This document shows, one piece after another, positions 1 to 64,000 of a DNA stretch of 64,000 nt. The notes under the pieces are model-generated. The model made no database searches. It worked only from the letters and a program-made list of their open reading frames with translations, and had not been told where the DNA came from. Source of the stretch: a virus (Duplodnaviria > Caudoviricetes); IMG/VR virus record IMGVR_UViG_3300028797_002495, positions 17,756 to 81,755 of that record; one strand, given 5' to 3'. The position numbers and the translations under genes were made by a program. Numbering within the stretch: position 1 is the first letter of the stretch; the number at the start of each line of letters is the position of its first letter.

Positions 1-1
1 T

Positions 2-493
2 GTAAACGTTGAAGTAAATAGATTAGTTTTATTAGATTCTGATAATATACATAATACATTCTTGGTTGATAGTGCCGTAAGCACTCAGTCAGTTATGCCT
101 AATGAAGCGGTGAATACTATTCATAATAAATTCCCTTATATTGTTAGAAATACAAGAGCGAATTATGAAACTGTTGATGTTACATGTACATTTTTACCTG
201 ATGATATCACTTGTTTTAATAGCGACACTGAGATTAAGGCGGCGGCAAAATGGAACAGAGAACTTAAAGCGTGGATTATGAATGGTAAAACTAAGATACT
301 TAAAAGCCCCGAGGGAGATATGTGGCTTGGTTATATTACTACTCCTGTTTCAGATTCTCCTTATGATGATGGAGTTCAAGAATTAAGAAAACTGTCATTT
401 GGATTAACAGAAACTGGATTACCAAATATAACAAAAGATTTATATGAGGCAAGATTATTAGATGTTTCAGTAACAGATGAATGGGTAGTATAA
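2..493 (+). CDS. Tail-region structural protein, 5'-truncated by the window edge
   Basis: Frame is open from base 2 to the stop at 493; followed by RBS GGAGGTG and the tail gene cluster. Confidence 0.55.
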   Translation, partial: VNVEVNRLVLLDSDNIHNTFLVDSAVSTQSVMPNEAVNTIHNKFPYIVRNTRANYETVDVTCTFLPDDITCFNSDTEIKAAAKWNRELKAWIMNGKTKILKSPEGDMWLGYITTPVSDSPYDDGVQELRKLSFGLTETGLPNITKDLYEARLLDVSVTDEWVV

Positions 494-505
494 GGAGGTG
501 ATATT

Positions 506-2467
506 GTGGCGACATATAATATTACCGGAGAAGATCATAGACTTATTGCTCAAAAAATTATTGAAACAATTATAAAAATAGACATTTATGATGATTACGA
601 TCATTTTTTAGATAGCGTTTTATGTGGAGTAATTTCTTGTACAATGTCGATTAATTCCGAATCAGACGTAAGAAGAACAGCCTCGTTAGAATTGATACCT
701 TTAAAAAAATCAAATACTATTATCTCTGAAGATGGATTAATATGGATAAATAGAAATATTAAATTATCTATTGGAATAAAAGATTTGTATACAAATGAAT
801 ATAGATATTACAAGATGGGGACATACATTATTATGTCTCCATCTTCTTCTTATAATGAAACAACAAATGTTTTATCATTGTCGCTTTCAGATTGGACTGC
901 TAAATTAGATGGTTCAAGAAACGGAACTCTTGGTCAATTAAAAATAGTATATCCAGCTTATAATGATTATTTTAATACTAATTGGGTTGAGATAGCCAGA
1001 AATGAAGGAGTAGATGTTACAAACCCTACTGCTCTTATAAATTGGGCGAAAAATAATCCAAACGATGAATATCATAATAAACTTACAGAATCGAATGATC
1101 CCAATGTTATTAATGCGGTTTTTCAATTAATGACAAATACAAATTTAACAGAGGCACAACAGGATCAATATATGTCTATTATTAATCAAATTTATCCCGA
1201 TGCTATTCTTGATGAATTTAGAACTATTGTTTCTGATGAACCGATAGTTATTACGTCTATTAGAGAATATAGTATAATTCGTGACGCTATGATGACATGT
1301 GTTGGGCAGCTTGCATTTATTAAAGATAGAGACATAGACGAGCTTGGAGAATCAAAAGGTATGCCATACCATTTTCCTAATTGGGACTGGATGGGTTATA
1401 GAAAAGAAAATTATTTTTGGAATAAGATCCCTTATGATCTTGAATTTGATAAGGGTTGTACTGTGTGGCAAATTGTAACTACAATGCGTGATTTATATGA
1501 AAAATATCAATGTTATTTTGATATTAATAATACGTTTTGTTGCGAACTAGCTCCTAGAGGATATGATGAAATTGTAACTTTTGATAATGAATTTTTACAA
1601 TCAATATTAATTTCAGAAAATACTTCTATAGATTTTAATGAAGTTAAAAACGTTACAGAAGTTTGGGGAGCAATATTTGAAACTGATTGGTTTGCTTTTG
1701 ACGGAGTATCTTATAGTGGATCTATTTATTCTGTAAATATTAATGGATATACGGACGAAACTCATACCTCGTATTATAACGGAGATATGATTGCAATTAA
1801 AATTCCACAAAATAATTCTGGTCAATGTTATTTAAATGTTAATTCATTGGGAGCAATTCCTATTTATGATGAAAATTATGAAGTTCCTATTAATGGAAGC
1901 TCAGATACTATGAATTTAACTGCCGGAGAAACATATGTGTTTAAAATAGTTAAAAGGCGTGAGAATAAACAAGATATTATTCGTGCATATCTGTTGGGAC
2001 AATATCAATCTCATGCTATGTGTGTTTTAACAGATGGTACTGTTGGTGAAACATATACAACTACAGGAGGTGTGGCGGTTGCAAAATATTCTAAAGAATA
2101 TTTTAAGAAGGTATATAACGTTGATAATGTTTATATGGATGTGGTGCCTGATAGTCCTTTTACTATTCAGAAACTTGGAGTTCTTTTAAAAGTTTATGAT
2201 GACGAAACAAACATACAGTCTTGCGCTACAGCTTTAGAAACGGCGAGACAAGAAAATTATAGGTCAAGTAGGTTAACGGATAATATTTCTTTAACTACCA
2301 AATTAGTTCCTTATGCTGATGTAAATCAAAAAGTTTCATATCAGCGTAGCGATATGAATTCTCCACAAGAATACTTAGTAACATCTATATCTCATGATAT
2401 AGCTGGTGGAACCACTAATTGGACTTTGATAAAATATTATCCTTTATATATTGATACGGAGGATTAA
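506..2467 (+). CDS. Minor tail / baseplate hub-like protein (653 aa)
   Basis: GTG start with RBS GGAGGTG; N-terminal SESDVRRTASLEL and C-terminal YLVTSISHDIAGGTTNWTL are typical of siphophage Tal/hub proteins; position in tail cluster. Confidence 0.6.
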   Translation: MATYNITGEDHRLIAQKIIETIIKIDIYDDYDHFLDSVLCGVISCTMSINSESDVRRTASLELIPLKKSNTIISEDGLIWINRNIKLSIGIKDLYTNEYRYYKMGTYIIMSPSSSYNETTNVLSLSLSDWTAKLDGSRNGTLGQLKIVYPAYNDYFNTNWVEIARNEGVDVTNPTALINWAKNNPNDEYHNKLTESNDPNVINAVFQLMTNTNLTEAQQDQYMSIINQIYPDAILDEFRTIVSDEPIVITSIREYSIIRDAMMTCVGQLAFIKDRDIDELGESKGMPYHFPNWDWMGYRKENYFWNKIPYDLEFDKGCTVWQIVTTMRDLYEKYQCYFDINNTFCCELAPRGYDEIVTFDNEFLQSILISENTSIDFNEVKNVTEVWGAIFETDWFAFDGVSYSGSIYSVNINGYTDETHTSYYNGDMIAIKIPQNNSGQCYLNVNSLGAIPIYDENYEVPINGSSDTMNLTAGETYVFKIVKRRENKQDIIRAYLLGQYQSHAMCVLTDGTVGETYTTTGGVAVAKYSKEYFKKVYNVDNVYMDVVPDSPFTIQKLGVLLKVYDDETNIQSCATALETARQENYRSSRLTDNISLTTKLVPYADVNQKVSYQRSDMNSPQEYLVTSISHDIAGGTTNWTLIKYYPLYIDTED

Positions 2468-2472
2468 ATAAT

Positions 2473-3219
2473 ATGGCTGATAATATTGTTACTGGAAGAA
2501 AGTACAGAATTAAAGCTGCCGAAAATATTTGGGATTTAATTAGTTTTTGGACTAAATCTATAGACGTAGAAATGGATGACGGAACAACTTTACAAGATAG
2601 TTTTTCTGGTTTAAAAACTTCAAGTGATGCACAAGGCGTTATTTTAGAACAACTTGCGGACGATAACGCCGCTGTCGTAGACGGTGCTCCGGGATACAGT
2701 GATACAAAAAAATATGAAAAAGGAGACATTGTAACTTACAATGGATCACAATATTATTGTAAAACAGATATTACAAATCCTGAATCATGGAATAGTTCTC
2801 ATTGGGAATTAATAACTGGATCTTTACCATTTAAATTTGGTATAGACGCAGAGGGTAATTATGGTTATATAAAGGCAGGTGCAGATTCAGTTACCCCTTT
2901 TAGCAATTCTAAATCATTTTATATGGGAAGTGTTAATGGTAGTGGAACCTTTTATTTAAGAGATTATGGAATTAAAGAAAGTAAATGGTCAGATTTAACC
3001 GTCAATAATTTTATAGTTGGAGCTGGTTCTGCTTCTGTTAATTCTGGATGGTATTATACTGAAGGATTCGAAGGTGTTGGAGCGGGTCTTGGTGTTAGTA
3101 AATCATTTGATGCTCATGCTGGAACATTAAGTGTAAGTTCTACGCTAAGTATTTCAAGAGGAAGCGACACTAACCGTACATATCCAACCGTATATGTAAC
3201 TTTTGTGGATAATGAATAA
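2473..3219 (+). CDS. Tail-associated protein with a CBM5/12-like carbohydrate-binding motif
   Basis: YSDTKKYEKGDIVTYNGSQYYC...WNSSHW resembles the chitin-binding-type module. Confidence 0.5.
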   Translation: MADNIVTGRKYRIKAAENIWDLISFWTKSIDVEMDDGTTLQDSFSGLKTSSDAQGVILEQLADDNAAVVDGAPGYSDTKKYEKGDIVTYNGSQYYCKTDITNPESWNSSHWELITGSLPFKFGIDAEGNYGYIKAGADSVTPFSNSKSFYMGSVNGSGTFYLRDYGIKESKWSDLTVNNFIVGAGSASVNSGWYYTEGFEGVGAGLGVSKSFDAHAGTLSVSSTLSISRGSDTNRTYPTVYVTFVDNE

Positions 3220-3243
3220 ATTATGTAATAAAAGGAGAAAATC

Positions 3244-3573
3244 ATGAGTGAAATAAATTATACGCATGAATATGGTTCTCAACTTCCTAATACTCCCATG
3301 TCTTTACATCATTTTTTAGATGCCACAGATGCAATTTCTTCATTAATAAATGAGGTAAAAGAATTACAAGCTCAGGGATTATATGCTGAAGCTGCTAATG
3401 TGATTACAGCTAACAATTTAAAAAGATATATGTTGACTAGCGAATATATTAATTTAATAGACGAAGAAACTCGTAATTTAGAAATTATGTGTAAAACAAA
3501 TCAACAGAGTATATATTATATGAATAACGAACCGGCTTTTGCATTAATTTCTGATGTGTGGATTGGAGAATAA
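3244..3573 (+). CDS. Hypothetical tail-region protein
   Basis: ORF with RBS AAGGAG; weakly similar in layout to the next ORF. Confidence 0.6.
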   Translation: MSEINYTHEYGSQLPNTPMSLHHFLDATDAISSLINEVKELQAQGLYAEAANVITANNLKRYMLTSEYINLIDEETRNLEIMCKTNQQSIYYMNNEPAFALISDVWIGE

Positions 3574-3953
3574 TCATGAGAAGTTCAGATACTGTTTTTG
3601 TATCTCCTGATTATGATATTGATAGTAGATTATATTTTTCTGATATAAGTATTAACAAAGAACCCATTATGAATGAGTATCAAAGACTATTAAGTCTGGG
3701 ACAATATGATGATGCACTTAATCTTATTCAAGATGAAGATTTTTATGGGGCTTGGTTATTAAATTTATTAGAGAATAGGGTGCATAATTTATATATATAT
3801 ATAAATGAATTAATTAAACCCACGTTAGGTATTTATCAGGACGAAGAGCCAGTTGGTGTAAATAATGGAATGGTATGGATAGAAAAGGCTACACATGAAG
3901 ACATTTATCCGTCTTCTAATACATATCCATCATATATCTTATTTCCCACATAA
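3558..3953 (+). CDS. Hypothetical tail-region protein (likely start ATG 3576)
   Basis: ORF track; GGAG RBS upstream of 3576. Confidence 0.55.
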   Translation: MDWRIIMRSSDTVFVSPDYDIDSRLYFSDISINKEPIMNEYQRLLSLGQYDDALNLIQDEDFYGAWLLNLLENRVHNLYIYINELIKPTLGIYQDEEPVGVNNGMVWIEKATHEDIYPSSNTYPSYILFPT

Positions 3954-3965
3954 TAGGAGAAATAT

Positions 3966-4058
3966 ATGGCAATAATTCTAATATCAGGAGTATTGTCTTT
4001 AGGAATAATTAGCGCAGCCTGTGCTATTGCAAAGGCGGGTGAATACATGAATGATTAG
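3966..4058 (+). CDS. 30-aa single-TM peptide (MAIILISGVLSLGIISAACAIAKAGEYMND), not in ORF track
   Basis: RBS AGGAG upstream, hydrophobic stretch, stop overlaps the start of the 4051 ORF. Confidence 0.5.
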   Translation: MAIILISGVLSLGIISAACAIAKAGEYMND

Positions 4059-4485
4059 ATTTATTAAAAAATTCATTGAAATACGTAAGCGTCGTAAGGC
4101 GAAACCTATGGGGACTACAATTATTGTAGAAAAAGATACTAACCCATTAGATGTAGATCTTGTAGACGACAATTTAAATACTAAAGACAAAAAGAAATTA
4201 AGACAATATACAAAATGTCTTGTAACAGCTCTTACCATTATGGCGTGTATATGGATAACTATTAGTTATATCTACGCTGGTATAGGGCTGTTTTTATATG
4301 GTAATCCAGAGGTGTTAATTGAACTCTCTAAACAAGTATGTGTGACTATACTAGGAGTTACTATCTCCTATTGTATAAAAGCTTACATGGAAAGTTATAG
4401 TGAGGCAAAACATCTTGAGGATATGGCAAAAATAGAACAGCCATTGATTCCTACTAGTGAGGAAGACGATGACGCTGTCGGATAA
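4051..4485 (+). CDS. Two-TM membrane protein, holin-like
   Basis: Two hydrophobic helices (CLVTALTIMACIWITISYIYAGIGLF; VCVTILGVTISYCI) and an acidic C-terminus. Confidence 0.5.
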   Translation: MIRFIKKFIEIRKRRKAKPMGTTIIVEKDTNPLDVDLVDDNLNTKDKKKLRQYTKCLVTALTIMACIWITISYIYAGIGLFLYGNPEVLIELSKQVCVTILGVTISYCIKAYMESYSEAKHLEDMAKIEQPLIPTSEEDDDAVG

Positions 4486-4497
4486 TGAAATGAGGAT

Positions 4498-4857
4498 TTG
4501 ATTATGATAAACACAATTATATCACTTTGGTATGTATGGGTAACTGTTTTAGCAATAGGTCTTGTTTGTGGATATAACGTAAAGACATTCTTAGAGAAGC
4601 CTCATGGTGCTCAGATACAAGTAATCAAAGACTGGGCGGTTGGTGCTTTAGTTGAAGCAATTGCTGCTTGGGGTGCGGATGCTGATGCAGATGTTGTATT
4701 ACGTGAAGCTTATTCCGCTTTTATAAAAATGTTTCCTGTATTTGCAAAATATGTGTCATATGAGCAATTTAAAGGATGGACTGTTAAATCATTAGAAAAA
4801 GCAAAAGAGATTATAGAGAACGAGCCTGTTGTTAAGGCTTATGTTAACGGAGAATAA
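4498..4857 (+). CDS. N-terminal TM protein, holin-like
   Basis: Hydrophobic N-terminus then amphipathic helices (REAYSAFIKMFPVFAKYVSYEQF), similar to LL-H-type holins. Confidence 0.45.
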   Translation: MIMINTIISLWYVWVTVLAIGLVCGYNVKTFLEKPHGAQIQVIKDWAVGALVEAIAAWGADADADVVLREAYSAFIKMFPVFAKYVSYEQFKGWTVKSLEKAKEIIENEPVVKAYVNGE

Positions 4858-4859
4858 AC

Positions 4860-5456
4860 ATGACAATTTGGATGAATTACGACAAGTCGTTAATTATTAC
4901 CAAATATAATATCATTAGACAAGATGATAGTGATGTTCCGCAGATTATGTATTTTCTTTTTCCAACAGAATATAATGGCACGGATTTGACTGGTTTTACA
5001 GCAAATCTTTTTTATCAGATTCCTAATGGAGATGTGTTTAACGTGCCATTGGTTTGCGACGAAGAATTATATAAGAATCATATAAGATTTACTATGCCGT
5101 CTGCTCAAGACTTTACTAAATTTGGTGGTCAAGTTGCTATGAAAATAATTTTAAATAAAGTAATTGATGAAACTATTTTCACTCTTACTACTGGCGAAGT
5201 ATTTGTAGACATATTAGGAAATCCTGATTATTACATCGATCCTACTCCGGGAACAATCGATCATATTGAAGAAGAAATAGCCGCTATTAATGCAAAACTT
5301 AGCACTATGGCAGATGATATTTCTCTTAATTCTATTACTAATGAGTTATATCTTACAAATGCTGGATTGCCCGTTGGAACTCCTATTACTATGGAAGACC
5401 TTGGTGATGCACTTGTTAATGCGAATGATGAAGGTTTGAATAGAGTTATTTTATAA
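4860..5456 (+). CDS. BppU-like baseplate upper protein
   Basis: Beta-rich N-terminal domain (IRQDD...YFLFPTEYNGTDLTGF...FTKFGGQV) typical of BppU N-termini. Confidence 0.5.
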   Translation: MTIWMNYDKSLIITKYNIIRQDDSDVPQIMYFLFPTEYNGTDLTGFTANLFYQIPNGDVFNVPLVCDEELYKNHIRFTMPSAQDFTKFGGQVAMKIILNKVIDETIFTLTTGEVFVDILGNPDYYIDPTPGTIDHIEEEIAAINAKLSTMADDISLNSITNELYLTNAGLPVGTPITMEDLGDALVNANDEGLNRVIL

Positions 5457-5467
5457 GGAGGATATGT

Positions 5468-5779
5468 ATGGCTAGAGAAGACAGAGTTAAATTTGCATAT
5501 CTAACTTATGATGATATGATGGATAAACTTCAAGAGGGAGAGTTAAATCAATATGACAGAATTATTGTTACAGATAGAAATCATTCAGAGTATGTAATAT
5601 CTCCTTTATTAGAAGCTGTTCCGATGACGGCTTTAGAAGACGATCCTACTGTTCCTGATTGGGCAAAAAGTTTAACTAAACCAGCCTATACTGCCGACGA
5701 AGTTGGTGCGGTAGATGCTGATAATGAATTAAGTTTTGCGGCAATAGATGCAATGTTTAGTGCTGTATTTGGAGGATAA
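5468..5779 (+). CDS. Hypothetical structural protein
   Basis: ORF with RBS AAGGAGG; DPTVPDWAK...YTADEVGAV motif seen in fibre proteins; ends IDAMFSAVFG, like the next ORF (IDSMFNTVFG). Confidence 0.55.
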   Translation: MAREDRVKFAYLTYDDMMDKLQEGELNQYDRIIVTDRNHSEYVISPLLEAVPMTALEDDPTVPDWAKSLTKPAYTADEVGAVDADNELSFAAIDAMFSAVFGG

Positions 5780-5782
5780 AAA

Positions 5783-6436
5783 ATGTCTAATATATATTAT
5801 GTTGGTAATACAGATACCTTATATATTTTAAATAAATTAAAGGCAGTATTAGATGGAACTAATGGGTTTACTCCCGGTTATGTACAAAAAGTACCTGGCA
5901 AGCAACTTTCAACGGAAGATTTCACAACTGCTCTTTTGACAAAATTAAATGGTATTTCAGATAGTGCTGATGCTGTTTCGTGGAATCAGATATCACAAAC
6001 TGGAACGAAAGTTGCTGAAATTACAATTAATGGAACTACTACAGATATTTATGTTCCTGCCTCATCAACCATTACAATGGATACTGAAATGAGCGATAGT
6101 TCTGAAAATGCAGTTCAGAATAAAGTAATTAAAGAATATGTTGATGCGGCTGTTGGTTCTGTTGTAGAAATAGAATTCAGAGTTGTACAAACTCTTCCTG
6201 CCGAAGGAGAAAACGGTGTTATTTATCTTGTCCCTAATGGTGGTTCTGGTACAAACGTTAAGGATGAATATGTATGGATTCCTGGAACTGGTGGAGCGTC
6301 AGGCTCTTGGGAAAAAATTGGAAGTACAGACGTAGATTTGTCTGGTTATGTTCAGACATCAGATTTAGTTGAAGTCTCAACTTCTGATATTGATAGTATG
6401 TTTAATACGGTCTTTGGACCAGTAGTTAGTTTATAA
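5783..6436 (+). CDS. Fibre/decoration-like structural protein
   Basis: KVPGKQLSTEDFTT and VVQTLPAEGENGVIYLV...EYVW...WEKIGSTDVDLSGY motifs common in phage fibre proteins. Confidence 0.55.
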   Translation: MSNIYYVGNTDTLYILNKLKAVLDGTNGFTPGYVQKVPGKQLSTEDFTTALLTKLNGISDSADAVSWNQISQTGTKVAEITINGTTTDIYVPASSTITMDTEMSDSSENAVQNKVIKEYVDAAVGSVVEIEFRVVQTLPAEGENGVIYLVPNGGSGTNVKDEYVWIPGTGGASGSWEKIGSTDVDLSGYVQTSDLVEVSTSDIDSMFNTVFGPVVSL

Positions 6437-6463
6437 ATTTATATTATTTTAGGAGGATAAATC

Positions 6464-8920
6464 ATGAGTTTTGATTATTTTTCTAAACGCAGGATGCAAT
6501 ATATCCTCGAAAAATTAAAAACTATTTTTGATACAAAGGCAGATGTTTCAGATTTGCCAACGGTTAATGATGGCGTATTAACTATTCAAAAAAATGGTAC
6601 TACGGTACAAACTTTTAATGCTAATTCAAGTAGTAATGTGAACGCAAATATATCTGTACCAGATATCTTAGTTGGAACTTCAGATCCTTCAAATAATCTT
6701 GGTAAAGATTCTGATATATATGTAAAAGTATCAATAGCGGATTTTGGAAAAAGCTTCACAATACGTACAACTTCAACTGGCATGGAAAGTGCTAGTATTG
6801 CCGTTGATACTGTAATAGAAGGAGTTGTAACAAAAACAGATAGTATTCATTATAGAAGTCCTTATAAAACTTATTCAGATTTTTCTACTTCTTATGGTGG
6901 TGGACAATGGAGTGTTACCATTACTTCTAATAATGTTTCTAATCGCACACAAGGACAAGTTATATCATGGAGCTATACAACGTCTACTAATTTTACTTTA
7001 ACAATAAACGCTCCTGTTGTTTATGCTACATTTGTAAAAAGTAGGGGGATATGGATAAAAACAACAGACGTTCCCATTAGTACTTTTGCTGATTTAACAG
7101 ATACGGCATTTAATAATTTACAAAATGGTCAAGTTGCAATATACAACAATACAACAGGTAAGTGGGAAAATCAGAATCTTCCTAGCAGTACTGATATATT
7201 TACAATTACACTAACAGTAAGCGAAGACCCTCAAACGGGTGAAGTTACTTTTACTCCAGACAAATTGCCGTCTGAAGTTATTGCTGCAAAGAATAATGGG
7301 AACATTATACGACTAGTTACAACAGATACGGCAGATTATTATTTTGATTTAAGTGCTGATTATGTTGGTGTAGAAGATACCGAATTTATATTTACTTGTA
7401 TTCATTATACTAGTTCAGATTATCGAATGTTATCTTCTGGGTTTATATTTATAAAAGATGAAAATTCAGATACGTGGGCAAGTATTGAGGCGGTTAGCTC
7501 GGAGGCTAGTGAGTCTTTAATTATTGAAATGGAAGAAAATAGCGGAGCATATAGTTGTGATGTGAGTTTTAGCACACTTGATGAAGCCTATTGGCATTCC
7601 GTTGACATGGTTATAGATTTTAATAAAGAAATCTTTAGACTTGCAAAATATGATAGTTCAGAGGATACATTCTACTTTTCTAACACTATAGCAGATTCTA
7701 ATGGAATTACGACTAAAACGTTTGTCATGGTTGGTGATGAGAGTGAAAACGAGTGGACAAGTATCTCTTTAGTAGAGTCTAGTGGTGGCGACCCTAATGC
7801 TATTAAGTGGTCCGAAGCCAAGACAAGTGTAAAGAAAAATTATTCATTACCAATAAACAACTGTACTGTAAACGGTGTAACATTTACAACAGACACTAAA
7901 GGTGTAATAAATGCTAATGGTACTGCATCATCATCTGGTGGAAGATTAAATGCGGTTAGCAATTCGTTTATGTTGCCTGCGGGGGAATATTTATTAAGTT
8001 CAGAAATTAGTGATTCTAATATAACAGATTCACTATTAACTGCTGTAATAATGAGGGCAAGTGATAATTCCGTTATACGTAATGCTGTCGATAAAAGAAT
8101 TCCGTTTATATTATCTGAAGATACTTTGTGTTTTATGGGAATAAATGTTACCCAAAATACTGTGTATACAAATGTAAAGATTAAATATATGATACGTTTA
8201 TCATCAGTTGCTGATGATACATACGTACCGTATATACCCGATAACACAGAATTAATGGATTGGAAGAGCAACAGTGTTCTTGGGGCAAAGAATCTAATCA
8301 ATTCTGGTTTTGATTCATGGACATTTAATGCTAATGAAGATTTTAGTAAAATCGTAGGTTCTTTATATCTTAATGTTGGAGATAAAATAACGTTCTCTGC
8401 AAATCAGAATAATGCATTGACTAGTAATACGAGGAATCTTTTGCGAATTTTAAAACCTAATAATGAATACGCATATGAACCAGATTCTGTTACTACCAAT
8501 TATCATTTAGCAGCTGGACTTCATAAAATGGAATTTACTGCGACTGTTGCAGGTACACATAGTTTTGTTATTTGGGTTCATACACCAAATGTAAATGTTA
8601 CATACAGTCAATTTATGGTTCGTCTAGCATCAGATACAGATGATACTTATCAGCTTTTTGCAATGACTAATCGTCAGCTTACGGCAAAAGTAGAAGACCT
8701 AGACTACCACCTTGACCAAACAGCGACCACATCTACGACAGACCCCACAACGTATACATTTACAGATGCAAGAATAACATCTAATAGTGTAATAGATGTA
8801 TATGCAGATATTTTCGGAGTATCACCTTCATCGGTAGCGGCTTCAGCAGGAACATGTACAGTAACATTCCCTAAACAGGACTCAGCTCAGTCTATGACCT
8901 GTAGGATTTATATTAAATAA
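6464..8920 (+). CDS. Large mosaic tail fibre / receptor-binding protein (818 aa)
   Basis: Multi-domain, beta-rich, with FADLTDT..NLQNGQVAIYN and WSEAKTSVKKN modules; the C-terminal domain is paralogous to 11320..11718. Confidence 0.6.
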   Translation: MSFDYFSKRRMQYILEKLKTIFDTKADVSDLPTVNDGVLTIQKNGTTVQTFNANSSSNVNANISVPDILVGTSDPSNNLGKDSDIYVKVSIADFGKSFTIRTTSTGMESASIAVDTVIEGVVTKTDSIHYRSPYKTYSDFSTSYGGGQWSVTITSNNVSNRTQGQVISWSYTTSTNFTLTINAPVVYATFVKSRGIWIKTTDVPISTFADLTDTAFNNLQNGQVAIYNNTTGKWENQNLPSSTDIFTITLTVSEDPQTGEVTFTPDKLPSEVIAAKNNGNIIRLVTTDTADYYFDLSADYVGVEDTEFIFTCIHYTSSDYRMLSSGFIFIKDENSDTWASIEAVSSEASESLIIEMEENSGAYSCDVSFSTLDEAYWHSVDMVIDFNKEIFRLAKYDSSEDTFYFSNTIADSNGITTKTFVMVGDESENEWTSISLVESSGGDPNAIKWSEAKTSVKKNYSLPINNCTVNGVTFTTDTKGVINANGTASSSGGRLNAVSNSFMLPAGEYLLSSEISDSNITDSLLTAVIMRASDNSVIRNAVDKRIPFILSEDTLCFMGINVTQNTVYTNVKIKYMIRLSSVADDTYVPYIPDNTELMDWKSNSVLGAKNLINSGFDSWTFNANEDFSKIVGSLYLNVGDKITFSANQNNALTSNTRNLLRILKPNNEYAYEPDSVTTNYHLAAGLHKMEFTATVAGTHSFVIWVHTPNVNVTYSQFMVRLASDTDDTYQLFAMTNRQLTAKVEDLDYHLDQTATTSTTDPTTYTFTDARITSNSVIDVYADIFGVSPSSVAASAGTCTVTFPKQDSAQSMTCRIYIK

Positions 8921-8931
8921 GGAGGCTTAAT

Positions 8932-9228
8932 ATGTATTATTATGTAGTTATACAGGACTTAGAGGATGGTACTTCTCCTATGTCCGTTACAACCAGACCC
9001 ACATATGATGAGGCTGACGCACAGCTTCACTATGATATGTGGTATGCGAAGAGTAACACAGAAACATTCAAATCTATCAAGTGTCTTATCCTGAACGAGC
9101 AGGCTAACACGGTAAAGATGGATAAATGGAATAAACCTCTTCCTCCTCCGGAGATCATAGAGGAGCCCGTTGAGGATGAAACAGAAGAACCGGTAGAAGA
9201 GATCGAAGAGAACGTAGAGGAGGGATAG
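8932..9228 (+). CDS. Small acidic-tailed protein, possible fibre chaperone
   Basis: RBS AAGGAGG; Glu-rich C-terminus; locally higher GC than neighbours. Confidence 0.55.
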   Translation: MYYYVVIQDLEDGTSPMSVTTRPTYDEADAQLHYDMWYAKSNTETFKSIKCLILNEQANTVKMDKWNKPLPPPEIIEEPVEDETEEPVEEIEENVEEG

Positions 9229-9231
9229 CCT

Positions 9232-10203
9232 ATGCCTTTCTATAGATGTATGCCTCCAGCAAGCTCCGGTGGTGGAGGAGGCGGTGGTGATGGCTGTGAA
9301 CATATAACGTATACTTATAATGGTCAAGAACATGAGGTCTATTTTTCACCATCAGACACGCTTACAAACCTTACAGATAATCAATTTGGAAACAACTATA
9401 CATTTAATAGTCCAATTACTATTGGAGATCATATATTAAGTGCAGCAGGATTGTTTAAATTATGTAGAAATTTTAATTCAACAATTGATTTATCTAATGC
9501 TGTGAATCTTATAAGTGTTTATTCAATGCTATATCACTGCAGTAATTACAACTTGCCTATTATCTTTCCTTATGGATCTATAAATAATTATAGCTCTATG
9601 CTTAGTAATGCATATAATTATGATCGGGCTATCAATTTTTTAATCGGGCTTAATAGTTCAACTTATACTTCAATAAATCAGGCTTTAGAAAATTGTTTTA
9701 ATTTTAATTCTAAAATAACATTTACAATGTTTAATAATTTAACAAATACACATTATACAGGAATGTTAAGAAATGCACATTCTTTTAATCAGCCATTAAT
9801 TTTAAAACAGGCTTTTACTTGTGATAGCATTTTAAGAGATGCCACTAGTATGAGTTGTCCAATAATAATTGATTTAATTTATCGACAAATTAATATAGGG
9901 TCTAATATATTAAATAATTCCTTAGTAAATACTGTGATTATATTAAATTACAACAATCATCAATGCTCTTGGTTTGGGTCTGTTGATGATATGAAATATT
10001 ATGTAAGTGATCCAGATATATTTATAAACAAGTGTTCTAGACTTCATAAAAATATAAATAAATTAAATTTTGAAGAAACTACAAATGGATATAGGAGCAT
10101 CGATGAAGGAATTAATGTATATGTTTTGAATAATGTTGGAGATGCTTGTAATGAATTCAATAATGTTTGGTATAACTACTATAATGAATACCCGATTTAT
10201 TAG
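9232..10203 (+). CDS. Asn-rich repeat protein, MPFYR paralog 1 (DUF285/BspA-like LRR)
   Basis: Repeated FNSxI/FNQP motifs, N-terminal MPFYRC plus Gly linker, conserved C-terminus NEYPxY. Confidence 0.6.
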   Translation: MPFYRCMPPASSGGGGGGGDGCEHITYTYNGQEHEVYFSPSDTLTNLTDNQFGNNYTFNSPITIGDHILSAAGLFKLCRNFNSTIDLSNAVNLISVYSMLYHCSNYNLPIIFPYGSINNYSSMLSNAYNYDRAINFLIGLNSSTYTSINQALENCFNFNSKITFTMFNNLTNTHYTGMLRNAHSFNQPLILKQAFTCDSILRDATSMSCPIIIDLIYRQINIGSNILNNSLVNTVIILNYNNHQCSWFGSVDDMKYYVSDPDIFINKCSRLHKNINKLNFEETTNGYRSIDEGINVYVLNNVGDACNEFNNVWYNYYNEYPIY

Positions 10204-10214
10204 GAGAAATTATT

Positions 10215-11180
10215 ATGCCATTTTATAGATGTATGCCTAGAAGTTCAGGAAACAATGGCGACCATTGTGGACATATAACTATTAATTATATTAATGAACA
10301 ATATGAAGTTCCATTATTTTCAAATGTACCAATATATAATATGTCTATGGGAGAGTGTGAAGATAATGTTACATTTAATTGCCCCATCAATATAGGAAGC
10401 GCAATGAAAAGTGCTGAAAACTTATTACAATATTATAATAATTTTAATTCATATATAAATATGCAAAATGCAGATAATTTAAGGTCTGTAGCAAATATGA
10501 TTTATTTATGTAATAATTATAATCAACCCACAATTTTTCCTAAAAATATATATAATTATTATATGTCGCTTAGACGTTGTAGAACATATAATCAACCCAC
10601 AGAAATATTCATAAATTGTCCAGATTCAGCAGAAGCTAATTTGGCAGGAATGTTTATGGAATCAAGTTCTATAAATTCTAAAATTACTATATCTTTACAA
10701 TCTGAAAATTCAAGGAATTGTGATTATACTTCTTTTTTATATGGAGCAAGCTCATTTAATCAGCCGTTAATTTTAAAAGGTGTTACTGGATTAAATTTTA
10801 CATTAAATAGCGCAAACAATATGAATTGCCCCATAGTAGTTGATTTTTCAACAAAATATCCAAATTTAACAACTGGTAATAATACTCTTTGGGGGGCAAG
10901 AGTTGATAATATAATTGTATTAAATTATGTTAATCAAGCGATAAAGTGGGATGGAACTCTTCAAGATGTAACATTCTATGTAAATGATCCATACACGTTT
11001 GTAAATAGATGTACTAGATTATATAGACAGGGAGTGGATAAATATAGTTATATTCCAATAGAAAATGGATTGCAAGCGGATGTAAGGTACAATATTAGAG
11101 TTTTATATAATGTTTCAGATGGATTAAATTATTTCAACAATGTTTGGCATAGTTACTACAACGAATATCCTGAATATTAA
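10215..11180 (+). CDS. Asn-rich repeat protein, MPFYR paralog 2
   Basis: Same N- and C-terminal motifs and FNxP repeats as 9232..10203. Confidence 0.6.
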   Translation: MPFYRCMPRSSGNNGDHCGHITINYINEQYEVPLFSNVPIYNMSMGECEDNVTFNCPINIGSAMKSAENLLQYYNNFNSYINMQNADNLRSVANMIYLCNNYNQPTIFPKNIYNYYMSLRRCRTYNQPTEIFINCPDSAEANLAGMFMESSSINSKITISLQSENSRNCDYTSFLYGASSFNQPLILKGVTGLNFTLNSANNMNCPIVVDFSTKYPNLTTGNNTLWGARVDNIIVLNYVNQAIKWDGTLQDVTFYVNDPYTFVNRCTRLYRQGVDKYSYIPIENGLQADVRYNIRVLYNVSDGLNYFNNVWHSYYNEYPEY

Positions 11181-11207
11181 GAGGGCGAATAAAATCGCCC
11201 TCTTTTT
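11179..11207 (+). terminator. Rho-independent terminator inside the tail cluster
   Basis: AAGAGGGCGA-ATAAAA-TCGCCCTCTT followed by a T run, right after the stop at 11180. Confidence 0.8.
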
Positions 11208-11319
11208 ATAAAATTGATATATCTGTGTTCGTATTGAGGTGATTATGGATTTTATACATTAATAATTATTTAGATTTGGCATATAAAAAGATATTTTTTA
11301 TATATTTAGGAGAAAATAT

Positions 11320-11718
11320 ATGAGTTACATAAAACATTTTGTGCCGACCTATGAAAATGGTTGGCAGAGTTCTCCCGCAACTACTACTCCAATATCGGCA
11401 ACTGCTTTAAATAATTATGATGATGCAATTGAATATATTGAAGATTATTTAGAAGATGCGGAATTGTTAGATAAAGAAGCTGCTGATGAGATTTATATAC
11501 AAAATAAATCTTTTTCATTAACTAAAGTGTTAAGTACTGCTACTGATACAACCTACACTTTTAGTAACAATGCAATTACTGTTGACAGTACTATTGATGT
11601 GTACACGAGTATAAATATGAATTATAAATCTATGAATATTAGTGCTGGAGAATGTATTGTTGTATATCCCAAACAAGACGAAGCAGTTTCTATGACATGT
11701 AAAATTTATATTAAATAA
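11320..11718 (+). CDS. Small protein carrying the same C-terminal domain as the 818-aa fibre
   Basis: TTYTFSNNAITVDSTIDVY...YPKQDEAVSMTCKIYIK vs TTYTFTDARITSNSVIDVY...FPKQDSAQSMTCRIYIK. Confidence 0.7.
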   Translation: MSYIKHFVPTYENGWQSSPATTTPISATALNNYDDAIEYIEDYLEDAELLDKEAADEIYIQNKSFSLTKVLSTATDTTYTFSNNAITVDSTIDVYTSINMNYKSMNISAGECIVVYPKQDEAVSMTCKIYIK

Positions 11719-11732
11719 CGGAGGAAATAATC

Positions 11733-12818
11733 ATGCCATTTTATAGAAGCACCTTACAAGACACCAGTGGAGGTGGGGGTGGAGGAGGCGATGTTTGGGG
11801 AAGTATATATGTTAAATACGAAAGCATAGATGATTATTTTACCCAAAATCCTCCACAAATATCTTTAGGAAATAATAGAATATTTGCTTCATTGAACAAC
11901 ATAGAAAATGCAAGCGCACTAACAGAAATAAAATTTGGAAATGGAGTTAATGCGATTTCTAGTGTTTTTTATGGATATTCATATTTTAATTGTCCTATTA
12001 ATTTATTTAATACTTTTTCATTGACTTATGCAATATCTTGTGTGGGAAATTGTTTTAATTATAATTCACAAATTGAATTTCCCAATTTTATACAATGCCC
12101 TCCACATACGCAATATTCTAGTTATGTCAATATAGCGTATAACTGGATATTTGCAAATTGTAATAATTATAATCAGCCCACGACAATTAGAATTCATGCT
12201 CGTCCCGGAGACGACTCTTCTGATCTATATGGATATTTTGATGATGTGTTTTATAATTGTAAAAATTTAAATTCTAAAATTATTTTTGATATATTTAAAT
12301 ATAATTATAACAATGAAATCTCAGATACTGAGATTCTTAATCATTCATTGTCTGATTTTTTTTGTGGGTGTTCAAATTTTAATCAACCCATGATATTTTA
12401 TCCGGGAGCTAGTTTATATCGAACATTTTCTGGGTGTCATAATTATAATCAGCCAGTAGTATGCGATTTTAGGAATAGTTATTTTGAGAGAATGTTTGAT
12501 GGTGCAAATAATATGAGTTCAGATATTATATTCTTACATTCGAATGATGAACAGTTATACTATCCTACGTTTAATGGAATGATTAGTAATATGAGTAGGG
12601 GAAATTCAATAAATATATATATATATAATATGACGAATATTAAGCAAGATAATATTGTAGCTAATGTTTCAGTCGTTCCTACTTGGACTGCTGTAACCAA
12701 CGGCTTTTATAATTCAACATATAATATTTATCTATTAAATAATGTTGAAGACGCTTTAAATAATTTTAATAATTATTATCATAATTTTTATGGGGAATAC
12801 CCTATATTTTTTGATTAA
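11733..12818 (+). CDS. Asn-rich repeat protein, MPFYR paralog 3
   Basis: MPFYR plus Gly linker, YNQP/FNQP repeats, C-terminal LNNVEDALNNFNN...GEYP. Confidence 0.6.
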   Translation: MPFYRSTLQDTSGGGGGGGDVWGSIYVKYESIDDYFTQNPPQISLGNNRIFASLNNIENASALTEIKFGNGVNAISSVFYGYSYFNCPINLFNTFSLTYAISCVGNCFNYNSQIEFPNFIQCPPHTQYSSYVNIAYNWIFANCNNYNQPTTIRIHARPGDDSSDLYGYFDDVFYNCKNLNSKIIFDIFKYNYNNEISDTEILNHSLSDFFCGCSNFNQPMIFYPGASLYRTFSGCHNYNQPVVCDFRNSYFERMFDGANNMSSDIIFLHSNDEQLYYPTFNGMISNMSRGNSINIYIYNMTNIKQDNIVANVSVVPTWTAVTNGFYNSTYNIYLLNNVEDALNNFNNYYHNFYGEYPIFFD

Positions 12819-12830
12819 AGGAGAAAAAGG

Positions 12831-13328
12831 ATGAAAATAACGGTAGGTATACCAGCTTATAAAGCAAAAGGACATATAGAAAATTGTTTATCTTCAATAC
12901 AGATACAGACAATAAGAGATGAAGTTGAAGTAATAATTGCTTCAGATTTTCCTGAAGATAATTATGAATATCTTAAAAATCTCTTTCCTGATTTAAATAT
13001 TACAATACTTGAATGTGAAGAAAATACTGGTCCAGGATTGGCAAGACAGAGAGCGCTTGACGCTTGCAAAACAGATTGGATTACATTTATTGATGCCGAT
13101 GATTTATTTTATACTCCATTTGCCTTAGAGACATTAGGAGGAGCAATCACTCCAGATTCAGTTGTTGTTCAAGGAGTTTTCTTACAAGAAGTTGATCCTA
13201 ATCCACAAAAGATTAGAACTGTTCCTATAGACAATAAAAATCATCCATGGGTATTTGGAAGATTATATAATAAGAAATTTTTAGATGCTAATGAGATTGG
13301 TTTTTCTGAATTGAGAGCTATGGAGGAT
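12831..13328 (+). CDS. GT-A (family 2-like) glycosyltransferase, exon 1
   Basis: ITVGIPAYKA, GPGLARQRALD, WITFIDADD (DxD), HPWVFGRLY; the reading frame stops right after AMED at the intron boundary. Confidence 0.9.
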
Positions 13329-14247
13329 TGACTATTTACTAGTCCTCCCTAAACGATGTGAACGCTAACCAGCGGTGTGCGTAGATTAAAATTAATAACT
13401 ACGTGCTAACGGCGAAACTCTAGACCAGACAACGCCGTGCTAAGACTTTTCATCAATATAGTTATTCGAGGTGATAATGACTGGAATATACTGTATTGAA
13501 AACACTTTAAATCATAATAAATATATTGGACTATCTACTCAAATAGAAATTAGATGGCAAAATCATAAAAGATTATTAAAGCGAGGTAAGCATGAAAATG
13601 TTCATCTCCAAAATGCTTATAATAAATACGGAGACGTATTTATTTTTTATGTTATAGAAGAATGTAAACAAGAAGAACTTAATGAGCGAGAAAAGTATTG
13701 GATAAAATTTTATGATACTAAAAACCACGGCTACAACGAATCAGAAGGTGGCGGTGGTATTTTTAATCCTACAGATGACGTTAGAAGAAAAATATCTGAA
13801 GGATTAAAAGGCGAAAAGAATGGAATGTATGGAGTGCATCTTTGTGGGGAATTAAATCCTAATTATGGAAAACATCATTCTAAAGAAACTAGAAAAAAAA
13901 TATCTGAACAAACAAAAAAGAGGATAGGAGAAAAAAGTAGTAGAGCAAGAAAAGTTCAAGCTTCAACTGGCGAAATTTTTAATGTAATGTTAGAGGCGGC
14001 TAAATGGGCTAATCTTAAAGATATTTCATCTATAGGCAAGGCTTGTAGAGGAATTGCAAAAACAGCTGGAAAACATCCTATTACTGGAGAAAAGATTAAA
14101 TGGAAATATATTGATGAAAAGTAAAGTGTAACGACTATCCCCGATGAATGTAAGGGAGTAGAATGTCTATTGGTACGACATTCGAAGTGCATCGCTACGA
14201 AAGTAGATGAAATAGTCTATTCCTTATGGGGACATAAGGTATTAAAG
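13329..14247 (+). mobile_element. Group I self-splicing intron (IA-like) in the glycosyltransferase
   Basis: 5' exon GGAGGAU pairs with IGS GUCCUCC (U-G at the splice site); Q GCCGUGCUAAG, R GUAACGACUAU, S AAUAGUCU; P9 CCUUAUG/CAUAAGG; terminal G at 14247; splicing restores ...AMED-GEFNW... in frame. Confidence 0.92.
13471..14124 (+). CDS. Intron-encoded GIY-YIG homing endonuclease with NUMOD3/NUMOD1-type DNA-binding repeats (likely start ATG 13477)
   Basis: TGIYCIEN...KYIGLS, HSKETRKKISE, SIGKACRG...AGKH motifs; lies in the P6 loop region of the intron. Confidence 0.92.
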   Translation: MIMTGIYCIENTLNHNKYIGLSTQIEIRWQNHKRLLKRGKHENVHLQNAYNKYGDVFIFYVIEECKQEELNEREKYWIKFYDTKNHGYNESEGGGGIFNPTDDVRRKISEGLKGEKNGMYGVHLCGELNPNYGKHHSKETRKKISEQTKKRIGEKSSRARKVQASTGEIFNVMLEAAKWANLKDISSIGKACRGIAKTAGKHPITGEKIKWKYIDEK

Positions 14248-14841
14248 GGTGAATTTAACTGGAAGATACGTATGACAATTGAGGGAACTCCTCTAAAAAT
14301 ATCTTTTATAGAAAATCCAGTTTATGTTTGGAAAATAGGTTCAGAACATAGTATTACAAGAACTGGAAAAGATGATAAAGGAATTCCTCAGTATAACTTC
14401 GATCTTTGTCAGGTTGGTGCTACTATCGCTTCTATACGTGCAGCGAAATTCTGCAAACAAAAGAATCCATTTAACGGTGGAATTGATAGATTTATTACAG
14501 AAATGATGGTTGATAAATATTTTACATATGTCGAGTGTGTAGATAAAAAACCTATATTTGCTGAACAGAATTTGTTTAATGCAAAGAGATTTTATCATGA
14601 ATGCTATAAAGAAATTGAACCAAAGATTAGTGATAAGATTCTTAAAGATATGTATACAATGCAGAGAGGTCTTCATGCCAATGAATTATTAGGGATTATT
14701 CCTGATATTTCTTTCTTTGAATTTATGGACAAAGTTAGAAATGATGAATATGGTGGCGAAGAAGAACTTAAAGCAATTAGAGCAAAACTTCCTCAAGATA
14801 TTATAGATAATGATATTAAGACGGGGGTTGCTATATTTTAA
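14248..14841 (+). CDS. Glycosyltransferase exon 2 (spliced product 363 aa)
   Basis: Starts GGT GAA TTT AAC TGG right after the intron terminal G; ED-x-x-FN is the conserved GT-A motif; PVYVWK..SEHSITR follows. Confidence 0.88.
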   Translation, partial: GEFNWKIRMTIEGTPLKISFIENPVYVWKIGSEHSITRTGKDDKGIPQYNFDLCQVGATIASIRAAKFCKQKNPFNGGIDRFITEMMVDKYFTYVECVDKKPIFAEQNLFNAKRFYHECYKEIEPKISDKILKDMYTMQRGLHANELLGIIPDISFFEFMDKVRNDEYGGEEELKAIRAKLPQDIIDNDIKTGVAIF

Positions 14842-14853
14842 TTAGGAGGCACT

Positions 14854-15660
14854 ATGGATTACGAAAAAGAGTATTCTTTTTGTGGAGCGTTGCCATCTCC
14901 TGATGATGAAAGGGATTATAAATTAGATAGTTTAATTATGAGAGCAATACAACTACCTGAAGAATATATTGTTCCGATTCCTGCGATTATTGCAGATCAG
15001 AAAAACGTAGGTAGCTGCGTAGCTTCAACTATCGCACAAATAAAACATTCTCAAGAATTTGAAGAATTAGGCGACACTGAAATGTTTAGTGCCGCCTATA
15101 TTTATGCAAATCGCAAAGATACAGATTATCAAGGGTCGGGAATGTATCCTAGAGAAGCGTTACAAAATCTTGTAGAAGACGGTATTTGTCACCAAAAAGA
15201 TTTTCAAGGATATGACAAATATGAATATGCTGATTTAAAAGCACAGTATCTTTCGCAAAAGGATAAATTAGATAAAATTGCAAAGCCGTATAGGATTGCA
15301 TCTTATTACAGATTGAATGATTTGGAAGATATTAAAATCGCTCTAACAACTGTGGGATATGTGCAAGTTTGTTATCCAGTTTATAAGTGCCTTTATAATC
15401 CAGATAAAAATGGGATGGTTAAATATAACAAGCTATCTCACGGAAAGAATTATGGCGGTCATAGTATGACTTGCGTTGGATATTCAGACAAGAAGCAGGC
15501 GTTGGCGATTGTTAATTCTTGGGGGAAAGATTACGGCACTTCTATTGAGGGAGTTGCCGATGGTGGCTGTATTTGGATTCCGTATGATTACGAATTTACA
15601 GAAGCTTGGGCTTTAGTTGATGCGACCACTCAAAAAGAACTTTTAAGATTGTTTAATTAA
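14854..15660 (+). CDS. Papain-like (C1 family) cysteine peptidase
   Basis: DQKNVGSCVAS (Gln/Cys), GGHSMTCVGY (His), IVNSWG (Asn). Confidence 0.9.
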   Translation: MDYEKEYSFCGALPSPDDERDYKLDSLIMRAIQLPEEYIVPIPAIIADQKNVGSCVASTIAQIKHSQEFEELGDTEMFSAAYIYANRKDTDYQGSGMYPREALQNLVEDGICHQKDFQGYDKYEYADLKAQYLSQKDKLDKIAKPYRIASYYRLNDLEDIKIALTTVGYVQVCYPVYKCLYNPDKNGMVKYNKLSHGKNYGGHSMTCVGYSDKKQALAIVNSWGKDYGTSIEGVADGGCIWIPYDYEFTEAWALVDATTQKELLRLFN

Positions 15661-15668
15661 AGGAAGGA

Positions 15669-15893
15669 ATGATTATGTATTGGATAGACGGAACTCTTAA
15701 GCAGGTTATGTTTATTGCTGATTCAGCAAGCGACGTTAACAATCTTCCTACAATGACAACCGAAGGAACGCAACAGGGCGTAGACAACGTTTCTAACAAC
15801 AAGGTTGCTATGGGATCAAAATGTTTAATTATACCAACTGGAGAGGTATATATTCTTAATTCTTCTAACCAATGGGTTAAGATAGGAGGATAA
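15669..15893 (+). CDS. Small hypothetical structural protein
   Basis: ORF with RBS; FIADSASDVNNLPT...GEVYILNSSNQW. Confidence 0.55.
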   Translation: MIMYWIDGTLKQVMFIADSASDVNNLPTMTTEGTQQGVDNVSNNKVAMGSKCLIIPTGEVYILNSSNQWVKIGG

Positions 15894-15894
15894 T

Positions 15895-17364
15895 ATGGCT
15901 TTAGATATTATTTCTTATGCCCTTTCTATGGGCTATACTGACGAAACCGTTATTGGTGGAGGAGCCATTAAAGGTAAGAACTGTACTATAGATAGTATCG
16001 ATGATATACCTAACGGCAAAAGAATAACTTTCTTGTGGACTTTAGACGATGGTTCAACAAGAACCACCACAATGGATGTCCTTAACGGAGAAAAGGGCGA
16101 TGCTGGCGTTCAGGGTCAGACCGGAGCCAAGGGCGATAAGGGAGACAAGGGCGATAAAGGCGAACAAGGAATACAGGGACAAAAGGGAGACAAAGGAGAT
16201 GTTGGTGCTCAAGGATTAACTGGGGCACAAGGAATACAAGGAATACAGGGCGTTAAAGGCGATAAGGGCGATGACGGATATCCATTCTTAATTTATAAAC
16301 AGTACGACACTATTAGTGAGTTTGACGCATCAGACTTCCCAGAAATAGGGCTGATGTTTATGGTTATGACTTTTATAGAGGATATGGGCTATCCGATTTA
16401 TCGTTATACTGGCGTAGGAACACCGCCCTACTCTCTTATTACTTATATGAATACTGAAGGAATTAAGGGAGATAAAGGGGATAAGGGTGATACTGGAGCA
16501 CAAGGTATTCAAGGAGAACAAGGCGAAACTGGTCTTGGAATAAAGAGCGTTGATATTGATGCTAATAATCACCTTATTATTACATACACAGATAACGAAA
16601 CCGAAGATGCTGGCGTGATATATGGAGACGCTTCTCTTGTTGCGAGTGTGACTGCAAACGCTTCTGTTGGAGCAATATCAAGCGGAACCACGATTACGGC
16701 AGGAACTTCATTTACTGATTTCGTAAGAAAGTTGCTCATTTCTGAACTTGCTCCTACTATAGGTTTCTCTATTAGTAAGAGCGGAAATGTTGTGTATGGA
16801 AGTTCTTATACAGAAACTCTTACAGTTAATGTTTCTAATATGGGAACTGCAAAAAAGATCAAGAGTATTGCTTGGTATCAGGATAATACGTTGTTAAGAA
16901 CTGATACTATAGACAGCACAACGACTGGCTCTTGGACATATACAATGGGTAGTGCCACAACAAGTACGACCACATTTAAGGCTATTATAACCTATACAAA
17001 GTCGGACGATATTGATACTACTTCAACAAAAACTGCAAGCATTAATTTCTACTATAACAAGTTCTATGGTGCGGTTAGCGATGTTAATCCTAGTGAGGCA
17101 ACGGTCGAAGCCCTTACCTCTGCTCTTGGCACTGCAAAGGGTGGCACGTATTCATTTACTGTTACGGCAGGCAGAATATGTTATGCATATCCTAAGAGTC
17201 TTGGTGCTCTTGCAAGTATTAAGGACGGTAACGGATTCAGCTTATTTGATTCATTCACAAGAACAGAACAGACATATACGCAAAATGGAACAAGTGTTGT
17301 TTATTACAGATACGTACTTACAGATGCGACCACGGTTAGTGGCTATAGCGTAACGTTTGCATAA
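15895..17364 (+). CDS. Collagen-like fibre protein
   Basis: Two Gly-X-Y tracts (GDKGDKGDKGEQGIQG) and a Thr/Ser-rich C-terminal domain. Confidence 0.85.
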   Translation: MALDIISYALSMGYTDETVIGGGAIKGKNCTIDSIDDIPNGKRITFLWTLDDGSTRTTTMDVLNGEKGDAGVQGQTGAKGDKGDKGDKGEQGIQGQKGDKGDVGAQGLTGAQGIQGIQGVKGDKGDDGYPFLIYKQYDTISEFDASDFPEIGLMFMVMTFIEDMGYPIYRYTGVGTPPYSLITYMNTEGIKGDKGDKGDTGAQGIQGEQGETGLGIKSVDIDANNHLIITYTDNETEDAGVIYGDASLVASVTANASVGAISSGTTITAGTSFTDFVRKLLISELAPTIGFSISKSGNVVYGSSYTETLTVNVSNMGTAKKIKSIAWYQDNTLLRTDTIDSTTTGSWTYTMGSATTSTTTFKAIITYTKSDDIDTTSTKTASINFYYNKFYGAVSDVNPSEATVEALTSALGTAKGGTYSFTVTAGRICYAYPKSLGALASIKDGNGFSLFDSFTRTEQTYTQNGTSVVYYRYVLTDATTVSGYSVTFA

Positions 17365-17378
17365 GGAGGTGATTTAAT

Positions 17379-18542
17379 ATGGCAATTAATGTAGCGGATA
17401 ATTTTAGTTACAAAGGCAGTAAGCCTCTTGATGCAAGAATTAAAGCAAATACAGTTTCAGATTTAGTAAGCACTCCCGCCGCTGATTTATATGACGGATG
17501 CTTTGCTTATGTAACGGGAACAAAGAAATATTATAGTTATGATTCTACAAATACATCAGATCCCACTCTTGGCAAATGGCGTGAGTTTCAGCAAGGTGGA
17601 GGAGGCGGCGGCTCTCTCCCATCTGGTGGAACAACAGGACAATCACTTGTTAAACATTCTGATTCCGATGACGATGTTGAATGGTTTGATGTGACAAAAG
17701 AAATAAGTCTTGATGATTTCAATAATCTTACTCAAGAAGAAAAAGATAATGGTACATCATATTATATTCCCGATGCTACCGTTGTATCTAATCTTACTGT
17801 AATGGGTAATAGATTTGATAAGGCTAATATTTATACTACTGATGAAAGAGTTGTTGGCTCGTTTTTAGGAAAGCCTCTTTATCAAAAGACTATTACGGGA
17901 TTAAAATTTCCGGCATCAATAACCGATGGAGAAGCGAAATCAAAATCGTATTATCTTGGCAATGATTTGGGAATCGAAAATGTTGAGACTGTTACATATT
18001 ATACTGGTATATATTCTGAAAACACTATTCCAATGATTTGGTTTAGAAATAGTTCTTTATATTGTAGAAGAATAGCTTTTCAAAAAATAGTAGATGATAT
18101 GTATATAACAACATCGTCAAATAGAGATAGCGATTCTGATCAAACTATAGATTCTATTACTATCCAATACACCAAATCAACCGACACCACGGTTAACATA
18201 GGTACAGGGAATGACTATTCTACTGATGAGCAGATAATTGGTACTTGGATTGACGGAAAGCCGTTGTATCAGAAGACTATAGATCTTGGGAACTTACCCA
18301 ATGCTACTACTAAACAAGTTAATACTGAAATCTCAAATGTAAAAAGATTGATAAACTATTCAGCAACTGCAACAGATAGTAACGGAGGTAATATTGCATT
18401 CCCTAGGCTATGGTTAGGCGGATCTGGTGACATGTATATAGGATTTGGATCAAATCTCTCAACTATTAATGTAGCTACTACATCTGACAGAAGCGGTATG
18501 ACTGGATATTGTACAGTTCAATACACCAAAACCACAGATTAA
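17379..18542 (+). CDS. Tail fibre-related protein with two copies of the YSTDE..GKPLYQK...QYTKTTD domain
   Basis: Internal tandem domain repeat visible in the translation. Confidence 0.65.
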   Translation: MAINVADNFSYKGSKPLDARIKANTVSDLVSTPAADLYDGCFAYVTGTKKYYSYDSTNTSDPTLGKWREFQQGGGGGGSLPSGGTTGQSLVKHSDSDDDVEWFDVTKEISLDDFNNLTQEEKDNGTSYYIPDATVVSNLTVMGNRFDKANIYTTDERVVGSFLGKPLYQKTITGLKFPASITDGEAKSKSYYLGNDLGIENVETVTYYTGIYSENTIPMIWFRNSSLYCRRIAFQKIVDDMYITTSSNRDSDSDQTIDSITIQYTKSTDTTVNIGTGNDYSTDEQIIGTWIDGKPLYQKTIDLGNLPNATTKQVNTEISNVKRLINYSATATDSNGGNIAFPRLWLGGSGDMYIGFGSNLSTINVATTSDRSGMTGYCTVQYTKTTD

Positions 18543-18554
18543 GGAGGAAAGTTC

Positions 18555-19580
18555 ATGAGTACAATATATAAAAATGGTACATATTATGGTCAAATAGAAA
18601 CAATGTTTGGCTATACGCCTTTAGGAACTATTATCTCCTACTATGGTGAAACCGCTCCAAGATTTTATTTGGCATGCGATGGAACTATTTATAATAAAAC
18701 AGATTATCCAGAGCTTGCAGAGCATTTGTTATCTTTAACAAATCATTCTCAGTACGAAGTTTCTGGCGATAATACTAAGTTTAAAGTGCCAGACTTAAGA
18801 GGAGAATTTATTAGAGGTACTGGAACTAATTCACATATAGGTCAAGGGTCAGGTGAATCTGTAGGAGAACATCAGTCAGCGACAGACTTACAATATTTTG
18901 GATTTTACGAAGGCACGCTTTATGCTTCTGGAGAATATCCTACTAATTATGACGGTTTGCGACATAATGGTAAAAGATTAAATGTGAATAATTTGACAGG
19001 ATCTTATACTACAGTTGCAGAAAGTTCTTCTTTGTCTCAATTTGAAACAAATATTTATGCTCGCCCCACTAATACTTCAGTTCTTTATTGTATTTCTTAT
19101 AAAGACATATATACCAAACCTATAGAGGAAGATATGCCTCCTGCAGATATGGAAGAAGTGCTCTCCCCTCTTCCCTCTGTGATGTCTCGTAGAATGATAT
19201 ATAGCACGACTGAGCAGGTAATAGGTCAGTGGATAGACGGTAAGCCACTATATCAAAAGGTCGTACAACTTACCAATCAGCAATTTGGTGATGTGAATAC
19301 AACTAAATATTTCAATTTAATGGATGCGACTGATTTATCTATAGTATCTATGAAAGCAACAATATCTTTTGTTATGGGTGGGGCAACATATATGCTTAAT
19401 GTAGATTCTACCTTATTTAATGATGCCGGCACATTAAATTCTTTAAGAACGATAGTAGCATATGATACCTCAACGAAGAAAGTAAGACTGAAAACCATTC
19501 AATCTATAACCGGTACAGTTGAAAATATACCTATAAATGATATTACTGCGATTATTCAATACACAAAAACCACTGATTAA
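18555..19580 (+). CDS. Phage tail-collar domain protein plus one copy of the same repeat domain
   Basis: TPLGTIISYYGETAPRFYLACDG...YPEL...FKVPDLRGEFIRG is the tail collar motif. Confidence 0.85.
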   Translation: MSTIYKNGTYYGQIETMFGYTPLGTIISYYGETAPRFYLACDGTIYNKTDYPELAEHLLSLTNHSQYEVSGDNTKFKVPDLRGEFIRGTGTNSHIGQGSGESVGEHQSATDLQYFGFYEGTLYASGEYPTNYDGLRHNGKRLNVNNLTGSYTTVAESSSLSQFETNIYARPTNTSVLYCISYKDIYTKPIEEDMPPADMEEVLSPLPSVMSRRMIYSTTEQVIGQWIDGKPLYQKVVQLTNQQFGDVNTTKYFNLMDATDLSIVSMKATISFVMGGATYMLNVDSTLFNDAGTLNSLRTIVAYDTSTKKVRLKTIQSITGTVENIPINDITAIIQYTKTTD

Positions 19581-19594
19581 GGAGGAACATATAA

Positions 19595-20431
19595 ATGAGT
19601 TTAACAAACCCTAATTCAGTTGTAACTGAACAGAGATTATCAGAATTTTATCAAGGTATACTTCCTTATCTTGGTGGTATGCCTGATATATTAGCTAATA
19701 AGTTTGATAAGGCTAATATGTATAGTACGGATGAAAAGATCATCGGGCAGTGGACTGACGGGAAACCGTTGTATCAGAAAGTTATTACATTTAATTCTGC
19801 CGTACAGATAAACATGAACGCTTCTGATCAAACATTATGCGACATTACTGATTTAAATATAGATAAATTAGTTGATTTAGAAGTGTTTAGAAATGATTAT
19901 TGCAAACAGAATATGTGGGCACAATATATAGATACCACTAATAAATTAATCAAGGTTAAGCCGTTGGCATATAATCCATCAGAAACCGTACAGACTGTTC
20001 CTATTTTAAGACTCATAGTGAAATACACCAAAACCACAGATTCACCAGTAGCAATCGGAATAGATACAGACTATTCTACAACAGAAAAGATTGTGGGTAC
20101 ATGGGTAGATGGACGACCAATCTATCAAAGGACTATTGATGGTACAATGCCTACACCGAGTGAAGATTTTGGAACTCCTGAAATAATAAGTATAGATATA
20201 AATACATGGAACATTGATGATTGTCTTTCTATTCAAGTTACTGGAAGTACTCCATACAGTCTTGGATTTTATGGTGTATGGGTAACACGAAATAATACAA
20301 CAGGTGCAGCAGGAATTACTTCAGCCTTTTATGACCCAGCAAATTCTAGAATTAGAATAACTAATAATAGAACTGGTTATAGCGGAATGAATGTAAAACT
20401 CACTATTCAATATACTAAAACTACAAATTAA
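19595..20431 (+). CDS. Tail fibre-related protein with two copies of the repeat domain
   Basis: NKFDKANMYSTDEKIIGQWTDGKPLYQK and YSTTEKIVGTWVDGRPIYQR; ends QYTKTTN. Confidence 0.65.
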   Translation: MSLTNPNSVVTEQRLSEFYQGILPYLGGMPDILANKFDKANMYSTDEKIIGQWTDGKPLYQKVITFNSAVQINMNASDQTLCDITDLNIDKLVDLEVFRNDYCKQNMWAQYIDTTNKLIKVKPLAYNPSETVQTVPILRLIVKYTKTTDSPVAIGIDTDYSTTEKIVGTWVDGRPIYQRTIDGTMPTPSEDFGTPEIISIDINTWNIDDCLSIQVTGSTPYSLGFYGVWVTRNNTTGAAGITSAFYDPANSRIRITNNRTGYSGMNVKLTIQYTKTTN

Positions 20432-20691
20432 TGAGTTTTAATTATTATCTTTATACTGAAGATGATGAAATAAGGGATCAATTAATATTTGACGCTCGTC
20501 AAATAAATAGCATTTACGCAGTTACAAAATTATTAAATGAATACAATATATATTTGAACGACTATACCAACACCTCAGAAGTATCCACGTCGCTTTGTAA
20601 AATCGATTTTAAGACACTTTACAAGCGTAAGGGTACTCTGGGGTGTATTGGGTTTGGAAGTCACTTTTATGAGGTCGTTACGGACTCGTAG
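20431..20691 (+). CDS. Small hypothetical protein
   Basis: ORF track; start overlaps the previous stop (TAATG). Confidence 0.45.
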   Translation: MSFNYYLYTEDDEIRDQLIFDARQINSIYAVTKLLNEYNIYLNDYTNTSEVSTSLCKIDFKTLYKRKGTLGCIGFGSHFYEVVTDS

Positions 20692-20771
20692 AGTTATTCG
20701 CTTTGCGGGTTAAGATAACGAATAATTTTACGTTTAAAACGAGTAATAATTAACAAGAAAGGAGGAATCAT

Positions 20772-22220
20772 ATGCCAGATATAGAAAAAGCTGTTAAATA
20801 TATGGAAGACATTGCCAATGATGATTCTCATGGCTACGCCCAAGATAATCGAGGAGGAAATCCAGACTATGACTGCTCCTCTCTTGTAGGTACTGCTTTA
20901 AATGTGGCAGGCTTTAATGTTTCAAAGGGGAGCACAACTAGAAATCTTTATCAGCAAATGATTAATTGTGGATTTAAAGAAATAGCAATTGATGCTCCTA
21001 GAAAAAGAGGCGATGTATTTTTAAGCGTTGGTCATCATGTAGTAATGTGTACCGATGCTGACAATATAGTACACGCTTCATTAAATGAAAATGGTGGAAT
21101 TAAAAATGGACAGCCTGGCGACCAGACTGGTAAAGAGATTTGCATTAGAAGTTATTACAATCATAAGAATGGTTGGAGCTATCATTTAAGATACGAATCT
21201 TTTACTCCAAATCCTGTAACTCAAAAGGGATTCTTGGTTGATATAAGTCATCATAATCTTATATTAGATTGGGTTGATCTTGCAAGAGAAGTTGACGGAG
21301 TTATAGTGCGTGCTGGATACCGTGGTTATCAGAATGGAACCATTACAGAAGATAAACTATTCGATTATCACATAAAAGAATTGACAAAAAGGAATGTAAA
21401 GGTGGGCTTGTATTTCTACTCTCAGGCAATTACAGAAGTCGAAGGAGTCGAAGAAGCCAAATGGATTATAGATAAAGCAAAAGCATATAAAATTGATTAC
21501 CCGATTTTTATAGATTCGGAATATGCTAATAAAACTCATAATGGTAGAGCTGATGCGTTAAGTAAAGATGCAAGAACGAAAATTACAATTGCGTTCTGTA
21601 ATGAAGTTGCTAAAGCGGGATATGTTGCCGGGGTTTATGCTTCAGAGAACTGGTTTAAGAATCAGTTAGATTTTAATAAATTAACTAATTACTTTATATG
21701 GTGTGCAAAATATAGCACAAACAAACCTAATATACCACATTACGATGCATGGCAATATGGCAGCAAACAATTCTCGTGGGCAAAAGCACCAATAGATGTT
21801 AACGAATGGTACAATAATAATCCTAAAATTGTAACCCCTGACGTTACACCAACTCAACCGTTTAAAAATACAGTAAAAGTAAATACACATCTTAATATTC
21901 GCAACAAGCCAGTAGTAGGTGAAATTGTTGGAAAACTCAATAATGGAGATACCGTTGTAGTTATTGGATATCAAAAAGGATGGCTACAGATTGGATCTAA
22001 CGAATGGGTAAGTGAGACATATGTTCACAGTTCGTATGGGCTTGTTACTGCTAACTCACTAAATGTTCGTAAGGGTAATTCTACTGCTTATGAAAGTCTC
22101 GGATTTGTTCATAAGAATAACAATGTTAAAATCGTTAAAGAATTAGGTGGGTGGTATCAGATAATTGCTCCAAACGGATTGTTTGGTTGGGCAAGCAGTA
22201 AATATATAGACTTGATTTAG
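20772..22220 (+). CDS. Endolysin: NlpC/P60-like amidohydrolase + GH25 muramidase + two SH3b domains
   Basis: YAQDNR...DYDCSSLV...GHHV; LVDISHHN..VIVRAGYRG..GLYFYSQA..IDSE; LNIRNKP and LNVRKG SH3 repeats; RBS AAAGGAGG. Confidence 0.92.
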   Translation: MPDIEKAVKYMEDIANDDSHGYAQDNRGGNPDYDCSSLVGTALNVAGFNVSKGSTTRNLYQQMINCGFKEIAIDAPRKRGDVFLSVGHHVVMCTDADNIVHASLNENGGIKNGQPGDQTGKEICIRSYYNHKNGWSYHLRYESFTPNPVTQKGFLVDISHHNLILDWVDLAREVDGVIVRAGYRGYQNGTITEDKLFDYHIKELTKRNVKVGLYFYSQAITEVEGVEEAKWIIDKAKAYKIDYPIFIDSEYANKTHNGRADALSKDARTKITIAFCNEVAKAGYVAGVYASENWFKNQLDFNKLTNYFIWCAKYSTNKPNIPHYDAWQYGSKQFSWAKAPIDVNEWYNNNPKIVTPDVTPTQPFKNTVKVNTHLNIRNKPVVGEIVGKLNNGDTVVVIGYQKGWLQIGSNEWVSETYVHSSYGLVTANSLNVRKGNSTAYESLGFVHKNNNVKIVKELGGWYQIIAPNGLFGWASSKYIDLI

Positions 22221-22236
22221 AAAGGCACAATTACAA

Positions 22237-22776
22237 ATGAAAGACGTTATCGAATTAATACAATTATCAGGACTGGAGGTTCCTGCATGGATTTTCTTAG
22301 TGGCACTTGGAGGTGCTCTTATTTATTTTATAGTAAAATTCTTCAGAAAAACTCTCGTTCCTAAAGTTGAAGAATATATAAAAATTAAGAGTGACATCAT
22401 GGCTATTCCGCTTATCAGAAGTAAGCAAGAAGAAGCCATACGAAAATCTATAGAGGGAGATCAAATGTTAGAACACAGGATTGATAAAATGGATGAGAAA
22501 TTGGATCAAATTGTGAATGTGTTGACTGAACTTCAAGCTATGACAAAAGAACAAGCCTCAAATAGTGCAGCTCAGTCTTCTGGGTTGAAGATGATGCTTG
22601 CTAATGAATTGGATAAACGTTACAGAAGATACTTAGAACTTGGTTATATTCCTGACAAGGAATTTGATGAGTACTGCGAAACCTATCGCATATATCATGA
22701 TGAACTTGGTGGAAATCATACAGGCACACAAAAGTATAATTATGTAATGGAACACCTAGAGAGAAAGATCATCTAG
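22237..22776 (+). CDS. Lysis-cassette membrane protein (holin-like)
   Basis: N-terminal TM (WIFLVALGGALIYFIVKFF), coiled coil, C-terminal YRIYHDELGGNHTG motif frequent next to endolysins. Confidence 0.6.
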   Translation: MKDVIELIQLSGLEVPAWIFLVALGGALIYFIVKFFRKTLVPKVEEYIKIKSDIMAIPLIRSKQEEAIRKSIEGDQMLEHRIDKMDEKLDQIVNVLTELQAMTKEQASNSAAQSSGLKMMLANELDKRYRRYLELGYIPDKEFDEYCETYRIYHDELGGNHTGTQKYNYVMEHLERKII

Positions 22777-22803
22777 GAATCTTATAGAAAGGGGGAATGA
22801 GGA

Positions 22804-22950
22804 ATGGACGAAAGAGAAAAATATTTACAACTGATAAATGAGAAAGACGACATCAAGGATTTAGAAAAATATTATGACAATGTGGACGTGACCAAGTTAA
22901 CCCTTTCTGAATTGAAAGAATATCTGATTCATGTCATAGGACATTGTTAA
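22804..22950 (+). CDS. 48-aa hypothetical protein (MDEREKYLQLINEK...), not in ORF track
   Basis: Open frame after the GAGG RBS; last + strand gene before att. Confidence 0.45.
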   Translation: MDEREKYLQLINEKDDIKDLEKYYDNVDVTKLTLSELKEYLIHVIGHC

Positions 22951-23136
22951 GTCGGACTAGAGACCTTAAACCTAATTCCATTGGTCGAGAGACCTAAAAC
23001 CAAAAAGGAAGTAAGAGCTAAAAACTCCTACTTCCTTTTTTTTACCCACAATATTTGTGGTAAAATCATTGTTTTTTACCACATATTTTTCGGGTTGTGT
23101 TTTGGAAGAGTACAATTCAAGTGCTCCTCCTTTCCG

Positions 23137-23311
23137 TTTGCTTACCTTTTTGCTTACCTTTTGAAGCACCGAGTCTGCAAACCCGCATAAATACGGCATT
23201 TTTTCATGCCTCAGACCGGAATCGAACCCTGGTTCAAATGGGAAGAATCCAGTATTTACTAGGCTTTCCAGACTTTTTCTTTGCTTACTTTTTGACTATT
23301 TTGCTTACCTT
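23137..23311. other. Probable attP: tRNA 3'-end core plus integrase arm-type repeats
   Basis: Core 23207-23228 reads GGTTCGATTCCGGTCTGAGGCA on the - strand (T-loop, 3' T-stem, acceptor strand, discriminator A); direct repeats TTTGCTTACCTT at 23137, 23149 and 23300 and TTTGCTTACTTT at 23280; inverted TAAATAC/GTATTTA centred on the T-loop; directly downstream of the integrase. Confidence 0.82.
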
Positions 23312-23328
23312 TAATGATAAACATTAAA

Positions 23329-24528
23329 TCAAATATTGATAGCTCTCTGTATCTGATCGACTTTTTCTTGGTGACTTTTATTAGAGAAATAATAAAACTT
23401 TCTTGTGGTCGTAATATCCGCATGACCCATTTGTTCCATGACTGTGCTATCATCGGCTCCCGAATCTATAAGCATCGTTCCGTATGTCTTTCGTATCTTA
23501 TGCATACTCATTCTTGGAATGCCAACTGCATCACAGGCTTTATACAAATAATCATTAAAAGATATCTTACCGATCTTTTTCCCGTCCTGCATCATCATGT
23601 ATTCGCCAAAGGGATTTAATCTACGAATCATCTTAATTGTTTCAATGGCTTTAGGAGTAAGGATAACTCCACGTTCTCCTGCTTCTGTTTTGGTGTAAGG
23701 TACAATTTCATATATCATGTTTCCAGCATCATCTTTATAACGAACTTCTTGTCTTCGAATGTTTAAAATGTTGCCGTCAACGTCACAGTATTTTAACGCT
23801 GCAAGCTCACCTTCTCTTAACCCAGTTTGAAACACTAAGAGTATTCCAAGATTGCCCACGGTGGGATGATCCTTTAACCATTTAACAACTTTTTCTGTTT
23901 CTTCTTCGGTAAACACTTGTTTCTTCTTTTCTGTTTTTTTGAATGTCTTTTTGGATATCTGAAGATCTCCCAAGAAAGAAGTAATACTGAAATCACTATA
24001 GTGTTTACGTTTTGCTAGTTTCATTATTCCTATGAGTAATGTTTTCATGTTACCATAAGATTTTGTTGTTAATTCTTTTTGGACTATTGTTGTTTTAATT
24101 AGGGATTCAAGGTATTCTTCAGTAACAAAATCTATCCTCATATTAATAAAACCAGTGTCTCCAAAGAAACGTTGAAAATCGTCTCTGTATCTGTTTAAAG
24201 TTGTATTCCCTATCTCGTCCCACTCTTTTTTTAGAGTGATCCATTCTTCAAATACATCTTTAACAAGCGGATGAGTTTCTTTAGTTTTATAAAAGTTGTA
24301 AATTATTTCTTCTACGTCTTCTAAATTTTTTCTCTTTATTAATCTCCTTTTTTCGCCACCTATGGCAGGGAGTTCGGTATACCATTTGCCGTTCTCTCCT
24401 TGCCATATTCTGTTTTTGTGCATATCCAAATATTTTTTTCTTTCATACATTTCGATCTGCACTTGAATTGTACTAAAGTCAATTATACCCTGAGCTAAAG
24501 CAAAGTTCAATGCTTCAGTTTGAGTCAT
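23329..24528 (-). CDS. int: Tyrosine recombinase (phage integrase)
   Basis: FQTGLREGEL (Arg), HKIRKTY (His-x-x-Arg), MGHADITTTRKFY (His/Tyr); N-terminal arm-binding-like domain. Confidence 0.95.
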   Translation of the reverse strand: MTQTEALNFALAQGIIDFSTIQVQIEMYERKKYLDMHKNRIWQGENGKWYTELPAIGGEKRRLIKRKNLEDVEEIIYNFYKTKETHPLVKDVFEEWITLKKEWDEIGNTTLNRYRDDFQRFFGDTGFINMRIDFVTEEYLESLIKTTIVQKELTTKSYGNMKTLLIGIMKLAKRKHYSDFSITSFLGDLQISKKTFKKTEKKKQVFTEEETEKVVKWLKDHPTVGNLGILLVFQTGLREGELAALKYCDVDGNILNIRRQEVRYKDDAGNMIYEIVPYTKTEAGERGVILTPKAIETIKMIRRLNPFGEYMMMQDGKKIGKISFNDYLYKACDAVGIPRMSMHKIRKTYGTMLIDSGADDSTVMEQMGHADITTTRKFYYFSNKSHQEKVDQIQRAINI

Positions 24529-24530
24529 AA

Positions 24531-25052
24531 TTATTCTCCTGTACTACCTATTCCTCCGACTCTTTCAGTCTCAACTTCATCGTTATATGTAATACCAAAA
24601 GGTACAAACATTCCTTGACATATCTTATCTCCAGCTTTGATATCAAAAGTCTTTTCTCCGTGGTTTACTAATTTTACCCAGATATGCCCCTCATTTTTTG
24701 CGTTATAATAATCGCTATCAATAACTCCTATAGTGTTAGCGAGCATGATATGATATTTAAACCCTACGCTGCTTCTTGGAACTATTTGCAACACCCAACC
24801 ATTTTCAATAAAGCATCTAATTCCGGTTGGAATTTTTACTACCTCACCTGGCTGAAGTACTATATCAAAAGGAACTACAAAATCATATCCTGCACTGCCA
24901 GATGTTCCTCTTTCGGGAAGCTTAATATCATCATACATCTGATAAATTGCATTAATCTGTTCCTCTTCCATTTCTTTTATAGGGAACTCTCCGATAAAAT
25001 CATTGAAGAATTGTTCCCTACTTACTTTTTCAAAACGAGCCACTCTGTCCAT
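24531..25052 (-). CDS. dut: Trimeric dUTPase
   Basis: SAGYDF, PRSSVG, GVIDSDY, RVGGIGSTG motifs. Confidence 0.95.
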   Translation of the reverse strand: MDRVARFEKVSREQFFNDFIGEFPIKEMEEEQINAIYQMYDDIKLPERGTSGSAGYDFVVPFDIVLQPGEVVKIPTGIRCFIENGWVLQIVPRSSVGFKYHIMLANTIGVIDSDYYNAKNEGHIWVKLVNHGEKTFDIKAGDKICQGMFVPFGITYNDEVETERVGGIGSTGE

Positions 25053-25063
25053 TGGTCTTCTCC

Positions 25064-25252
25064 TTATTTGCCATTTTTGTCTACTTGTTTGTCTTCACAT
25101 GGAATACATTGTCCCCAACGGAAGAACTTATTGCCCTTTGCCGAACAACATATCCCAATATTTCTTGCATCATCTTCATTTTCTAATGTGCAATATTTGC
25201 ATTTTTCTTTTTCAGACGGTATGCAATCTTTTCCTATGATAATCATTCCCAT
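25064..25252 (-). CDS. Small Cys-rich hypothetical protein
   Basis: ORF track; operon context. Confidence 0.5.
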   Translation of the reverse strand: MGMIIIGKDCIPSEKEKCKYCTLENEDDARNIGICCSAKGNKFFRWGQCIPCEDKQVDKNGK

Positions 25253-25593
25253 CCTTTTATACCCAGCTCCTTGAATTTATCAATTATTTTTTCATCAATT
25301 TTTCTTATAACTTCATTGTTGCCAATATCTCTACTGTACCATGAAGCATAAAGTGATCTTGATCCACCATCGTAACAACCAAGCCTAATATTCCCTGTAT
25401 TAATATCTATTCTAATTTCAGCTTCTATTACTCCTGCGTTGCCATAATTCCACACGGTAAAGCGATGAAAATATACTGGATTGTCCGCATCTGAGAAGAT
25501 GCGGCTCCAGTAAAAATGATTTTTTTCAAGCCAATGAGCATTTAATTTTTTCTTACTTATATAAAGTTTATGTATCTCATTTAATGGCTTCAT
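25243..25593 (-). CDS. Hypothetical protein
   Basis: ORF track; RBS GGAG upstream. Confidence 0.55.
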   Translation of the reverse strand: MKPLNEIHKLYISKKKLNAHWLEKNHFYWSRIFSDADNPVYFHRFTVWNYGNAGVIEAEIRIDINTGNIRLGCYDGGSRSLYASWYSRDIGNNEVIRKIDEKIIDKFKELGIKGWE

Positions 25594-25602
25594 GTTTTTC
25601 TC

Positions 25603-26562
25603 CTACATACTCTTTCTTTCTGCAATCTCTGCCATTTTAGCAGCGTTAGATCTAGTATAACCATGTACTCTTGAATACTGTAGATAACCATTCATTCTAT
25701 CAATCTTGGTTATCATTGAACTGCCACATATTGGACATACGTCCATTTCAAGTTCTTCATGACCACAATCTTCACAATATGCCAATGAAAGATTTACGCC
25801 TTCGTAGAAGCCGATTTGCATAGCTCTGCGAACGATTGATTTAATTGCTTGAATATTATATCCAAGATGATATCTACAATACTGTATTTTTCCACCATTG
25901 AAATAATCCCAAAATCTTCTTTCAGCATCTTGTTTTTGAATGGGACTAATGTCTTCTGTTACATGACAATGGAATGAATTACTTACATAAGGACGATCTG
26001 ATACTTTTTCAACCACTCCATATTTCTTACGGAACTGTTCTACTTGTGTTCCACATAAACTCTCTGCTGGTGTTCCGTAGATCGCATAGAGTATTTGGTC
26101 TTCTTCTTTAATCCTATCAACATAATCATTGATATATTTCATTACTTCTAATGGAAACTGTCCGTCCTCTAATATTGATTTTCCATTATATAATTCATTT
26201 AATTCATTTAATGCAGTAATTCCAAAACTCATTGTCATAGGTTTAAGCAATGGCTTGATTTTTTCATCAGCCTTAAGATGACCATTAAGTAATCCACCTT
26301 GCATCCATGCCATAGGGTTTGTACTTGCTTTCTTTTCACCTAAAAAGTCGTATGTTCTCTTATGTAGATTTCTTATCATTTCAAGATAATAATCAAGGAC
26401 TTTATAGAAATCTTTATTTTCTTGTCTTGATTTTGCAAGAATCATTGGTAAATGCAATGATATTACGCCAAGATTGCAACGAGATATAAATATTGGTACA
26501 TCGTTTTCATCAGCCGGATGCATTCCACCACGTTCAAACCAAGGACTTAAACTAGCTCTACA
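25603..26562 (-). CDS. nrdD: Anaerobic ribonucleotide reductase, exon 2
   Basis: Begins CRASL, contains RCNLGVISL, YGTPAES, Zn ribbon CEDC..CPIC and the glycyl-radical motif RMNGYL. Confidence 0.95.
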   Translation of the reverse strand, partial: CRASLSPWFERGGMHPADENDVPIFISRCNLGVISLHLPMILAKSRQENKDFYKVLDYYLEMIRNLHKRTYDFLGEKKASTNPMAWMQGGLLNGHLKADEKIKPLLKPMTMSFGITALNELNELYNGKSILEDGQFPLEVMKYINDYVDRIKEEDQILYAIYGTPAESLCGTQVEQFRKKYGVVEKVSDRPYVSNSFHCHVTEDISPIQKQDAERRFWDYFNGGKIQYCRYHLGYNIQAIKSIVRRAMQIGFYEGVNLSLAYCEDCGHEELEMDVCPICGSSMITKIDRMNGYLQYSRVHGYTRSNAAKMAEIAERKSM

Positions 26563-27377
26563 CAAACCTTATAAATTTCATAAGGTTCAGACTATATCTT
26601 CACATATTATTCTGTAACCAAATAATATGTGCTCCGCACTTCCACTTGAGGAATTTCACCTCAAATGTACTCTACTCGCTTCTTCATACAAGTTTTTCTC
26701 TTATATTATGCTTTCGATAGTCGTTTGACTTAAATGTAACTGAATAAATAACCTAAATAATCTTCGTTAAGTTCACCTTTTAATACTCTAGCAATTTTAT
26801 GTCTATCAAGTTTTAGTTGTTTACCACATTCTCTGATCGATTTAAAATTAAAGCTTTCTCCATTTATTATATTCACTGCTTTAATTTTGGTATTATTTCT
26901 ATGTGTACGATTTCCGCTTTTCCAACCGTGTAAAACATTATATGAATTTGTACACCATTCTAAATTATCTAACTGATTATTTAATTTATTACTATCTATG
27001 TGATTAATATATTTGTATTCATTCGGATTTGGAATGAAACAATGTGCTAAAATCACATGAACTCTTTGATGATGATTCTTACCAGTTTGATCTCGATATT
27101 GAACCTGCATATATCCGTCTGTCCCTTTATGAGGAGTTAATTTCAAACCGGTTCTTTTACTATATATATTTAAATTATCATCTACTAAAAATCCTTTATA
27201 TTCTTTCAATACCTTTATCCTCAAAGGTATTTATTCAGTACATCTTTAGCACAGGATTATCTCTTTTGAGCCTTCCCTGTTAGCCATTCTATTAGTTGCC
27301 ATTTCCTGCAATTACTTTCGTTAGAATGACACCCTAGATTTCTAGGTTCACGGAGTTTTACATGAGCTATATTACTA
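26563..27377 (-). mobile_element. Group I intron (IA-like) in nrdD, splitting the MG/CR motif
   Basis: Exon AUGGGU pairs with IGS GCUCAU (U-G at the splice site); Q AAUCCUGUGCUAAG, R CAAACGACUAUC, S AAGAUAUAGUCU; P9 CCUUAU/AUAAGG; terminal G at 26563; splicing gives ISLMG-CRASL in frame. Confidence 0.93.
26730..27224 (-). CDS. Intron-encoded HNH homing endonuclease with C-terminal NUMOD1-like domain
   Basis: RVHVILAHCF...INHIDSNKLNNQLDNLEWCTNSYN; FKSIRECGKQL. Confidence 0.9.
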   Translation of the reverse strand: MRIKVLKEYKGFLVDDNLNIYSKRTGLKLTPHKGTDGYMQVQYRDQTGKNHHQRVHVILAHCFIPNPNEYKYINHIDSNKLNNQLDNLEWCTNSYNVLHGWKSGNRTHRNNTKIKAVNIINGESFNFKSIRECGKQLKLDRHKIARVLKGELNEDYLGYLFSYI

Positions 27378-28640
27378 ACCCATGAGGGAAATAACTTTCC
27401 CATATTTTTTATAAATATTAGCTATATATCCCTCTCCTGTAAGAGATAAATAATCGGGATACATTGTTTTACTACTACACAAAACGGCTTTATCAAATAA
27501 ATATTCGTAAGCCTTGCCGTCTCCATGTAGATTATCATCATATAAGAATGTTAATTTTGGAAAGAGTACTGGTTTCTTAAAACCATCTTTGCCCTGACCA
27601 TCTCTTCTTACATCTAATGCTATTTCAGAAATAATCAATCCCCACTTAGAAGTATTAATCCCAAAAGACATTGCAATAAACGGATAATCACCTCTTGAAG
27701 ATCCAACTGTATTAAACTTATATTCCCAACCTTGGAATCCTTGTTCTATATCTCTTCTTACATCTGCTTCAGCATTCATCTTAGCATCTTCTGATGCCAA
27801 TTCATAAATAGCATTTAATTGAACTTGATCTAAATCAGCCATATTAATGCCTGCCGCACGTAAAGTTTTTCTTTGTGTTGAAGTTGCCATATTATGATAT
27901 TTTTTAAAGTATTTCTGATAAGACTTTTCAGCATACGGAGATAAAATATCATCAACTTGTGGTATTGTAAAACCACCATACTGCTGGCTGGCAGCACTTA
28001 ATACAATATCGCCGATTACGTCAAAGGCTGTATCAACAGTCTTGGGTTCGTTGTACCATATGTTACCCATTTCAAAACCGCCTTTAAGAACTCCACCAAC
28101 ATCAAATAAACAACAGTTGATTCCATCAAGTCTATCTTTCATATCGTTGATGTAGATATATCCATCTTCAGCAGCTTGTAATTCTTCTTTATTTAAGAAA
28201 AACTTTTGGTATAATTCTTTATTAAGCTGACCGTAGATCAAACTTCTTTGAGAACTTATCATGGCTGAATCAGTGTTGGCATTAGATACATCACCTATAT
28301 ATCTAATTTCTTGGCTCTTTTTATAAACTTCATCTAGCATCTTTACAAAAGCGGTTTTATAATCTCTATATTGTTTATATGATTCTCCGACCTTTGGATA
28401 AAGTTCAGTAAGAGCATTTTCTACTATGATGTGCATATCTTCGACCGGAACTAATTCCTCATCATATTCTTCAACATAGAAGTCTTCTTCAGCTATAATA
28501 TCTGCAACACGATTGCATATTGCACTATAATCTTCTTCGGTAAGCTTTTGTAAAGCTCTGTGGGCAGATTTGTTACAAGCATCAATTATCTTTTGTTCGT
28601 CATACGGAACAATCACACCATTTTTCTTAATGACTCTCAT
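27378..28640 (-). CDS. nrdD: Anaerobic ribonucleotide reductase, exon 1 with ATP-cone (spliced product about 740 aa)
   Basis: MRVIKKNG ATP-cone, NANTDS, GYIYINDM..NCC, QQYGGFTIP, PVLFPKL; ends ISLMG. Confidence 0.95.
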
Positions 28641-28657
28641 CTTTAGTACGCCTTTCT

Positions 28658-29092
28658 TTACTTCCAATAATGTTCTGTTATATAATTAACTGCTTCAAGC
28701 ATTGAAGGAAGTACTACGTCACAAGCGTCTTTTGCCCAGGGATAAACTTCAATTTTACCAAATCCAATAATTGGTTTATTTAAAGCTTGAGCAAATCCAA
28801 TTTCGTAGTTAGTTCCACAGCTTGAATCAGAAAAATCAAGATTGACAAGCAAGATATCACTTTCACGTAGATGATTTAAAAATAATTTTCTACATTCTTT
28901 ATCACTAGCGGGAAGGAATGATACATAATCATAATGTCTATTAGGATTAAATGTATTAAATTCACTTCCTAAAGCGGTACTTACATAATCTCTCCATGAT
29001 GAACTAATTTCTTGGGATACGTTTCTACACGCTCCACTAAGATATATTTTCCTCATTCTTAAATTTCTCCTTATTATATGCTTCACGATCAA
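28658..29092 (-). CDS. Nucleoside 2-deoxyribosyltransferase-like / nucleotide hydrolase
   Basis: KIYLSG, FNPN, SDILLVNL, GTNYEIGFAQALNKPII. Confidence 0.8.
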   Translation of the reverse strand: MIVKHIIRRNLRMRKIYLSGACRNVSQEISSSWRDYVSTALGSEFNTFNPNRHYDYVSFLPASDKECRKLFLNHLRESDILLVNLDFSDSSCGTNYEIGFAQALNKPIIGFGKIEVYPWAKDACDVVLPSMLEAVNYITEHYWK

Positions 29093-29399
29093 GTTCTAAT
29101 ATTGTTAAAAGACAGTAGTTGCTAAGATCCATAAGAGTATCTCTTATTGATTCGTCTTTAACTTGTGCTTTTTTCCCCGAAGCAAGATTCATTAATCTGT
29201 TATATTTATCAGAAATCCTTATGAGAGCGCTTGTAATGCCAAACTGTTTATAAGCCATAGAAAATGCATCTCCATAATCTTGATTTTTGGCTTCATAAAT
29301 TCTATTTAATTGTTTACAAAGTTCTTTGTGTCTCTGTACTTTAGGAATTTTTCTAGCAGAAACTTCTTTAACCTCTTCGGTTATTTTGTTTTCTTCCAT
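29037..29399 (-). CDS. DUF1599-like (nucleotide-modification associated) protein
   Basis: KNQDYGDAF...RISDKYNRL...ESIRDTLMDLSNY. Confidence 0.8.
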   Translation of the reverse strand: MEENKITEEVKEVSARKIPKVQRHKELCKQLNRIYEAKNQDYGDAFSMAYKQFGITSALIRISDKYNRLMNLASGKKAQVKDESIRDTLMDLSNYCLLTILELDREAYNKEKFKNEENIS

Positions 29400-29587
29400 T
29401 ATTTCACCTCCTTAAAATCTCCATCAACAAATTTAATAAACTGCATATATCCGTTTTCTTCATTACAAATTGTTCCAAAATAACTCATAGTATAAATACC
29501 TTCACGCTTTATTCCTGTACCACGAAGACATTCATTAAATTTTGGACAATCTGTTGTTCCGCATAAACAAATATCGTAGTCGATCAT
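29399..29587 (-). CDS. Small Cys-rich hypothetical protein
   Basis: DICLC..TDCPKFNECLR. Confidence 0.55.
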   Translation of the reverse strand: MIDYDICLCGTTDCPKFNECLRGTGIKREGIYTMSYFGTICNEENGYMQFIKFVDGDFKEVK

Positions 29588-29616
29588 TGTTTATATTCTC
29601 CTTTCTTCCGTGATAT

Positions 29617-30264
29617 CTATTTATAAAAGTGGTGACAATTATCACTAAACACATAATCACCGCCACTGAATTTTTCTTGCTTTGTCATAGAGTGGAACCA
29701 CAAACAATCATCCGCAGCCGTAGCTACACAAAAAGCATATTCTACAGCCAGCTTAGTTTCTTCATCAATTTCTGTTTTAGAAACATAAAATTGATTAGGT
29801 TGCATGATCACTTCGGTTAAAGTATCGGGGAATCTTTCGTTCTCAAGTCTTGCTAATACCACCGCTGCCACATGAGTTTTACTTTCAAAGTCAGCCCCGT
29901 GACATTCGCTTTCTACAACTCTTTCTAATAAATAAATCTCATCTTCGGAAAATACATCATCAATCCATTCGATCTCGCCATAGTCTGCAAATTCTTCATT
30001 CAAATCCTTATATGCTTTAAACCATTCAAGACTATCCTGAATATCATTAATTTCATCAAGCCTTTCAAGATATAGATCTCTAGGATTTATTACTGTTTGA
30101 ACTTCATAAACTATAGGCTCTATTGAATATTCTTCATAAACAACTTGTACTGGCTCTTTTTTAGGTGCTTCTTCAGTTAAAGCAATAGTTAAAATAAAAG
30201 CCAGTACATAAATAAAAATAACTACACAAATAAATATTAATACGTCTATAATTTTTCTTTTCAT
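29617..30264 (-). CDS. SleB-like cell wall hydrolase (Hydrolase_2) with N-terminal membrane anchor
   Basis: LERVVESEC...VAAVVLARL...FPDTLTEVIMQPNQF; N-terminal TM helix. Confidence 0.82.
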   Translation of the reverse strand: MKRKIIDVLIFICVVIFIYVLAFILTIALTEEAPKKEPVQVVYEEYSIEPIVYEVQTVINPRDLYLERLDEINDIQDSLEWFKAYKDLNEEFADYGEIEWIDDVFSEDEIYLLERVVESECHGADFESKTHVAAVVLARLENERFPDTLTEVIMQPNQFYVSKTEIDEETKLAVEYAFCVATAADDCLWFHSMTKQEKFSGGDYVFSDNCHHFYK

Positions 30265-30393
30265 CTAAGCCTCCAAAACTTTCTGATTAAAAATTCTTTG
30301 TTACCTATATAAATCAACCAACACGTTGGGCAATTATATATCCTTATCATTTCATTAACTCCTTTAATTTAATCAACACTTAATACATTTAAA

Positions 30394-30457
30394 TAGTGTT
30401 GGTGGGATTCGAACCCACAGATGCGGCTACATCTCTCACCCTTTTGTGAGCAACACT
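30394..30457 (-). ncRNA. Minimal tRNA-like four-way junction (element D)
   Basis: AGUGUUG/CAACACU stem, CUCAC/GUGAG, AGAUG/CAUCU (6-nt loop) and GUGGG-UUCGAAU-CCCAC T-arm, with no unpaired linkers. Confidence 0.6.
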
Positions 30458-30544
30458 CGTCTTTGAAAGGAGGTTTACGCATGTCACAAGAAACAAAAAA
30501 GACATGGAGTAAAGAAATTGAACCTATTTGCAACTAGGTTCTCG

Positions 30545-30616
30545 CTGGGATAGTTGGATTCGAACCAACGCATAACAGAGTCAAAGTCTGTTGTCTTACC
30601 GCTTGACGATATCCCA
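30545..30616 (-). tRNA. tRNA-Gln (UUG), CCA not encoded
   Basis: TGGGATA/TATCCCA acceptor, ACAGA-CTTTGAC-TCTGT anticodon arm, GTTGG-TTCGAAT-CCAAC T-arm. Confidence 0.95.
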
Positions 30617-30625
30617 GTATTTTTA

Positions 30626-30823
30626 TTATAATTCTTCAATTACTTTGAAAAAATTATATTCTCTATTAAGTTCTTCATAACGTTTAACCAAAACATCATG
30701 TCCGTTTTCTGAGAGCCAATTTTTTCCAAACTTAGCTACTATGTTGCAAACATGATAATCAGTTAATTCATGTTTAGGAATATTTATTCCTTTCTGATTT
30801 GTCCAATAATATTTTTCTTCCAT
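30626..30823 (-). CDS. Hypothetical 65-aa protein within the RNA cluster
   Basis: RBS GGAGG; ORF track. Confidence 0.65.
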   Translation of the reverse strand: MEEKYYWTNQKGINIPKHELTDYHVCNIVAKFGKNWLSENGHDVLVKRYEELNREYNFFKVIEEL

Positions 30824-30840
30824 TTTAACCTCCTAATTTT

Positions 30841-30910
30841 GGGCAGTTCCAATGGGGGAGATGCTAAATCTAGTCTCATTACATTCTCACCGCTAGTTGT
30901 GAGCAACCCT
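30841..30910 (-). ncRNA. Structured element E sharing a motif with element D
   Basis: GUUGCUCACA..GGUGAGA(G)AUGUA shared with 30394-30457; nested AAUG/CAUU and GAGA/UCUC stems. Confidence 0.35.
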
Positions 30911-30978
30911 TCTTGGCATTGTCATTCTCTGTGTGGTGTCCTGCTCTCTCACACATCATCTGGTCGCTATCCAGCCTC

Positions 30979-31062
30979 TGCACTCAGCGAGACTTGAACT
31001 CGCACGAGATAATTCTCAGCGGATTTTAAATCCGATTCGTCTGCCTATTCCGACATGAGTGC
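30979..31062 (-). tRNA. tRNA-Leu (UAA), type II, CCA not encoded
   Basis: GCACTCA/TGAGTGC acceptor, CGGA-TTTAAAA-TCCG anticodon arm, variable arm, GCGAG-TTCAAGT-CTCGC T-arm, discriminator A. Confidence 0.93.
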
Positions 31063-31064
31063 TT

Positions 31065-31177
31065 AATCATGGGTAGGGACTCGAACCCTACATGATAGAA
31101 CCCCTTTCCTAACATCAATCCTCCTTGCGTTCTATCTTTACCAACTCTTTAACGTCTACCAATTCGTCACCATGATT
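31065..31177 (-). ncRNA. tRNA-like element C (no canonical anticodon arm, long extra arm)
   Basis: AUCAUGG/CCAUGAU stem, D-arm ACG-AAUUGGUAGA-CGU, GAUAGAAC/GUUCUAUC arm, 6-bp T-stem GUAGGG-UUCGAGU-CCCUAC. Confidence 0.7.
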
Positions 31178-31184
31178 ACTAGAA

Positions 31185-31306
31185 TATTACCGGATATCTA
31201 GGAGTTGTGTAGTGGATTACTTCCTTCCACATGGGATCAACTCACATCCCAAGGGACATTCTGCCACCTGCCCTCTAGGGGGAAGTTTATACGAATGCTT
31301 CCAAAT
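31185..31306 (-). ncRNA. Structured spacer RNA F between elements B and C
   Basis: Hairpins GGAAG/CUUCC, GGGCA/UGUCC, GGGAU/AUCCC and GUGGA/UCCAC in GC-rich DNA with no good ORF. Confidence 0.4.
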
Positions 31307-31310
31307 CGGC

Positions 31311-31425
31311 TATCATGGGTAAGGATTTGCACCTTACATGATGCTTGTTAGTTTTTCTGTACGTAGGAACTATGTAGCATCCAAAATACCTATACTATTG
31401 CGTCTACCTATTCCGCCACCATGAT
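31311..31425 (-). ncRNA. tRNA-like element B
   Basis: AUCAUGG/CCAUGAU stem, D-arm GCG-GAAUAGGUAGA-CGC, GAUGCU/AGCAUC long arm, 6-bp T-stem GUAAGG-UGCAAAU-CCUUAC. Confidence 0.7.
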
Positions 31426-31429
31426 AATC

Positions 31430-31549
31430 ACTCTCTTAACATACTGCTTGCTCATTACGTGATTAAATCGAGCACTGTACTCCGTGTATGCTTGGAGTAG
31501 GTTTAGCATCACGCTGCATCCCCTCGGTCTTTTACGTGAATTCGACTAC
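31430..31549 (-). ncRNA. Structured spacer RNA G between elements A and B
   Basis: UACUCC/GGAGUA and UGCUC/GAGCA hairpins; CACGUAA occurs twice; GC-rich relative to the genome. Confidence 0.3.
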
Positions 31550-31639
31550 TATCATAGACAAGGACTCGAACCCTGCACACGATTTCCTACGTGACCACCG
31601 ACTTGCATCGATGTACCTTGACCATTCAGTTACTATGAT
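31550..31639 (-). ncRNA. tRNA-like element A (aberrant anticodon loop)
   Basis: AUCAUAG/CUAUGAU stem, D-loop GG, CAUCGA/UCGGUG stem with a 6-nt loop UGCAAG, variable arm CACG/CGUG, 6-bp T-stem GCAGGG-UUCGAGU-CCUUGU. Confidence 0.65.
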
Positions 31640-31656
31640 TATTGGGGGATATATAA

Positions 31657-32568
31657 TCAATGATTTCTCATCATTTGATTTTTTACTTGTTCATTAATTA
31701 ATTCTGCCATACTCGTATAAGCATTCATTCTAACATTTTGTTGATGTTCTTCTTGAATCATATATCTTATCGCAGACTCAATAAATAACGGAGCTTTTTC
31801 CCTACCAGACAATTTGAAACGATTATAATTAATGTCAAGATAATCGTTTATTTCTTCTGGAAGAATCTCAATTTGTTTATATGAAGATTTATCTTTTGCC
31901 GTACACATCTTACAAAGATCATTCTTTATATATAATTGAGATTTATTATAAGCTTCATAATGATCTCTTGCCCTTCTTGGACAATCTATTCCGCATTGTT
32001 CATCTACAAGAAGTTCAAATAAATTATGTGTTGTAAATGACGATAACGCTTTTAAATACGGTATGTCTTTATTTTTATATTTAGATACTACTATAGTTGA
32101 ATATTTATCTAAGTCTTCTGTAGTAATTGTTGCATCATTAATAATTGATCTTGCAATTCTAATGTTCGGATATTTATCTCTGATATATTTTTCGAGAATA
32201 TCAGAACATATTAATATTTCTATATCATATCTATTCGCAAGATCTAAAAGAGCGTTGCCATATCTATCGTATACATCATTTTCTTCAAGAAGAAAATTTG
32301 TGAAAGTAAACTGTATGTCTGACAAGAAACTTTTATAAAATGAAATGATCATTTCAAGAGTTTCAATGTCGTATTGTTGCCCCATTATTAAGCGTCCACC
32401 ATTCCAGATACAATTATTAGGACAGCCATATCCAACAAGTTTAATATCTCCTCTATTAATATTAGTATCAAGTAATGCATGATAAATATAATTTATTCTG
32501 TCAAAAATACCTATTTCAAAATATATTGGTACATGGAAATATACCGTGTTTTTATAATTAAATTCCAT
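31657..32568 (-). CDS. Peptidase U32-like (Fe-S hydroxylase family) protein; start ATG 32568 rather than the track start 32628
   Basis: CIWNGGR, FTFTNFLL, LLVDEQCGIDCPRR..HY, FKLSGR; GGAG RBS before MEFNYK. Confidence 0.6.
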   Translation of the reverse strand: MEFNYKNTVYFHVPIYFEIGIFDRINYIYHALLDTNINRGDIKLVGYGCPNNCIWNGGRLIMGQQYDIETLEMIISFYKSFLSDIQFTFTNFLLEENDVYDRYGNALLDLANRYDIEILICSDILEKYIRDKYPNIRIARSIINDATITTEDLDKYSTIVVSKYKNKDIPYLKALSSFTTHNLFELLVDEQCGIDCPRRARDHYEAYNKSQLYIKNDLCKMCTAKDKSSYKQIEILPEEINDYLDINYNRFKLSGREKAPLFIESAIRYMIQEEHQQNVRMNAYTSMAELINEQVKNQMMRNH

Positions 32569-32671
32569 TACAACTCCTATATACGGAAAGGTGTGGGGAC
32601 GAGTGCCTGTTCTCATCCCCACTGTCAACAGAAAGGAGACGCATTAAGCATCTATATAAACCATGGAAGGT

Positions 32672-33082
32672 TTATTGCAAAGTTAATTGAATATCCTCCC
32701 AGAGTTTTTCGGGAGTGTCTATTCTTACAGTGTTGCCGTCGGGGTAAGTAACCTCATTATAGTTATCGTCCTTACCGTAAGACGTATCATAGATCCACCA
32801 TTCAATATTATATTTAACATCTTTAATTTTGTCAGGTTTTTCACTAGCCACAGTCGCAGCTAATAATTCAGTGATCAAATTCTCAGCCGGAAGAACTATA
32901 GTGTCTTCCCCGATAAAATCGGTATTAACGCATTTTAATCCTTGAATTAAACCAGATACTTTATTACGGAACTCTGTGAGTTCTTCAAGAGTATTAATTG
33001 TTTTAAGGAATAATTCTTTCTTGTCCATATGTAACATCCTTTCTATGTAATAGTTTATCACTTTCTGTAATTTTGTCAACAC
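32672..33082 (-). CDS. Hypothetical protein (true start probably MDKKE)
   Basis: ORF track; IEWWIYDTSYG...IDTPEKLWE. Confidence 0.55.
   Translation of the reverse strand: MLTKLQKVINYYIERMLHMDKKELFLKTINTLEELTEFRNKVSGLIQGLKCVNTDFIGEDTIVLPAENLITELLAATVASEKPDKIKDVKYNIEWWIYDTSYGKDDNYNEVTYPDGNTVRIDTPEKLWEDIQLTLQ
33068..33079 (-). promoter_or_regulatory. SigA-type promoter with conserved TTGACAAAATTA -35 box (1 of 6)
   Basis: TTGACA + 16 nt + TAAACT with a TG extension. Confidence 0.7.
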
Positions 33083-36000
33083 TTAATCACTAAATATTTT
33101 TGTAAAATTTCTTCAAGATCATTTTCGTCTCTATACCATTGCTTTTTTCCATTCTTATCAAGGATCTCACGACCATTTTCATCCTTAACAAGTTTAAATT
33201 TTGGCTCAGGGCTAATCTTTTCTATCTTAATAATAGTTCCTTTAGTGATAGGATTCTGGGTTTGTGTTTTTTTACGACACTTAATCTTGATAGTTTCACC
33301 AGCTCTTAATTGATATAAAGTTAACATAGCTTCTTTAATATCAGTAATATAATAATACTTTTCGCCTATATCAATAGTGGTTTGTATATACCCAAGATGT
33401 TCCTGTTCGTAAGTTAGTTTATCAAGCAGCGTGGTCTTTGGATAATCAACAACTTTAAGAACTTCTTTAAGTAACGTTACGCAATCAAGTATCTTATATT
33501 GTTTTTCAGTTTCTGTACAATATTGTGCCAATAAATACTTCGGAATATAATCCGGTACCTTATTTTTGGTCAACTGTTTTGCTTCACCTTTTTTGAAAAA
33601 ATTGTAGATTTCTACAATTTTAAGGATTTGATTAATGTCTCCGAACTCTTCAAAAAATCCTAACTTAATAAGAATATCAAGTTGCCTACTATTACAGCTT
33701 GTCTGTTCTATATCATAAAGTAAATCAATAAAACTATCATATTTGTTGTCACGAAAATTGTATAATTCTTGAGACACAGATTCGTTCATGAATTTAATAC
33801 TAGCTAATCCTTTATATATAATGCGTTCAGCAGGATCACACGAATAATTAAATATTGAATGTCTAAATCTAATTGAAGATATTTTGATACCTTGTTTTCT
33901 AGCATAAGCAGTTAATGCAATAGTCTTATCTTCGTTATCTTTATTGATATTTAAAGCACAAGTTAAAAATTCTACGGGATAATGATATCTTAAATATCCA
34001 CAAGCATATCCTTCATAACTATATGGCTGAGAATGATTTAACGAAAACAGATATGAACTAGCGTCTTCTATAACCTTAATAAATGCGACTATATCTTCTT
34101 CGGATTTAGATTCTTCTATGCCATACTTATCTTTCATCGTCTTAATATATCCGTCTATATAATGCTGACTTTTATCTGTAAGATAACCGCCATTTTTAAT
34201 AATCGGAATATATTGATCTGTACCAGTTTTCTTGGCAAATCCACGTCTTACAATGTCAGCTTCACCCATTGTAAATCCACAATATAAATGTAGAAAATCG
34301 ATAATCTGACACTGGAACACCAAATAGCCAAATGTATTACTTAGGAAGTCATCTATTGGCTTAGATCCCGTACTACGAATTACTCCGTTGGCAAGGTCTT
34401 CTCTGTAAGAAGCACCAGCAGGACGAATAGCAGAATTTCCTATACTCAACAAAGTCATTCTGTCTACGTTTTCATCTAATTCTTGAAACTTCTTAATGTT
34501 TTTATCAGAGAGTAGTTTCTTAATATAATCATCACCAGTCTTACCCTCCCATTGGAATATAGCCGTTGTATCATCACGCATCGAATTCCAAACATCTACA
34601 TCATTGATATCTAAATCATCAGGCAACAACATTGGTATTCCTGCCATATCACAAGTGTTAGATATTAATTCGATAGTGTCGAGCTTAAGTAAATCCAACT
34701 TAACATAGTTAAGACCATCAATCTCTTTCATATATATTTGCGAGATTGGACAGTTATCAGTAGAAGTTGAACATAATCCCATGCTGTCTTCAAGAGGCTG
34801 AGGAGATACAACCATACCACACGGATGATTTCCTATACTAACTATTACTCCTTTAACCAAATCAACATAATGAAATAGTTCAGGATATTTTTCTCTGCTC
34901 TTAATATATTCTTCTTCATTATCAACTGTATCACATATTTCAGCTACTTCTGACAATGGCATATCTAATGCTCTACCTATATCACGGATTGCTCCTTTGT
35001 CAGCAATTGTATTAAATGTAATAATATCAGAGCAATATAATCCATGATGATTAAATATATATTGCTTAACTTCTTCAATCCTTGACGGAGGGAAATCGGT
35101 ATCTATATCCGAAAGACTAACTCTTTCAACATTCATAAACCTTTCAAAGTTCAGCTTGTGCTTAATAGAATCCATTTCTGTGATGCCTAAAACCCAAGCA
35201 ATCACGCTACCATTTACTGAACCTCTTCCATACCCGATATGAATATTCTGAGTTCTACACCACGAAACAATATCTTCCATAAGAAGCATGAAGTCAATAG
35301 CTCCATTATGTTTGTATGCTTGCATTTCGTATTTAATACGGTCGGCATATTCTTGTCTGTTAGGATATTTATCTACCCCACGATCCTTTAATCCTTGCTT
35401 AATCTTCTGCCATAATAATTTTTCAGAATCTTCCCATAGATGAGGATATTTATAGCTTCTATCTAATTCAAATGCTTCTACAGAATCTGCAATAACATTT
35501 GTATTTTCTATGGCTTGTTTTACAATGTCCATGGGTAATGAATCTTGTAATTCATAAGCTGCAATTAATTCATCGTAAGACTTAAATGCCAAATCCCAAC
35601 CTTCTTCATTATCAAAATATATTTTCTTTGATTTCTGAAGCATATCTCTGCCGTCAAAATGATCCTGGTTTAAATAATGAGTATCGGTCATGGCAACTAA
35701 ACTTAACCCATACTTTTGACTAAGTTTATAAAGATACTGGTTATACTTTTTTTGTTGTTCGACATTATGATGTTGAATCTCAAGATAGCATCTGTGTTTA
35801 TTGTTCTTTAAAAACTTAATAAATTTTTTTCGTATATCGTCAGTTCCACACACAAGAATTCCACCAAGACAAGCAGTAGAAATTATTATATTATCTGAAG
35901 TATTTATTAATTCATCATAAGTTATACGAGGAACATAATAAAAATGTCCGTCTTCTCTGTTAAAAGATTTAGAAGATAGTGTATTAATCTCTTCTACTCC

Positions 36001-36288
36001 GGCATAATTTTTCGCAATTAATAAACAATGATAATTATCTCTAATTATCTTATCAAGAGATTCTGTGACATAAAATTCTTCAGCATGAATATATTTCATC
36101 CCAGCCTTTTCTATTGTTTCTTTTTTCTTGACCCATTGAAACACAGATCCATGCTCAGAAAAAGCCATAGCGGTCATTTCTAACTCTTTGGCTTTATCTA
36201 TATAATGATAATATTTAGTTATACTATCTATATTAGTAATACCATTACTAAGATCGCTATGAAGATGTAATACGGTATAATTCTGCAT
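33076..36288 (-). CDS. dnaE: DNA polymerase III alpha subunit (PHP + catalytic domains)
   Basis: LHLHSDLS PHP motif, GRGSVNGS, LSDIDTDF, VKLDLL, YSFSLNHS-like motif. Confidence 0.95.
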   Translation of the reverse strand: MQNYTVLHLHSDLSNGITNIDSITKYYHYIDKAKELEMTAMAFSEHGSVFQWVKKKETIEKAGMKYIHAEEFYVTESLDKIIRDNYHCLLIAKNYAGVEEINTLSSKSFNREDGHFYYVPRITYDELINTSDNIIISTACLGGILVCGTDDIRKKFIKFLKNNKHRCYLEIQHHNVEQQKKYNQYLYKLSQKYGLSLVAMTDTHYLNQDHFDGRDMLQKSKKIYFDNEEGWDLAFKSYDELIAAYELQDSLPMDIVKQAIENTNVIADSVEAFELDRSYKYPHLWEDSEKLLWQKIKQGLKDRGVDKYPNRQEYADRIKYEMQAYKHNGAIDFMLLMEDIVSWCRTQNIHIGYGRGSVNGSVIAWVLGITEMDSIKHKLNFERFMNVERVSLSDIDTDFPPSRIEEVKQYIFNHHGLYCSDIITFNTIADKGAIRDIGRALDMPLSEVAEICDTVDNEEEYIKSREKYPELFHYVDLVKGVIVSIGNHPCGMVVSPQPLEDSMGLCSTSTDNCPISQIYMKEIDGLNYVKLDLLKLDTIELISNTCDMAGIPMLLPDDLDINDVDVWNSMRDDTTAIFQWEGKTGDDYIKKLLSDKNIKKFQELDENVDRMTLLSIGNSAIRPAGASYREDLANGVIRSTGSKPIDDFLSNTFGYLVFQCQIIDFLHLYCGFTMGEADIVRRGFAKKTGTDQYIPIIKNGGYLTDKSQHYIDGYIKTMKDKYGIEESKSEEDIVAFIKVIEDASSYLFSLNHSQPYSYEGYACGYLRYHYPVEFLTCALNINKDNEDKTIALTAYARKQGIKISSIRFRHSIFNYSCDPAERIIYKGLASIKFMNESVSQELYNFRDNKYDSFIDLLYDIEQTSCNSRQLDILIKLGFFEEFGDINQILKIVEIYNFFKKGEAKQLTKNKVPDYIPKYLLAQYCTETEKQYKILDCVTLLKEVLKVVDYPKTTLLDKLTYEQEHLGYIQTTIDIGEKYYYITDIKEAMLTLYQLRAGETIKIKCRKKTQTQNPITKGTIIKIEKISPEPKFKLVKDENGREILDKNGKKQWYRDENDLEEILQKYLVIKC

Positions 36289-36337
36289 TTAACTCTCCAA
36301 TCGTATAATCATTATAATATAATTATACTTACCGATA

Positions 36338-36349
36338 TAATTTTGTCAA
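36338..36349 (-). promoter_or_regulatory. SigA-type promoter upstream of dnaE (2 of 6)
   Basis: TTGACAAAATTA; TATAAT 16 nt after TTGACA. Confidence 0.8.
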
Positions 36350-36352
36350 CTG

Positions 36353-37069
36353 TTAGGCTAATAATTTATCAAGTGGGAATCTTAATTCAGTAGTTTTAAG
36401 CCAATCAATATATGAGGGATCATTATCCATAACTTCTTCAAGTGTTTCTCCATTATGCTTGCCAAATGTAAATCTGTATTCAGCAGGAGTAGGAACTGCT
36501 CTCTCAAATCTCATTTCAATATCTTTACGTGAAGCAAGATAATCTGCCCAGTGAATGATCTTCTGATATTTATTGCTAGGCTTAGGAAGAACTACCTTAC
36601 TTCTATCTGAAGTATTCCACTGCCCCATATGTGATTCTATCGCAGTAGCGATAATTTCTATTTCAGTGTCTGGAATTATATTACTTCCTAAATAATCTCT
36701 AACAACTGATGCTGCGAGTAAAGGATGTTCAAATTTTGTATATTTATTCTTTTCATAATCTTCTTGTGATCCACTCTTACGAGTATCGTGCATAAGTCCT
36801 GCAATACGCATTAAATCTTTCTCACGAGAAGTCCAGGAAGATCCCATACAATCTATTTCGAAAGTATAATTAAGAATACGAACCAAAGCTATTGTATGAC
36901 GAACTAATCCACCCTCGCCTAAAGCATATGCGGGATGGTATTTTCCCGTAGAGCTACTTGGAACATGATAAAAATATTCCGGAATCGTTGTAAGTAGCTC
37001 TTCTGCAAATTCTTTTATATCATCGTTTTCAATTTTTACAATAATTTCATCCAACACATTTGTTTTCAT
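36353..37069 (-). CDS. HD-domain phosphohydrolase with C-terminal DUF3820-like module
   Basis: GKYHP..GLVRHT...LMHDTRK...ESHMGQW...ADYLAS; FTFGKHNGETL..DPSYIDWL. Confidence 0.85.
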   Translation of the reverse strand: MKTNVLDEIIVKIENDDIKEFAEELLTTIPEYFYHVPSSSTGKYHPAYALGEGGLVRHTIALVRILNYTFEIDCMGSSWTSREKDLMRIAGLMHDTRKSGSQEDYEKNKYTKFEHPLLAASVVRDYLGSNIIPDTEIEIIATAIESHMGQWNTSDRSKVVLPKPSNKYQKIIHWADYLASRKDIEMRFERAVPTPAEYRFTFGKHNGETLEEVMDNDPSYIDWLKTTELRFPLDKLLA

Positions 37070-37880
37070 CGTAACTCTCCTTCATACTCTGGTGATATCC
37101 ATATTTGCCAAAATATTTTTCCTCTCCTTGAATACGAGCAGATATAGCATTATTAATGTTTGAATAGTTTCCTAAATGAATAGTTTTACCATTATACCAA
37201 ATATATGCTCGCCACTTACCTTTTTCAAAACTTACACCGGTTACACCGCTAGTGTTATTAATCGCTAATTTTTCATTCATTGTATTTTGATGTGTCGTTA
37301 CCAAACGTAATTTTTCTTTTCGATTATCCCAATTGTTATGTTCTTTATGATCAACGACAATTTTAGGATCATCAATTTCCATTACTAATCGATGCATCAT
37401 AATTTCTTTAGCTCTTTTTGAAACTATATAACCATTAGGATTTTCTTTCCACGAGTGTAATTTAATTTTGTCAAAGTCTTCAAGGTCAAAATAAAATTCT
37501 CTATTAGTATTATATGTCCAACCTCTTCCATATTCTCCTGTTAAATCATATTGATTTTCTTTTTTTCTTTGATGACAACATTCTAATTTATAGCAACCAC
37601 AAGATTGAGCACTCCCACTAGTTAGACCGTCTTTTCTATGTATAGATATATTTCCACAATCACATAAACATAGATATTTTCTATTGCCAATATAATACAA
37701 CACTTTTAATCTGCCAAATTTTTGCCCAGCTATATCATAATATTGCTGATGCATTTTAACATAGGGATATTGTACTTGATAATCTCTAATGATTTCTAAT
37801 TCTTTTAAAGAATATTGATTAATTAAACATAATTCTTTTAAGTCTATATTTATTATCTCATCTAAAACATTTGATTTCAT
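37047..37880 (-). CDS. Free-standing HNH-AP2 homing endonuclease
   Basis: GQKFGRLKV..CLCDCG..SCGC; DHKEHNNWDNRKEKLR..N; NTSGVTGVSF..WRAYI AP2 domain. Confidence 0.9.
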   Translation of the reverse strand: MKSNVLDEIINIDLKELCLINQYSLKELEIIRDYQVQYPYVKMHQQYYDIAGQKFGRLKVLYYIGNRKYLCLCDCGNISIHRKDGLTSGSAQSCGCYKLECCHQRKKENQYDLTGEYGRGWTYNTNREFYFDLEDFDKIKLHSWKENPNGYIVSKRAKEIMMHRLVMEIDDPKIVVDHKEHNNWDNRKEKLRLVTTHQNTMNEKLAINNTSGVTGVSFEKGKWRAYIWYNGKTIHLGNYSNINNAISARIQGEEKYFGKYGYHQSMKESYDENKCVG

Positions 37881-37919
37881 TCTTTCTCCTCTGGGATTTC
37901 TTCAAATCATGAGTGTTTA

Positions 37920-38534
37920 TTACTTGTGACTATTCCTATATTTAGCCCTTATTTTTTCAGCAGTATCACTAATATCCATACAATGTTCAGTTATTCCTTC
38001 TGTAGAATATCTTCTCCATCTCATTTCATCAGCCATATGATAATCTCCACAGACATAATCTGTATAATGTCCTTGCGGTGCCCATTTATTTATTTTTTGA
38101 TTATGTTCGAAACACTCTTGACATTCCGGACTTATCCATCCAGTATCCAACATCGGAACATCTGGCTTGCCGCATCTTATGCAAATATTCTCACTAAGAG
38201 TGCTATATTTTTCTACAATATTATGTATTTCGTCTGCCCCTGAAAAATAAAAACGAAGCTGTCCATACTTTTCTTTAATCTGTTCTATATAGATTGTCGT
38301 ATTAGTTTGCTTGAGGACTTTATCTATTTCTTCAAACATCATGTCTCCAAAAGCTTTTCTCCAACCTCCAGGTAGATCATCTGCCCAGGTGGTTTCATAT
38401 CTATAATCTTTCCATATTTTACCATTCCATACATTATAAGGTTTAAGCCAAGGATACTTCTTTATTAACTTTTTATTTTGTATTCTTCTACGTTTTATTT
38501 TTATGCGTTCTTTTTTATTATTTGCTATCCTCAT
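37920..38534 (-). CDS. Conserved phage hypothetical protein
   Basis: EQIKEKYGQLRFY..SENICIRCG..CQEC. Confidence 0.65.
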   Translation of the reverse strand: MRIANNKKERIKIKRRRIQNKKLIKKYPWLKPYNVWNGKIWKDYRYETTWADDLPGGWRKAFGDMMFEEIDKVLKQTNTTIYIEQIKEKYGQLRFYFSGADEIHNIVEKYSTLSENICIRCGKPDVPMLDTGWISPECQECFEHNQKINKWAPQGHYTDYVCGDYHMADEMRWRRYSTEGITEHCMDISDTAEKIRAKYRNSHK

Positions 38535-38537
38535 TTA

Positions 38538-38837
38538 TTACTCCTGTAATTTCAAAGTAAAATCACTTCTACTCCATCCACCATGCCCATTTACTTCTTT
38601 AATTTCCTTATCTAAATATTCAGCTGGTAGTGAAGATAATAATTTCCCACATCTATATTCGCATTTAGGATTTCCAAAAACTTCTCTTTGTTCATATATT
38701 CCTATATAACCCCATTCAAAAGGATAGTCTGTAAGTAACTCGTCAACAAATTCCTTTACGGTCATAGGTTTACTAATAGCGACATCATATAATCCAGTAC
38801 AATCTGATCCAAATGTTATCTGTTTAAAAGTTATCAT
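38538..38837 (-). CDS. Hypothetical protein
   Basis: ORF track; RBS GGAGG. Confidence 0.6.
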   Translation of the reverse strand: MITFKQITFGSDCTGLYDVAISKPMTVKEFVDELLTDYPFEWGYIGIYEQREVFGNPKCEYRCGKLLSSLPAEYLDKEIKEVNGHGGWSRSDFTLKLQE

Positions 38838-38854
38838 ATTTCCTCCAAATTATT

Positions 38855-39058
38855 TTATTTGCAATCATCTTCAAAGGGAAATCTATAATCCTTTCCTAAA
38901 TATTTATATTCTTGTTCTAACTCTCCGTCTTCATTTATCATTACATCGTTGACAGCTTGAAGATAATGACCAAAGAAACAAATCACTTCTCCTTTTCGTG
39001 CTCTTGTAGTAAATGAAGCACATTTAGTTGGATCGATTCCAGTAATTTTAATATTCAT
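38855..39058 (-). CDS. Hypothetical protein
   Basis: ORF track; RBS AAGGAG. Confidence 0.55.
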   Translation of the reverse strand: MNIKITGIDPTKCASFTTRARKGEVICFFGHYLQAVNDVMINEDGELEQEYKYLGKDYRFPFEDDCK

Positions 39059-39075
39059 AATATACTCCTTACAAA

Positions 39076-39109
39076 GAAAGTCGCTTTAAATAAACTTAAA
39101 ACGACTTTC
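39076..39109. terminator. Intergenic hairpin, possible terminator
   Basis: GAAAGTCG...CGACTTTC with an inner TTTAA/TTAAA stem; weak U-tract. Confidence 0.4.
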
Positions 39110-39125
39110 AAATTATTTATAAAGA

Positions 39126-39398
39126 TTAAAATCCAAATATGTTTAATAAAGAAGCAACATACGGATAGTCTTCAAGATCAACAAGTTTTGTCGAATAGCT
39201 TTCATAATCTTCAAGATACTTTTCTTGCAAAGTCTTATATTTCTTATAAGCTTCTTTGACTTCCTGTAAACGAGCTTCTCTTTCTTTTTCCTTCTTAAGT
39301 TTTTCAGATGCTTCGGCTAACTTTTTTTCTTCATAAGCCTTGCATTCTTTTTCTGTTTCAAACTGCTTGCCGTCCTCGGCTAAATACATTGTCTTCAT
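39126..39398 (-). CDS. Hypothetical coiled-coil protein
   Basis: YLAEDGKQFETEKECKAYE motif; RBS AAGGAG. Confidence 0.6.
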   Translation of the reverse strand: MKTMYLAEDGKQFETEKECKAYEEKKLAEASEKLKKEKEREARLQEVKEAYKKYKTLQEKYLEDYESYSTKLVDLEDYPYVASLLNIFGF

Positions 39399-39410
39399 AT
39401 TCTTTCTCCT

Positions 39411-40514
39411 TTAAAATAAATCTTCATCTTCTGTACTGTTATCTAAAGTATCTATATAGTCTCTTAAATAAGGACATTCTTTACTATGAGAGCAAAGTTG
39501 TTGGCAAAAGAATGTGTCTCTTACTTCTTTACCGTTCTTTTGAACTTTAGTGAAAGACCTTGGAGGATAATTCTTAACATCGTCACCAAGCGATTCCCAC
39601 ATTTCAATAGTTTGATTAATATAATCTTCACACTCTTGCTTAACTTCATCTGTTACCTCATATTTAAGAACACATGGTTTCATTTTATATTTGCTCTGAA
39701 TCTCTTCAGGAAGACAATCAAACTTATTGGTGCTCTTAAATTCATTTAAATATATCTCGGTGTCAACTTCATCATAACCTGCATCAAGTAAATCTCTTTC
39801 AACATATTTTTCAAGTTCTGTTCCAATCTTTTTACGTTCTATGGTTTTAGTGAGCAATGTCTTTTCTTTGCTCTTTGCTGTTTTATATCCCATAAATTCA
39901 ACATCGACATATTTTAAGAAAATCCATGCAACCGATTCTACTTGTTTATCTTCCTGCTCTTTGCCCATTTGATACACAACGAGCTGACGACCATGAGATT
40001 TTAAATCTTCACCTTTATATAAGGTGCTAGTTTTATAATCGTAAATGTCCAATCCGTTCTTTTTAAGATTTTGTAAATCTATATAGCCGATCAAGACATG
40101 TCCATGGCTAGTTGTATATATAAATAATTCCTCAGTAGATAAATTTTTATTTCTTGGAGCTTTGTATGTTGTACAAAAATGCTCCATATCTTTTATCCAA
40201 CCTTCACGAATCGAATCACCGCCTTTAGAATCCTTCGGAAATGTTATATCAAGAGTATCCATATCATCTAGTTCAGTTTGCATTGCAGGAAGTAAGTCCT
40301 CCTCAGTGTTTTCTCCATTGGTTATGCCTTCAAGAATATCATGAATCTTCCCACCCATAATGGCATATACATTATTGCTGCCACGCTTATGTAATTTATA
40401 AGTAAGATAAGCACCATATAAACAATTATTGATACTATCTATGCGTGATATTGAATAAATCGGAACGCCCTTGTCATACAGTTCTTGAAGTCTAGGATCA
40501 ACTTCTCGTGTCAT
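39411..40514 (-). CDS. PD-(D/E)XK nuclease (RecB/Cas4-like exonuclease)
   Basis: YSISRI..C; GGKIHDILE; GYIDL..IYDYKT; QLVVY; C-terminal FFC..LC..SKEC. Confidence 0.85.
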   Translation of the reverse strand: MTREVDPRLQELYDKGVPIYSISRIDSINNCLYGAYLTYKLHKRGSNNVYAIMGGKIHDILEGITNGENTEEDLLPAMQTELDDMDTLDITFPKDSKGGDSIREGWIKDMEHFCTTYKAPRNKNLSTEELFIYTTSHGHVLIGYIDLQNLKKNGLDIYDYKTSTLYKGEDLKSHGRQLVVYQMGKEQEDKQVESVAWIFLKYVDVEFMGYKTAKSKEKTLLTKTIERKKIGTELEKYVERDLLDAGYDEVDTEIYLNEFKSTNKFDCLPEEIQSKYKMKPCVLKYEVTDEVKQECEDYINQTIEMWESLGDDVKNYPPRSFTKVQKNGKEVRDTFFCQQLCSHSKECPYLRDYIDTLDNSTEDEDLF

Positions 40515-41532
40515 TTTCTACCTCTTTACAACTGATTCTGCTATGTTTGTATAAGTTCTGCCATATTTCTTTTCCAAGATCTGTAGGAGAAGCTTTACTC
40601 CCCTTTGGCAGATATAAATTATCTTTATCAAAAATGTATGAAACATTATTTTTATAAGTAAAATTATCCACAACCAACTTATTGGCTTCATACTTTATTT
40701 CGTCCTCACATAAAGATTCATCAAAAGCTACAATAATATTTTCTATCATTAAACTTTTAATTATTCTCGCCTGAGTATCACTAATGCTATGTCCGGCAAT
40801 TGCACATGTACAACATAATCCGAAGTCCCATGCCTGCATTACTGATTTTTCTGATTCAAAAATTATCAAAGTCCTTTTGTTAATTATATTTTTATAATTC
40901 CAGTTTATTCCGTAGACCACATGACTTTTAGCATATGGAAGCCAAGCGAACCAACGATTATTATAATCTTCGTTAGAGTTATTTCTTGCTTTAACCCCCA
41001 CCAGTTCATCGGTCATAGAATAAACTGGAATTAAAATACAATCATCTTCATGACAATATCTCACTTTAAAATGTTTCTGTGCTTCAACAGAGATATGGTC
41101 ATCAATAAAAAGTTTGCTAAAACTATCTAATGGTGGGAGCAGATTTTCGTTATAGATCTTCAAAGAGGATTCTGGCTCCAATTGCTCTTTTAAGATGCGT
41201 TTATAGAATGCATTAAAAGGCAATTTAATATCATATTGGAGGTTATGAGTGATTCCTAGCCACTTGGCTATGGTATCGAGAGCTTTTGGAAAGTTACAGC
41301 CAAGGTCATCCATGACTAATGTAAATAGGTTCCCGCTCCCACCGTGGGAAAAGTTTTGATATCCTAATGTATCAATGAGTATGCTACAAGCATTAGGATT
41401 ATCTCCGCTTATATTAGCAAACGTTATATATTTGCCACGAGCTTGTATACGCTCATGACCTAATTTAGTCAAGACTTTAATAATGTTATCTGTGTTGTCT
41501 ATAAGTTCATTATTAAGAGTCTGAACATTCAT
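40498..41532 (-). CDS. DNA primase-like Toprim protein
   Basis: ILIPVY..LVGVKAR; IIFESEKSVM; IIVAFDE. Confidence 0.8.
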   Translation of the reverse strand: MNVQTLNNELIDNTDNIIKVLTKLGHERIQARGKYITFANISGDNPNACSILIDTLGYQNFSHGGSGNLFTLVMDDLGCNFPKALDTIAKWLGITHNLQYDIKLPFNAFYKRILKEQLEPESSLKIYNENLLPPLDSFSKLFIDDHISVEAQKHFKVRYCHEDDCILIPVYSMTDELVGVKARNNSNEDYNNRWFAWLPYAKSHVVYGINWNYKNIINKRTLIIFESEKSVMQAWDFGLCCTCAIAGHSISDTQARIIKSLMIENIIVAFDESLCEDEIKYEANKLVVDNFTYKNNVSYIFDKDNLYLPKGSKASPTDLGKEIWQNLYKHSRISCKEVENDTRS

Positions 41533-41541
41533 CTTTTGTAC

Positions 41542-42123
41542 CTACCAAGTTTTATTATTATTATATACCCATTCGTCTGCTTGTTCTTGAGTATATCCAG
41601 CCTTTACCATCTCTTCAGCCAATCTTCTTCTATAATACTGATGAAGATTGTCATGCAGTCCTTTAACATTGGCAGATGTTGGATGTTCTTTTACTCTCCT
41701 ATATATTTCAGATATCATGGTTTTATCTGATACCCAAGAGAGTTCTTTCTGAACATATTCTTCAGTAAATTCTATTTTCTTACGCTTACATCTTCTGTAT
41801 AATTTCTTTACATCACGAAGATACCATGCAAATCTTTCTTCTTCTTCCTGATCTACAAATGAACGGCTTCCAATATGTGCTGTATAAAAACCGTCTTTAT
41901 TTCCTCCTGCTGCACCAACAAGAAACGCCGCATATGGTAAAAGATCTTTTATACTTTTTATATCTAAAAGCAATTCTCCTTCCCATTCTAATGTTTTTTC
42001 GTTAAGGTGTGTGTCAGGAGTATATTGATATATTTTTATTTTAGACCAATCAGATTCATCGTTTAATTCTCTTATATTTACAAGAGAATCCCATAAATCA
42101 CATTTACCACAATATTCACTAAT
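41542..42123 (-). CDS. Hypothetical protein, probably initiating at ATT 42123 (193 aa) rather than TTG 41973
   Basis: 50 extra in-frame sense codons; GGAGG 8 nt before ATT; promoter directly upstream. Confidence 0.55.
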   Translation of the reverse strand: MSEYCGKCDLWDSLVNIRELNDESDWSKIKIYQYTPDTHLNEKTLEWEGELLLDIKSIKDLLPYAAFLVGAAGGNKDGFYTAHIGSRSFVDQEEEERFAWYLRDVKKLYRRCKRKKIEFTEEYVQKELSWVSDKTMISEIYRRVKEHPTSANVKGLHDNLHQYYRRRLAEEMVKAGYTQEQADEWVYNNNKTW

Positions 42124-42163
42124 AGCAACCGCCTCCCTTCTTATATTACTTTATCACTTTATA

Positions 42164-42175
42164 TAATTTTGTCAA
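42164..42175 (-). promoter_or_regulatory. SigA-type promoter (3 of 6)
   Basis: TTGACAAAATTA; TGa-TAAAGT 16 nt after TTGACA. Confidence 0.75.
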
Positions 42176-42369
42176 GTGTTATCTGGAGAATATTTTCCAA
42201 GAATTGATAAATCAATATTTAAATCAATAAGTTCAGTGAGAACAAATGTAATTCCTTTAGCAATTCCGGTTTCAAATATCATTTTCTGTTCATTAGTTAA
42301 CGGACTGTTGGTTTCAATTTCCTTATAAAATTCATTAATATAATCTATTAATTTTCTTTCGTTACTCAT
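42172..42369 (-). CDS. Hypothetical protein
   Basis: ORF track; RBS AAGGTAG. Confidence 0.5.
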   Translation of the reverse strand: MSNERKLIDYINEFYKEIETNSPLTNEQKMIFETGIAKGITFVLTELIDLNIDLSILGKYSPDNT

Positions 42370-42514
42370 TAATCTACCTTTCTTGCTTCTACAGAATCAA
42401 ATAGCCTAATGTATTTATACCAAAATACCCAGAACCATGAGATCCAATTTGGACAATATCTTACTAAAGTCCACGACCAACTTCTATTATTTTTTATTAA
42501 TATTGCTTTCATAA

Positions 42515-43966
42515 TTACCTCGTTCTAAACTGATCAAATGGACACTCATACCATCCGACATCTTTATAGGTATTAAAATTTAAATTACGTTCCATGATAA
42601 TTTGAGGATCTTCTTCTCCAAATCTATTTTTAGGAGTAAACACCATAATATAGTCTTTATTATCATCTAAATCAGTAATCTTTCTAATTTTACCATCATA
42701 ATTATATGGTTTAACTTTCGTTTTTTCGTCCGATGTTATAGGTCGTAACATTACAACTTGTGTTGCTGTTTCTCCTATGGCTTTTGCCTTACCGATACAA
42801 GTCATATCAAGATACATTCTTGTCATTGCTTCAGGAGAAAGCTGACAGGTTGCTATTGCAGCTACATCAAGTTTTTTAGCTTGTAAAAATATTCCTTTTG
42901 CAACTTCTGAAAATTCCCCCCACGCCTTATCTGAAGCGTCATTTTCTGGCTTAAGAGTATCTATAATAAAATAACTACAACCAATTGCTGCATATTTTGA
43001 CATAAGTTTTTTAATATTTTCTACTCCATAATCTTGAGTTTCAAGAAATAAAATTTTACCCGGTTGATTTTCTAACCAGTCGGCGGCTTCTTTCATCTTC
43101 TTTTTATGTTCTTCAGTAAATCCACCCACCATCATCTTTCTTCTAGAAAATCCATCAACTTTACCAATTTTATTAAATAAAACTGTTGATAAAATCATCT
43201 GTCTCCATTCAGAAACACCTTGTTCATTTGCAATAACTACAACGTCTTGTGTTTCTATGGCTGGTAAAATATACCAAGCGATTGCTGAAGAAGTTTTACC
43301 TTTACCTATACTAGCTAAATGAAGCAGTAAATTAGATTTATGAACTCCTAACAATCTATAATTAAGCATCGATGAACCAACTTTAAATCCTATACTGGCT
43401 CCCTTATCCCATTCTTCAATCCACTCATCATATCCTTGAGTAAGATCTTCAGCATGAATTTTTTCAATCTTACCAACCGCTATGTTGCTTAACTGATATT
43501 CGTAATAGGCATAAACTTCGTTTGAATTCATTTCATTAAATTTATCTAGCTTACTAAGAACATCAAATCCTGCGTTTTTAAGACGAATTAATAAATTACT
43601 TTTTACTAAATCATCATAATAAGCATCTATGTTATTAAGAGACAACATGCTAGTTATCTCTTTTACGGTTCCGCTACCACCTCTACGTTCCCAGCCGTCC
43701 TTAAGAGTTTTCTTATCTTCAAGAAAAGTATAGATACTCATATTATCAGCACTATTAAATCCAGCCTTTTTCATTCCTTGAAGAATACCATAATAGAACT
43801 GTCCGTCTTCTGTAATTAAGTCTTCACCATTAACTATATTAGAATAGTCATTCATCAGACTCATATCTTTATAAAGAGAAAGGACAAAGTTGCACTCTAA
43901 AACCTGTCTCTTTTCAAGTAATTCTTTAGGTATATCTTTAGTCTTCAATCTTCGTCCTCCAACCAT
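42515..43966 (-). CDS. DnaB-like replicative helicase
   Basis: Walker A ASIGKGKTS, ANEQ, Walker B FIIDTLK, TCQL, KNRFG. Confidence 0.9.
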   Translation of the reverse strand: MVGGRRLKTKDIPKELLEKRQVLECNFVLSLYKDMSLMNDYSNIVNGEDLITEDGQFYYGILQGMKKAGFNSADNMSIYTFLEDKKTLKDGWERRGGSGTVKEITSMLSLNNIDAYYDDLVKSNLLIRLKNAGFDVLSKLDKFNEMNSNEVYAYYEYQLSNIAVGKIEKIHAEDLTQGYDEWIEEWDKGASIGFKVGSSMLNYRLLGVHKSNLLLHLASIGKGKTSSAIAWYILPAIETQDVVVIANEQGVSEWRQMILSTVLFNKIGKVDGFSRRKMMVGGFTEEHKKKMKEAADWLENQPGKILFLETQDYGVENIKKLMSKYAAIGCSYFIIDTLKPENDASDKAWGEFSEVAKGIFLQAKKLDVAAIATCQLSPEAMTRMYLDMTCIGKAKAIGETATQVVMLRPITSDEKTKVKPYNYDGKIRKITDLDDNKDYIMVFTPKNRFGEEDPQIIMERNLNFNTYKDVGWYECPFDQFRTR

Positions 43967-44457
43967 TTACTAATATTTGTTGCGGATTGTTTCTTATGCT
44001 TTAAATTAATATCTTCGATGTTAATAATTTCAGCTTTTAATCCGCTATTTTTTCTTCTTTCTTTCACAATCTTTTTGTATTCGTCCATGACATTATTATC
44101 TATAATCGCCATTATATACATGACCTTAGCAACCTCACTGCCAAAATCTTTATTTTTTAAAGCCCATTCTATAGATTTAGCCTGAGATATCATTGTATTA
44201 TATACCGCTTCATATCCCACACCTTCTTCGTACTTTTTATTTTTCAGTAGTTTAAAAAAATAAGTTGGTAGGATCATGTTAGGTTTATAACCCATAACCT
44301 CGAACATTTTATCTATACATTTATTTTTATATTCTATGTTTGTTTTCCATTTAATATAAGCTTCTTCAGTTGAAAAGTATTTTTTATTTGGGGCACGAAA
44401 AGAAATATCACTTGTTGACATCTCTCCTGTATCGACCAATTTTACTAATCTACCCAT
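43945..44457 (-). CDS. Hypothetical protein, possible helicase loader
   Basis: Directly upstream of and overlapping the helicase; inferred from position only. Confidence 0.5.
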   Translation of the reverse strand: MGRLVKLVDTGEMSTSDISFRAPNKKYFSTEEAYIKWKTNIEYKNKCIDKMFEVMGYKPNMILPTYFFKLLKNKKYEEGVGYEAVYNTMISQAKSIEWALKNKDFGSEVAKVMYIMAIIDNNVMDEYKKIVKERRKNSGLKAEIINIEDINLKHKKQSATNISKWLEDED

Positions 44458-44466
44458 CTTAATCTC

Positions 44467-44859
44467 CTAATACCAAATATCTGACCGATCATATCTTGTC
44501 GGCATATAAGCCCAAGCAAGCACATCGTCATTTTTATATCCATCAAATGTTTCGCCGTTCCATTTAGCAACGTCAACCTCTTTTGTAGTATCTGCCGGTG
44601 TAATTAAAAATTTATGTCCTATTTCGTATTTAGTCGGCAATTTGCTATATTTAGGTTGAGACCACTCAATAACATAAGGCATATCATTTAATGGAATATT
44701 ATATCCAGCCATAACTAAAAATGAAGCAGCCGATTGTATAAGTTTGTGAGCTAAATCATTTTCTTCAATTTCTTCAAAATTTTGTTCAACTTTATATTTA
44801 CCAATACCTTCGTCTGCATAATCATATTTAATCTTTAATTTTGCATATTCTCTTTCCAT
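44467..44859 (-). CDS. Hypothetical protein
   Basis: ORF track; C-terminal VLAWAYMP (DUF551-like). Confidence 0.55.
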   Translation of the reverse strand: MEREYAKLKIKYDYADEGIGKYKVEQNFEEIEENDLAHKLIQSAASFLVMAGYNIPLNDMPYVIEWSQPKYSKLPTKYEIGHKFLITPADTTKEVDVAKWNGETFDGYKNDDVLAWAYMPTRYDRSDIWY

Positions 44860-44908
44860 AAAACCTCCAAGGTGGAGGTCTTCATACCTCCACCATCATC
44901 CAAGGGGA

Positions 44909-45511
44909 TTAAAATTGATTAATGTCTATATAATACCTGTTAATTCCATGTGCTCTTTCAAGTTTATAACCATGTTTGAGTAAAAGATGTTCCCATTCAT
45001 TATGACAAGGAATTGTAGTACCGGGTTTAGTTGATTCCATACAGAACACCCAAGGTCTATAATTCCAGTCCCAACCCTCAAGAACTTGTTTTTCGAAACC
45101 TTCAACATCTATCTTGCAAAAATGAATTGTTTCAGGTTTATATTTGTTAAGTATCTCAGTCATAGTAAACACTTCAACTTGAAGAGCAGGCTTTGTTTCA
45201 TAGTGATTTTCATAGATAACCTTGCTACTAAACGTAGAGCCATAATCACACACTCTCATAGTAAGTATGTCGTGTTTATTACCAACTCCAATATTAAGAT
45301 TAATATCACGGTCACGCTTTTGGCATAATTCTTGATACATATCTGGAAGTGGTTCTATATTAATTCCATTCCAACCTTGTTCATAAAATAACTTGGTTAC
45401 GCTTAGAGCGTCGGGGCTATTTGCCCCAACATCTATATAAAAACCTTTATTAACATCTTTAAGAATTTCTGCAAGGATTATATCCTCTTGGTCTTGTGCA
45501 TATGTAATCAT
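44909..45511 (-). CDS. FkbM-family SAM-dependent methyltransferase
   Basis: YIDVGAN, GINIEP, FCKIDVEGFEKQVL. Confidence 0.88.
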   Translation of the reverse strand: MITYAQDQEDIILAEILKDVNKGFYIDVGANSPDALSVTKLFYEQGWNGINIEPLPDMYQELCQKRDRDINLNIGVGNKHDILTMRVCDYGSTFSSKVIYENHYETKPALQVEVFTMTEILNKYKPETIHFCKIDVEGFEKQVLEGWDWNYRPWVFCMESTKPGTTIPCHNEWEHLLLKHGYKLERAHGINRYYIDINQF

Positions 45512-46644
45512 TAAAATAACTCCGCTATCTCTTTAAGAATTGTTATGTTTAATTCGGGATCTGTAAACTTCTTTACGCCACCAGACGCAAGCAGTTCCTT
45601 TGCTTTCTTCTTAGTATCAACATCTGCATCTTGGAACTTTTCCTGAATAATTGCTATGTAATCATCACGGTTCTCTTCAAGTTCAGCTTCGATCTTTTTT
45701 TCACGAGCCTTTGCTGAATTTTCTGATGCAACTTTTGCAGCTTCTTTAGCCTCAGCCTTTTGCTTCTTAGTCGCTTCTGCTACAGATATTCCATCATAAC
45801 TCTGTTCTGCAAGAATTGCATCCTGCATAGCCTTAATAAATGCGTCAGAATCAAAAGGAATTCTATCTACAATGTTAGCAAATCTACATTTACTATCTAC
45901 GGAATAAGTGTCATCACGGAAATTAATTACACGAGATTCAGCTGAAATTCTATTTTTCTCAATTTCTTTTCCGTCTTTATCTTTCTTTTTGCTCTTGTAC
46001 TTTACTAAGTCACGATCGATATATGCCATTCCTAAAAAATCCAACTTTGTTTTAATAGCATTAAAATATTTCTGAGTCGTATTAGCGGTTAACATTGTGT
46101 ACTGTTCTTCTGTCATAACATCAGTAATATCTGTTCTTTTAACATGAGATATTATAATAAAAGAAACACCAACACTTTTTAATTCCCACAGCTTGCTCAA
46201 CATAATATCTATGGTTTTATCAAGACCTTTACCATACGAACCCCACGCACTATTAATTGTTTCTGCTTTTGGTTTATCTGTACCGGCAATTTTCTTATTG
46301 TATAATCTTATCGCTTCTTTTTCGGCAATATCACAAAGCTGATCATAAGTATCAATAACAACCACTTGAAGCTTTGGATAATCAGAATCTTTATTCTCCA
46401 CTATATCATCAACAATTTCAGTAAATGTTTCCCAGTTTGGAACTGATTCTGTAACAATTCCAGATATAGCTTTATGTCCGTCTTCCTTGCCTATATCAAG
46501 AGAAATATATCCCTCGTCTCCTACAAGTTTCTCACAAACTTGTTTAATAATTGTTGATTTTCCCACCCCGGATTCTCCGCATAAACCTATGTTATATGCT
46601 AGTGGATTTAAATTTATTTCGTTTTTCTTACCAAACTTTGCCAT
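45511..46644 (-). CDS. AAA_24 / Sak4-like P-loop ATPase
   Basis: GESGVGKS, VVIDTYD, FIIISH, CRFANIVDRIPF. Confidence 0.85.
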   Translation of the reverse strand: MAKFGKKNEINLNPLAYNIGLCGESGVGKSTIIKQVCEKLVGDEGYISLDIGKEDGHKAISGIVTESVPNWETFTEIVDDIVENKDSDYPKLQVVVIDTYDQLCDIAEKEAIRLYNKKIAGTDKPKAETINSAWGSYGKGLDKTIDIMLSKLWELKSVGVSFIIISHVKRTDITDVMTEEQYTMLTANTTQKYFNAIKTKLDFLGMAYIDRDLVKYKSKKKDKDGKEIEKNRISAESRVINFRDDTYSVDSKCRFANIVDRIPFDSDAFIKAMQDAILAEQSYDGISVAEATKKQKAEAKEAAKVASENSAKAREKKIEAELEENRDDYIAIIQEKFQDADVDTKKKAKELLASGGVKKFTDPELNITILKEIAELF

Positions 46645-46650
46645 TTTAAA

Positions 46651-47439
46651 TCATCCTTTCATATATTGTTGTGCAATTTTTTGTGAATTATCATATGAAA
46701 ATTCGCCAAAATATTTTTCTTCTGCATCTTTACGAGCTTTTACTGCATCATTAAAATCAGCGAAACTTCCCAAAGAAATTTTTTTATAATTCCAGTTTAT
46801 ATATGCGTCCCATCTTTTATCTCTTTTGTCATACGAAACACCTGCAACTCCTGAAGTGTTTCTTTTAGTCAATCCTTTATTCATGCTATTTTGAGGAGTA
46901 TTCACAATGCGTAAATTTTCTCTCCTATTATCATTTTTATTATGATTAATATGATCTACAAGGATAGCAGGATCGCCGTTATGTATATCCATAATATATC
47001 TATGAAGTTTTATAGAGTTTGCCGCATTACAAACTTCATTATCTCTGCTTTTATTTACATACCACGTATATTGCAATACTTTATCTAAATCACATTTAGA
47101 TATATAAAATTCGTTATCTTTATTATCAAACATGACTATCATGTTTTCTTTTTCGATATATTTATTTTGTTTATATCTTCTTCCAATTTTGTGATATTCA
47201 CACCCACATGAATAAACTCCACAATATTTTAAATTTCCATAATTTTTGACAACGTTTTTAGTACCACAATCACAATCACAATATACATATACTGTTGAAC
47301 GATTTTTAATATGAAGAGGAGTTGGAGCGATTCCGGTAATAACTAATTTCCCAAATCTTTGCCCAATACACTCTTTTTTATCCAAATAAATCTTCCTCCA
47401 TATCATCATCGTCATCGTCTTCTGTATCATCATTATCAA
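46651..47439 (-). CDS. Free-standing HNH-AP2 homing endonuclease (true start likely TTG at LDKKE)
   Basis: GQRFGKLVI..CDCDCG..SCGC; DHINHNKNDNRRENLR; NTSGVAGVS AP2 domain. Confidence 0.9.
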   Translation of the reverse strand: MIMMIQKTMTMMIWRKIYLDKKECIGQRFGKLVITGIAPTPLHIKNRSTVYVYCDCDCGTKNVVKNYGNLKYCGVYSCGCEYHKIGRRYKQNKYIEKENMIVMFDNKDNEFYISKCDLDKVLQYTWYVNKSRDNEVCNAANSIKLHRYIMDIHNGDPAILVDHINHNKNDNRRENLRIVNTPQNSMNKGLTKRNTSGVAGVSYDKRDKRWDAYINWNYKKISLGSFADFNDAVKARKDAEEKYFGEFSYDNSQKIAQQYMKG

Positions 47440-48490
47440 TAGCCTGAGTGGGCTTATTCATAATGTCATCAAGTTTTTCTTCTTTTGAAGGTTCAAAGAG
47501 TTCTTCTTCTAATTCACTCATCTTGATATCACAATCTACATATCCGTCTGCATAATCTCCGGTTAGATTGTAATTTGTAAGTTTAAACTCGGTTACTCTT
47601 TCTCCGTAAACATTTCCTGAGAAATCAGCAAGACTTTTAATGCCAAGTTCAATTGCTTCTCTCTGAGTCGGAGTAAGATCTTCTAATGTAATTTCCTCAG
47701 CCTGTGCCCCATTGAAATAAGTAAATTCTGCCGCAATTGCATAAATGCTCTTACCAAGACCAACCTTAATTTTATTATCTTCTGTTAAAGAACAACCAAT
47801 TGTCTTCAGTTTGAATTCTGCTAACTTACGATGCTTTTCATTTTCCCAGTCAATTTTTGAACAATCAAAAATAACCGTCTGAGGAACATACATGTTCTTC
47901 TTTTCCTCTGCTATATAAGTCTTGATCCAACCGTTAATTGCTAATTTATGTTCTTCTCTCCAATCTGCAGTATCAAAAGAATCCTTACTGAAATAAAACA
48001 TATCAGTACACTTAAATCCATTCTTGTCATCTTCATTAGCAAGATAAAAATTCTGAATCTGGAATCTATCAGAAATCTTGCCCTGATATACATTTTTATT
48101 AACCTGTCCGGTAACAGTTATTCTCTTGCCTTTAATTTTGTCAACATTTTGAACAAGATATCTAACTACATCATAAGCACTAATAAATTCTTTGCGATCA
48201 TCAGCAATATTAATCACATTCTTTTTGTAATTGGCAACCTTTTCTACTACATCATCATCAAAACGATCTTCCCAAGAAACATCAATCTTAGAATTATCTG
48301 AATCCATAGTGTGAATTGCATCTGATTCCATTCCAAATAATTCAAGGAATGCAGTATTATTCTTTGCTGCCTTTATAGCACAACTAAATGTTTCATAATT
48401 GTTTCCATTCTTCGTCTTGCCTGATCTTACGTAGGGATTTTTTGAAGCTTCATCATTGATTATACAATCGCCTGTAAATCTAAATCTCAT
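47378..48490 (-). CDS. Phage single-stranded DNA-binding protein-like (acidic tail)
   Basis: Beta-rich body and acidic DDDDDMEEDLFG C-terminus; sits beside the Sak4-like ATPase. Confidence 0.65.
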   Translation of the reverse strand: MRFRFTGDCIINDEASKNPYVRSGKTKNGNNYETFSCAIKAAKNNTAFLELFGMESDAIHTMDSDNSKIDVSWEDRFDDDVVEKVANYKKNVINIADDRKEFISAYDVVRYLVQNVDKIKGKRITVTGQVNKNVYQGKISDRFQIQNFYLANEDDKNGFKCTDMFYFSKDSFDTADWREEHKLAINGWIKTYIAEEKKNMYVPQTVIFDCSKIDWENEKHRKLAEFKLKTIGCSLTEDNKIKVGLGKSIYAIAAEFTYFNGAQAEEITLEDLTPTQREAIELGIKSLADFSGNVYGERVTEFKLTNYNLTGDYADGYVDCDIKMSELEEELFEPSKEEKLDDIMNKPTQAIDNDDTEDDDDDDMEEDLFG

Positions 48491-48506
48491 TTGTTTCTCC
48501 TTTGTA

Positions 48507-48707
48507 TCATATAATTAAATATTTTTCAGCCCATCTTTCCAAAGAAAGCGGCGTGTAACCAGTACTTCCACAATACGGACAAACCTTTTCGGTTATCTCT
48601 ATACCGTACAGCATTCTGGGACTGCTTCGAGCGTCTTTGTAATCAAAAATTTGACCACACTTTCCACAGACACAGGATGACTTTTTATAAAATTGCATTC
48701 TCTGCAT
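48507..48707 (-). CDS. Small zinc-ribbon protein
   Basis: CGKC...CPYC. Confidence 0.55.
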   Translation of the reverse strand: MQRMQFYKKSSCVCGKCGQIFDYKDARSSPRMLYGIEITEKVCPYCGSTGYTPLSLERWAEKYLII

Positions 48708-48750
48708 TTGTTCATCGATTCTCCTTTCTTTTATATTTTATCATCCTATT

Positions 48751-48762
48751 TAATTTTGTCAA
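48751..48762 (-). promoter_or_regulatory. SigA-type promoter upstream of the SSB/Sak4 operon (4 of 6)
   Basis: TTGACAAAATTA; TGa-TAAAAT 16 nt after TTGACA. Confidence 0.8.
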
Positions 48763-48783
48763 GTCTTTTTTTAAAGTAGAGTC

Positions 48784-49017
48784 CTAAAAGAACTCTACAT
48801 AGATTTCTGCTTTACCAAAAGAATATTTAATACATTCTTCGCTAGAATCGCCAGGCACCGCTTCTTCAGTTGCGTATGCAGGAATAGTTATCTCATCCCC
48901 ACGATCATTAAAAATTGTTTTTGCTCCGCTATATTCAGTTTTAATGTCTTCGATGTCCCAATCCATACAAGCTATTACTTCGCCCATCATCTTAATGATT
49001 ACTGTAGCAGTACCCAT
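48784..49017 (-). CDS. Hypothetical protein
   Basis: ORF track; RBS AAGGAGG. Confidence 0.6.
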   Translation of the reverse strand: MGTATVIIKMMGEVIACMDWDIEDIKTEYSGAKTIFNDRGDEITIPAYATEEAVPGDSSEECIKYSFGKAEIYVEFF

Positions 49018-49341
49018 ATCATTCCTCCTTATCGGGTGCTTAGTTTATGTTCCAATATAAGTATGGCGAAAATAAAATTTAATAATCACCTTGTTTTTAT
49101 TTTTTTGTACAAAAATATATTATCAAATTTAAAGTCCTTTTTATTGTACACATCGTACATTCGTTCGGTATTTTTGTGCTGCGTTCGTATCCTCTTTGAA
49201 TTATACTCCCAATATTTCATTTGTCAACACAATTCTAAAATATTTTTATTATTTTTATTCTATTTAATATTATGTAATCTTGTTTTTGTATATTTTATTG
49301 CTTTTGTAGCTGTTTTTGAGACAATTTGACAATAAAAAATA

Positions 49342-49623
49342 TCAGTTATATTGAATCCACTTTTTCATTTCCGAATGAAAATTGTTTCCCAAAAGCTTCT
49401 TTGCTGCCGCCATTGCAAATCCAATTTCAGGATCAAACTTATCACCCTCTCCCGCTTTAACAATTGTTTTAGTATTGTCTGTCCAATAAATAATTGTTGC
49501 AGGATTATTGAAAATAACTTTTTTAATTTCAATGGGGAGCGGAATCGAAACAGAATCTCCTGAATTAAAATTATAATTAAGTAGTGTGTCTTTTGTTCCA
49601 AATGTCCATATACAATTGCTCAT
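49342..49623 (-). CDS. Conserved phage protein (IKKVIFNNPAT domain)
   Basis: IKKVIFNNPATI..W.D.TKT.VK...DPE.G.AMA.AKK shared with 55380..55916. Confidence 0.7.
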   Translation of the reverse strand: MSNCIWTFGTKDTLLNYNFNSGDSVSIPLPIEIKKVIFNNPATIIYWTDNTKTIVKAGEGDKFDPEIGFAMAAAKKLLGNNFHSEMKKWIQYN

Positions 49624-51156
49624 AATTCATTCCTCCAATTTAATTTTGTCATTACTACCAATAATATCTTTAATAATATCAAAATGTCTTCCAGTCTTTT
49701 TGGGTTGGCTTTGCATATTATATACTACAGACAATCCTGTTTTAGTTGAAAAACCCACATAGCATTCTTCAGTTATTCCGGTTACGATAAATGCTGAATC
49801 TTTTGTTATAATATAAACCTCGTCGCCAATCTGTATTTCTTTTTTAGATTTATAATGATCAGCAATTCCTTTTATACATTCATAATACTCTCCTGAATAA
49901 TCATCATCATTGTAAATACATGTTAAACAATTTTTATTCTCAGGATCTTTATCATCATTTGCCCATAATTCTATATCCCATGTTTTAATATCAGAAACCA
50001 ATCTCTTTCCGTCATTGTATTCTATAACAGCATAAAGATTTGTTATGTCATTAAGTTTTCTATTTTTAATATCAATATATAATCTCATGAAGTATACTCC
50101 TTTACTTTTTCTATCCACCTTCTTGTTGGTTCAACAAACTGTACCAAGTTGTGGTTATCATCTATATACCCTTGTGCGCATCCTTTGCATACTTGACTAT
50201 TTTTGTTTGTACAATCGTTGCAAAAGCCTGTATAACTATGTGTTGGAATAACAAAAATATTAGCCATCTGTATACTCCTTTACTTTTCGGTCTATGATTT
50301 TTAATATTTTTTCTAGATAAGTTCTTCTATCATAAAAGCTATCAGATATTGGTGTACGATTAATCATATTTTCAACTTCTGCCTTAATCTCATCAATGAC
50401 ACTTAAGGGAACGGCATTAACTGTCGGCATATCCCACACTATATGAATCGCATCACTATAATCATTGCAACTATTTTGTAATTCCTTTTCTAATTCATCT
50501 CTGTCAATCAAATCCATTCACTCACCCTCACTTTCTACCTTGTATAGACATTCCTTTTCATCACAACACCATTCATACCAAATATCCTCGATATATGCTT
50601 TATCACAAGATAAACAAGGTTCTTCTAAAAGTCCCTCGTCATCAAAATTCATTCTCGCCATTCACTCACCTTCACTTTCTGCCTTGAATATATCGTCATA
50701 TATCATCTTTGACAACTTATCAAGGTTTCTTTTGGCGTGTCCGTACATAGTGTCAAACTCTGTCAACTCCTTTGTAACACACATTCTATTGATTTCTCCC
50801 TTGATGGTGTCTGCAAGGTTCATCATTGTTTTTCTTTCGTTCTCGGTCATTCCGCATCACTCCCCTTTCCAGTGCTTATACTCATTATCAGTACATTCAC
50901 ACATATAATCATAATCACCGTCACAACCATTTCGCTCATCATAGTTGTTGCAGTTATCACAACTCTTTTCTATCTGCACCTTTTCCTTAAAATCGTTATA
51001 TCTTATAGATAATAGTCTTTCTATATTTCCTTGAGCGCATAATGCCATAGCATCTAATTCTTTCAAATCATTAGTAACGCACATACGGTTTATTTCACCC
51101 TTTATGGTATCAGCGATTATCATCATATTTTTTCTTCCTATTTCAGTCATTCCTTA

Positions 51157-51314
51157 TCCTCACTTTCCTGTGACTCAATCCACTTTTTATAGCACTCTTG
51201 AAAAATCTCTTTAGTCATTACAACCTCGGTTTTATAAGTGTTTTCTCCTATTTCGAGCATGGGTGTATACTTAATCACAACATCATCTTCAACCTCAAAA
51301 TATATTTTGCTCAT
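51157..51314. repeat. 158-bp direct repeat, copy 1 (encodes MSKIYFEVEDD... about 55 aa on the - strand)
   Basis: Matches 53168-53325 except for two substitutions that I could see. Confidence 0.92.
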
Positions 51315-53167
51315 ACTTCCTCACTTTCTTTTTTAAGAGCCATGTACTCTTCGAAATGCTCTTCCTGAAAACACTGTAATGCCCTACAAAGAATCTTTTT
51401 AGATATGATCATTCTTGTCATGTCTTCTATATAAGGTGTTATAGTTTCAAATATAAATCTATCTTGTTCTTCCCTTACTTGTTGTATTATACTCTCGGTG
51501 ATTTCTGTTACTCGTGTCGTCATGTTTACTTCCATATTATTCCTCCACATTTTTTATTTTGTATGGTTCGGGGTTTTCTTGCCACGCTATTACATTATCT
51601 GCGTAGGCTCTTTCGTGATTGATTCTATTATCGTTATACCAAGTGTTAGAACCATCAAAGAAACAAGCATCAACGAGATAATTGGGATTCATTACATTAT
51701 TGGGATAGTACCTCGTCACTCTATAAACATCAGCGATTTTAGGCAGCCTTTCAGAAACAGGAATCCACTTTAACTCTTGCTCTAGTGCTTCTATTGCTAT
51801 GTTGTAAGCTTCTTCTCGTTTATCGAATAACTTTTCACTACCAGTTCTAACTGTTATTTGATTTGGATTGGATTCTGTCAAAATTGAAATTGCTTCTTCT
51901 CTCGTCATTCCTTATCGTTCCTTTCTTAATGGGCAATTATCGGGAAGCTTCTCCCAGAAGAATCTGTCGCACCCCATGAACTCCTCACCGTCCATGAGGT
52001 TGTAATGTAGTTGATAATACTTGCAACCTTCGCATCGGTCATCCATTTGTGTACTCCTTTACTCCAAAACATATACCACCATCCATAACATCATCGTCTG
52101 TATCTTCGTTCATGCAAAAATACGCTTCATAATTCTTTTTATCTAACATATAATCCACTGTTTTCTTTTCTGATAAACTGCAAACATGATGTAATCCGCT
52201 TTCAGAAATTATACTTCTTGAATTTAAACAATTATCACATTTCATTTATCACACTCCATATGCCTCCGGCAAAGGCATCCAGGCTCTCACATCTTCAATG
52301 TCTCTATCTTCGAAATAAAGCATCGATTTTCTCTTGGATAATCTTTTTAGCAAAAAAAAGTCCTAAAGCCCACTTAACATCGTAGTTTTTTTCTTCTTCT
52401 GCTATTTTCTCTATTTCTGACTTCAAGTCATTGAACATATCTATTACTTCTTCTTTGGTATAAGCATCTTCAACAATATGTAATTTTTTATATCGTCCAC
52501 ACGCTGTGATAGGATCTGCTACGATACCATCTGGATTTTTGCAATCTTGATAACTTAAGCAATAATCTTTATCACAACAGGATTCACATAAACAGTTATT
52601 CATTATCACCTCTGTACTTGTCGATTATTTCAAACACATCATCGGGTTCAAGACGGGGTATTCTTACTTCATCCGTTCCATCAAGACTAACAATAACATC
52701 TTCCCAAACAGCCTTTTCTATCTCGGCTCTTATCTTGTCAAGCACCTCAATATACGGTGGCTTACCCCATATACTCTCTACTGTTTCTGCAATAACTTCT
52801 TCGTCATGTTCATCAAGTGGTGTGCCGTTTCTGATTAAATGCTCACCCCATGTCATAGGGGCTTTACACGCTTTTATTATTTCATATTCTTCTTTAGGCA
52901 TATCAATTACTATCTGCATCTTTATTCCTCTCAAAACCAATTACCTTGACTATCTTGCATTATCTCTTTTCCACAAAACTTGCAATGTGCGTGAACGTTA
53001 CATCCATTAAATTCCTGTGGTTTATCATCTGGCAAATGCCATTCCATTATATTATGGTAGAACCAATTAAATATATGACCTTTTGATATAAGATAAATAA
53101 CTCCACTAATCCATATAATAGCCATAATGATTACAATTATTTCTAAAATCTTAACTAACATATCTAT

Positions 53168-53325
53168 TCCTCACTTTCCTGTGACTCAATCCACTTTTTA
53201 TAGCACTCTTGAAAAATCTCTTTAGTCATTACAACCTCGGTTTTATAAGTGTTTTCTCCTGTTTCGAGCATGGGTGTATACTTAATCACAACATCATCTT
53301 CAACCTCAAAATATATTTTACTCAT
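53168..53325. repeat. 158-bp direct repeat, copy 2
   Basis: Matches 51157-51314. Confidence 0.92.
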
Positions 53326-55379
53326 CCTTCATATACTCCTCTTCATTTTTTGCCAGTTCATATATAATACTAACTAATATAAAAAATTCTATTGTTGTTA
53401 ATATTGTAAACAATCCTATAGCTTCAAAACACCATGAAAGTGTAATAGAACATACTAGCAATATTGGAATTGATAGAATTGCTAATGACGCTGCTATGCT
53501 ACCCAAAATTAATATTATTTTCTTCACTTTATACCTCTCTCTATTTTCTAACTTCTTCAACTTCTATATTCAGAATCATATCTTTATAATTCTTCAGACA
53601 TTCTTTAACATCATTAATCCAATTAATATCATGCATTGTTGTTGTAAATACTTGTTCTGGAGCATCGTTTATTAATCTATCTAATGTGATTAACTCATTA
53701 AAGTAATCTTCTATCTTTTTCATTCTGTATACTCCTTTACTTTTTCATCTATGATTTCAAGTGCACATTCATAAGCGGTTCTTTTTCCGTCAGAGTAACT
53801 TGGATGATATTCGTAAACAGGAATTGCATCATGCTTCTTCTGTATTTCTGCTTTAATATCATCAATAACGTTTAACGGTATGTCCATTCTTTCCCAACAA
53901 GACAAATCATCATCACAACGACCACAAATAAGACTTTCCATTCCGTAATATTTGCAATTATTGCAAGCTTTATACATTCACTCACCTACTTTCTACCTTG
54001 ATTTCAGCCTTTGTCATTTGTTCAGTTAAAAGATGATATAAAATATCGGCTTGCTCTCCTAATTCCATTTTCAAGACAACAACTTTTCCATTGACTATTC
54101 TTGAAACACATATTCCTGCTTCATCATCTAAACTGCTATCAAATGTAACTGTCAGTGTGTCTGATATTACCTTCATTCCTGATCCCCACTTTCTTCCTCG
54201 TAAGAATTATCTCCGCAATAAGATATAACGTGAGCATATTCGCCATCACTATGATAAAGATATTTACCCTCTATTAATGCTTTTATATCCTCATTTGTAA
54301 GCACCATATGTTCTATTCCCCACATAGCATCAATGGTTTCATATTTTTGAACAATCTCAAAATGGTTTCCAAGTCTTTTTATGATTTCTTTAACCTTTAC
54401 TGCATTTATCATCTGTCTACCTCCACAACTTCCTCCAATGCTTCATAAATCATTAATATTCCTTTTATTTCTCCAGAGATTGTTGCAATCTCATGTGTCA
54501 TATAAAAGTCAGATTTTATATTCTCTTCTTCTTGCTTTTTACGAAGCTGCTTAAGTTCTTCTTTCATTTTTTTCTTGGCATTTTTAAGAACCTTTGAGTA
54601 TTCTTTCTGTGTTAATGAAATAGAACCATATTGTTTATTCTGTTCTCTTAAATGAGGACAAGTATTATCGATCCATCTATTTAATTCTTGCGAAATGTTT
54701 TCATTTGTAAAAGATGCTCCTTCCCAGTATTCCACTTCTCTTTCTCCTTTTTCTAATTAAACATCAACTTCCAGTCATCATTACCATATTTGATATTAAA
54801 TTTTCTCTTAATGCGCTTGCGCTTCCTGCAATTCTTAGCATGATACTGACCAAAATAATCTTTGCCGCCTTTACAAATCATTGGATAAAAGCCATCGATT
54901 GGAACTGAATAAGCTTGCTCAACGGTATATCCGCAATGATCACAATATCCATGCTGCTCGACGATGCCATAGCACTCTTCTGCGTATGAAACATATCTAT
55001 ATTTTTTATATCCACATACCGGACAATTCATTTTATTCTCCTATTGAATATTGGTTTTATTTATATTTATTTGTCCATCTATTAATAGCTTCTTTGTCTT
55101 CATAATGTTCTGATAGTATATATAAACAACTATCAACTGCCAACAGTTTTTCTGGGCTACGTTCTTTCATACATTCAACGTGTAAATCTAAAATCTCTTG
55201 TATACAATCCTGCCAAGCTTCAATAAGTTTAATAACATTTCCGTAAGCTTTAACGATTTCATTTGTGTCCATAAGTAAATCACAATGTCCACAATCTCGA
55301 TTACAAGCATTAACACTTGCTCTCTGAACGCAACGTAACTCGTTTTCCATTATTTCATGTGTTTTAATTAAGTCCATTG

Positions 55380-55916
55380 TTAACTCTCCTTTGGCAACCA
55401 CTTTTTGAACTCATTATAATAATTGCCTTGATTACCATAGACTTTCTTAGCAATAGCCATAGCCAAACCTTTTTCAGGATCATAATCTTCTCCTTCAGAT
55501 TTAACTACTGTTTTAGTCCCATCTTCCCACATTACTATTGTTGCCGGATTATTAAAAATAACTTTCTTAATAATTGGCAATATCCACGTTGCTATTTTAG
55601 TAAGAGTTACTTTTGTCATCATATCTTCTTTTTTCTCCTCTTCATCTATTCCTTTAATTTTATCTCTAATCCAATCTATCATCTTATCCTTATTTTCTAT
55701 TGAATAAGAATAATAAGTTGGATCATAACACTTATAAAAATAATATGGATCTGATGTCGTTTTTATCGTATAAACATTATCTTTGGTAACAAATATAAAT
55801 TGTTTATCTGTAAAATCCAAACAATATTTATTGGTCGTTGTTTGAGTTGGAAAAACGAGACAAACTCTTTTCCAAGCTGATTCAACGTCGTTACATATAA
55901 CATAATATCTTTCCAT
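55380..55916 (-). CDS. Hypothetical protein with C-terminal IKKVIFNNPAT domain
   Basis: C-terminal 60 aa paralogous to 49342..49623. Confidence 0.7.
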   Translation of the reverse strand: MERYYVICNDVESAWKRVCLVFPTQTTTNKYCLDFTDKQFIFVTKDNVYTIKTTSDPYYFYKCYDPTYYSYSIENKDKMIDWIRDKIKGIDEEEKKEDMMTKVTLTKIATWILPIIKKVIFNNPATIVMWEDGTKTVVKSEGEDYDPEKGLAMAIAKKVYGNQGNYYNEFKKWLPKES

Positions 55917-55925
55917 TTCATCCTC

Positions 55926-56456
55926 CTATATAACATCAATTTGACAACTTTCCATTACTTTTAATGCAGCTTCATGTTTTTCTGGTGTGGTTCCGGCACA
56001 ACATTTTGAATCTACAAATATTCTAGTGTTAGGATATAAAGCACGAAGTATTAATGCATTACTAATTACACATATATCAGTACATAATCCAACCAATTCA
56101 ATGTGCCCAATTTCGTCTTCTTCTCCCAAAAGATTTTCCCACCCAGTGTAACCGAACGTTTCCTTAATAAGACGTTCCCCATTAACTCTTAAATCAATTG
56201 TTAAACGAGGAGTTATTTCCCAGCCCTCAGTTTTATGTATACAATGTTTAACTGGCAACTTTTGACCTTCTAATGTATCAAGATAATTTTCATAATGAGT
56301 GTCTTGTGTATAATAAATATAGTTTTCATTTGAAAAACGGTATTCATTAATTTTCTCTTTGACATTTAATATAATGGCTCTTGCTTCAGGACTACCAAGA
56401 GATCCATCAACAAAATCATTTTGCATATCAACTACAATTAATATTTTCTTTTTCAT
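55926..56456 (-). CDS. pncA: Nicotinamidase / isochorismatase-family cysteine hydrolase
   Basis: VVDMQNDF, TQDTH, HC..TEGW, KETFG, GLCTDICV. Confidence 0.85.
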   Translation of the reverse strand: MKKKILIVVDMQNDFVDGSLGSPEARAIILNVKEKINEYRFSNENYIYYTQDTHYENYLDTLEGQKLPVKHCIHKTEGWEITPRLTIDLRVNGERLIKETFGYTGWENLLGEEDEIGHIELVGLCTDICVISNALILRALYPNTRIFVDSKCCAGTTPEKHEAALKVMESCQIDVI

Positions 56457-56993
56457 CTAACCTCCGATCTTGTCAACGTATTCTATAATCTGATCCACAA
56501 AGTTCCGACATTCCTGCTGAACATATTCTAAATCTCTCATAGGATAATCTTCATAATAAGGATATTCTTTTTCTATTTCAATTCTCTGTTTAATACGAGG
56601 ATTTGTTCCCCATAATTCAAGAACTCTATCTAAATCAATTCCGTCACCAGCATGACCACAATCAAATCCTAACCACCACAGATTGCTTTCAATTGGATAA
56701 TTGTTTTCACTGCCAGCATAAGTTAAACTTCCATGAACATTGAAATAAAAATCTAAAGTAACTTTATCTTCATAATCTTTCAGACAAGCCATTAACCACG
56801 GAAGTACCCCTCGCTTCTCCTGATATACATCTTTTATTTCTTTAAAAGTTATATCAAGACTATCACTATAATCTTTTCCATATAATAGATGTCCTACTGG
56901 CAATCCCACATAGCCACATCTAAATCCTCTGTCTGTAAATATTGTCACGCAACGATAACCCTTATATTCAAAATCTGATTCCACTATATACAT
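56457..56993 (-). CDS. Conserved phage hypothetical protein
   Basis: RCGYVG..VHGSLTY..WWLGFDCGHAGD. Confidence 0.7.
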   Translation of the reverse strand: MYIVESDFEYKGYRCVTIFTDRGFRCGYVGLPVGHLLYGKDYSDSLDITFKEIKDVYQEKRGVLPWLMACLKDYEDKVTLDFYFNVHGSLTYAGSENNYPIESNLWWLGFDCGHAGDGIDLDRVLELWGTNPRIKQRIEIEKEYPYYEDYPMRDLEYVQQECRNFVDQIIEYVDKIGG

Positions 56994-57035
56994 TTAATTT
57001 TTCCTCCTTTTATCTACTATTTTATATTGCATTTT

Positions 57036-57047
57036 AATTTTGTCAAT
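57036..57047 (-). promoter_or_regulatory. SigA-type promoter (5 of 6)
   Basis: TTGACAAAATTA; weaker -10. Confidence 0.65.
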
Positions 57048-57063
57048 ACTTAAATAGCAAAAA

Positions 57064-57089
57064 TATAGAGGCTTTTTCAAGCCTCTATA
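57064..57089 (-). terminator. Rho-independent terminator after the MrpR-like gene
   Basis: TATAGAGGC/GCCTCTATA stem followed by TTTTT on the - strand. Confidence 0.75.
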
Positions 57090-58000
57090 AATTGTGTATA
57101 TTTTCTTTTCCAATTTACTTTAGAAGTTATTGCTCCATAACGATCCTCCGTGGCTCCTGATGCTAACACCTCATCAAGGCTCTGTCCAGTTTCTGTCATA
57201 ATATTTTTAATCATATCAATTCGTCCAGATTCAAGCAGCGTATAAGTTGTAAGATAATTCAATCCCATTTCTTTCTTCGCTTTAACTAGTTTATTATATA
57301 ACGACTTTCTATTTATTTCCGTAGTGTTTTTAAGCTCAAGGATCTTAAATACTCCTCTGTTGGTAGGATCATATGGTCTTTCATACTGTACTCTACTATT
57401 AACAAAATAATGAGAATAACAATCTTGTGATTCTTTACAGTAATTATATAGCTCTTTTGATATTTCTAATTTACGACCGCTACATAGAGTTGCTATATGT
57501 TTACCGCCTTTAGTCTTAATATCTTCGCATTTTAGGTTAACTAACTCACACATATTCTCTCCGCATATCCCTTCGAAAAGTGCAAGCATTAAAGCCTTAT
57601 CTGAAACATTAAGAAAATCCTTAATAACAAACAAAAGATCATGGCGAGAGATTATTTTATCATTAACCATTCCATAGTTTAAACAGTTTCCAAGAATATC
57701 TTGATTGATTTCTTCATAATGATTCTGATTGTCTTCAACCATATTACGCTGCAAACACCAACTTGCATATCCTTTTAATAAACTATTTAAAGTATTAAGA
57801 GTATCTAAAGAAGTAGAACACTTTCTTTGATAATAAATAATGATTTCATTTACAGTAAAATTAGAGCAATCTTTTTCTAATTCTTTTTCATAAGACTCGA
57901 CCTGATTAAACGCTCTAACTCCTAATACATTAAGACTTGCGTTTCTTTCAACGCTCTCATCAATATATTTCTGTTTTATTTCCACATTATACATAATCAA
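57077..58000 (-). CDS. MrpR/YopR-like repressor (degenerate tyrosine-recombinase fold)
   Basis: MYN.E.KQKYI N-terminus; LALFEGICGENMCELVNL where the catalytic Arg box is expected; LLESGRIDM; no HxxR. Confidence 0.7.
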   Translation of the reverse strand: MIMYNVEIKQKYIDESVERNASLNVLGVRAFNQVESYEKELEKDCSNFTVNEIIIYYQRKCSTSLDTLNTLNSLLKGYASWCLQRNMVEDNQNHYEEINQDILGNCLNYGMVNDKIISRHDLLFVIKDFLNVSDKALMLALFEGICGENMCELVNLKCEDIKTKGGKHIATLCSGRKLEISKELYNYCKESQDCYSHYFVNSRVQYERPYDPTNRGVFKILELKNTTEINRKSLYNKLVKAKKEMGLNYLTTYTLLESGRIDMIKNIMTETGQSLDEVLASGATEDRYGAITSKVNWKRKYTQFIEA

Positions 58001-59270
58001 ACACCTCCTTTGCTACTTTGTCCAGTCTTACAAAATCTGACCTAGTAAAACTAATATAAAAGTTTTTCTTATGTCCCTCTTCATTGAGATATTTATTTAC
58101 ATCTTCAACTAATCTGTAGACATTGTCTAAGCCACTTTCTTTTGCTTTCCATATAGCATAGAAGAAACTGATTATATAACGTGGTTCCCACTTCTTTTCC
58201 AGAAGCTCTACATCGTAAATTTCATAATCTCTAAATACTTGTTCAATATAATTACGTAATTCAATTATTTCCTTACGTGACATTTTGTTTACGCCGAAAA
58301 GAAATGATATGTTAATCATCCTTCCGGCTAAAGCCGGATCAATATATTCTGCATTAAATTTTCCTTTCAATACCGTTGAATACTTATTAAGTTCTTGTAT
58401 TATCTGGTTTGCGTAGTTGTTCTGATTAAACGATTCAGAATCTACTTTTCTCATCTTTGTTTTCTGATCTTCCTGATAAATAAATTGCCTTGCTTCCTCA
58501 TCAGAAAAAGAAACAATTCTTAATTCCATTGGATAATCAAAAGAACTATCAAGATTATAAATATCTGATAGTGCTCTAAATCTATGATATCCGTCAAGAA
58601 TATCGAAGTGCTCTAACTTATATATGATAAGTTCGTTTTCAACATCATCATATTCAAAAGTTTCTTCTATTGGTATATTTAATGTTAATGTATTTGGAAT
58701 ATATGTATTTTCTAGATATAATTCTTTAATTGCTTTAACGGCAGCATTATTTAATGTAGGAATAAATATTACTTCTCCGTTAAATTCTTTTGCTTTCATT
58801 GGTCGTTGGGCGTTTGGATTATAGCTCAATAATTGTAAATCACGTAACCTCATTAATTCTTCGACTGATATCTTTCCAATGAACTGGCGATCATCAATCT
58901 GTATCATTTTCCATTTAATAGGGAAAACATTTTTACCCACTGTCTTTGTTGTTTTGCCGTACTCTTTAACCTCTTTAGGAGTAAAAAAAGAATTGACTTC
59001 TTTTTCACTAAGTAACAAAGAACTTAGTTTATATATGGTGCGATCATCATATATATTTAATGGTTTAATTAAAAGTACTATTTCTCCTGCGTTCTTTTCT
59101 GATACCCCCGTTACGATCAACGACTGAATATATTTATTTAATATATTCTTATCGGTTGATTTGATTCTTAATTGCTTTTGTAATTTTTCCTCTAACTCCT
59201 CACGTTCCTTTAACATTGTAACACCTCCTTTCTTTAATTCGACACTATCACAATGTCTTAATTTTGTCAA
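57987..59270 (-). CDS. DndB/DGQHR-like (ParB-related) domain protein, YopQ-like (likely start MLKERE)
   Basis: YNPNAQR, PNTLTLN, ILDGYHRFRAL, QFIYQED. Confidence 0.8.
   Translation of the reverse strand: MTKLRHCDSVELKKGGVTMLKEREELEEKLQKQLRIKSTDKNILNKYIQSLIVTGVSEKNAGEIVLLIKPLNIYDDRTIYKLSSLLLSEKEVNSFFTPKEVKEYGKTTKTVGKNVFPIKWKMIQIDDRQFIGKISVEELMRLRDLQLLSYNPNAQRPMKAKEFNGEVIFIPTLNNAAVKAIKELYLENTYIPNTLTLNIPIEETFEYDDVENELIIYKLEHFDILDGYHRFRALSDIYNLDSSFDYPMELRIVSFSDEEARQFIYQEDQKTKMRKVDSESFNQNNYANQIIQELNKYSTVLKGKFNAEYIDPALAGRMINISFLFGVNKMSRKEIIELRNYIEQVFRDYEIYDVELLEKKWEPRYIISFFYAIWKAKESGLDNVYRLVEDVNKYLNEEGHKKNFYISFTRSDFVRLDKVAKEVFDYV
59259..59270 (-). promoter_or_regulatory. SigA-type promoter upstream of the DndB-like/MrpR-like pair (6 of 6)
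   Basis: TTGACAAAATTA; TGa-TAGTGT 17 nt after TTGACA. Confidence 0.7.
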
Positions 59271-59285
59271 TATAGTTAAATATTT

Positions 59286-59801
59286 CTATTTATTATTCTC
59301 CTTTTCTCTTAATTTAAAAAAGTATTCTTTTAATTTCTCTGCATCAATATTAGATGTATCTTCATTAGTTTTTTCCATTTCAAATGCGTGCAACAGATGA
59401 GATAAGATCAATGCCCTGGTCTTATTATCTATTAAAGTAAAGATTAAACTACACTGTAAACAAATATCCCAAAGCTCTCCGTTGCCAGCCTCATATAATT
59501 GAATGATTCTTTTCTTATTTTCCTTTCTAATAACTTCCATATAATTATAAAACTTCTTATCAGTATTAGTATCATTCTGATGCTGATAAGCCAAGAAGTA
59601 TATTATCGGATTCATGCCAAGCACTTCAAACCATTCAAATACTTGAAATGCATTTGGAAAACTTAAACCTCTTTCCCAATTTTGTATTGTCTTTTTACTG
59701 ACTCCTAGTTCCATTGCCATTCGCTCTTGAGAATAACCTGCTTCGGCTCTGGATTTTAACCATATTTCTGCAAATCGTTTTGCTTTACTTGCTCTATCCA
59801 T
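59286..59801 (-). CDS. XRE-family HTH transcriptional regulator
   Basis: GYSQERMAMELGVSKKTIQNWERG. Confidence 0.9.
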   Translation of the reverse strand: MDRASKAKRFAEIWLKSRAEAGYSQERMAMELGVSKKTIQNWERGLSFPNAFQVFEWFEVLGMNPIIYFLAYQHQNDTNTDKKFYNYMEVIRKENKKRIIQLYEAGNGELWDICLQCSLIFTLIDNKTRALILSHLLHAFEMEKTNEDTSNIDAEKLKEYFFKLREKENNK

Positions 59802-59935
59802 GAAAATTTTTTCCTTTCTATAATATTATTATGCGAAAAATATTTTTCTCTTTTTTTATTTTAAATAGTTTCTTTTTGAAACTGACAGCAATAATTCTAC
59901 CATATTATAATCTTATCAACAAGGAGGAAATACTA

Positions 59936-60427
59936 ATGAATAACGAAGTACTAATTGTTGGCACTGCTAAAGATGAAAACAGCGTTGAAGCCGCTAGACC
60001 CAGTGGAATTATTGATACAATTCCGGTTCTTGTTCCACAAGATATGGTTGGCAAAAGAATTTCCGTTAAGGGAGAGTTCTTATCAACGAATACATATGAT
60101 AGAAAATTAAAACTTTGCGTTTATCCGTCTGAGGTTGTAAGTACAATTGAACCCGATACAAACAATATACATATTGAAGGATTCCTTTGTAAATCACCTA
60201 ATTATAGAATCACTCCAGCGGGTAGACATATAACTGATTTACTTGTTGCCGTTCATCACGGAAAAGAATCAAGTTATTTGCCTTGTATTTATTGGGGCGA
60301 TGCTTCAAGTTTGAAAATAGGAGATATGATTTCTATAGACGGCAGAATTCAAAGTCGGGAATATTTTAAAGGAGATATGATTCATACCGTCTATGAAGTT
60401 TCTGTTGAGAAATTGAATCTAATTTAA
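59936..60427 (+). CDS. ssb: Clostridial-type tandem OB-fold SSB (start ATG 59936)
   Basis: GFLCKSPNYRITPAGRHITDLLVAV..SYLPCIYWG..GRIQSREY; RBS AAGGAGG; the only clear + strand gene in this arm. Confidence 0.8.
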   Translation: MNNEVLIVGTAKDENSVEAARPSGIIDTIPVLVPQDMVGKRISVKGEFLSTNTYDRKLKLCVYPSEVVSTIEPDTNNIHIEGFLCKSPNYRITPAGRHITDLLVAVHHGKESSYLPCIYWGDASSLKIGDMISIDGRIQSREYFKGDMIHTVYEVSVEKLNLI

Positions 60428-61468
60428 AAGTCCGTCTATAAGCTCAGAGGCTTTTGCTTTTTCATTATTATCAGTAACTATATATCTTTGAGTTGTAGAA
60501 ATGTTGGAATGTCCAACGGCTCTTCTTACAAACTCTGCATTTCCAGTTTCTTGATACAAGATTGAGCAAAAGCCAGCCCTGAGTTTATGAGGACTAATAT
60601 GAAAACCAAGAGCGTCTTGGCAATACTTACCAACAAGCTTTGCCAATGTAGAAGATCCTATTCTATTTCCATTTTCAGCTATAAATAAAGCGTCTGATTT
60701 CGATTCCCATTCTTCTCTGTCTTGTAACCACAACTCCAAAGAGTTTATAGTTTTTTCTGATAAATTATAAACATGAAATTTGTTTCCTTTATCTACTACT
60801 TTAAGAGTTTTATTATACAAATCTATATCTTCCATATTAATTTCAGACAGAGCGGTTTCTCTCATTCCAGTAGTCATGAACAATAATAATATTGCTCGAT
60901 CACGATTCCGTAATCTTTTCTGAAAAGCTCTAGCCTTATCGCTTCCAACGCCTTCTTCAACTGACTCAAGAATGTGATTAAAATCGTATTTAGTTAATAA
61001 AATACGATTTTCATTTATTCGCTCAAGATCTCTATTTTTAGGTTTAGTTATCATCTTCATATAATTATTAGATATTTTGTTTGTATTATAGAGAAACTCA
61101 AAAAAACTATTTAAACAGCACCACACTGTTTGCTGATATGAATCAGAAGTGTAAACCTGTTTTCCATTAACTTCTCTTTTTTGAATAAGAATAAAATACC
61201 GCTGAATATCACTTAATGAAATATCCTGCGGATCGATTTCTTTTATTGAAGCATTGATAAAAGTTAAAAACTTTTCTATTTTATTAATATAGTCACGACA
61301 AGTTGTAATAGTTTTTTGAGAAGCTTTTAAATTATAATACCATTCTTGAATATATTCTGGCATATTTTGTATTTTATTTAATAAAACAGTTTCTTTTTTT
61401 ATTTCAGTTTCTAATCTACCCTGCATAGTTCCATTCCTCCTCATTAATAAATGATATATACTTTCCAT
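60419..61468 (-). CDS. XerC-like tyrosine recombinase (possibly YopP/SroD-like)
   Basis: TTGMRETAL, DKGNK, PHKLRAG, VGHSNISTTQRY. Confidence 0.88.
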   Translation of the reverse strand: MESIYHLLMRRNGTMQGRLETEIKKETVLLNKIQNMPEYIQEWYYNLKASQKTITTCRDYINKIEKFLTFINASIKEIDPQDISLSDIQRYFILIQKREVNGKQVYTSDSYQQTVWCCLNSFFEFLYNTNKISNNYMKMITKPKNRDLERINENRILLTKYDFNHILESVEEGVGSDKARAFQKRLRNRDRAILLLFMTTGMRETALSEINMEDIDLYNKTLKVVDKGNKFHVYNLSEKTINSLELWLQDREEWESKSDALFIAENGNRIGSSTLAKLVGKYCQDALGFHISPHKLRAGFCSILYQETGNAEFVRRAVGHSNISTTQRYIVTDNNEKAKASELIDGLLN

Positions 61469-61907
61469 TTGGAGTAAATATAATATTATCTCTTAGTTTC
61501 AATCCAAGTATTTCATTACAATACATTAGACAAGTCCTATTCATTTCTTTATCTTGTAAACTTGGATATAATTTTGTATTGTCTGGATGATTATGCATAA
61601 TGATTAAATCCGTAGGACTAAAATAATCCTTAATTTTATCAAAATCCGTACAATCAAAAACCAATCTGGACTTTTTGCCTTTACCAATTTCACAGATGCC
61701 TTTTAATTGAAGTTTATCATAGGATAAAGCATATAAATATTCGATTCTTTTATTCTTATATAATGAGTACCCAATTGTTTTTAAATCATTACTTGGAATC
61801 CATATATCAGTTTTATATATTTCTCTTTTAAATTCATTAATCTGTTTGAATTTATGAACAAACATATTATTCCTCCTAAATAATTCCAGTACCAAAATAA
61901 TTTCCAA
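61416..61907 (-). CDS. RadC-like JAB/MPN domain protein
   Basis: IIMHNHP...PSLQD...LRDNIIF. Confidence 0.7.
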   Translation of the reverse strand: MEIILVLELFRRNNMFVHKFKQINEFKREIYKTDIWIPSNDLKTIGYSLYKNKRIEYLYALSYDKLQLKGICEIGKGKKSRLVFDCTDFDKIKDYFSPTDLIIMHNHPDNTKLYPSLQDKEMNRTCLMYCNEILGLKLRDNIIFTPNGKYISFINEEEWNYAG

Positions 61908-62379
61908 CTGGAGTATCTTTTTTTACATCAAATAAATCTAACATCTTACTACCCTGTTTATCTTCTCCCAATATTGTTCTATTTGCAAATTCATATGTTT
62001 GTTTAAAATTTCCAGATTCTCCCTCAGATTCGGCTTCTTCTATAGTGTCTGTTATTATATTTTCAGACATATATTTGCTTTTTTTATGCTGAGATAATCC
62101 ATAGTTAATATCTCCCCATTCTAATAAAACGTCTAATTCTTCGTCAATCATTTTATTAAATACAGGAAGAAACACATAATAATCTCTTTCTTTATAAGAA
62201 TTAACTCCCCAATAAGTATATGTAAATCCTATAATTTTTAATCTTTTAACATTGTCTTTTTCATATATAGTATAAAAGATAGTATCTTTCCAAATAGGAT
62301 CATCTTTTTTAAATTCCTTATAAATTTTATTTTTATCCATATTGTATACCTCACTTTTTGTATATTGAATAAGGTTCAT
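61876..62379 (-). CDS. Hypothetical protein
   Basis: ORF track. Confidence 0.55.
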   Translation of the reverse strand: MNLIQYTKSEVYNMDKNKIYKEFKKDDPIWKDTIFYTIYEKDNVKRLKIIGFTYTYWGVNSYKERDYYVFLPVFNKMIDEELDVLLEWGDINYGLSQHKKSKYMSENIITDTIEEAESEGESGNFKQTYEFANRTILGEDKQGSKMLDLFDVKKDTPVGNYFGTGII

Positions 62380-63070
62380 ATTTTAAAATAAAACTTTTAT
62401 TCTTTTCTAACGTAATCTTATTCATTAATTGTATTTCTTTCCATGTTAAACATTCTTCTGTTTTTAATCTACATTTTTCATCAACTGGTCTTATTATTTC
62501 CATTGTTTTAGGATTAATAAAGTACTTCATATTTAACCAGCCGTCATGTTTAAACTTTTCACCGCTCAATTCTTCTAATAAACCTTTCCATCCGGAATAA
62601 AGAATTCCTACCGTATATATCTCTCCGCTTTTAATATCTTTATATAATACCGGAAGAACATGAGGAACCATATTGTCTTTAAAATACATAGCGTATTCGT
62701 TTTTATATATCTTTTTTCCAGCTCCCTGAGTTCTTTGACCCATTTGTGGAGTTAGCCATATATATGTCGAATATCCATTTTTAATTGCAAACTCATAATT
62801 CTCTTTCCGTTCTTTTTCTATGCTTTCCTGTGATAAATCTTTTATAATATTACATTTATCATCAGTCCATACCCAATGACCATTAGGTTTTTCCGTAGCT
62901 GTGAACCGCTTATTAGTAGATACTAATCTAGAAGCTCCGTTATGATCGGTATAAACTTCTTTATTATTCCCTCTAGCTTCTTCTCTTCTAAAAATATCTT
63001 GCAAAAAAAGAATTATCTTTGCTCCAACTCTTGTTATTCCTACAAAAATATAAAAGAAAATACCATACAT
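62351..63070 (-). CDS. Hypothetical protein with N-terminal hydrophobic segment
   Basis: ORF track; RBS AAAGGAG. Confidence 0.6.
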   Translation of the reverse strand: MYGIFFYIFVGITRVGAKIILFLQDIFRREEARGNNKEVYTDHNGASRLVSTNKRFTATEKPNGHWVWTDDKCNIIKDLSQESIEKERKENYEFAIKNGYSTYIWLTPQMGQRTQGAGKKIYKNEYAMYFKDNMVPHVLPVLYKDIKSGEIYTVGILYSGWKGLLEELSGEKFKHDGWLNMKYFINPKTMEIIRPVDEKCRLKTEECLTWKEIQLMNKITLEKNKSFILKYEPYSIYKK

Positions 63071-63090
63071 TTGATCATCTCCTTTCGTAT

Positions 63091-63279
63091 TTATAATCCA
63101 TACTTCGCTAATATTCCAACAACCTTAGCAATAAACTCCGCATCTCTCTCAGCAACAAGCAAATCTCTTTCATTACTACACCATTCATTTCTTGCCTCAA
63201 CTATTTCGCTTATTGCTTTTACATCTGCATTTATTAGTTCTATTATACTTGCTCCGTAATCAAATTCATACCTATTCAT
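63091..63279 (-). CDS. Hypothetical protein
   Basis: ORF track; RBS AAGGAG. Confidence 0.55.
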   Translation of the reverse strand: MNRYEFDYGASIIELINADVKAISEIVEARNEWCSNERDLLVAERDAEFIAKVVGILAKYGL

Positions 63280-63381
63280 AATTGTTCTCCTTTTTATTTT
63301 ATGATATTTGAATAAGAAAAACGGAACAAGATATAATAGTACCCTAAATTATTTAATTATGTGGTAATTATTTTCTCGTGT

Positions 63382-63582
63382 TTATACCTTTAATTTATTA
63401 TTCTTAATTATTCTATATATTAACATCTTATTTGGTTCTCTGTTTATTGGAAATGAAATAATTCTATTATTACAATCCTTATATATTACATGCCTACCAC
63501 CATTGGATCGCTCCTTTACGAATCCGTTCTTCCGTAATATTTTGTAGAACTCCCTTTCGGAATATTGTTTAAGTGTACTCAT
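63382..63582 (-). CDS. hicA: HicA-like dsRBD-fold mRNA interferase
   Basis: REFYKILRKNGF..RSNGGRHVIYK...ISFP. Confidence 0.7.
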   Translation of the reverse strand: MSTLKQYSEREFYKILRKNGFVKERSNGGRHVIYKDCNNRIISFPINREPNKMLIYRIIKNNKLKV

Positions 63583-63875
63583 GATCTTATCTCCTTTACT
63601 TCTTTAAATCCAATCGAATCAACTACATAAATCTTCCTTCTTTTTGTTTCTACATTCTTAACTATAATTACATCGCTGACACTCATTGATCTGGCACGAT
63701 ATCCAACCGGATGATCTATGTTTACCTTCATAAAAATATTTTCAAGACTTACTTCTACATCTGATTCAAAATGAAATACATGGACATAATCAGCAAGATT
63801 AATTTTGTCATAATCAACATCCATAAAACATCTTTCATTACTCATAGGCAATTGTAAAATACTATAATGAAACAT
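63579..63875 (-). CDS. YodL-like domain protein
   Basis: FMKVNIDHPVGYRARSMSVSDVI..YVVDSIGF. Confidence 0.8.
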   Translation of the reverse strand: MFHYSILQLPMSNERCFMDVDYDKINLADYVHVFHFESDVEVSLENIFMKVNIDHPVGYRARSMSVSDVIIVKNVETKRRKIYVVDSIGFKEVKEIRS

Positions 63876-64000
63876 ATGCTATCTCCTTTCTATAAACAAA
63901 AACACCACTGATGTTCACCACAAATCTCTGCTATATCATTAACATTAATATCTTCTTCGTTACATATTTTTATAATTGGCTCAGCAGATCCTCTTTCTTC

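Follow-up and report, generated by a model that had tools for sequence, protein, structure and literature searches.

In the stretch of rumen phage DNA analysed here (64,000 nucleotides, called the window), a glycosyltransferase gene is broken in two, and the reading frame of its first part runs at once into a stop codon. What separates the two parts, and can they still yield a single protein? We hold it about 90% probable that positions 13329-14247 are a mobile phage group I intron of type IA2 that carries an I-TevI-like endonuclease and splits a gene of the GT2 family.

The interrupted gene and its intron-less relatives

The gene and its insertion are made up as follows.

12831-13328, + strand: exon 1 of the glycosyltransferase, amino acids 1-166, GT-A/GT2 nucleotide-sugar domain, ending in ..LRAMED
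13329-14247, + strand: group I intron, IA2 (T4 td/nrdD-like), 919 nt, recognised from intron-less alleles, a partial match to RF00028, model R1 and covariation
13477-14124, + strand: I-TevI-like GIY-YIG homing endonuclease ORF, 215 amino acids, with NUMOD3 DNA-binding repeats and Shine-Dalgarno sequence GAGG at 13468-71
14247, + strand: terminal guanosine (omega-G) of the 3' splice site, the sole register restoring ..MED-GEF..
14248-14841, + strand: exon 2 of the glycosyltransferase, amino acids 167-363 plus stop, beginning with the P10 target GGUGAAU

Joined at these boundaries, the two intact exons give one frame of 363 codons, and its product shares 94.5% identity with P0026, an intron-less protein. 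Exon 1 closes with ...AUG GAG GAU and the next in-frame codon is UGA (13329-13331), so unspliced RNA terminates immediately, as a previous sequence-only reading of this DNA had stated. Exon 2 opens with GGU GAA UUU AAC (G-E-F-N) at 14248, and both exons are collinear with uninterrupted homologues, about 100 of them in the case of exon 1. The predicted ligated-exon junction reads ...AUGGAGGAU-GGUGAAUUU... (GAGGAU-GGUGAA). Residue 166 of exon 1 is joined directly to the first residue of exon 2 in 20 of 21 IMG/VR relatives and in 79 of 80 metagenome relatives, two overlapping sets with 83 distinct junction sequences. The junction that these relatives display fixes the boundaries 13329-14247 independently of the RNA fold, and these are the boundaries that had been proposed earlier, together with the P1, P10, P7 and P9 pairings and the restored ED-GEFN frame. 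Gene calls consisting of exon 2 only (at least 90% identical, on about 17 contigs) suggest that the interrupted allele persists.

In public data the glycosyltransferase gene is annotated as two or three fragments. Exon-2-only proteins of the family are P0125, P0127, P0128, P0138 and the P0121 cluster, whose members come from 17 contigs; P0125 starts with MRYSK-GEFNWK, P0128 and P0138 with M-GE(L/I)NWK (the hyphen marks the junction). Searches of 50,697 phage records, by blastn with the whole region and by tblastn with exon 2, gave no match. Five clustered amino acid differences from P0026 just past the junction were considered as a co-conversion tract and dropped, the stretch being variable family-wide.

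The host gene product is a 363-residue TarS/TarP-like GT2 glycosyltransferase encoded in the tail-fibre/lysis region, which agrees with its earlier description as a tail-cluster glycosyltransferase. Exon 1 matches the GT2 domain of Pfam (PF00535, 9.6e-18). DADD at residues 88-91, nearly invariant in the family, aligns with D91/D93/D94 of TarS, the DxD metal/nucleotide-sugar motif; Arg72 of the spliced protein aligns with a TarS catalytic residue and Glu165-Asp166 with the pair E177-D178. For TarS, D178 has been proposed as the catalytic base; the E177A variant was inactive, and activity was severely reduced in D178N (PMC5156392). The intron lies between Asp166 and Gly167, directly after the codon of the catalytic aspartate. 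An insertion in the ED motif had been claimed before; the residue pair was the right one, but the break sits after the ED codons and not inside them. The target gene is common and conserved, as had been supposed, with 771 protein clusters in the family and LRAMEDG invariant.

The AF2 model of the homologue L001 (65-76% identity) has a pLDDT of 89, and its best Foldseek matches are TarS (5e-14), then TarP and RmlT, with TM 0.5-0.6. S. aureus TarS, prophage-encoded TarP and Listeria RmlT, all GT2 enzymes of wall teichoic acid, are the top matches by profile as well as by fold, over about 340 of 362 residues, and their DxD, Arg and E-D catalytic loop all align with the spliced phage protein. Identity, however, is only 14-18% with TM about 0.6, and the phage protein is without the trimerisation domain. 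Candidate acceptors are a host wall polymer, such as teichoic acid, or a virion protein.

The fold of the intron RNA

The helices were placed as follows.

13322-13348, + strand: P1 hairpin, 5' exon GGAGGAU plus UG (13322-30) with UAGUCCUCC (13340-48)
13334-13340, + strand: P10 guide AUUUACU in the P1 loop, pairing over 7 bp with GGUGAAU at 14248-14254
13354-13360, + strand: 5' strand of P3, CGAUGUG, pairing with UGCAUCG at 14188-14194
13363-13406, + strand: extra hairpins between P3 and J3/4, A (13363-66/13371-74) and B (13377-84/13399-406)
13409-13438, + strand: P4 (13409-14/13433-38) and P5 (13419-21/13427-29), td-like core ..ACGGCGAAACUCUAGACCAGACAACGCCGU
13439-13460, + strand: 5' strands of P6 (13439-41) and P6a (13445-60)
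14107-14127, + strand: 3' strands of P6a (14107-22) and P6 (14125-27)
14133-14239, + strand: 3' catalytic half, with the six elements below
14133-37/14213-17, + strand: P7, GACUA with UAGUC
14138-41/14154-57, + strand: P7.1, three of four pairs compensatory
14161-67/14177-83, + strand: P7.2, three of seven pairs compensatory
14188-94, + strand: 3' strand of P3
14195-98/14203-06, + strand: P8, with GAAA loop
14222-28/14233-39, + strand: P9

At the 5' splice site U13328.G13342 forms the wobble pair of P1, a helix that is kept in four sister introns described below, and at the 3' end G14247 is the last intron nucleotide, with the P10 pairing adjoining it. P3 follows P1 by way of CUAAA, as in the P2-less nrdD intron of T4-like phages. 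It has the best energy of three candidates and shows an A-U to G-C compensatory change in the sister introns; the alternatives at 13373-80 and 13399-406 were ruled out on energy and covariation. Hairpins A and B, which lie between P3 and P4, are unusual in an IA2 intron and have no counterpart in the introns td, nrdD and PS3; all four sister introns keep them, with compensatory changes at two positions of A (by eye from the alignment) and four of B. Compensatory changes also occur in P4 and P5, and the P4-P6 motif is common to the T4 td intron and DNA-polymerase introns. P6a is a perfect stem of 16 bp that brackets the endonuclease ORF; in the sister introns P6a is a short hairpin at this place. 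P7.1 and P7.2 lie between P7 and the 3' strand of P3, which is a hallmark of IA introns, and P7 itself is invariant and identical to P7 of the T4 td and nrdD introns.

A search with group I models, as suggested in the sequence-only reading, gave a divided answer. Rfam at its gathering threshold detects no intron: RF00028 matches the 3' part alone, with 23 bits (E 0.002) against a cut-off of 50 bits, because the 650-nt ORF in P6a interrupts the model. In contrast, covariance model R1, built from three other phage introns with the present sequence left out, scores 89.1 bits (E 1.3e-19) on 14129-14240, a match far beyond chance. When the 3' catalytic half is compared with three annotated phage introns, 96% of the cells are in pairs and 12 of 27 pairs change in a compensatory way, which none of 500 shuffles equalled. 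A script alignment of the mini-intron with the four ORF-less sister introns shows compensatory changes in P3, hairpin B, P4, P5, P6, P7.1, P7.2, P8 and P9, so that core helices P3, P4, P5, P6 and P8 all covary. The R1 score and both sets of covariation bear out the group I assignment made before. Points that count against it are the Rfam score under the formal threshold, expected though this is with such an ORF in P6a, the atypical hairpins A and B, and a perfect 8-bp pairing of 13330-37 with 14210-17 that could compete with P7.

In sequence the intron resembles both the nrdD intron of T4 and T7-like DNA-polymerase introns, and the same genome holds two more group I introns, one in nrdD and one in the tape measure gene. 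The intron of L025 scored 49.3 bits in the genome search, yet cmscan of the whole of L025 gave no match. Positions 20432-20771 (motif AACGACTATAC) were tried as a further intron and dropped for want of an RF00028 signal.

Probable splicing and homing, and rival explanations

We infer that the element splices itself and is capable of homing. The transcript would fold into the td/nrdD-like core (P1, P3-P8, P4-P6, P7 with P7.1/P7.2, P9) and bind guanosine, with cleavage after U13328; P10 would then position exon 2, and ligation of the exons after G14247 would yield the complete glycosyltransferase frame with the catalytic Glu165-Asp166 at the junction. It was inferred earlier that splicing gates glycosyltransferase expression, that is, that it serves as a regulated switch timing or gating production beyond the selfishness of the intron. 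This is trivially so for any intron whose unspliced RNA ends at a stop, here the UGA right after Asp166, and two alternative pairings might be taken in its favor: a perfect one of 8 bp between 13330-37 and 14210-17, which could compete with P7, and one between 13394-401 and 13459-66, which lies shortly before the ribosome-binding site of the endonuclease. We nevertheless consider regulation improbable, as an Rfam scan found no sensor or ligand-binding element and there is no sign of control, nearly all homologues work intron-free, and so sporadic a distribution marks the intron as a selfish element.

The endonuclease ORF is intact and looped out of P6a, its final codons forming the 3' strand of that stem. 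Pfam finds GIY-YIG (PF01541, 1.1e-8) and, in two stretches, the modular DNA-binding NUMOD3 (1.8e-12). Residues 2-213 match PHROG 314, homing endonuclease (9e-33), residues 2-90 align with I-TevI 3-93 (PDB 1mk0/1ln0, 2e-17), and the GIY, YIG, Arg, Glu and Asn positions align with the I-TevI catalytic domain, in agreement with the GIY-YIG assignment in the sequence-only reading. In a mixed infection the enzyme would be expected to cut intron-less copies at the highly conserved ..GCNAUGGARGAY-GGNGAR.., and repair off the intron-bearing copy would spread the intron. Intron-less alleles identified as candidate targets are P0026, L051 and L056.

Might the intron instead be decayed and splicing-dead, and the glycosyltransferase a pseudogene in the present phage? 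Such decay would fit the Rfam score under the cut-off, the extra hairpins between P3 and P4 and the fact that nearly all relatives are intron-less, which means that the gene could be dispensable. But all core helices are intact and covarying, both exons are open and retain every catalytic residue at their high identity to an intron-less allele, the endonuclease ORF is undamaged, and the exon-2-only calls suggest an interrupted allele that persists; we find decay very improbable. Another rival is that a selfish endonuclease cassette divides the gene in the DNA itself and that two polypeptides assemble with no RNA splicing, as happens with nrdA of phage Aeh1, which is split by mobE. It would accommodate the stop after exon 1 and a start of exon 2 at TTG or Met175, but is hardly credible when no Shine-Dalgarno sequence precedes exon 2, the break falls within the catalytic loop beside the catalytic base, and the sequences flanking the ORF make up a whole ribozyme whose helices covary and whose P1, P10 and terminal G lie exactly at the junction.

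Sister introns and known systems

The mobile intron has relatives that bear on its origin. Four ORF-less sister introns (L215, L221, L230 and L236 of IMG/VR) come from other rumen phages, where they split a gene for a putative major tail protein. Their ribozyme is 79-85% identical to the present one in both halves, with a common P1 guide and the same two extra hairpins; they are 251-257 nt long and have no endonuclease. The host gene is unrelated, with the junction ..ALED-YITQY.., and the P10 guide differs from that of the glycosyltransferase copy. Their 5' exon, though, ends in GAGGAU as in the glycosyltransferase, with 10 of the 12 upstream nt identical (GCUNUNGAGGAU, up to the junction). 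So many common bases in unrelated genes suggest ectopic transposition, and the most likely origin of the glycosyltransferase copy is an ectopic insertion into a site of similar sequence; the sister-intron pattern further suggests that endonuclease capture followed. No homologue of the tail gene was found in the 81.7-kb record from which the window comes. The P7.1-loop sub-family occupies more than 107 IMG/VR loci.

Two further intron sites in the glycosyltransferase family lie 7 nt and 80 nt upstream, both occupied by a second intron lineage; two of the three sites are thus only 7 nt apart and flank the ED codons. Tentatively, and at somewhat under even odds, we propose that one ribozyme lineage in two late genes records ectopic transposition (by reverse splicing or illegitimate homing) and endonuclease capture, and that an 80-nt stretch of the catalytic loop is contested by two lineages at three sites. 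With ORF-less sisters sharing the guide, the locus offers a compact natural system for intron site change and endonuclease gain.

The td intron of T4 carries its GIY-YIG endonuclease ORF in a loop of the P6 region. The present intron resembles it in this placement, in its IA2 core, which includes P7.1/P7.2 and has almost the same P4-P6 consensus, in the I-TevI-like catalytic domain of its endonuclease, and in insertion at active-site codons of a conserved enzyme, which makes it another case of such elements aiming at the codons of catalytic residues. It differs in its host, a GT2 glycosyltransferase and not thymidylate synthase, in having two covarying hairpins between P3 and P4 and no P2, and in the NUMOD3 repeats seen in the DNA-binding part of the endonuclease. 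With the T4 nrdD (sunY) intron, compared via the T4-like phage SA20RB (L123), the 3' half aligns column by column (97% identity over 32 nt in P7/P7.1); the two have the same GAUGAAUGUAA P7.1 loop, a GAAA-capped P8 and the P2-less order P1, UAAA, P3. The nrdD ORF, however, stands after the core, its host gene is another, and there is no P3-P4 insertion.

The element is genuine, yet as a selfish intron it is rather ordinary, and it is the host gene that is new to the literature searched: a full-text search and reviews yielded no published intron in a phage glycosyltransferase, as the sequence-only reading had believed. There is also a lesson for annotation, the gene being fragmented in public calls and the intron missed at the Rfam threshold. 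A parallel in kind of host is given by the self-splicing capsid- and tail-gene introns of Cluster J mycobacteriophages, which likewise sit in virion modules, not DNA metabolism, and occur sporadically among close relatives; they are of other types, with a LAGLIDADG endonuclease, and the glycosyltransferases described for these phages are not the interrupted genes (PMC3706429). A virion-module glycosyltransferase thus joins the short list of phage genes that host mobile group I introns.

A glycosyltransferase gene split beside its predicted catalytic base

The window covers bases 17756-81755 of an 81.7-kb IMG/VR virus record, and its GT2 glycosyltransferase gene is found in two exons among the following features:

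506-3219, tail proteins
9232-10203 and 11733-12818, DUF285/BspA-like proteins
12831-13328, glycosyltransferase exon 1, 166 residues, GT2 (Pfam PF00535, 9.6e-18)
13477-14124, intron ORF of 215 codons, GIY-YIG and NUMOD3 (Pfam)
from 14248, exon 2, 197 codons, stop codon at 14839-14841
14854-15660, papain-like peptidase
15895-17364, collagen-like tail fibre
18555-19580, tail-collar fibre
20772-22220, endolysin with Amidase_5, GH25 and SH3 domains

These neighbours support both a Gram-positive host and the tail-cluster placement made in the sequence-only reading; the flanking genes of the relatives' loci are varied, yet again fibre-like.

The reading frame of exon 1 directly meets a UGA at 13329-13331. 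With exon 2 as query, IMG/VR returned 21 related loci, in 20 of which residue 166 of exon 1 adjoins residue 1 of exon 2, and a profile search of metagenome contigs added 80 more, 79 of them contiguous at the point of the window's junction (in the remaining one, L106, a scaffold gap interrupts the locus). Intron-less alleles, whose search had been proposed, thus exist. Their junctions (83 distinct sequences) follow GC.AUGGA(A/G)GA(U/C)|GG.GA..U.AA.UGGAA, and no register but 13328|14248 gives back ..LRAMED|GEFNWK.., which does not vary in the protein alignment. With 771 clusters at E<=1e-10, nearly all of ~362 aa (one is named from a Pseudobutyrivibrio MAG), the family is indeed common and conserved, as had been supposed. 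The spliced product is identical to the intron-less homologue P0026 at 343 of 363 positions.

Of the 20 amino acid differences from P0026 (94.5% identity), five form a cluster within the first 20 residues after the insertion site, at 14254-14310 (residues 169-186 of the spliced protein). This cluster could be a co-conversion tract, in a stretch that is variable across the family anyway.

A profile of 20 intron-less homologues matches S. aureus TarS (5tz8, 9.5e-16), aligning E165-D166 with E177-D178, DADD 88-91 with D91/D93/D94 and R72 with R75, and an AF2 model of the homologue L001 (pLDDT 89, pTM 0.88) has TarS, TarP and RmlT as its best fold matches over ~340 columns. D178 is the proposed catalytic base of TarS, where E177A abolished and D178N severely reduced activity (PMC5156392). 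The alignment of E165-D166 with this pair therefore places the intron directly after the codon of the catalytic base.

The ribozyme and its endonuclease

Since the intervening ORF is more than the Rfam RF00028 model can bridge, the window intron scores just 23 bits with it (E 0.002, 14073-14239). Its P4-P6 segment fits the consensus of T4 td, and a search pattern made from this segment picks up td and DNA-polymerase introns; over 32 nt its 3' half has 97% identity to the T4 nrdD intron, and over ~107 nt 69-74% identity to introns of Vibrio phage tape measure, T4-like nrdD and Vibrio phage terminase genes. When aligned with the latter three, 96% of cells pair, with compensatory change in 12 of 27 pairs; none of 500 shuffles reached the real value and slid controls paired at ~35%. 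The covariance search suggested earlier was thus productive, partially with RF00028 and more fully with R1, a covariance model built from these three sequences alone, which matches the window once, at 14129-14240 (89.1 bits, E 1.3e-19). A weak R1 match at 1197-1295 (plus strand, 16 bits, E 0.09), within the ORF of a 653-aa tail protein, is probably chance.

A motif scan of IMG/VR located the P7.1 loop at more than 107 loci; four of these (L215, L221, L230 and L236, from rumen phages) contain ORF-less introns of 251-257 nt, 79-85% identical to both ribozyme halves. Aligned to these sister introns, a mini-intron (the window intron with P6a trimmed) shows compensatory changes in P3, P4, P5, P6, P7.1, P7.2, P8 and P9. 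Taken together, the td-like P4-P6, the similarity and covariation of the 3' half, R1 and the sister introns settle the group I identity by sequence comparison.

The helices drawn in the sequence-only reading are present, namely P1 (13322-30 with 13340-48, U13328.G13342), P10 (13334-40 with 14248-54), P7 (14133-37 with 14213-17) and P9 (14222-28 with 14233-39), as is the terminal G at 14247. The 5' strand of P3 is ambiguous from the single sequence (three candidates); energy prefers 13354-60 with 14188-94 by 7-9 kcal/mol, and this P3 is confirmed in the sister introns by an A-U to G-C change at 13356/14192. As in the T4-like nrdD intron, P2 is absent, and P1 and P3 are separated by CUAAA. Unusually, two hairpins stand between P3 and the UAA preceding P4, unlike in the td, nrdD and Providencia PS3 introns, which are without them:

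13363-66 with 13371-74, extra hairpin A
13377-84 with 13399-406, extra hairpin B
13445-60 with 14107-22, P6a, a 16-bp perfect stem bracketing the ORF

Both hairpins are kept in the sister introns, with 2 and 4 compensatory positions respectively. The ORF itself supplies the 3' strand of P6a, from its last codons and the first stop-codon base. Since P6a is a 4-6-bp hairpin in the ORF-less relatives, the endonuclease gene is an insertion into its loop.

In the P1 loop, GACUAUUU (13330-13337) is complementary at all 8 positions to AAAUAGUC (14210-14217, J8/7 and the P7 3' strand). This stretch at the intron's 5' end thereby imitates the 5' strand of P7 and could compete with P7 formation.

The assignment of the ORF as a GIY-YIG endonuclease holds: besides the Pfam GIY-YIG and NUMOD3 domains, residues 2-90 can be aligned to the catalytic domain of I-TevI (1mk0/1ln0, 2e-17) with the GIY, YIG, Arg, Glu and Asn positions in register, PHROG 314 'homing endonuclease' spans residues 2-213, and GAGG lies 5 nt upstream of the ATG at 13477.

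We consider it highly probable (about 0.9) that the element is an active, mobile IA2 intron, which would splice to give full-length glycosyltransferase and spread into conserved catalytic-loop sequence by endonuclease-driven homing. A regulatory role of splicing, put forward earlier as gating of glycosyltransferase expression, finds no specific support. A dead relic intron in a glycosyltransferase pseudogene is unlikely, as covarying helices, both exons and the endonuclease are intact, and so is expression of the enzyme as two polypeptides, given a complete ribozyme and a break adjoining the catalytic base.

Other introns in the genome, the gene family and a putative tail gene

The window's genome has two more group I introns, in the nrdD and tape measure genes (C1 is the whole-genome record, L025 its part upstream of the window):

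25603-28667, minus strand, split nrdD (anaerobic ribonucleotide reductase), exon 1 28667-27375, exon 2 26565-25603
27224-26730, minus strand, I-HmuI-like HNH endonuclease ORF between the nrdD exons
L025:1501-2864 (C1:7258-8621), upstream of the window, tape measure gene intron, RF00028 49.3 bits

Judging by a partial RF00028 match (27280-27211), a P7 motif (26725-26715) and 18.5 bits with R1 (26566-26726), the nrdD interruption is a classic nrdD group I intron. The tape measure interruption consists of the intron, then a 292-aa ORF with an HNH-like motif, and the gene continues at L025:2865. In the tape measure gene of Vibrio phage vB_CoeS_P1 (GenBank PV206818.1), the annotation leaves an empty gap between two CDSs; this gap contains a pair of group-I-like cores (AACGACUA...AUAUAGUC; L040:540-700, 1496-1620) and therefore probably holds unannotated introns.

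Within the glycosyltransferase family, the Trp140 codon (U|GG) of locus L004, which lies 80 nt 5' of the window's site, is interrupted by a different intron (2990-3935) that contains a GIY-YIG ORF of its own, while L152 (2415-3500) and L153 have a complete intron within the Met164 codon, 7 nt upstream (5' junction ..GCC AU|UAACUAAUUCAGUGGC..; P1 GCCAU/GUGGC; 3' end ..UAUAUCG|G GAA GAC), and L106 (309-363) has the 3' end of this type at the same site. These upstream introns are mutually related (ribozyme segments 72-88%, endonucleases 34% identical) and score 58 and 52 bits with R1; no similarity of their ribozyme segments to the window's intron was detectable, matches occurring only in the endonuclease ORFs. 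On this comparison they form a second lineage, which has GIY-YIG ORFs of its own. Exon-2-only gene calls in the family ('MRYSK|GEFNWK' and 'M|GELNWK') hint at further introns at the window's site; members at least 90% identical to the window's own 189-aa exon-2 fragment occur on ~17 contigs.

The sister introns split a ~161-codon gene at ..ALED|YITQY.., which comes after head-tail connector-like genes and has a faint PHROG 'major tail protein' match; no homologue of it was found in the 81.7-kb record. Their 5' exon (GCUCUUGAGGAU|) shares 10 of 12 bases with that of the window (GCUAUGGAGGAU|), the guide sequence being common to both, whereas the 3' exons are unrelated, in accord with which the P10 guides differ (UGACGUA/UACAUCA versus AUUUACU/GGUGAAU in the window). 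Such a pattern is the expected trace of ectopic insertion at a look-alike site, in either direction, which could be due to reverse splicing or illegitimate homing. At L236:4275-4625 the putative major tail protein gene has an apparent second insertion of ~320 nt, which lies only ~13 codons beyond the first intron; homology to exon 2 picks up again at 4625.

Relation to known mobile introns

Full-text literature searches, together with a review on group I introns of bacteria and a 2025 phage group II intron paper, yielded no description of an intron in a phage glycosyltransferase; the genes interrupted in a Cluster J mycobacteriophage paper encode capsid and tail proteins, and its glycosyltransferases are not among them. 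The system gains some interest from its multi-site hot spot and from what looks like a jump from one gene to another. By the features tested here, the element is a member of the class of T4 td/nrdD introns with an I-TevI-type endonuclease. Such elements habitually target codons of functionally critical residues (PMC3984707), and the window intron is like them in this respect.
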